This document shows positions 1 to 64,000 of a stretch of DNA of 64,000 nt, piece by piece. The notes below the pieces were generated by a model. That model searched no databases. It had not been told where the DNA came from and saw nothing but the letters and a program-made list of their open reading frames with translations. Both the position numbers and the translations under genes were made by a program. Location: NCBI RefSeq assembly GCF_054482595.1, contig NZ_CM137008.1; one strand, written 5' to 3'. Numbering within the stretch: the first letter of the stretch is position 1; each line of letters opens with the position of its first letter.

Positions 1-254
1 TTTTTATGCTGTCGTCGGAGCTGCGCGGCGTCCCCTTTATCAATCTGAAGTCCGATCCACAAAAATCCCTGTTAAATCAGCAGATATACCCGAGCATTAA
101 GCCAGGGTATCACATGAATAAAAAGCACTGGATTTCGGTGTATCCCGGCGAGGCAATCTCCGAAGCGTTACTTCGCGATCTGATCAACGATTCGTGGAAT
201 CTGGTGGTTGATGGTCTGGCTAAACGCGATCAAAAAAGAGTGCGTCCAGGCTAA
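1..254 (+). CDS. ybdF: YbdF-like DUF419 protein, C-terminal part; gene begins upstream of the window
   Basis: ORF 6..254 (82 aa) is open to the window edge and sits directly upstream of nfsB as in K-12; identity from synteny and recalled sequence. Confidence 0.6.
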
Positions 255-347
255 AGCGGAAATCTATAGCGCATTTTTCTCGCTTACCATTTCTCGTTGA
301 ACCTTGTAATCTGCTGGCACGCAAAATTACTTTCACATGGAGTCTTT

Positions 348-1001
348 ATGGATATCATTTCTGTCGCCTTAAAGCGTCATTCCACTAAGGCATTTGATGC
401 CAGTAAAAAACTTACCCCGGAACAGGCCGAGCAGATCAAAACTCTCCTGCAATACAGCCCATCCAGCACCAACTCCCAGCCGTGGCATTTTATTGTTGCC
501 AGCACGGAAGAAGGTAAAGCGCGTGTTGCCAAATCCGCTGCCGGTAATTATGTGTTCAACGAACGTAAAATACTTGATGCCTCGCACGTCGTGGTGTTCT
601 GTGCAAAAACCGCGATGGACGATGCCTGGCTGAAGCTGGTTGTTGACCAGGAAGATGCTGATGGCCGCTTTGCCACGCCGGAAGCGAAAGCCGCGAACGA
701 TAAAGGTCGCAAGTTCTTCGCTGATATGCACCGTAAAGATCTGCATGATGATGCAGAGTGGATGGCAAAACAGGTTTATCTCAACGTCGGTAACTTCCTG
801 CTCGGCGTGGCGGCGCTGGGTCTGGACGCGGTACCCATCGAAGGTTTTGACGCCGCCATCCTCGATGCAGAATTTGGTCTGAAAGAGAAAGGCTACACCA
901 GTCTGGTGGTTGTTCCGGTAGGTCATCACAGCGTTGAAGATTTTAACGCTACGCTGCCGAAATCTCGTCTGCCGCAAAACATAACCTTAACCGAAGTGTA
1001 A
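348..1001 (+). CDS. nfsB: Oxygen-insensitive NAD(P)H nitroreductase NfsB
   Basis: ORF 297..1001; the second Met gives a 217-aa protein [26 protein letters not shown]..., matching recalled NfsB. Confidence 0.92.
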
Positions 1002-1010
1002 TTCTCTCTT

Positions 1011-1035
1011 GCCGGGCATCTGCCCGGCTATTTCC
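1011..1035 (+). terminator. Putative intrinsic terminator downstream of nfsB
   Basis: Hairpin gccgggca / tgcccggc followed by a T-rich run (tatttcccc). Confidence 0.45.
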
Positions 1036-1060
1036 CCTCAGATTCTCCTGATTTGCATAA

Positions 1061-2356
<1,296 letters not shown>

Positions 2357-2357
2357 T

Positions 2358-2392
2358 TAAAAAAACCGCTCTCATCGAATGGATGAGAGCGG
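2358..2392 (-). terminator. Intrinsic terminator for pheP (hairpin shared by convergent ybdG and pheP)
   Basis: Hairpin ccgctctcatc...gatgagagcgg; on the minus strand it is followed by a run of 8 T. Confidence 0.65.
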
Positions 2393-2423
2393 ACATCGTT
2401 TTGTCGGATGTAGCGTGAATGCC

Positions 2424-3800
2424 TTATTTCCGACGCAGCGTTTTAAATGCCACAAACAGGAATACAATCCACACCGGCAGCAGGATCGCTGACAAGCGCA
2501 TATCATCCATCGTGCACATCAGCAGCAAAATCATGCCGAGGAAGGCAATGCAAAGATAGTTGCCGAACGGATAGAGCAGCGCCTTAAACTGTGTTTCACG
2601 CCCCTGACGTCGCATCGCTGCACGAAAACGCAGATGCGCCAGACAGATCATAATCCAGTTCAACAGCAGCGTTGCTACCACCAGCGCCATCAGCAGACCA
2701 AACGCTTTTTGCGGCAGCAGATAGTTGATTAATACCACCAGCGAAGTGATCGCTCCGGAAAGCATCAGCGAGTTAATCGGCACACCGCGACGGCTGACGC
2801 GAGTCAAAAACTTCGGCGCATTACCCTGCACAGAAAGGCCAAACAGCATGCGGCTGTTAGAGTAAACCCCGCTGTTATACACTGACAGCGATGCTACCAG
2901 AATGACGAAGTTCAGCGCAGAAGCTACCACGTTGCTGTCGAGATTATGGAAAATCATCACAAACGGGCTACTGTTGGATTTCACTTCCACCCACGGATAG
3001 AGCGCCAGTAAAACCACCAGTGAACCGATGTAAAACAGCAGGATGCGATACACCACCTGATTTACCGCTTTTGGAATGCTTTTTTCCGGATCGCGCGCTT
3101 CAGCGGCAGTAATCCCAATCAGCTCCAGACCGCCGAAGGAGAACATAATTACCGCCAGCGACAAAATCAGCCCATTCCAGCCGGTGGCAAAGAAACCACC
3201 GTAGCGCCAGAGGTTGTCGATACTGGCTTTCTCGCCGCCGTGACCAGAAAACAGCAGCCACAGGCCAAAGCCGATCATACCGATGATCGCCAGCACTTTA
3301 ATCAACGCAAACCAGAACTCGGTTTCGCCATATAAGCGCACGTTCACCAGGTTAACGGCGTTGATGATAATAAAGAAGGCGGCAGCCCAAATCCACGTTG
3401 GAACATCCGGGAACCAGTACTGCATATAGATGCCCGCAGCGGTCAGCTCTGCCATCCCCACCAGCACGAACATCACCCAGTAGTTCCAGCCAGAGAGGAA
3501 GCCCGCGAACGGTCCCCAGTATTTATAGGCAAAGTGGGCAAACGAACCGGATACCGGCTCTTCGACCACCATCTCGCCGAGCTGGCGCATAATCAGGAAA
3601 GCGATGATCCCGGCGACGCCGTAGCCCAGCAATACAGCCGGACCCGCCATCTGAATCGCCGGGCCAATGCCAAGAAACAGACCAGTACCAATTGCGCCAC
3701 CCAGCGCAATCAGTTGAATATGACGGTTATGTAATCCGCGATGAAGCGTCGGCTCTTGATTCGACGCAGTATCTTCCGATACGGTTGACGCGTTTTTCAC
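2424..3800 (-). CDS. pheP: Phenylalanine-specific permease PheP
   Basis: ORF 2424..3836; probable GTG start at 3798-3800 gives 458 aa (.KNASTVSEDTASNQEPTLHRGL...); multi-pass membrane amino-acid permease. Confidence 0.88.
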   Translation of the reverse strand: MKNASTVSEDTASNQEPTLHRGLHNRHIQLIALGGAIGTGLFLGIGPAIQMAGPAVLLGYGVAGIIAFLIMRQLGEMVVEEPVSGSFAHFAYKYWGPFAGFLSGWNYWVMFVLVGMAELTAAGIYMQYWFPDVPTWIWAAAFFIIINAVNLVNVRLYGETEFWFALIKVLAIIGMIGFGLWLLFSGHGGEKASIDNLWRYGGFFATGWNGLILSLAVIMFSFGGLELIGITAAEARDPEKSIPKAVNQVVYRILLFYIGSLVVLLALYPWVEVKSNSSPFVMIFHNLDSNVVASALNFVILVASLSVYNSGVYSNSRMLFGLSVQGNAPKFLTRVSRRGVPINSLMLSGAITSLVVLINYLLPQKAFGLLMALVVATLLLNWIMICLAHLRFRAAMRRQGRETQFKALLYPFGNYLCIAFLGMILLLMCTMDDMRLSAILLPVWIVFLFVAFKTLRRK

Positions 3801-3901
3801 GCCTTTCCCCTGTGTGTCTTTTTTGTTGAGGGGCACCTTTTAACATTTAGTGCCCATCGTCGCAAGACACAATCCACACGGTTAAACGGGGTATCCTGCT
3901 T

Positions 3902-6900
3902 TTATTTCCGTACCCGATGTCGGTGCAGCCACATCAGCTTATACGCCGCCGGGATAATAAACAGCGACAGCAAAGGTGCGGTGATCATGCCGCCAATCAT
4001 CGGTGCGGCGATCCGGCTCATCACCTCTGACCCTGCTCCTGTTCCCCACAGAATCGGCAGCAGACCAGCGATAATCACCGCCACCGTCATCGCTTTCGGG
4101 CGCACGCGCAGTACCGCGCCGTGATACAACGCCTCATCCAGCTTCTGCTCACTGAATGTTTGCGGATTATTCAACGACGGCTCGGCCTCTATGGCGTGAC
4201 GTAAATACATCAGCATCACCACGCCAAATTCGGCGGCGACCCCGGCAAGGGCAATAAAGCCAGTACCCGTCGCCACGGAAAGATGAAAGCCCATCCACCA
4301 CAGCAACCAGATGCCGCCCACCAGCGCAAACGGTACGCTGCTGATAATCAGCAACGCTTCGCCCACCCGACGGAATGCCAGATACAACAGCACGAAGATG
4401 ATCATCAGTGTCATCGGCACCATGAGTTTCAGCTTATGGTTGGCGCGCTCCAGTAGCTCGAACTGCCCGGAGAATGCCACGCTGGTGCCCGGTTTTAACT
4501 GCACTTTTTCAGCTATCGCTTTTTGCAAATCGTGAACCACCGACACCATGTCACGATCGCGGGCATCGATATAAATCCAGCTCGTCGGGCGCGCATTCTC
4601 GGTTTTCAGCATCGACGGTCCGGTAGAGACTTTAACGTCGGCCACGTCTGCCAGGGTGATTTGCTGCTTCATCGGCGTCAGGATCGGCAACTGGCGCAGT
4701 GCCTGCGGACTATCGCGCCAGCTTTGCGGATAACGCAGATTAATGGGATAACGGGCAATCCCTTCCACCGTTTCGCCAACCATCGCCCCGCCCACCGCAG
4801 AAGTCACAAACAACTGCACATCCGCCACCGTCATACCGTAACGCGCGGCTTTTTCACGGTTAATCTCAACGTTGATATAGCGCCCACCTTCCAGACGCTC
4901 GGCAAGCGCAGAAGCCACGCCTGGTACCGTTCGTGCCACCTCTTCAATTTGCTCCGCCATCGCGTCGATATCCGCCAGCACAGTGCCGGAAACTTTAATG
5001 CCGATGGGGCTTTTAATGCCAGTCGAGAGCATATCGATACGGTTACGAATTGGCGGCACCCACAGATTCGCCAGCCCCGGCAGCCGCACGGTGTTATCCA
5101 GTTCCTCAATGATTTTGTCCATCGTCATGCCAGGCCGCCACTGATCCTGCGGCTTAAGCTGGATGGTCGTTTCTACCATCTCCAGCGGAGCAGAATCGGT
5201 GGCGGTTTCCGCTTTCCCGGTTTTGCCAAATACCCGCGCCACTTCAGGTACGCTCATAATTAGCTTGTCGGTTTTTTGCAGCATACTCGCCGCCTCTGCT
5301 GCGGAAATCCCCGGCAGCGTCGATGGCATATACAACAGGTCGCCTTCATTGATCTGCGGTAAAAATTCCCCGCCAACTTTATTGAGCGGCCAGAGAACCG
5401 TCAGCACCGAAAGCGCTGCCACCAACAGCGTGGTTTTCGGCCAGTGCAGTACTTTCAGCAACAGCGGATGATAAACACGAATCAAAAAGCGATTGAGCGG
5501 GTTACTGCTTTCCGGCGGAATTTTGCCACGGATCCAGTAACCCATCAGGATAGGGATCACTACGATCGCCAGCAGCGCCGCACCCGCCATCGCATAGGTT
5601 TTAGTGAACGCCAGCGGGCCAAACAGACGCCCTTCCTGCCCTTCCAGGGTGAAGATCGGGATAAACGACAACGTGATAATCAGCAGACTGATAAACAGCG
5701 CCGGCCCCACTTCAACAGACGCATCGGTGATCACCTGCCAGCGCGTTTTATTATCCAGCGTGGCGTCAGGATGCTGGTGCTGCCACTCTTCCAGCCGTTT
5801 ATGTGCATTTTCGATCATGACGATAGCGGCATCGACCATCGCCCCGACGGCAATCGCAATGCCGCCCAACGACATAATATTGGCATTCAGTCCCTGGAAG
5901 TGCATGACAATAAAAGCAATACACAACCCCAGCGGCAACGAAATAATCGCCACCAGCGCCGAGCGCACATGCCAGAGAAACAGCGCACAGACTACCGCCA
6001 CCACAATAAACTCTTCCAGCAACTTGCCGCTGAGGTTGTCGATGGCGCGGTCAATGAGCTGGCTGCGATCGTATGTTGTAACTATCTCCACGCCTTCCGG
6101 CAGACTACTTTTCAGCGTTTCCAGTTTGTCCTTCACGGCGGCGATCACTTCTCGGGCGTTTTTGCCGGATCGCAGGATCACCACCCCGCCCGCCACTTCA
6201 CCTTCGCCATTCAGTTCGGCAATGCCCCGGCGCATCTCCGGGCCAATCTGGACCTTCGCAACATCACGCAGATAAACGGGCACGCCATTTTCACTGGCTT
6301 TTAAAACGATGTGATTAAAGTCGTCGAGCGTTTGCAGATAGCCGCTGGCGCGCACCATATATTCCGCTTCCGCCAGTTCGATCGACGAACCGCCCGCTTC
6401 CTGGTTTGAAGCATCCAGCGCGCTTTTTACTTCGGCTAGACTGATGCCATATTGCGCCAGGCGCTGGGGATCGATAACCACCTGATACTCTTTCACCACG
6501 CCGCCCACCGACGCCACTTCCGCAACGTCAGGGATGGTTTTTAGCTCATATTTGAGAAACCAGTCCTGCAATGAGCGTAAATCGGCCAGATCGTGCTTAC
6601 CGCTGCGATCCACCAGTGCATATTCATAGATCCAGCCAACACCCGTGGCATCTGGTCCCAGCTCGGCGCTGACTCCCGCAGGCAGCTTACCCTGTACCTG
6701 GTTGAGGTACTCCAGCACCCGCGAACGCGCCCAGTACGGATCGGTACCATCTTCGAAAATGACATACACATAAGAGTCTCCAAACTGCGAGAAACCGCGC
6801 ACAGTCTTCGCGCCAGGCACCGACAACATGGTGGTGGTTAGCGGATAAGTCACCTGATTTTCAACGATTTGCGGTGCCTGACCGGGATAGCTGGTTTTAA

Positions 6901-7045
6901 TAATCACCTGCACATCGGAGAGATCCGGCAGCGCATCCACTGGCGTGTTAATGATGGTCCAGGTGCCCCAGATGCTCAGAAACAACGCGCCCATCAGCAC
7001 CAAAAAACGGTTCGCCACCGAGCGACGAATAATCCATTCAATCAT
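3902..7045 (-). CDS. cusA: Cu(I)/Ag(I) RND efflux pump CusA
   Basis: 1047-aa ORF with an RND transporter profile; sits at the end of the cusCFBA order. Confidence 0.93.
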
Positions 7046-7056
7046 TGGTTATTCCC

Positions 7057-8280
7057 TCAATGCGCATTGGTAGCACTTTCAGAGCGCATCCGCTCCAGTG
7101 CGCCAGAAATATTGGCTTCGGAATCAATCAGGAACAGGCCGCTGGAAACCACCTTTTCACCTTCCGCCAGACCAGAGTGTAACGCGGTGACGCCTTGCGA
7201 TGCCTGGAAAACGGCAACGCGTTTCGGTACAAAGCGTCCGTCGGCATCAACGGTAATCACCCGCTGTTCGTTGCCGGTATCAATCAGCGCCTGTGACGGA
7301 ATGAGCAGCATCGGTTCGCTGGCGGTATTGAGTTGCAACCAGGCGTTCATGCCCGGTTTTAGCGCCTCGTCGGCGTTGTCGACTTCCAGACGCAGCTGCA
7401 GCGTGCGGGTCGCGGCATCCACGCCAGGTAGCAGCGTCCATTTGCGGATGGTGAGTGTTTTATCCGGTCGCGCCGGAACGGTGAGGGTAAACTGCGAGGC
7501 ATCTTTCACCAGCCAGGCGATGGACTCCGGGATCGCAGCAGTGACCCACACCGGGTCCATACCCTGAATTTTCGCGACCACGTTATCTTTGGCGATATTC
7601 ATTCCCGCGCGCAGATCAAACGCGGTGATCACGCCATCAATGGGCGCTTTGAGCGTAAAGCGAGTCTGGATTTTTTGCGTGGCGATCAGGCGGCGAATAT
7701 CCGCCTCCGGCATTCCCGCCAGTCGCAGCCGCTCAAGAATGCCTTCAGTCTGGGTCGCCGTACCGCCGGTTTCGCGCAGCAGTAAATACTCAGTCTGCGC
7801 TTCCACCCAGTCAGGAATGGTCAGGTCGAGAAGCGGTGTGCCCTTTTGTACTTTATCGCCCACGGTAAGCGGATACACCTTGTCGATAAACCCGGCAGCG
7901 CGAGCCTGCACAATGGCATACTGATACTCGTTGTAACTGACATTCGCCGGGAAACTCTGGGCAAAAGTCAGCGGTCCGCGCGTGACGGTAGCCGTTTTCA
8001 CCCCCAGATTCTGCGTCTGAGTCGGGTCAATGCGCACACCAGACGCAGAACTCTCTTCATCGGCATATTTCGGCACCAGATCCATATCCATAAACGGCGA
8101 TTTACCTGGTTTATCGAACCGCATATTGGGATACATCGGGTCGTACCAGAATAAGATTTTACGTTCTGCGGTCGACGTTTTTTCTGCAGGCGGTTCCGCC
8201 TTTGCAACCCAGGTAAAACCTGCCGCAGAAATAATACCGCCCGCGATCATGCTGCCGATAATAAGCGCGATTTTTTTCAT
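7057..8280 (-). CDS. cusB: Periplasmic adaptor (membrane fusion protein) CusB
   Basis: 407-aa ORF between cusF and cusA. Confidence 0.9.
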   Translation of the reverse strand: MKKIALIIGSMIAGGIISAAGFTWVAKAEPPAEKTSTAERKILFWYDPMYPNMRFDKPGKSPFMDMDLVPKYADEESSASGVRIDPTQTQNLGVKTATVTRGPLTFAQSFPANVSYNEYQYAIVQARAAGFIDKVYPLTVGDKVQKGTPLLDLTIPDWVEAQTEYLLLRETGGTATQTEGILERLRLAGMPEADIRRLIATQKIQTRFTLKAPIDGVITAFDLRAGMNIAKDNVVAKIQGMDPVWVTAAIPESIAWLVKDASQFTLTVPARPDKTLTIRKWTLLPGVDAATRTLQLRLEVDNADEALKPGMNAWLQLNTASEPMLLIPSQALIDTGNEQRVITVDADGRFVPKRVAVFQASQGVTALHSGLAEGEKVVSSGLFLIDSEANISGALERMRSESATNAH

Positions 8281-8295
8281 CTCATTAAACCTGGG

Positions 8296-8628
8296 TTACT
8301 GGCTGACTTTAATATCCTGTAATAAAGAAAGGTTGCCCTGCTGGACAAAATTAAACGCCACTTTGTCGCCGGTTTTAATTTCACTCATTTTCGTCTGCGG
8401 GGTGATGGTAAAGCGCATGGTCATCTCCGGCCAGTTCACAGCAGCAATCGGATCGTGATGGATGGTGATTTTTTTGCTTTCCAGATCAATACCCTTTACC
8501 TCGCCAGTGGCACTAATAACCTGTGGTTGTGCTTCGCTCATGGTTTCATGATGATGTTCGTTAGCCTGGGCATTAAAGCCAATAACGGTAAACAGACTGA
8601 ACATTGCGACTTGCAGTGCTTTTTTCAT
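8296..8628 (-). CDS. cusF: Periplasmic copper/silver chaperone CusF
   Basis: 110-aa ORF with a signal peptide and a His/Met-rich segment (NEHHHETMSEAQPQV). Confidence 0.9.
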   Translation of the reverse strand: MKKALQVAMFSLFTVIGFNAQANEHHHETMSEAQPQVISATGEVKGIDLESKKITIHHDPIAAVNWPEMTMRFTITPQTKMSEIKTGDKVAFNFVQQGNLSLLQDIKVSQ

Positions 8629-8651
8629 TTATTCTCTCCTGGAGTTAAAAG

Positions 8652-10034
8652 TTATTGCTGCCAACCGCCACCAAGTGCGGTATATAAAGAAATTTCGTTA
8701 ACCTGACGGGCATAATTCAGGTCAAGTAAAGTTTGTCGGGTTGCAAATAACGAACGTTCGGCATCCAGCACTTCCAGATAACTTACTGCGCCGTGCTGAT
8801 ATAATGCCCGCGCCCGTTGCAAAGTAATTTGCAGCGATGCCAGATAACGCTGCTGGGCGCTAATTTGATCGTTCAGGCTTTGACGTAATGCCAGCGCATC
8901 TGCCACTTCTTTAAAGGCGTTCTGGATTTTCTGTTCATAATTCACTACCGACTGCTGCTGGCGAATTTCGGCGATATCCAGATTGGCCTGGTTGCGTCCG
9001 GCATTAAAAATGGGGATCTCAATTTTAGGAATAAAATTCCACATCCCGCTGCTGGCGTTAAATAATGACGACAGATCGCTGCTGGCGGTTGATATTCCGC
9101 TGGTCAGGCTTATAGATGGGAAAAATGCCGCGCGTGCGGCCCCAATATTGGCATTAGCCGCCATTAACGCGTGTTCAGCTTCCATAATATCCGGGCGCTG
9201 CAATAAGATTTGCGACGACAAGCCCGCCGGTAATTTAACGCTTTGCAGGCTGTCGCTGTTTACTGTCTGCGCTTGCGGCAGCTTGCCGTAGCTTCCCAGC
9301 AACAGTTGCAATGCATTATTCGCCTGCGCCAGTTCCCCCTGACGTTTAGCGATGTCGCTGCGGGTACTTTCTATCACCCCGCGAGCCTGTTCCAGCGCCA
9401 GAACATTACTGCTACCTGTCAACAGTTGTTTTTCGACAAACGCATATGACTGCTGATAATTACGCAGCGTTTCTTCAGCTATTTGCAATTGCGCATACGC
9501 CAGTTGCTGATTGAAATAGCTTTGCGCGACATTAGAAACCAGCAGAATATGCACCGCGCGCTGAGCTTCCTCAGTGGCTAAATAATTTTGGCGCTCGGCT
9601 TCGCTCATGTTCTTTAAGCGACCGAAAAAATCGAGGTCAAAGCTGGCGTTAAGGCCGGTCGAAAACTCCCGTGTCGTGGCGGTATTCCCTTTAAGATTAC
9701 CGCTCCAGCTGCCGCTGCCCTCGCCATTGAGCTGTGGGTAGCGGTCGGAATCGGTCAGACGATATTGCGCCCGTGCCTCCTGCACTTTCAGCGTCGCCAT
9801 GCGCAAATCCCGGTTATTCACCAGCGCCTCGCTAATCAGCGTCTTCACCTGATTATCAACAAAAAAGGTGCGCCAGCCCGCGTTCTGATAGTTATCTGCT
9901 GCGTTAACGAGGCCGTTCTGGCTGAGTGAGAACTGCTGCGGTACGGGCATTGCCGGGCGCTGATAATCCGGTGCCAGTGAACAACCGGTTAGCGCAAGGG
10001 CCACACAAAATGGCAGAAGTTTACAAGGAGACAT
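8652..10034 (-). CDS. cusC: Outer-membrane efflux channel CusC (lipoprotein)
   Basis: 460-aa ORF with a lipobox (LALTGCSL); first gene of the cusCFBA operon. Confidence 0.9.
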   Translation of the reverse strand: MSPCKLLPFCVALALTGCSLAPDYQRPAMPVPQQFSLSQNGLVNAADNYQNAGWRTFFVDNQVKTLISEALVNNRDLRMATLKVQEARAQYRLTDSDRYPQLNGEGSGSWSGNLKGNTATTREFSTGLNASFDLDFFGRLKNMSEAERQNYLATEEAQRAVHILLVSNVAQSYFNQQLAYAQLQIAEETLRNYQQSYAFVEKQLLTGSSNVLALEQARGVIESTRSDIAKRQGELAQANNALQLLLGSYGKLPQAQTVNSDSLQSVKLPAGLSSQILLQRPDIMEAEHALMAANANIGAARAAFFPSISLTSGISTASSDLSSLFNASSGMWNFIPKIEIPIFNAGRNQANLDIAEIRQQQSVVNYEQKIQNAFKEVADALALRQSLNDQISAQQRYLASLQITLQRARALYQHGAVSYLEVLDAERSLFATRQTLLDLNYARQVNEISLYTALGGGWQQ

Positions 10035-10103
10035 AGGCTCATAATTTCTGGTGATTTTATACCGCCAACTTTACTCGCCAGGCTCTGATATTCCGGTGAC
10101 AGG

Positions 10104-10125
10104 AAAATGACAAAATTGTCATTTT
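10104..10125. promoter_or_regulatory. CusR box in the cusC-cusR divergent promoter region
   Basis: Near-perfect palindrome aaaatgacaaaattgtcatttt in the 156-bp cusC/cusR intergenic region; matches the recalled CusR recognition site. Confidence 0.75.
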
Positions 10126-10190
10126 GCCAATAAGCGATTGCCATCTGATCCCGCTACTCTAGAATTGCCCGGGCAACATGCGGAGGAAAT

Positions 10191-10874
10191 ATGAAACTGT
10201 TGATTGTCGAAGATGAAAAGAAAACCGGAGAATACTTGACCAAAGGGTTAACCGAAGCCGGTTTTGTGGTCGATTTGGCCGACAACGGGCTGAATGGCTA
10301 CCATCTGGCGATGACCGGTGATTATGATCTGATAATCCTCGATATTATGCTGCCGGACGTGAACGGCTGGGATATCGTGCGCATGTTACGCTCCGCCAAT
10401 AAAGGGATGCCGATTCTGTTGCTTACCGCGCTTGGCACCATTGAACATCGCGTCAAGGGGCTGGAGTTGGGGGCAGATGACTACCTGATGAAACCATTCG
10501 CTTTTGCTGAACTGCTGGCGCGGGTGCGCACTCTCCTGCGGCGCGGGGCGGCGGTGATTATCGAAAGTCAGTTTCAGGTTGCCGATCTGATGGTCGATCT
10601 CGTCAGCCGCAAAGTCACCCGCAGCGGCACGCGCATCACTTTGACCAGTAAAGAGTTTACTCTACTGGAGTTTTTTCTCCGCCATCAGGGTGAAGTGCTG
10701 CCCCGCTCGCTTATCGCCTCGCAGGTATGGGACATGAATTTCGACAGCGATACCAACGCTATTGATGTGGCGGTGAAGCGGCTACGCGGCAAAATCGACA
10801 ACGACTTTGAGCCAAAGCTGATTCAAACCGTGCGCGGCGTGGGTTACATGCTTGAGGTGCCGGATGGTCAGTAA
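10191..10874 (+). CDS. cusR: Copper-responsive response regulator CusR (OmpR family)
   Basis: 227-aa ORF with a receiver domain (MKLLIVEDE...LDIMLPD) and winged-helix output domain. Confidence 0.92.
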
Positions 10875-12306
10875 GCCATTTCAGCGCCCGTTTTCGCTGG
10901 CAACCCGCCTGACCTTTTTTATCAGCCTGGCCACCATCGCGGCGTTTTTCGCCTTTGCATGGATCATGATCCACTCAGTAAAAGTGCATTTTGCCGAGCA
11001 GGATATTAATGATTTAAAAGAAATTAGCGCCACCCTTGAACGGGTACTTAATCATCCTGACGAGACGCAAGCCCGACGCTTAATGACGCTGGAAGATATC
11101 GTCAGTGGTTATTCCAATGTGTTGATTTCCCTGGCAGATAGCCACGGCAAAACGGTGTATCACTCCCCCGGTGCGCCCGATATCCGCGAGTTTACGCGTG
11201 ACGCCATACCCGATAAAGACGCGCGGGGCGGCGAGGTGTATCTCCTTTCCGGCCCGACGATTATGATGCCAGGGCACGGTCACGGGCATATGGAACACAG
11301 CAACTGGCGGATGATTAACTTACCGGTTGGCCCGCTGGTTGACGGCAAACCGATTTATACGCTCTACATCGCGCTTTCGATCGATTTTCATCTTCATTAC
11401 ATAAATGATTTGATGAATAAACTTATTATGACCGCATCGGTAATCAGCATCCTGATTGTCTTTATCGTGCTGTTGGCGGTACATAAAGGTCACGCGCCGA
11501 TCCGCAGCGTCAGCCGTCAAATCCAGAATATCACCTCGAAAGATCTCGACGTTCGCCTTGACCCGCAGACCGTGCCGATTGAGCTGGAGCAGCTGGTACT
11601 GTCGTTCAACCATATGATCGAGCGTATTGAGGATGTCTTTACCCGCCAGTCCAATTTCTCAGCGGATATCGCTCACGAAATTCGCACGCCGATTACCAAT
11701 CTCATCACGCAAACGGAAATCGCCCTCAGCCAGTCTCGCAGCCAGAAGGAGCTGGAAGATGTGCTCTACTCTAATCTCGAAGAGCTGACGCGAATGGCGA
11801 AAATGGTCAGCGATATGCTGTTTCTCGCCCAGGCCGATAACAACCAGTTAATCCCCGAAAAGAAAATGCTCAACCTGGCGGATGAAGTCGGCAAAGTGTT
11901 CGATTTTTTCGAGGCGTTAGCGGAAGATCGCTGCGTGGAGTTGCGATTTGTTGGCGACGAATGTCAGGTTGCGGGCGATCCGCTGATGCTGCGTCGGGCG
12001 TTAAGCAACCTGCTTTCTAATGCCCTACGTTATACGCCACCCAGTGAGGCTATTGTAGTGCGCTGCCAGACGGTCGAGCATCAGGTGCAAGTTATCGTCG
12101 AAAACCCCGGTACTCCCATTGCGCCCGAGCACTTACCGCGTTTGTTTGACCGTTTCTACCGCGTTGATCCTTCCCGCCAACGAAAAGGCGAAGGTAGCGG
12201 CATTGGGCTGGCGATAGTGAAATCGATTGTTGTCGCGCATAAAGGCACGGTTGCGGTTACGTCAAATGCGCGGAGGACAAGGTTTGTTATCACATTACCC
12301 GCTTAA
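10864..12306 (+). CDS. cusS: Copper/silver sensor histidine kinase CusS
   Basis: ORF 10852..12306; start at Met5 gives 480 aa; H-box ([13 protein letters not shown]) and ATPase motifs; start overlaps the cusR stop. Confidence 0.9.
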
Positions 12307-12455
12307 TTATTCAGCAAACGGCAACTTTTATAACCAGTGTAAAAATAACGTGCCGCAATAGTCATACCTATTAATGGTAAAAAGCTGTCACAATTCATAA
12401 AAAACCTTAATATACGCCACCCTAAACATAACCAGCGTTAATGTAAGGTTTTTGT

Positions 12456-34666: not shown

Positions 34667-35926
34667 TCAACCAATCCCCATGCTTTCAGCCAGTGCTTCC
34701 AGCGCCTGTTCAAAACACGCCAGCGGTGCCCGCACGGTGCCTGCGCCAATCTGCCCGATCCCCGCCTCTTTATGGGCAATACCGGTATTGATGAGTGGCG
34801 TAATGCCGGTTTCTACCACGCGACGAATGTCCAGCCCCAGGCACGCGCCCTGAAAATCCCAGCTTGGGATCTGCAACTGCATATTGCGTTCAAGGTAAAT
34901 TTCCGCCATCTCTTCAGATACCGCCCTGGCCGCTTCCATGCCACCCGCACCGACAAAGCGCGTTACGCCAGGCGCTGCGATCATTGCCGCACCTCCGATA
35001 CCAAAGGTTTCGGTAATCGCGCTATCGCCCATATCCGGGTTCGCCTGCTCCTGCGAGAAGCCGGTGAAAAACAGACCTTGCGGAGTGTTTACAGGCGCAG
35101 TAAACCAGCGTTCGCCCAGCCCGCTTACCCGAATCCCGAACATATTACCGTTGCGGGTCATTGCCGTGACGATGCTGCCTGCGCGGATCATCGCGCCAGC
35201 ATCCATCGCCGCCTTGCAGTAAGCCATCGCGAGGTTGAGGAAGAACTGATCGGTCACGCTGAGGAAATCCATCACTTCCGCGATGTGCTGTTTATCATGA
35301 TCGAGGCGAGCAATTTGTGGGGCCAGCGCACGCATTAACAGTGCTGAGGAAGCAATATTGCGTTGATGGAACTCATCGCCCATCGTAATGCCCTGCGCCA
35401 TCATCGCGGTAAGATCGATACCGCGCTCCATGCGCCCCAGCGCCGCGCTTAATACTGGCATTAACACATCGCGCATCCAGCGATGGCGAGTCAGGACATC
35501 TTCGCCGTAAGCGCCAAAACGCATCACTTTGCCGATACCTTCGTTGAGGTTGCAGTACGCCCGGTTGCCGTCGGTCACGTTCTCGACCACCAGCATCGGC
35601 ATACTGGCAGAAGTAATACCGCCCATTGGCCCGACGGCATTCACATGGTGACAAGGAATGAAGTTCACTTCCCCCTGCTCCAGTATTGCCAGCGCCTGCG
35701 CTTCATCTTTCGCCCAACCTTCGAACAGACATGCGCCCACGCACGCCCCTTTCATGGGTCCGGTCATCTCCTGCCAGCGCATTGGCGGCCCGGCGTGAAG
35801 CAGTGTTTTGCCCTGGTTTAGTTCGCTGATAAGTGAAGAAGCCGGTTGCACATCCAGCCAGTGTGGACGAGCGCGACGAATTTGTTCGATAACCGCAGCA
35901 TTGGCTTGCGCCACTGATGTAAACAT
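34667..35926 (-). CDS. ylbE: YlbE (DUF1116 family), intact 419-aa reading frame
   Basis: 419-aa uninterrupted ORF between fdrA and ylbF. Confidence 0.75.
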
Positions 35927-35935
35927 GGGAACCCC

Positions 35936-37603
35936 TTATTGCAAACGTTCTAATAAACGAGCCAGTTTTTTATTGCCGCCGGCGACTGGCGACCATTGGT
36001 AATGCACAACCGGTTTGCTGGCGCTTTGTAGCTCCAGCGCAAAACTGCGTAATCCGATGTTAATCACGGCGACGTTTTCCAGTAATGACGGTGTGTGTTG
36101 CTGTGCGGCAGGCGAGAGCGGATGAATTAACGCTGCCGCCAGCAAGGTGGCTTCCGGTAGCGAACTCACGACCGCAATCCCCGCATCTTCCAGCGTGGCG
36201 ATTTGCTGCGAGCGGCATTGCGGGTCACGTTCGGTACCTGTCACCGTGGCAATGGCGTACAGCGGTTGGCTGTCTGAACGCGCGGCACAGGCTTTTTGCC
36301 AGGCGCTCACCAGCGAGGCGGCAGGATCGGCGGTCGCGCCGAAGCCAATCACGACATCAAGTAGCAATACGCGCACTGACAGTTTAGCGCCGAGATCGGC
36401 AATTAACTGGTTGCGTAAGGTTGGGTCGATCATCGGATGGGGACGCCCGACGGTGTAGAAATCATCGCCAAGGTCAATAATCTGGTGACCATCGGCGTCG
36501 AGCATCATGCCGTGATGATGGGCATCATCGGCTTCCACGCCAAGGTGTCCGGCAAGTAATCCCGCCGCTTCGGCAGCCAGCGTACCGCCGGTATACAAAC
36601 CGCAAATAAATCCGCTGCTGACAGGTGCTATTGCGTTACGTCGCGCCGTGACGCGTGAAAGCAGGCAAGCCAGGCGTGCGGCCTCATCCAGCGAGGAGGC
36701 AAACCAGACATTCTCGTCGCGGGCCACCGCCGGGGTATAACCTAAAAACAGCGCCACCGTCGGTTTGCCGGTTGCTTTCATGGCATTAACAATTTTCAGA
36801 CGCACCGCTTCGGCAGGTGGTTTTGAAACAAATGCCAGCACTTCGCTTTTCTCGTCTGCACTGAGCATTTCCAGCGCCGTCAGCGCACTGATGCCGCCCA
36901 CTTCACGGCTGAGGTCGCGGCCGCCAAGGCCAATCGCGTGAGTAATTCCCTCCCCTGCCAGCGCAATCTGCGAGCACAGCTCCTGAATCCCGGTACCGGA
37001 AGCGCCAATGACGCCAATATTGCCTTCCGGCATCACGTTAGCAAAAGCCAGCGGCGTGGCGGCAATCATCGACGTACCGCAGTCCGGCCCCATCACCAGC
37101 AAGCCTTTTTCTCGCGCGCGGGTTTTAAGTTGGATTTCATCTTCCAGCGTGACGTTATCGGAGAACATCATCACGTTGAGGTTGCGATCCAGCGCCTGAT
37201 TCGCCAGCTCCGCCGCATACTCGCCAGCCACTGAAATCAGCGCCAGATTGGCATCGGGTAATTTCTGACAGGCACTGTCCCAGCGACGCACCTGCGTCAA
37301 GGACTGGCTGCTGCCTGCCCCCTGCGCCAGTTGTTTTAGCGCCTCTTCAAGCTGCTGCATAATCGCCTGCGCGATCCCCGCATCCGCCGCTTCGCTACGA
37401 ATTGCCACGCAAATATCGTTCGGCGTGGCGTTATTAAAATCGTCATGCCAGAAACCTGTGGTATCTAATAACGCTTTATTGGCGGGCGTACCCATCATTA
37501 CGGAAACATCATCAACATTTTCTGATTCGCTGAGTTTTCGTGAAATAATCATTAAACTGACCGAATCCTGAAAACACCCTTTTTTAATAAAGGCGTGGAT
37601 CAT
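35936..37603 (-). CDS. fdrA: FdrA (acyl-CoA synthetase / succinyl-CoA synthetase alpha-like)
   Basis: 555-aa ORF with a CoA-binding/ligase-like profile; first gene of the fdrA-ylbE-ylbF-ybcF cluster. Confidence 0.8.
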   Translation of the reverse strand: MIHAFIKKGCFQDSVSLMIISRKLSESENVDDVSVMMGTPANKALLDTTGFWHDDFNNATPNDICVAIRSEAADAGIAQAIMQQLEEALKQLAQGAGSSQSLTQVRRWDSACQKLPDANLALISVAGEYAAELANQALDRNLNVMMFSDNVTLEDEIQLKTRAREKGLLVMGPDCGTSMIAATPLAFANVMPEGNIGVIGASGTGIQELCSQIALAGEGITHAIGLGGRDLSREVGGISALTALEMLSADEKSEVLAFVSKPPAEAVRLKIVNAMKATGKPTVALFLGYTPAVARDENVWFASSLDEAARLACLLSRVTARRNAIAPVSSGFICGLYTGGTLAAEAAGLLAGHLGVEADDAHHHGMMLDADGHQIIDLGDDFYTVGRPHPMIDPTLRNQLIADLGAKLSVRVLLLDVVIGFGATADPAASLVSAWQKACAARSDSQPLYAIATVTGTERDPQCRSQQIATLEDAGIAVVSSLPEATLLAAALIHPLSPAAQQHTPSLLENVAVINIGLRSFALELQSASKPVVHYQWSPVAGGNKKLARLLERLQ

Positions 37604-37919
37604 AACAACTCCTTAAAAATTGCACCCATGGCAATTGCACGAGCAGTGTTAATGTGGCGATTACGGTATCGATGACAACGGGTAAATAAGGTGATGAATA
37701 TCACACAGGGATTATTAACAAAAGAATTCAAATAACCGCCATGCTATTACGTGTTATTTTTTAATAAGCGTGGTTGTTTTAAAAACCAGGTTAAAAGCGA
37801 GCGGATTATCAAATAAATTCTAACTATATTTTTTTGCCTGTCTGGATCACATAATCCAGATATTTTCCCTGTATGTTAATTGCAGTCATGCTTCACACCG
37901 TCGTTAAAAAGGAAGACAG

Positions 37920-38969
37920 ATGAAAATCAGTCGGGAAACACTCCACCAGCTAATTGAGAATAAACTCTGCCAGGCTGGGTTAAAACGTGAGCACGCTGCA
38001 ACCGTGGCTGAAGTATTGGTTTACGCCGATGCCAGAGGGATCCACTCTCATGGCGCGGTGCGCGTGGAATACTACGCGGAACGCATTTCAAAAGGCGGCA
38101 CCAACCGCGAACCGGAGTTTCGTCTTGAGGAAACCGGGCCGTGCTCGGCAATTTTACATGCCGACAATGCCGCCGGACAGGTCGCGGCGAAAATGGGTAT
38201 GGAACATGCCATCAAAACCGCCCAGCAAAATGGCGTTGCGGTGGTCGGTATCAGCCGGATGGGTCACAGCGGCGCAATCTCTTATTTTGTGCAGCAGGCA
38301 GCCCGCGCCGGATTAATTGGCATTTCGATGTGTCAGTCCGATCCAATGGTGGTGCCGTTTGGCGGCGCGGAAATTTACTACGGTACTAACCCACTGGCCT
38401 TTGCCGCGCCGGGAGAAGGCGACGAGATCCTTACCTTTGATATGGCGACTACCGTACAGGCATGGGGAAAAGTGCTCGACGCCCGCTCGCGTAATATGTC
38501 TATCCCGGATACCTGGGCGGTCGATAAAAACGGTGCACCAACAACCGATCCGTTCGCGGTACATGCTCTGCTCCCCGCAGCCGGGCCGAAAGGGTATGGC
38601 CTGATGATGATGATTGACGTCCTCTCAGGCGTCTTACTCGGCTTACCGTTCGGGCGACAGGTTAGTTCGATGTATGACGATTTACACGCCGGGCGTAATT
38701 TGGGGCAATTACATGTAGTTATTAACCCGAACTTTTTCTCCTCCAGCGAATTATTCCGTCAACATCTTAGCCAGACCATGCGCGAATTAAATGCCATTAC
38801 CCCCGCGCCCGGTTTTAATCAGGTTTATTATCCCGGACAGGATCAGGATATTAAACAACGCCAAGCCGCCGTCGAAGGCATCGAAATTGTTGATGATATT
38901 TACCAGTATTTAATTTCCGACGCGCTTTATAACACGTCATACGAAACGAAAAATCCCTTTGCGCAATAA
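37920..38969 (+). CDS. allD: Ureidoglycolate dehydrogenase AllD
   Basis: 349-aa ORF of the Ldh_2 family; first gene of allDCE. Confidence 0.88.
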   Translation: MKISRETLHQLIENKLCQAGLKREHAATVAEVLVYADARGIHSHGAVRVEYYAERISKGGTNREPEFRLEETGPCSAILHADNAAGQVAAKMGMEHAIKTAQQNGVAVVGISRMGHSGAISYFVQQAARAGLIGISMCQSDPMVVPFGGAEIYYGTNPLAFAAPGEGDEILTFDMATTVQAWGKVLDARSRNMSIPDTWAVDKNGAPTTDPFAVHALLPAAGPKGYGLMMMIDVLSGVLLGLPFGRQVSSMYDDLHAGRNLGQLHVVINPNFFSSSELFRQHLSQTMRELNAITPAPGFNQVYYPGQDQDIKQRQAAVEGIEIVDDIYQYLISDALYNTSYETKNPFAQ

Positions 38970-38990
38970 TTATTGAGACAGGACTTTCTT

Positions 38991-40226
38991 ATGATTACAC
39001 ATTTTCGTCAAGCCATAGAAGAAGCGCTGCCCTGGCTTTCCTCTTTTGGCGCTGACCCAGCGGGTGGGATGACCCGTTTACTTTATTCGCCGGAATGGCT
39101 GGAAACCCAGCAGCAATTTAAAAAAAGAATGGCCGCAAGTGGGCTGGAAACACGTTTCGATGAAGTGGGGAATTTATACGGTCGCCTGAGTGGCACCGAA
39201 TATCCACAGGAAGTGATTCTGAGCGGTTCGCATATCGATACCGTGGTTAACGGCGGTAACCTCGACGGGCAATTCGGCGCGCTGGCGGCGTGGCTGGCAA
39301 TTGACTGGCTGAAAACTCAATACGGCGCACCGCTGCGTACGGTTGAAGTGGTGGCGATGGCGGAAGAAGAAGGCAGCCGCTTCCCGTATGTTTTCTGGGG
39401 CAGTAAAAATATCTTTGGGCTGGCGAATCCTGACGACGTGCGGAATATCTGTGATGCCAAAGGAAATAGTTTTGTCGATGCGATGAAGGCTTGCGGATTT
39501 ACTCTGCCGGACGCCCCGCTAACTCCGCGTCAGGATATTAAAGCCTTTGTCGAACTGCATATCGAACAGGGCTGTGTGCTGGAAAGTAATGGGCAATCAA
39601 TTGGCGTGGTGAATGCAATTGTCGGGCAACGTCGCTATACGGTGACGCTGAACGGCGAATCAAACCATGCAGGCACCACGCCGATGGGTTATCGTCGTGA
39701 TACGGTTTACGCTTTCAGTCGCATTTGCCATCAGTCGATCGAAAAAGCGAAAAAGATGGGCGACCCGCTGGTGCTGACCTTTGGTAAGGTGGAGCCGCGC
39801 CCGAATACGGTGAATGTGGTGCCGGGTAAAACCACATTCACCATTGATTGTCGTCATACCGACGCCGCCGTGCTGCGCGATTTCACTCAGCAGTTAGAAA
39901 ACGACATGCGGGCGATTTGCGATGAAATGGACATTGGTATTGATATCAATTTATGGATGGACGAAGAACCCGTGCCGATGAATAAGGACCTGGTCGCCAC
40001 CCTGACAGAATTGTGTGAAAGTGAAAAACTGAATTACCGGGTGATGCACAGTGGTGCCGGGCACGACGCGCAGATTTTCGCGCCTCACGTGCCGACCTGC
40101 ATGATTTTCATTCCCAGCATCAACGGGATCAGCCATAACCCGGCGGAACGCACCAATATTACCGACCTTGCCGAAGGGGTCAAAACGTTGGCACTCATGC
40201 TTTATCAACTTGCCTGGCAGAAATAA
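38991..40226 (+). CDS. allC: Allantoate amidohydrolase AllC
   Basis: ORF 38973..40226; start at Met7 (MITHFRQAIEEALPW...) gives 411 aa; M20 peptidase family. Confidence 0.88.
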   Translation: MITHFRQAIEEALPWLSSFGADPAGGMTRLLYSPEWLETQQQFKKRMAASGLETRFDEVGNLYGRLSGTEYPQEVILSGSHIDTVVNGGNLDGQFGALAAWLAIDWLKTQYGAPLRTVEVVAMAEEEGSRFPYVFWGSKNIFGLANPDDVRNICDAKGNSFVDAMKACGFTLPDAPLTPRQDIKAFVELHIEQGCVLESNGQSIGVVNAIVGQRRYTVTLNGESNHAGTTPMGYRRDTVYAFSRICHQSIEKAKKMGDPLVLTFGKVEPRPNTVNVVPGKTTFTIDCRHTDAAVLRDFTQQLENDMRAICDEMDIGIDINLWMDEEPVPMNKDLVATLTELCESEKLNYRVMHSGAGHDAQIFAPHVPTCMIFIPSINGISHNPAERTNITDLAEGVKTLALMLYQLAWQK

Positions 40227-40236
40227 GGAGTCATAA

Positions 40237-41022
40237 ATGGGATATTTAAATAACGTCACCGGTTACCGCGATGATTTACTGGCTAACCGTGCGATTGTGA
40301 AACACGGTAATTTCGCACTGTTAACACCAGACGGTCTGGTAAAAAATATTATTCCGGGCTTTGAAAATTGTGACGCGACAATCCTCTCTACGCCAAAGCT
40401 GGGTGCCTCTTTTGTTGATTATCTGGTCACACTGCATCAAAACGGTGGCAACCAACAGGGCTTCGGTGGCGAAGGCATTGAAACGTTCCTGTATGTGATC
40501 TCTGGAAATATCACTGCCAAAGCCGAAGGCAAAACATTTGCCTTAAGCGAAGGTGGCTATCTTTATTGCCCGCCAGGCTCCTTAATGACGTTTGTTAACG
40601 CCCAGGCCAAAGACAGCCAAATCTTTTTATATAAGCGCCGCTATGTTCCGGTAGAAGGCCATGCACCGTGGCTGGTTTCTGGCAATGCCAGCGAACTGGA
40701 ACGCATTCATTATGAAGGCATGGATGATGTGATCCTGCTGGATTTTCTGCCCAAAGAGTTAGGTTTTGATATGAACATGCATATCCTCTCTTTTGCACCA
40801 GGTGCCAGCCATGGTTATATCGAAACACACGTTCAGGAACACGGTGCCTATATTCTTTCCGGTCAGGGGGTTTATAACCTCGACAATAACTGGATCCCGG
40901 TGAAAAAAGGCGATTACATCTTTATGGGCGCTTATTCTTTACAGGCTGGTTATGGCGTAGGGCGTGGTGAAGCGTTCAGCTATATTTACTCGAAAGATTG
41001 CAACCGCGACGTAGAGATTTAA
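40237..41022 (+). CDS. allE: (S)-ureidoglycine aminohydrolase AllE/YlbA (bicupin)
   Basis: 261-aa ORF with two cupin-like halves; last gene of allDCE. Confidence 0.82.
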   Translation: MGYLNNVTGYRDDLLANRAIVKHGNFALLTPDGLVKNIIPGFENCDATILSTPKLGASFVDYLVTLHQNGGNQQGFGGEGIETFLYVISGNITAKAEGKTFALSEGGYLYCPPGSLMTFVNAQAKDSQIFLYKRRYVPVEGHAPWLVSGNASELERIHYEGMDDVILLDFLPKELGFDMNMHILSFAPGASHGYIETHVQEHGAYILSGQGVYNLDNNWIPVKKGDYIFMGAYSLQAGYGVGRGEAFSYIYSKDCNRDVEI

Positions 41023-41064
41023 GTCATACCACTCGCCTGATTATTTTTAGCTATGTTGGATTTT

Positions 41065-41091
41065 GCCACGGTTTATACCGTGGCTTTTTTT
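41065..41091 (+). terminator. Intrinsic terminator downstream of allE
   Basis: Hairpin gccacggtttataccgtggc followed by a run of 7 T. Confidence 0.75.
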
Positions 41092-41099
41092 GTAACATT

Positions 41100-41128
41100 G
41101 CCTGATGCGCTTCGCTTATCAGGCCTAC
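41100..41128. repeat. REP element
   Basis: gcctgatgcgcttcgcttatcaggcctac, a canonical REP palindrome, between allE and glxK. Confidence 0.7.
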
Positions 41129-41249
41129 ATGATCTCTGCAATATATAGAATTTGCGCGATTTTCAGGAAGGATATAGTGCTCATGCAGCATCCGGCATGA
41201 GCACTGCGCTCTTATACGAAATAAATCGCATCCGCTTTAAAGGTAAGGG

Positions 41250-42395
41250 TCAGTTTTTAATTCCCTGACCTATTTTAATGGCGCAGGCAATATTTCGCGC
41301 GCTGTTGAAGAGATTGGTTTCACCGCTGGCGAGCACTTCGGCTAAAGGTGCCAGACGAGGCAAAATGCTGAATACCGCGTCAATGCCGTACTGGTGCACC
41401 ACTTCCACGCCATCACCCAATACGCCAGCAATCCCAATCACCGGTACATTAAACTGCTTCGCCACCGACGCAACGCCCAGCGGCGCTTTACCGCCTGCCG
41501 TTTGCGAGTCAATGCGCCCTTCCCCGGTGATCACCAGTGCTGCCCCCTGCACCGCCTGCTCCAGGTTGACCGCACGCAGTACAATCTCAATACCCGGTTT
41601 AATATCCGCATTGAGAAATACCGCCGCCGCAATACCCATACCGCCCGCAGCGCCGCCGCCCGCCATCTGACAGACATTAATTTCAGTTTGCTGTTGTAAA
41701 ACACGGGCGTAATTTTGCAGCCCCTGTTCCAGCTCTTCGACCATTTCCGGCGTTGCCCCTTTTTGCGGGCCAAACACCGCCGCCGCGCCGCGTGCCCCTA
41801 CCAGCGGGTTATCAACGTCACATGCTACTTCAATATGGCAATTCGCCAGACGCGGATCGCATTCATCCATCTCAATGCTTGCCACGCGCGCTAAATTACC
41901 ACCGTTTGCCGCCAGCGCCTGACCGTCGGCATCAAGGAAACGCACACCGAGCGCCTGCGCCATGCCCATACCGCCGTCGACCGTCGCACTGCCGCCAATG
42001 CCGAGAATAATATGGCGAATGCCGTTATCCAGCGCATGACGAATTAACTCCCCCGTACCAAAACTGGAGGCCAGCAACGGATTACGCTTTTCAGGCGCGA
42101 CCAGCATCAGGCCACTTGCTGCCGCCATCTCAATCACCGCCGTTTTCCCGTCGCCGGTAAGGCCATAAAAAGCATTCACTTTTTCGCCCATCGGCCCGCA
42201 GACTTCAAGCGTCACGATGTTGCCGCCCGTCGCGGCGACCATCGCATCCACCGTCCCTTCGCCGCCATCCGCTATCGGCAAACAGATATAGTTCACATCG
42301 GGAAAGAGGGTCGAAAACCCGGCTTTAATTGCCTGACAACATTTTTCTGCACTTAAGCTCTCTTTAAAAGAGTCTGGCGCAATGACAATCTTCAT
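41250..42395 (-). CDS. glxK: Glycerate 2-kinase GlxK
   Basis: ORF 41250..42401; start at Met3 ([14 protein letters not shown]...) gives 381 aa; glycerate kinase family. Confidence 0.88.
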
Positions 42396-42416
42396 TATCA
42401 ATCCTTTTTCAACAAA

Positions 42417-43724
42417 TTATTCGATGCGTTCCCACGGAATAAGGTTATCCATAAGAACAGCCAGTAAAATCCCGACCAATAAGCCGTTACTGAGCAGAGG
42501 ACGAAGCGTTAATGGAAGGTCTTGCAGATACACAGGCGGTAATGCCATTAAAAATATGCCGACAAATAACGGCAATGCGAGTCGATAAATGTTGCGAGCG
42601 GTAAACGTTATTTGCTGGCTAAACACCAGCGCGGAAAAGAGTAAAGGCAGATAAGAAACCAGCATGACCGCACTACTCACGGGTAAAGGGATACTGCAAA
42701 ACAGTCGCGTGAGTGCAGGAACCAGCGCCACCAGCAGGCAAATAACGCTGCCATAAATAAACGAACGCCGCGTGTAATCGCCAGTCTGGGTTAATAAACC
42801 AATGGATGAAACAAACGGTGAAAATGGAATTACCGCCAGCGGTACGGTTATCAGCGTCATAAATCCGGTCGCCACAAAGCTACGACGATAACGCGTATTC
42901 CCCGCGCCCTGCTGCGGATAAAAAACATCCGTGCCCCGAATCGCACCGTAGGTATTGCTGATATTCACCAGACCTGTAATCACCGCCGTCAGAATAATCC
43001 CCGGAGACAAAGCACCGCCACTGCCGAGCGGGAACCACTGCCAGTACAACTCACCGGAGAGCGAATGCGAAGAAGGAAAGCAAAAGTACCACAACAACCA
43101 GCCGGTTATCGTACCGACCAGCAGGCCATAACGGGCAAAACGTTGCGGCAGAAAGATAATCATCGCCAGTACCAGGCACATCACCGCCACCGAGAGCGCG
43201 AACGGCGGTAACTGAATTTTAAAATTTGGGTCGGCTATGCCAAACGGCAGCCCGAGCATACCTTTGAAAAAGATAGTGGTCAGCTGCGCGCCCAGCATCA
43301 ACATAAACAAGACCATCACCGACGGCGTAAATAACCGCGCCAGGCGATGACCTAATCCGCTAAAACCAATCAACATCGTCAGCACGCCGGAGAGTGCAAT
43401 CCCCACCGCCAGGCTGGTGGCGATATCGTTGATCGGTGTCCCGCGCGATGCTTCGCCAAGGGTGATAGTTAGGATGGTTCCCCACCACAGGCCCCCCGGC
43501 CCTTCCATAATAGCGCGACGATGGCCACAGAACGCCTGAGCGAAGCAGGCCAGTGCGGTAGCAAGAAAAGCATATTGCGTGAGCGTAAGCAGGCTACTTT
43601 GCGGCAACTGAAAAGCAGAAAGTAGCGTAGGAGGAACCACAACCGTGTTGCAAAAAATAAAGAAAAACCACTGAAATCCTGATAACAGGCTTTCGCGGCT
43701 GACTGCAAAATTGAACATAAACAC
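42417..43724 (-). CDS. ybbY: Putative purine/uracil permease YbbY (NCS2 family)
   Basis: 435-aa polytopic membrane ORF between glxK and allB. Confidence 0.8.
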   Translation of the reverse strand: MFMFNFAVSRESLLSGFQWFFFIFCNTVVVPPTLLSAFQLPQSSLLTLTQYAFLATALACFAQAFCGHRRAIMEGPGGLWWGTILTITLGEASRGTPINDIATSLAVGIALSGVLTMLIGFSGLGHRLARLFTPSVMVLFMLMLGAQLTTIFFKGMLGLPFGIADPNFKIQLPPFALSVAVMCLVLAMIIFLPQRFARYGLLVGTITGWLLWYFCFPSSHSLSGELYWQWFPLGSGGALSPGIILTAVITGLVNISNTYGAIRGTDVFYPQQGAGNTRYRRSFVATGFMTLITVPLAVIPFSPFVSSIGLLTQTGDYTRRSFIYGSVICLLVALVPALTRLFCSIPLPVSSAVMLVSYLPLLFSALVFSQQITFTARNIYRLALPLFVGIFLMALPPVYLQDLPLTLRPLLSNGLLVGILLAVLMDNLIPWERIE

Positions 43725-43774
43725 ACCTTAACCGGAGAATGCCCGCCGCAAGGACGGGCATTGCAGGGGCCAGA

Positions 43775-45136
43775 TTACTGCTGATGTTTAAGGATAAATT
43801 GACCTTTCGGCGCAACAGGGAAGCCCTGTTCAATGTCGTAAATCACATCACCACGTAAGATGGTTTTCGTGATACGCGCGCCAATGGTACGGCCAACATA
43901 CGGGCTGACTTTGTGGCGATATTCCAGATCGTCATTGGTAAGAACATAGCTGCTATTCGGCTGAATGAAGACGAAGTCGGCATCTTTTCCTGGGGCGATA
44001 CGGCCTTTTTGCTGCAGACCGAAAATATCTGCTGCGTTAGTCGCCATTAATTTGCCGAACATTGGCAGAGACATTCCGCGTTTCTGTACCGCTTCATCGA
44101 ACATCACGTCCATACAGTTTTGCAGACCGGCAATACCGCCCCATGCTTCCATGATGTTGCCGGCTTTCATTTCCGGAGGGCATGGTGAGTGGTCGGAAAC
44201 CAGGCAGTCGATTTCACCGTTAAACAGTTTTTCCCACATGCCTTTCTGGTTTTCCAGATCGCGGATCGGCGGTGAACACTTCGCCAGAGTACCGATTTCT
44301 TCGAACTGATCGGTATCCAGTACAAAGTAATGCGGGCAGGATTCACAAGTAACGTCCTGACCTTCCTGACGTGCACGAGTCACTTCTTCAACGCCTTCCG
44401 GGCTGCTGATATGGCAAACGTGCAGACGGCAACCGGCAACTTTCGCCAGATACAGCACGCGGCGAATCGCTTCCACTTCGGTAAATACCGGACGCGAAGC
44501 CACATAGTCATGGGCAGTTACGCGACCTTCACGTTTCGCTTCTTCGCCCAGTGCGTCACAGATCAGCGCGTTTTCGCAGTGCACCAGCACCGGCTGCCCC
44601 AGTTCGCCCAGCTTCTGCGCACCTTTGAAGAACTGCCAGTCGTTTACATCACGGAAGTCGTTGTCGATACCGCGATCGCCACAGGTCGCAACGAAGCATT
44701 TGAAGCCGACAACGCCCACTTCATCCAGCTCATGCAGACGGTCGATGTTGTAAGACACCAGGCCACCGAGTTGTGCCGCATCGATAGTCAGCTTGCCTTT
44801 AGCGGCATCGAACTTCAGTTCAATTGAAGCGCGGTCAACCGTTGCAGGCAGCTGGTTGAGCGGCATTTCGATCATGGTGGTGATACCACCTTTTGCCGCT
44901 GCGCGAGTACCGGTTTCATAACCTTCCCAGTGGCTACGACCCGGTTCAGAAATATGGGTGTGCGCATCAACCATGCCCGGCGAAACCACCAGACCAGACG
45001 CATCCATAACTTCTTTTGCATCGCCCAGATCCTGACCGATAGCAGCAATTTTGCCGCCTTTAACGGCGATATCTACAACGCGAGCTTCGTTTTCTAAAAT
45101 AACGGTGCCGTTTTTAATGATTAAATCAAAAGACAT
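43775..45136 (-). CDS. allB: Allantoinase AllB
   Basis: 453-aa ORF of the cyclic amidohydrolase family (metal-binding ...[13 protein letters not shown]...). Confidence 0.9.
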
Positions 45137-45195
45137 AACAAACTCCTTGTAAAATACAGATTGGTTTTTAACTCAATGTTCAATATCGGGATTAA

Positions 45196-46650
45196 TTAAC
45201 CTATGGTTTTTTGCTCTCCTGTTTTTTCTGCTGTTGTACGTTTCTTTAATAAGGCGTAGGCCGCAAAGGCGACGATGACGCCGACAAACCATGAAACACG
45301 CGATAACGGTTCCATTAAGGGAATAAACTTACCGCCAAGAGATAAAATAACGGCCACCAGAGTTACTGAAAACGCGGTGAGGTTAAAACCGTTATCGTAA
45401 TATTTATAATCGCCAGGTGCGGTGTACAGTTCATCAAGATTAATTTGCCCACGCATCACCACAAAATAATGCGCCATCATGACACCAATTACCGGCCCCA
45501 GCATTCCGCCGATAATATCGAGGAACAGATAAATACTGTCCTGATTTTCCATTAATTTCCACGGGCAGATCAGCAGACTGATAATACTGGCAATCAGTAC
45601 GCCGTTTTTATAGGTCAGTTTTGTCGGTGCAATGGCAGCAATCTGATAACCGGCCGGAATAATATTACCGGTGGCGTTAGTGGAGATAGTCGTCATCAGA
45701 ATAACCAGTACCGCAAAGAACGAGGCGAACAAGCTGTCCCAACGCTGAACAATATCCAGCACGTTCCAGGTGTCAGCGCCGTAATGAATACTGGCTCCGG
45801 CAATAATACATACCCCCGCGACCGCAAACAGAATATAGGCCACAACTAAACCCAGCGTTTGCCCCAGCGCTTGCTCACGAAACGAGTGGGCGTTTTGCGT
45901 AAAGTCGGATGCGCTCACCGCCGGTGCCGCCCAGACCGCAACTACCGCGTTAATCACCACCAGGAACAAGAATCCACTGTTTTCTGCTTTCTGAATACCG
46001 CTCGGAATGTAGTCAAAGATTGGACCGAGCCCGACCAGCGAAATCGCCCAAATCGCCATACCGCCGAAAACGATATAGATGCACGGGTTAAGAATGGCAG
46101 TGAATTTATTTAAAACTTTGCCACCGCCAAAACCTATACCAACGTTGACCAGCCAGAAGAGTAAGAAAGTAATTAAGCCCGGTAGAGAAAGGCCTAACAG
46201 AGTGAAATCACCACCGAGAGTCAAAAATCCCGGCCAGATTTTGCCAATCAGAATCAAGCAGGCCAGTGACCCTGCGTAACATTGCAGGCCAAACCACATA
46301 ATGGCAGCAATACCGCCTCTTAATAATCCGGGAAACAGTGCGCCACGTACGCCGTAAGAAGCACGCAGGATCATGGCAAACGGTACGCCGTATTTACTGC
46401 CCGCAGCACCGTTTAATACCATTACCGCGGCAATGAAAAAGGCGCTGAGGATAATTGCCAGCATAATACTAAAGGTAGACAAGCCGAGAATAAAAAAGCC
46501 GCCGACCATCACATAATTGGGAACGTTATGAACCGAACCCATCCATAAGGTAAAATAGTTAAATGTTTTCCAGGTCCGCTGGCTTTGCGTTTTCGGCAAT
46601 AGATCTTCGCTATAGCCGCGTTGCTGGAATAGTTTTCTCTGATGTTCCAT
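45196..46650 (-). CDS. ybbW: Allantoin permease YbbW/AllP (NCS1 family)
   Basis: 484-aa polytopic membrane ORF immediately upstream of allB. Confidence 0.85.
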   Translation of the reverse strand: MEHQRKLFQQRGYSEDLLPKTQSQRTWKTFNYFTLWMGSVHNVPNYVMVGGFFILGLSTFSIMLAIILSAFFIAAVMVLNGAAGSKYGVPFAMILRASYGVRGALFPGLLRGGIAAIMWFGLQCYAGSLACLILIGKIWPGFLTLGGDFTLLGLSLPGLITFLLFWLVNVGIGFGGGKVLNKFTAILNPCIYIVFGGMAIWAISLVGLGPIFDYIPSGIQKAENSGFLFLVVINAVVAVWAAPAVSASDFTQNAHSFREQALGQTLGLVVAYILFAVAGVCIIAGASIHYGADTWNVLDIVQRWDSLFASFFAVLVILMTTISTNATGNIIPAGYQIAAIAPTKLTYKNGVLIASIISLLICPWKLMENQDSIYLFLDIIGGMLGPVIGVMMAHYFVVMRGQINLDELYTAPGDYKYYDNGFNLTAFSVTLVAVILSLGGKFIPLMEPLSRVSWFVGVIVAFAAYALLKKRTTAEKTGEQKTIG

Positions 46651-46818
46651 AAATCCCTCTTAATTTCACGTATCGAATAACGTTGTTTTAATCTAGCTAT
46701 GAGGAACAAATAAAATAAAAATATTATTTTTAATACTGAAGCAACATCTTTGGCTGCTTTCTTTTTTAATATTGCTGGCCGATTCATTTTCTGATATCGG
46801 CCATTTTTATTGCGGGTA

Positions 46819-47697
46819 TCAGGCCAGTTTATGATTCGCCATTAATTCCAGCGCCTGCACTAACGCAGAGTGATCCAACTGGCTGCCACCGTTTGCCGCA
46901 CAGGTATTAAATAACTCCTGGCAGGTCGCGGTGTTTGGCAGGTTCAGCGCCAGTGCCTTCGCACTTTGCAGTGCCAGGTTGAGATCTTTCTGGTGCAGCG
47001 CAATTTTGAAACCTGGATTAAAGGTGCGTTTAATCATACGCTCGCCATGAACTTCCAGAATACGTGAGGAAGCAAAGCCGCCCATCAGCGCCTGGCGCAC
47101 ACGTACCGGGTCCGCACCGGCTTTTGAAGCAAATAGCAGGGCTTCAGAAACCGCTTCAATATTGAGCGCCACGATAATCTGATTTGCCACTTTGCAGGTT
47201 TGACCGTCGCCGTTACCGCCCACGAGGGTGATATTTTTACCGAGCAATTCAAACAGCGGTTTAACACGTTCAAATACCGCTTCGTCGCCGCCAACCATAA
47301 TCGACAACGTCCCTTCACGCGCGCCGATTTCACCGCCGGAGACTGGCGCATCGAGATAATCACCACCCAGTTCATTCACCTGACGAGCGAAACGTTTAGT
47401 TTCAATCGGTGAAATGGAGCTCATATCAACAATGGTTTTGCCCTTCAGCGAGGCTTTGGTACAACCATTTTCACCAAACAGAACTTCTTCAACCTGAGGT
47501 GTGTCCGGCACCATAATAAAAATGATGTCCGCTGCTTCCGTTACCTGGCGCGCGGTGTCGACATTAACAGCACCGAGTGACAGTAATTCATCAGCAACCG
47601 GTCCAATGGTCGTGACATGCAGTTGATGACCGGCACGCGCCAGATTAATGGCCATCGGTGTACCCATAATGCCTAAGCCAATAAATCCCAGTTTCAT
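46819..47697 (-). CDS. glxR: Tartronate semialdehyde reductase GlxR
   Basis: 292-aa ORF with an N-terminal Rossmann motif (MKLGFIGLGIMGTPMA) of the 3-hydroxyisobutyrate dehydrogenase family. Confidence 0.9.
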   Translation of the reverse strand: MKLGFIGLGIMGTPMAINLARAGHQLHVTTIGPVADELLSLGAVNVDTARQVTEAADIIFIMVPDTPQVEEVLFGENGCTKASLKGKTIVDMSSISPIETKRFARQVNELGGDYLDAPVSGGEIGAREGTLSIMVGGDEAVFERVKPLFELLGKNITLVGGNGDGQTCKVANQIIVALNIEAVSEALLFASKAGADPVRVRQALMGGFASSRILEVHGERMIKRTFNPGFKIALHQKDLNLALQSAKALALNLPNTATCQELFNTCAANGGSQLDHSALVQALELMANHKLA

Positions 47698-47796
47698 AAT
47701 TAACCTCTTTTAAATTTTGCTTTTCCTGGATTCAGACAACACGATCCCCTGCCAACTTAGCGGCCTAAAAAAGCATTGCCTGAACAGCGTTACGTT

Positions 47797-48573
47797 TTAA
47801 CGGTACGGATCCATCCAGCGTAAACCGGCTTCCGTGGTGGTTTGGGGTTTATATTCACAACCAACCCAACCGTTGTAGTCAGAATTTTCGATTACCTTAA
47901 AGAGATAATCATAATTAATTTCTCCGGTCCCCGGTTCGCCGCGATGCGGATTATCGGCAATTTGCAGGTGACCAATTTTATCGGCCCACTGAGTCATGGT
48001 GTTGGTTAATTCACCTTCCATCCGCTGCATGTGATAAATGTCATACTGAATTTTCAAATTGCAGCAACCAACATCATCAATCAATTTCAGCGCCTGCCGA
48101 GTTCCGGTGAGATGGAAACCAGGAATATCAAAATGGTTAATAGGTTCAATCAGTAATAAAATATCTTCTTTCATCAGCATATTCGCGGCATAACGCAGGT
48201 TTTCTACAAGCGTTGCGTGAATCTGTTCACTGCTGAAACCAGTCGGCGTTTTACCGACCAGACAGTTAATTTTTTTATTACCCAGCGCACGAGCATAACG
48301 AATCGCTGCTGCTACGCCATCCCGAAACTCTTCTTCACGGCCAGGAATACAGGCAATACCCCGCTCGCCCGCCGCCCAGTCACCTGCCGGTAAATTGTGC
48401 AGCGTATGTTCGAGTTTATTACTCGCCAGTACCTGTTTTAATTCTTCAATGTCGTAGTCATAAGGAAACATAAATTCAACGCCGCGAAAACCACACTGCG
48501 CAGCTTTCTCAAAACGGGCGAGAAAATCATATTCACCAAATAACATCGATAAATTAGCAGAGAAACGTAACAT
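47797..48573 (-). CDS. hyi: Hydroxypyruvate isomerase Hyi
   Basis: 258-aa ORF MLRFSANLSMLFGEYDFLARFEKAAQCGF... (xylose isomerase-like TIM barrel). Confidence 0.9.
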   Translation of the reverse strand: MLRFSANLSMLFGEYDFLARFEKAAQCGFRGVEFMFPYDYDIEELKQVLASNKLEHTLHNLPAGDWAAGERGIACIPGREEEFRDGVAAAIRYARALGNKKINCLVGKTPTGFSSEQIHATLVENLRYAANMLMKEDILLLIEPINHFDIPGFHLTGTRQALKLIDDVGCCNLKIQYDIYHMQRMEGELTNTMTQWADKIGHLQIADNPHRGEPGTGEINYDYLFKVIENSDYNGWVGCEYKPQTTTEAGLRWMDPYR

Positions 48574-48585
48574 TATTTATCTCCC

Positions 48586-50367
48586 TTATTCATAGTGCAT
48601 GAAGCAGGTTTCAGTCGGTGCATCCGCTGCGTTATCGGCGATATCTTCAAATTCCATGACGTTATCCAGTTCGCTGCCCATCGAAATATTTGTCACACGC
48701 TCGAGAATAACTTCCACGACTACCGGTACCCGATATTGCGCCATTAAGGCTTTCGCCTGTTCAAAGGCCGGTGCAATATCTTCCGGTTTGAAGACGCGAA
48801 TAGCTTTACAACCTAAACCTTCCGCTACTTTTACGTGGTCGACGCCGTAACCGTTCACTTCGCTGGAGTTGATATTCTCGAAAGCGAGTTGCACGCAGTA
48901 GTCCATGTCAAAGGCGCGTTGTGACTGACGAATCAGACCGAGATAGGCGTTGTTAACCAGCACATGGATGTACGGAATGTTGAACTGCGCGCCAACGGCT
49001 AACTCTTCAATCAGGAACTGGAAGTCGAAGTCACCGGAAATCGCCACCACATTGCGTTTCGGATCAGCGGCACAAACCCCCAGCGCCGCCGGAATCGTCC
49101 AGCCTAACGGACCAGCCTGACCACAGTTGATCCAGTGGCGGTCTTTAAAGACATGCAGCATTTGTGCCGCAGCGATTTGTGACAGACCAATGGTGGTGAC
49201 ATAACAAACATCGCGACCAAAGGCTTTGTTCATCTCTTCATACACGCGCTGCGGTTTCACCGGCACGTTGTCGAAGTGGGTTTTGCGCAGCAAAGTGCGT
49301 TTGCGCTGCTGGCAGTCGGCGACCCATTCTTTACGACACGGCAGACGACCCGCTTTTTGCATCTCCTGCGCCACTTCAACCAGCAGTGTCAGCGCCGCTT
49401 TAGCATCAGAGACAATGCCGAGATCCGGACACAGCACGCGGCCAATTTGCGTCGGCTCAATATCGATATGAACGATTTTGCGCCCTTCGGTGTATTTCTC
49501 TACCGAACCGGTATGACGGTTAGCAAAACGGTTACCGATACCAAACACCATGTCGGACGCCAGCAGCGTTGCGTTACCGTAACGATGCGCGGTTTGCAGA
49601 CCGACCATCCCGGCCATCAGTTCATGATCGTCCGGGATACAGCCCCAGCCCATCAGCGTTGGGATCACCGGAACGCTGGTCAGTTCAGCAAACTGTTGTA
49701 ACAGTGCAGCTGCGTCAGCATTGATTACCCCGCCCCCGGCAACAATCACCGGACGTTCGGCCTGGATTAACATTTCTACAGCTTTTTCGATCTGCATACG
49801 GCTGGCAGCAGGTTTGTAGACCGGCAGCGGTTCGTACATGTCAGGATCAAACTCGATTTCCGCAACCTGAACGTCGAACGGTAAATCCACCAGTACCGGA
49901 CCCGGACGACCAGAACGCATCAGGTGAAATGCCTGTTGCAGCACGCGAGGCACCAGCGCCGCTTCACGAACTGTAACCGCCATTTTGCTGACCGGTTTAG
50001 CAATTGCTTCAATATCTACGGCCTGAAAATCTTCTTTATGCAGACGGGCGCGCGGAGCCTGGCCGGTAATGCACAGAATAGGAATGGAATCAGCAGAAGC
50101 AGAATAGAGCGCGGTGATCATGTCCGTGCCCGCAGGACCGGAAGTCCCCAGACATACGCCGATATTCCCTGCCGTTGCGCGGGTATAACCTTCCGCCATG
50201 TGCGAAGCACCTTCCACATGACGCGCCAGAATGTGACGAATACCGCCGTGCTTACGCATCGCTGAGTAGAACGGATTGATTGCAGCTCCCGGAACACCGA
50301 AGGCGGTGGTGATACCTTCTTTCTCCAGCACATACATTGCCGCGTCAACGGCTCTCATTTTTGCCAT
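48586..50367 (-). CDS. gcl: Glyoxylate carboligase Gcl
   Basis: The 623-aa ORF is an upstream over-extension; the real start is Met31 ([19 protein letters not shown]...), giving 593 aa; ThDP-dependent enzyme. Confidence 0.92.
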
Positions 50368-50387
50368 TTTATTCCTACCTCTATTTA

Positions 50388-50404
50388 TTGGAAAATTTTT
50401 CCAA
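50388..50404. promoter_or_regulatory. AllR-type operator in the gcl promoter
   Basis: Perfect 17-bp palindrome ttggaaaatttttccaa about 20 bp upstream of the gcl start codon. Confidence 0.7.
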
Positions 50405-50456
50405 CTTTCAAATTTTGTCAAAAAAACCCGCTCCGCAGAGCGGGATGCGACAGACA

Positions 50457-51272
50457 TTATGGATGTGCTTTCAGTCCCAACGCCGTGCTGATATCGCGGG
50501 CGGTGTCTCTGACCAGCTCACCCTGACTGACAAAACGGTCTTCTGTCAGTCTTGATGAAGGCCCGGAGATGGAGATAGCGGCAACAACGCTACCTACATC
50601 ATCGTAAATTGCTGAAGCTATGCAATTCAGACCTACAACATGCTCTTCTTTATCTACGGTATAGCCCAGTTCACGCGCTTGTTCCAGGTCCTTCAGCAAG
50701 GTGGGCATATCCACAAACGTAGTTGGCGTAAACTGCTGCAAACCGGTTTGCAGAATGATGCTCATCAACTCCTCTTCCGCCAGCGGATAAAGCAGCGCTT
50801 TGCCCGCACCGGAAGCATGCAGTGGCAGACGACTGCCCAGTGGCGCACACATCCTGACCATCGATTTACACTCTAACTGACCAATTAATACCGCTTCATT
50901 GCCGTTACGGATCGCGACATTGACCGTTTCGCCGGAAAGTAACATCAGGCGGCGCATAAACGGCCCGGCGACGGAGAGGACATCGCGGTTATGGATGTAC
51001 GCTGCACCGACGTTAAAGACACCTAATCCTATATGCCACCAGCCTAACTGACTGTCCTGATAGACAAAATCCGCTGCCTGTAAAACCTTCAGCAAGCGAA
51101 AGGTCGTGGAGAGCGGCAAATCCAGATTGAGAGAAATATCGCTAACCGACGAACTTCCCCCACTTTTTTCCAGATATTGCAGAATCGCAATTCCCCGCTC
51201 TAATGCCTGTGCGCCCTTCTGTGCCACAGGCTCCGCCTGTCCTGGCCTGCCGCGCCGTCTAACTTCCGTCAT
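50457..51272 (-). CDS. allR: Allantoin/glyoxylate repressor AllR (IclR family)
   Basis: 271-aa ORF with an N-terminal HTH and IclR effector domain. Confidence 0.9.
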
Positions 51273-51349
51273 ACCTACGTTAACTCCGACCTACAAGTGA
51301 GCATAAACAATGAACAATTAGTTTATCTTATGCAAGTCGGTTGCAGGCG

Positions 51350-51832
51350 TCACGCAAAACAGAGTTCCTGTTCAGGAATACTTTCAACATCACAGTTGTC
51401 ACTGCCGCCGCGATCGATGGTCAGAAAATCGGTGACGCGCTGCCAGGCGAAAAGTGGGTGATGCCAGACGTTACGATGGTAATTCACTCCCTGTTCGCCG
51501 TTGGTAATAAACGCCCGCAGGGTTGACAGGTCTGGTTTGTCGTCACCTAACGCCACGACCACCACAAACACCTCACCTTTCATCGGGATAAAGGCCTGAG
51601 TACCCAGCGGATGACGTTCGAGTTCGTGAATGGTCAGCGGCAGATTCGCCGGTTGCGCGCGGTTAATGCTGATAAGCGTACGGTCTTGCTCAAGAATCTC
51701 AACCAGCGCCAAATCGTGGTAACGCTCCACCAGGCCATTGTTAATATGGAAAAAATCCCGTTGCTGCGTTTCGATTACGTCGCCATAAGCACTAAAGGCT
51801 TCCTGACTTAACGGTAATACCTGAAGTTTCAT
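51350..51832 (-). CDS. allA: Ureidoglycolate lyase AllA
   Basis: 160-aa [24 protein letters not shown]... Confidence 0.88.
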
Positions 51833-51937
51833 CTTTTTGTCCTTGTAACATAATTCCGTTCAACCAGCGCCGACCGGTCAGCTTGGTTTCAATAACAGGC
51901 AATCTAAAACCTTAAGAGAACAACATCAATACAAAAG

Positions 51938-51954
51938 TTGGAATATTTTTCCAA
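51938..51954. promoter_or_regulatory. AllR-type operator in the allA-allS divergent region
   Basis: 17-bp palindrome ttggaatatttttccaa, a near-copy of the gcl-promoter palindrome, in the 229-bp allA/allS intergenic region. Confidence 0.7.
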
Positions 51955-52061
51955 AACTAGATTTAGTCCACAAATTGAACAGGGTTATCATGTAAAAATA
52001 CTGATAAATCAGAGGATAAGAAAATCACGCAACTTGCGGATTTAAAAGGGGATACCTGAAG

Positions 52062-52988
52062 ATGTTCGATCCAGAAACCTTGCGGACTTTCATTGCGGTT
52101 GCTGAAACAGGAAGTTTTTCAAAAGCGGCAGAACGATTATGTAAAACCACGGCGACGATCAGTTATCGCATTAAACTTCTGGAAGAGAATACCGGAGTAG
52201 CGCTGTTTTTCCGTACGACTCGCAGCGTGACGTTGACAGCGGCTGGCGAGCATCTACTTTCCCAGGCCAGAGACTGGCTGAGCTGGCTGGAAAGTATGCC
52301 AAGCGAGCTGCAACAGGTGAATGATGGCGTGGAACGCCAGGTGAATATTGTCATCAACAACCTGCTCTACACCCCCCAGGCCGTCGCCCAGTTGCTGGCG
52401 TGGCTGAATGAACGTTACCCCTTTACCCAGTTTCACATCTCCCGACAAATCTATATGGGCGTCTGGGACTCGCTATTGTACGAAGGTTTTGCGCTGGCTA
52501 TCGGCGTCACGGGAACTGAGGCGCTGGCAAATACCTTTAGTCTTGATCCCTTAGGATCGGTGCAATGGCGATTTGTCATGGCGGCGGATCATCCGCTGGC
52601 GAACGTTGAAGAGCCGCTAACAGAAGCGCAGTTGCGGCGCTTTCCGGCGGTCAATATTGAAGACAGCGCCCGCACCTTAACCAAACGCGTCGCCTGGCGA
52701 TTGCCAGGGCAAAAAGAGATTATTGTTCCCGATATGGAAACGAAAATCGCCGCCCATCTGGCGGGCGTTGGCATTGGTTTTTTGCCAAAATCACTTTGCC
52801 AGTCAATGATCGATAATCAACAACTGGTCAGCCGGGTAATCCCAACGATGCGCCCTCCTTCGCCATTGAGTCTGGCATGGCGCAAATTTGGCAGCGGCAA
52901 AGCGGTAGAAGATATTGTGACCTTGTTTACCCAGCGCAGGCCGGAAATCAGCGGATTTTTAGAAATTTTCGGCAACCCACGCAGTTAA
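52062..52988 (+). CDS. allS: LysR-family activator AllS
   Basis: 308-aa ORF with an N-terminal LysR HTH; divergent from allA. Confidence 0.88.
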
Positions 52989-53041
52989 AAATCAAGTTTC
53001 CTTGCGCGTTGGCGCGTAAAATAGCGCGCAAGCTGATTTGA

Positions 53042-54151
<1,110 letters not shown>

Positions 54152-54230
54152 TGAGGGACGTATTTGTATTAGTCGCGACTTGATCTGACACATGGCCTTG
54201 AAAGGTTGAGAGTTACCGGTTTTGATATGA

Positions 54231-54638
54231 GTGTCGAATCCTTATCCAAAACAAGAGGTAACTCTCATGCTTCATACTGCCAATCCCGTCATCAAACACA
54301 AAGCCGGTTTGCTCAATCTGGCTGAAGAACTCAGCAACGTATCAAAAGCCTGTAAAATCATGGGCGTTTCGCGTGATACGTTTTATCGTTACCGCGAACT
54401 GGTCGCTGAAGGCGGTGTGGATGCGCAGATTAATCGTAGTCGCCGCGCTCCTAACCTTAAGAACCGTACCGATGAGGCAACTGAACAGGCTGTTGTTGAT
54501 TACGCCGTCGCTTTCCCGACACATGGTCAGCACCGGGCCAGCAACGAGCTGCGTAAACAGGGGGTTTTTATCTCCGACAGTGGTGTCCGTTCTGTCTGGT
54601 TACTCCATAACCTTGAGAATCTCAAAAGACGATACTGA
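54231..54638 (+). pseudogene. Truncated transposase-like ORF (N-terminal HTH only); IS remnant, possibly ylbG-like
   Basis: 135-aa ORF with an HTH (LSNVSKACKIMGVSRDTFYRYRELV) typical of IS-transposase N-termini; no catalytic domain follows and no terminal inverted repeats were recognised. Confidence 0.5.
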
Positions 54639-54689
54639 ACAAATTTTATCAGGTGACGTTCCGTAAAAAGTTGTATGGAGTTCTCGATG

Positions 54690-54790
54690 CAGTCGGCGCG
54701 ACTATCAGTACCCCCGCTGAACCCTGGACTATCGGGCCGCCGTACTGGGGCATGTCACCCTGGCGTGCCGCTGGTTTTCCGCTAATGGTT
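54690..54790 (-). pseudogene. Orphan rhs 5' fragment (about 100 bp homologous to the start of the full rhs gene)
   Basis: Minus-strand sequence attagcggaaaaccagcggcacgccagggtgacatgccccagtacggcggcccgatagtccagggttcagcggg... is about 85% identical to the rhs start at 59730-59827; ATG is replaced by ATT and homology is lost after about 33 codons. Confidence 0.7.
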
Positions 54791-55152
54791 TATTTCCTCT
54801 TTCTTTCCCGGCAAGAATTTATTTTAATCCGGAAGGATTATTTATTTTCAGATAGGGACTCACATTAAACACGTAACATTTTAATTAATGCATGGCTGAA
54901 TATGTATTACACAATGTCAGATATCGTAAAAGACCAGTGCAATTCTATGTAAACTCTCTGACTGTTCATTTTATTTGTTGCTTCAGGGTCGGAACTCACC
55001 CTCAATAAACAACTGAATACGAGTAGATATTCATCGTCTGAGCTATATGGCTTTACACAATAGCCGACATGTCTTTTCTCAGTCAGGATTTTTACTTTTC
55101 CTCACTACGAAGTTGACGACTTCGATATGGGATAGACTCTTAATTCAAGCAA

Positions 55153-55644
55153 TTACTCTGCACAAGCATCAGGCAATCCAGCTCCAATATTTGTTATAAA
55201 ATAATGCGTAACATTAATTTCACCAACAAAAAAAAGATTTACGCTATCCCCTTGCCCTGGTATTTTACCATATTTACACCACACTTTTTTTGTATCTGGA
55301 TCATTCTTTGATACGATTTTCGCCACTTGTTCCCTGGCCCTCACCGTCAATGTTTTCTTAAACCTCCCCCCATCATCGATTGTTAGGGAAAAATAAGAAA
55401 AAAAATAATCATCTTCTACATTTGTGGATATTGATATATCCACCGCTACGTGCGGAAAAAAATCTGGGAGCCATGTAAAAACTCCATCATTTTCTGGTAT
55501 TGCCATATAGTTTATGTAATGCTTACTTACAAGAGATTCATCTTTGTGTAAATAAAGATAAGTAGTCACGCATAAAAAAACAACGATTATAATAGCAAAA
55601 ATAAATATTACCATCTTTGAGATGTTACTTGAGATAGCCACCAT
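55153..55644 (-). CDS. Putative Rhs immunity protein (RhsI-like), small protein with N-terminal TM helix
   Basis: 163-aa ORF immediately downstream of the rhs toxin tip; the ORF start overlaps the rhs stop by 20 bp, or an alternative Met11 start lies just after it; hydrophobic N-terminus ([22 protein letters not shown]); low GC like the toxin tip. Confidence 0.6.

Positions 55645-64000: not shown

Follow-up and report, generated by a model that had tools for sequence, protein, structure and literature searches.

Which protein, if any, reads the two near-identical palindromes found in the allantoin/glyoxylate gene cluster of this Escherichia coli strain, and is the switch to which they would belong still complete? 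The window (the whole stretch of DNA that was analysed, 64,000 nucleotides or 64 kb) contains the E. coli allantoin/glyoxylate cluster in an orientation reversed relative to K-12, and the two sites lie in the gcl upstream region and in the allS-allA spacer, with allR between them. The stretch carrying the sites matches 5,404 of the 5,426 complete E. coli genomes, where the genes are annotated gcl, allR, allA, and allS. We conclude, with a probability of about 95%, that the two palindromes are operators of AllR, the IclR-family repressor encoded between them. This assignment is based on the sequence and uniqueness of the sites, their context, their identity to K-12, their conservation, a motif scan, the architecture of the regulator, and published sites, and in these no evidence contradicting AllR was found. 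The sites and their genes are given below, the gene positions being those of an annotation carried over from a strain 99.99% identical across window positions 32001-64000.

48586-50367, minus strand: gcl, glyoxylate carboligase, which opens the operon under the control of site 1 (transferred annotation)
50388-50404, no strand assigned: site 1, assigned as the AllR box of the gcl operon promoter, TTGGAAAATTTTTCCAA
50457-51272, minus strand: allR, IclR-family repressor, 271 aa, intact (transferred annotation)
51350-51832, minus strand: allA, ureidoglycolate lyase, controlled by site 2 (transferred annotation)
51938-51954, no strand assigned: site 2, assigned as the AllR box common to the divergent allS and allA promoters, TTGGAATATTTTTCCAA
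52062-52988, plus strand: allS, intact, under the control of site 2; encodes the LysR-type activator of the allD and allF operons (transferred annotation)

Site 1 is fully palindromic, with an 8-bp arm on either side of a single centre base, and site 2 is identical to it at 16 of 17 positions, the single differing base breaking one arm pair and leaving seven of the eight pairs. A gap of 20 nt separates the former from the gcl ATG on its downstream side, and one of 16 nt from the annotated 3' end of the small RNA AllZ on its upstream side; the latter sits at approximately the midpoint of the divergent spacer, the start codons of allA and allS being 105 and 107 nt away, respectively. The preliminary description had placed two near-identical 17-bp palindromes at exactly these coordinates and had considered them the only copies of the motif in the window. 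Both statements hold: its pattern, TTGGAANNNTTTTCCAA, has two matches in the 64-kb window, both being the two sites (chance expectation of zero matches in 100 dinucleotide-preserving shuffles), and the full 17-mer with up to three mismatches also returns the same two sites only (0.37 expected). The exact TGGAA-N5-TTCCA core occurs at these two sites only, and its matches with one mismatch number two, at 2975 and 9027, which corresponds to chance level; arithmetic gives an expectation of about 0.04 chance matches of the motif in 5 Mb. A repeat finder ranked the pair as the top direct-repeat family of the window, its members 1550 bp apart, and, with one copy inverted, a shared AAAG flank lengthens the similarity to 21 nt. 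No third box was found upstream of allR, allD/allF (fdrA), or glxK/allE, even when four mismatches were allowed.

The regulator encoded between the sites has the architecture expected of a protein that binds such sequences. Operators of the IclR family are recognized as inverted repeats of approximately 15-19 bp with a regulator of HTH_IclR/IclR_C composition encoded nearby, and both features are found here: the AllR homologues carry the Pfam domains HTH_IclR (PF09339) and IclR_C (PF01614), and AllR matches PDB entry 1TF1, the AllR effector domain, with an E-value of 6e-110. Relative to K-12, AllR carries a single substitution (F186 in this strain, L186 in K-12) and AllS two. Both boxes and the entire allR-gcl spacer are identical to those of K-12 MG1655, and identity to that strain is 99.3% over the 1,851 bp surrounding the sites, the sole spacer difference being at position 51867, in the allS-allA spacer and far from the box. 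The window sites are thus identical to the AllR operators of K-12 (532,329-532,345 and 533,879-533,895; Rintoul et al. 2002), serve the same genes with the same spacing, and neighbor allR in the same way; there are no site differences, and the changes of this strain are confined to AllR, AllS, and the one spacer base.

The published binding sequences point in the same direction. In Table 1 of PMC8222616 the AllR motif is KTTGGAAWAWTWTTCCAAC, with a reference to Rintoul et al. (2002), and the supplement of PMC8222616 lists K-12 AllR sites at -124 for allS (gTTGGAAtATTTTTCCAAA), at -124 for allA (TTTGGAAAAATaTTCCAAc), and at -39 for gcl (gTTGGAAAAATTTTCCAAt), the last of which corresponds to window positions 50387-50405. 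In addition, a 37-mer is presented as the "AllR recognition site" and attributed to Rintoul et al. (2002) in PMC13300388; it is the reverse complement of the window sequence around site 2.

51928-51964, minus strand: 37-nt "AllR recognition site", AAATCTAGTTTTGGAAAAATATTCCAACTTTTGTATT, with the box at its centre and 10 nt on each side (PMC13300388)

Both 17-mers fit TTGGAAWAWTWTTCCAA exactly and, when their flanks are included and they are compared with KTTGGAAWAWTWTTCCAAC, the allS-allA site (minus strand) agrees at 19 of 19 positions and the gcl site at 18 of 19. The preliminary description had located the palindromes exactly where AllR is known to repress and had proposed a comparison with published footprints. 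As far as the footprint is quoted in these later papers, the comparison bears it out, the gcl promoter region and the allS-allA spacer being the places of the published K-12 sites, with the same sequences. Its statement that the wiring of the regulon is intact is likewise sustained, since the strain has the genes for repressor and activator, the two operators, and the target operon, as in the K-12 model. The AllR sites and their locations in E. coli are therefore already known; they appeared in print in 2002, and a comparative genomics study arrived at them again in 2021. A ChIP-seq compendium places AllR among the highly specific factors, those with one or few sites far above background. Genomic SELEX reportedly gave further and weaker AllR targets, such as artP, and, given these reported targets, the regulon may extend beyond the two sites.

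The preliminary description had also held that many additional copies of the motif at unrelated loci would speak against its reading. A species-wide scan for TTGGAAWAWTWTTCCAA (14 specified bases and three W positions) was run on a collection of 100,044 species genomes, one per species (298 Gb), a volume in which arithmetic predicts approximately 140 or more chance sites; its results are the 120 exact matches sampled, and E. coli itself is outside the listed matches. Among these 120, the copies elsewhere are of the kind that chance provides: 115 are single copies in unrelated, mostly low-GC genomes, and two copies were found at no non-allantoin locus. Five loci among the matches listed encode homologues of Gcl, AllR, AllA, and AllS. 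Four of these (three from Citrobacter and one from Providencia) have one copy in each of the same two spacers, at a distance of 1548-1647 bp, and the fifth, from Superficieibacter, is a truncated locus.

The distribution of the regulator was then compared with that of the sites. The identity of AllR homologues drops sharply from 63% to 57% or less, and below this step lie one truncated fragment and then IclR-like paralogues (45% or less); in this protein similarity search, recognizable AllR orthologues were confined to genera of the Enterobacterales. Eight loci of about 8.8 kb each were picked by AllR protein similarity alone (63-90% identity), namely those of Salmonella, Enterobacter, Izhakiella, Buttiauxella, Rahnella, Serratia, Yersinia, and Pragia. 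All eight have the arrangement allA-allR-gcl-hyi-glxR, and the gene divergent from allA is of the LysR type in seven of them and of the GntR type in Pragia. In seven of the eight, a box with at most one mismatch is found upstream of gcl and another upstream of allA, and these seven ~8.8-kb loci hold no other box with three or fewer mismatches. Rahnella has its two sites with three and two mismatches, the TGGAA/TTCCA core being intact at the allA site, together with two further three-mismatch matches, one box-like and located in the divergent spacer and one unrelated. Its allS-allA spacer (locus L127, 3277-3326) shows two box-like sequences, ATGGAATATTTTTCCAT and TTGGAAAAAGTTTCTAC, 33 bp apart, where the other genera have one. 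In Pragia fontium (locus L130, 2188-2931), a GntR/UTRA-type gene replaces the LysR-type allS, and the AllR box before allA is kept.

Overall, both box positions are occupied in 13 of 13 genera, eight of them chosen by protein similarity alone. In alignments of these 13 genera anchored on the box, with flanks of 25 nt, mean agreement with the consensus inside the box was 0.93 for gcl and 0.92 for allS-allA, and that of the flanks 0.54-0.76; the high agreement of the left flank at gcl corresponds to the allR terminator. Of the 26 sites, 24 keep the TGGAA-N5-TTCCA core unchanged, and the differences among sites cluster in the five bases at the centre. This profile shows a pattern of recognition that, as judged from the alignments, would rest on the TGGAA/TTCCA arms and leave the five central bases free to vary. 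Comparative genomics had already described the same AllR site layout in Salmonella, Klebsiella, and Shigella (PMC8222616 supplement). The sites predicted in that work have the same two-site layout as those reported here, with one site common to allS and allA and one approximately 37-39 nt before gcl, and the present analysis widens it to Izhakiella, Buttiauxella, Rahnella, Serratia, Yersinia, Providencia, and Pragia.

It could be argued that the boxes primarily serve IclR, a paralogous repressor that also senses glyoxylate and reads a very similar palindrome, rather than AllR. IclR is the nearest solved paralogue of AllR (1TD5 and 2O99; E-value of about 4e-44), and the published IclR motif, TGGAAATNATTTCCA (PMC8222616 Table 1), has the same outer TGGAA/TTCCA arms and the same spacing. 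However, neither site fits this box of the aceBAK repressor, 12 of the 14 specified bases being matched at gcl and 11 of 14 at allS-allA, with mismatches at inner arm positions; moreover, the boxes accompany allR, not iclR, in every genus examined, and the literature assigns both sites to AllR. The IclR box of the aceBAK/iclR promoters resembles the AllR box in being a 15-bp AT-rich palindrome with TGGAA/TTCCA outer arms, in belonging to the same regulator family, and in sharing glyoxylate as effector, but differs from it in the inner arms (A/T in place of T/A), in the paralogue that reads it, and in the target genes. We regard a primary role of IclR at these boxes as very improbable.

The sequences themselves could also act in a manner unrelated to an AllR-type repressor. 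Each box folds as RNA into a stem of 6-8 bp (-6.5 and -5.4 kcal/mol), which is what would be needed if the palindromes were hairpins, acting as attenuators or stability elements in the gcl and allS/allA leaders. Nevertheless, such folds are no better than those of shuffled controls (z of -1.4 and -1.9), and the proposal was rejected for this reason; the inferred allA start, which lies downstream of the box, would also leave the box outside the allA transcript. The arms are almost invariant across the 13 genera and show no compensatory changes, a pattern that argues for sequence-specific recognition of DNA by a protein and not for an RNA stem, so that a hairpin function retains a negligible probability. 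As to chance, single exact copies of the motif do arise in AT-rich genomes, as illustrated by the 115 lone copies among the 120 matches listed, and AT-rich palindromes might also be generic promoter or UP-element sequence with no dedicated regulator. Yet zero copies are expected in the window, and all 13 genera have a copy at each of the two positions, with flanks that diverge; these conservation data effectively refute such an origin, which is hardly credible.

According to the K-12 literature, the N-terminal winged helix-turn-helix domains of AllR attach it to each TGGAA-N5-TTCCA inverted repeat and, when glyoxylate is lacking, the bound repressor keeps off the gcl-hyi-glxR-allW-allB-ybbY-glxK operon together with the divergent allA and allS genes. 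In K-12, glyoxylate is the inducer that releases AllR from DNA, and allantoin is a co-repressor that strengthens binding. Binding of AllR and its release by glyoxylate are carried over here from that literature to window sites of identical sequence, and would be expected to proceed in the same manner. Because the product of allS activates the allD and allF operons (PMC12535856), the single central site would also gate the oxamate branch indirectly.

How the boxes would exert this control depends on where they lie relative to the promoters. A consensus promoter scan yielded no credible promoter for gcl, allA, or allS. Its one match, TTTCCA-17-TAAAAT, was rejected as the gcl promoter, as its -10 element overlaps the gcl start codon. 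Mapped start sites for gcl are absent from the supplement of the AllZ paper, and none for gcl, allA, or allS was found in any source; hence, all of the promoter geometry that follows was read from the sequence. The elements concerned are the following.

50416-50421, minus strand: putative gcl -35 element, TTGACA (read from the sequence)
50420-50654, minus strand: sRNA AllZ (b4831), comprising the 3' part of allR and its terminator (K-12 annotation)
50427-50444, minus strand: allR intrinsic terminator, hairpin and T-run (terminator scan), the upstream bound of the gcl control region
51901-51929, minus strand: putative allA promoter, TTGATG-17-TAGATT, with the -35 element at 51924-51929 and the -10 element at 51901-51906

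The gcl control region is only 89 nt long and consists of the terminator, about 15 nt, the box, and then 20 nt with the ribosome-binding site. The small RNA AllZ, which has been validated by northern blot (PMC8175672), has its 3' end in the T-run behind the allR terminator hairpin, and terminator, AllZ end, gcl promoter, and operator are thus all packed into these 89 nt. The hairpin and its T-run are kept at a fixed distance from the gcl box across genera. Two models of the gcl promoter may be drawn. In one, TTGACA is followed after 17 nt by AAATTT (-10 element at 50393-50398), so that the -10 element would fall within the box and transcription would start about 2-4 nt past it; in the other, TTGAAA (50406-50411) is followed after 17 nt by ATAAAT (50383-50388), and the box would be the spacer. 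As the box falls inside the gcl core promoter in either model, bound AllR would exclude RNA polymerase.

The geometry of the allA side is less simple. Both of the putative allA hexamers are kept in the genera closest to E. coli, and they would place the centre of the box at about -52, just upstream of the promoter, with the 37-nt site quoted above overlapping the -35 element by 2 bp. For a repressor of allA that works by simple occlusion, a centre at about -52 is unusual, and repression of this gene probably depends on the wider 37-nt AllR site.

A further sequence block adjoins the central box, from which it is separated by 2 nt on the allS side.

51957-51972, minus strand: conserved block, TGTGG-N6-TCTAG

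In the 13 genera it recurs as TGTG(G/C/A)-N6-TCT, with Enterobacter and Providencia showing it less clearly, and its centre lies at about -70.5 from the inferred allA start. The block resembles a CRP-type half-site, and no known regulator assigned to TGTG-N6-TCT was found. One could suppose that a tetrameric AllR loops the two operators together and/or acts as an anti-activator through this adjacent block, a proposal that we consider unlikely. Such a loop would enclose allA-allR, and the distance of about 1.55 kb between the boxes recurs in the four other allantoin loci with two copies (1548-1647 bp). Anti-activation, in turn, would draw on the fact that the box adjoins a possible site of a candidate activator, possibly of the CRP/FNR type, which may carry an anaerobic or nitrogen signal acting on allS.

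Within E. coli, the two boxes differ in their variability. The 32-mer centred on the gcl box is found exactly in only 2,063 of the 5,426 genomes; that on the allS-allA box is present in 4,757 genomes and exact in 4,633, and the box itself was invariant among the strains sampled. The five variant strains sampled all have A in place of T at position 50396, the centre base of the gcl box, where both the window and K-12 have T, and a second T>A substitution, linked to the first, sits just beyond the box at 50386 in the same five. Since an A at 50396 turns the gcl box into its own reverse complement, the change is neutral for a symmetric dimer, and the T/A polymorphism at the centre of this box, common in E. 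coli, leaves its symmetry untouched. Insertion sequences were also encountered near this box and its gene. In E. coli MS 198-1 (locus L137, 3111-4565), an IS4 element lies in the allR terminator, between allR and the AllR box of gcl, with the box and gcl intact, and in strain 100416 (locus L133) the 3' end of gcl is truncated beside an IS1 element.

Other features of the window deserve mention, apart from the allantoin cluster. Positions 1-19530 hold nfsB, ybdG, pheP, cusCFBA, cusRS, nfrBA, ybcH, and envY. At the argU tRNA-Arg gene (19533-19609) no prophage is present, envY directly abutting the tRNA (18726-19609); in strain XH990, the argU spot is occupied by a lambdoid prophage with the integrase gene intD beside the tRNA, and in K-12 the element at this spot is DLP12. 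Two genes carry in-frame stops, nfrB (12456-14693, plus strand) at codon 387 and sfmD, a fimbrial usher gene (22033-24642, minus strand), at codon 172, and both are marked as pseudogenes in near-identical strains.

These results confirm an intact glyoxylate/allantoin switch in this E. coli strain, although with little weight beyond annotation. What they add to the known AllR sites is minor: the layout in more genera, the symmetry-neutral polymorphism at the centre of the gcl box, and the conserved block beside the allS-allA box. The separation of conserved arms from a variable centre could help those who build glyoxylate biosensors on the gcl promoter. For the family, the comparison of loci shows a two-operator layout that, to judge from its recurrence in every genus compared, would be ancestral to the Enterobacterales genera that carry allR.

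Follow-up and report, generated by a model that had tools for sequence, protein, structure and literature searches.

A twice-deleted IS481 element joined to the 5' remnant of an rhs gene: a probable non-functional scar on the mnmH side of the E. coli RhsD island

Background

How does the start of an rhs gene come to lie, without the remainder of that gene, between a truncated transposase gene and the immunity-type gene of a complete rhs locus? Only 3' rhs fragments are discussed by Jackson et al. 2009 (PMC2935791). In their account, displaced orphans retain the core's 3' end together with a toxin tip and an immunity gene, and recombination can re-activate them (PMC2935791). A preliminary description of an E. 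coli locus had proposed that a second rhs copy once began downstream of a complete rhs gene and was destroyed by IS-mediated deletion or inversion. We conclude that the region in question, on the mnmH side of the RhsD island, is likely to be a scar without function, in which an IS481 element that has suffered two deletions is fused to what is left of a lost second rhs gene.

Results

Gene order and known annotation

The window (the whole 64-kb stretch of DNA analysed) is E. coli chromosome and is 100% identical to strain XH990. It has the gene order allS-mnmH-ylbG-ylbI-ybbD-...-rhsD-ybbP in common with K-12 MG1655, in which the same interval is annotated rhsD-ybbC-ylbH-ybbD-ylbI-ylbG-selU. The features that frame the scar are as follows.

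52062-52988, plus strand: allS
53057-54151, plus strand: mnmH/selU
54159-60250, no strand assigned: accessory island relative to an "empty" mnmH-ybbP allele (homology to strain XYEH3783 stops at 54158 and resumes at 60251)
54787-55152, minus strand: AT-rich spacer from the ybbD-type gene to the rhs stub, defined by sequence composition (36% G+C)
54835-55017, no strand assigned: part of the spacer with a sequence match (85% identity) to the RhsE-region neighbourhood (nhoA/pptA) of another strain
55153-55644, minus strand: intact YbbD-family gene of 163 aa, placed like an immunity gene immediately behind the rhs tip (NF011298, 163/163 positions, E 2e-112; precomputed PF26610 YbbD_head)
55625-59827, minus strand: main rhs gene, complete, 1400 aa, with an RhsD-type core (NF041261 RHS_core, 2718 bits; Pfam RHS_repeat, DUF6531 and RHS), followed by ybbP

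The comparison with K-12 that the preliminary description had recommended shows that positions 54165-54786 are 100% identical to MG1655 and have identical neighbours there, making the two segments orthologous. Both remnants in this segment are already known as annotated features, namely ylbG (b0502) and the 96-bp pseudogene ylbI (b4632). PGAP annotates ylbG as an incomplete pseudogene ("missing C-terminus") and places a partial "hypothetical protein" of 96 bp exactly at 54691-54786, whereas the K-12 reference annotation still lists ylbG as a CDS encoding a "putative DNA-binding transcriptional regulator". Our literature search found no paper that discusses ylbI or ylbG as such.

Within the scar itself there is no difference from K-12; the differences lie next door only (the rhsD tip, ybbC and ybbD). 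The main rhs gene of the window continues straight into a tip that K-12 carries as the displaced orphan ylbH (55153-56324 and 56082-60300 compared with K-12). K-12 additionally contains 954 bp, made up of the rhsD tip and ybbC, between copies of a 243-bp core repeat, and carries a broken ybbD in place of the intact 163-aa gene found here. The two strains are thus one tip/immunity module apart, as expected from displacement or from repeat-mediated loss. An exact-protein look-up of YbbD for other genomic contexts returned the same context only.

The "empty" mnmH-ybbP interval of XYEH3783 consists of ~227 bp of REP-type sequence. At least three alleles of this interval occur in E. coli: an empty/REP-type allele, the Rhs island, and an island with Hcp/TssD and three DUF2931 genes. 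Elsewhere in the window, 32830-32942 and 41091-41197 are ~80% identical to the REP-type filler of the XYEH3783 empty site and are presumably REP/BIME copies.

An rhs start without an rhs gene

The scar proper is made up of the following pieces, of which the rhs fragment is the last.

54165-54631, plus strand: IS481 piece 1 (IS nt 1-467), with the left terminal inverted repeat (TGTATTAGTCGCGACTTGATCTGACA), the 5' UTR and transposase codons 1-121
54267-54638, plus strand: ylbG ORF, 123 aa plus stop, the HTH N-terminal domain of an IS481 transposase (NF033577, Pfam HTH_29, K-12 and PGAP annotation; identical to K-12)
54623-54631, plus strand: 9-nt microhomology (CAAAAGACG) at the internal IS deletion, where two blastn segments overlap
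54623-54691, plus strand: IS481 piece 2 (IS nt 931-999), transposase codons 277-299 (QKTILNKFYQVTFRKKLYGVLDA), from blastn and translation
54691-54786, minus strand: rhs 5' stub, equal to the K-12 pseudogene ylbI, codons 1-32 with ATT for ATG, 63.5% G+C (repeat search, alignment, K-12 and PGAP annotation)

When the window was searched against itself, as had been suggested, the only long repeat was the one between 54690-54786 and the start of the main rhs gene at 59731-59827. This is a direct repeat of 97 nt with 79% identity, both copies lie on the minus strand, and the local blastn E value is 1e-17 to 1e-18. The claim of roughly 100 bp of minus-strand homology to an rhs start, with ATG changed to ATT, is therefore confirmed. 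Over 96 nt, the stub is 79% identical to the neighbouring main rhs gene, 78% to K-12 rhsD and 74-77% to K-12 rhsA, rhsB and rhsC; the closest E. coli type found, that of strain H5 / ATCC 8739, reaches 83%.

At the protein level, 28 of the 32 residues are identical to the conserved N-terminal start common to E. coli Rhs proteins. The four private replacements are M1I, T13P, R27L and G29V, whereas intact copies differ at 0-1 residues in the same stretch. We compared the stub with five intact rhs 5' ends (rhsA, rhsB, rhsC, rhsD and the strain H5-type rhs) and found 10-15 synonymous codon differences from each; the intact ends differ from one another by 4-17. This is the pattern expected if the stub represents a separate, once-constrained rhs lineage that was later inactivated and not a recent copy of its neighbour. 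What follows the first 32 codons in an rhs gene is missing here: neither a YD/RHS repeat core nor an RHS-associated core domain was found for the stub, the homology of which stops after codon 32 where the IS begins, nor is there an intact frame with a start codon, as the stub frame runs into IS sequence and stops at codons 46-47.

Could the 97-nt similarity instead be due to chance, or to a non-coding element conserved among rhs genes, either a leader or a regulatory sequence? The shortness of the match is the one point that speaks for this reading. Homology begins exactly at the start codon and stays in frame through 32 codons, but in the 30 nt upstream only 8-15 of 30 positions are identical to other rhs leaders, so that a conserved leader fails as an explanation; the E value and the uniqueness of the repeat in the window also argue against chance. 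We give this reading practically no credence and count it as refuted, and the fragment is accordingly a coding rhs remnant, as first proposed, rather than a leader element.

The stub is oriented like the main rhs gene and runs directly into the AT-rich spacer downstream of the immunity-type ybbD. This orientation and contiguity make a lost second rhs gene in tandem the simplest reading. The stub resembles an rhs core in its G+C content of 63.5%, and its Shine-Dalgarno-like AGAGGA lies in the spacer, 9 nt upstream. The RhsE-region counterpart of 54835-55017 is flanked by an uncharacterised 150-aa ORF on one side and an ISAs1 (H-repeat) element on the other. A terminator-like hairpin (GGCATGTCACCCTGGCGTGCC then GCTGGTTTTC) is present at 54749-54769 on the plus strand, antisense inside the stub, although the count of such sites is within shuffled expectation; in a scan of the region for consensus promoters and terminators, nothing exceeded that expectation.

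The IS481 remnant

As reference we used intact IS481 relatives from plasmids, which measure 1201-1203 bp, encode a 346-aa transposase and have the inverted repeats TGTATTAG…CTAATACA. The IS ends were taken from two intact elements, here called L005 (from an E. albertii plasmid) and L008, with a reference element of 1201 bp. Piece 1 is 96% identical to L005 and to an intact element on an E. coli plasmid (L006), and 86% identical to L008. Piece 2 is 94% identical to L008 and 81% to L005; its codons 277-299 survive out of frame, and an independent match of this piece falls within an annotated IS481 family transposase. Since the closest match is L005 for piece 1 but L008 for piece 2, the parent IS was a variant, or a mosaic, that was not recovered among these elements.

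The remnant has the left inverted repeat, the 5' UTR, codons 1-121 and codons 277-299 in common with the IS481-family elements of E. albertii and E. coli plasmids (1201 bp). Unlike them, it lacks ~463 nt of the interior (IS nt ~468-930), which hold most of the catalytic domain and the loss of which shifted the frame, as well as the last 202 nt (IS nt 1000-1201) with the right inverted repeat. The right repeat (…CTAATACA) is absent both at the locus and across the whole 64-kb window. A composite transposon with an IS481 copy at either end of the island was considered and rejected, since the window contains no second IS481 fragment anywhere. The only Rfam match at the locus is an IS-related one below threshold, to psRNA2 (RF02349) at 54093-54264 on the minus strand (E 4e-6; 31 bits, where the gathering score is 65). 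The match lies antisense to the left end of IS481 and the transposase 5' UTR, and the consensus of the family resembles an IS481-family terminus in reverse complement.

The 135-aa ORF at 54231-54638 (plus strand), in which the preliminary description had seen a truncated transposase-like gene, is the ylbG frame extended back to a GTG at 54231; translation of the transposase really begins at the ATG at 54267, which yields the 123 aa annotated for ylbG. Its transposase nature was borne out and can be assigned to the IS481 family: the ORF matches NCBIfam NF033577 ("IS481 family transposase") over profile positions 2-112 of 284 (E 2.8e-25) at 89 bits, which, the protein being truncated, falls below the full-length cut-off of 224 bits, and it matches Pfam HTH_29 with E 2.3e-20. 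Its protein sequence is 91.8% identical to those of annotated IS481 family transposases. Matches to both databases end at the HTH region, and no DDE (rve-type) catalytic domain was found in them; the ORF itself ends with "...KRRY*" at 54638, out of frame just past the internal deletion. With an HTH profile match but neither a DDE domain nor inverted repeats at both ends, the IS481 piece is a remnant and not a functional family member.

The preliminary description had also interpreted a 71-aa ORF at 54653-54868 as the antisense of the rhs remnant. This holds for the part after its start, which is antisense to the stub and its leader, but the first ~12 residues are in-frame transposase sequence (VTFRKKLYGVLD), and a Pfam search with the ORF gave no match. 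Neither the 71-aa nor the 135-aa ORF is a gene.

The junction between IS and rhs sequence

IS homology ends at 54691 and rhs homology begins at 54690-54692, without filler DNA. The transposase ORF does not abut the rhs fragment, contrary to what had been described: piece 2 intervenes, and the true junction is at ~54691 instead of 54638. There, IS nt ~999 of 1201 is joined to rhs codon 32, which places the joint inside the IS and not at its terminus. An imperfect microhomology is found beside it (CAGTCGG a few nt further along the IS, CAGTTGG in rhs), and the exact crossover is ambiguous by a few nt, corresponding to either a 2-nt overlap or an extra 3-nt loss beside CAGTCGG/CAGTTGG.

Transposition and classical IS-adjacent deletions end at the IS terminus. 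A joint inside the IS, in contrast, points to illegitimate recombination rather than to the transposase, and both breakpoints of the remnant look like microhomology-type illegitimate deletions. Of the proposed "IS-mediated deletion or inversion", the deletion is retained, whereas mediation by the IS is not supported, the joint being internal to the element and the right inverted repeat missing. There is no sign of an inversion either; we rejected this possibility because the stub repeats the beginning of the main rhs gene in direct orientation and adjoins the spacer without a break.

Sequence evolution of ylbG

The coding changes in ylbG differ from those between intact elements. Relative to the closest intact IS, ylbG has 10 non-synonymous and 3 synonymous codon changes, while two intact IS copies compared with each other have 10 non-synonymous and 43 synonymous changes. 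Across 12 E. coli alleles of ylbG, 6 non-synonymous changes were seen against 1 that is synonymous, together with one frameshift allele; the last is also cut by an IS3 insertion, with the 3' end of ylbG, the stub, the spacer and ybbD gone. Thus ylbG drifts neutrally and the region is dispensable.

These data bear on the possibility that ylbG is a domesticated HTH protein, acting as a regulator or as an inhibitor of transposition, with the stub and spacer as its target or regulatory region. The ylbG ORF is intact and identical in K-12 and the window strain, it is annotated in K-12 as a putative DNA-binding regulator, and two reports place signals nearby. Shimada et al. reported a "constitutive" in vitro RpoD (sigma-70) promoter, TCGTCA-19-TAAAAT, in K-12 that reads from ybbD towards ylbI (PMC3946193), and an FNR ChIP-chip peak has been labelled ylbI, with no FNR site listed (PMC1802558). 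The counterpart of that promoter in the window, at 55119-55089 on the minus strand, reads TCGTCA-19-TAAAAA, however, and has lost the final T of the -10 hexamer. The codon changes relative to the intact IS and within E. coli, the frameshifted and IS3-truncated allele, the PGAP assignment as an incomplete pseudogene and the absence of ylbG from about half of E. coli likewise speak against domestication, and we consider it very improbable. It is just as doubtful that a domesticated IS481 N-terminus might repress newly arriving IS481-family elements or control the neighbouring Rhs locus; if it did, the stub and spacer would be a retained regulatory region and not junk. We found no evidence for a function of the remnants.

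Distribution of the scar

The whole scar is present at ≥98.7% identity in 2,723-2,750 of 5,426 complete E. coli genomes, and the remaining half or so are without it altogether. We looked for its presumed precursors in the same genomes with chimeric queries. For an intact IS, the query consisted of the end of mnmH, IS piece 1 as in the window, and the remaining part of an intact element; a full IS beside mnmH was found in 0 of 5,426 genomes, as all matches with ≥80% coverage start at the IS end and sit at other loci. The parent IS variant is itself uncommon in E. coli: only 76 genomes contain full copies. For an intact second rhs gene, the query joined 700 nt of the closest rhs 5' region to the stub and spacer, and an intact second rhs after the spacer was again found in 0 of 5,426 genomes; the sole match at 95% coverage, in strain FT130, proved to be an artefact of a deletion inside the main rhs gene.

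An exact-match scan of GTDB species representatives for the stub leader likewise gave no intact copy; the sole leader match was an E. coli contig mis-binned in an "Alistipes" MAG. Two JGI metagenome scans for the leader followed by an intact ATG had no match, a weak negative given that an exact match was required. Two database records, the "uncultured Alistipes" MAG contig CASFSC010000074.1 and the 19-kb "Klebsiella oxytoca plasmid" record NZ_CP069916.1, are plain E. coli chromosome of this locus and are probably binning or assembly contaminants.

Several strains carry further changes. In strain E32 an IS3 is inserted at the position of window 54611, and the stub, spacer, ybbD and part of ylbH are gone; in other alleles an IS1 is inserted between ybbD and the rhs core; and in strain FT130 most of the main rhs gene is deleted. 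The island goes on eroding in other strains.

Because no intact or intermediate allele was found, the second rhs gene in tandem is reconstructed and not observed. The proposal that a second rhs once began here accordingly stands as far as the 5' remnant of a separate rhs lineage is concerned, with a tandem gene as its simplest reading, and stays an inference for the complete gene. Alternatively, a full second rhs gene might never have been at this site: the scar might have formed in a donor genome, or the 96 bp might have arrived as a patch, and the composite would have been imported ready-made with the RhsD island. This would fit with the identical scar in every carrier genome and the lack of any intermediate in 5,426 genomes, with a stub lineage that has no close E. 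coli relative (83% over 96 nt at best) and with the rarity of the parent IS variant. Nevertheless, the left end of the IS (54165) lies 13 nt past the mnmH stop and 6 nt inside the left edge of the island, that is, at the boundary between island and core, and insertion of the element into this chromosome is a simpler explanation for that position. We therefore regard import as unlikely; it differs from deletion on this chromosome only in where the deletion occurred and not in the identity of the pieces.

Discussion

The preferred history, a second rhs gene lost by deletion at this site, can be reconstructed as follows. Downstream of the main rhs/tip/ybbD module, and in the same orientation, there would have been a second rhs gene that belonged to a different lineage and had a short leader of its own. 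An IS481-family element of ~1.2 kb would have lain beside the mnmH stop codon, its transposase reading towards the 3' end of the second rhs gene. An illegitimate, transposase-independent deletion might then have joined IS nt ~999 to rhs codon 32, taking with it the right end of the IS, nearly all of the second rhs gene and any tip and immunity genes after it. A further deletion of ~463 bp between 9-nt microhomologies would have removed the catalytic region of the transposase and shifted the frame, leaving the 123-aa, HTH-only ylbG. Both remnants have since drifted neutrally and been inherited vertically by about half of E. coli. The data show what the pieces are, how far they extend and where they break, as well as their neutral drift, their distribution and the boundary of the island; we infer that a complete gene once occupied the place of the stub and that the deletions took place in this order.

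In one respect the stub is like the displaced rhs orphans, since it lies in the AT-rich region downstream of a complete rhs gene where rhs fragments accumulate (PMC2935791). Unlike them, it is the opposite end of the gene, codons 1-32, and has no core, tip or immunity gene; on the rhs strand, what comes after the stub is IS481 DNA and then mnmH rather than an orphan tip/immunity module. As only the 5' end is present, C-terminal displacement cannot have produced the stub.

The ylbG/ylbI scar is ordinary and of little wider importance. For annotation, ylbG is better treated as an IS481 pseudogene than as a "putative transcriptional regulator". For the Rhs family, the scar indicates indirectly that two tandem rhs genes belonging to different lineages were probably once present in the RhsD island, and it shows that, besides C-terminal displacement, rhs loci erode by illegitimate deletion and later IS activity.
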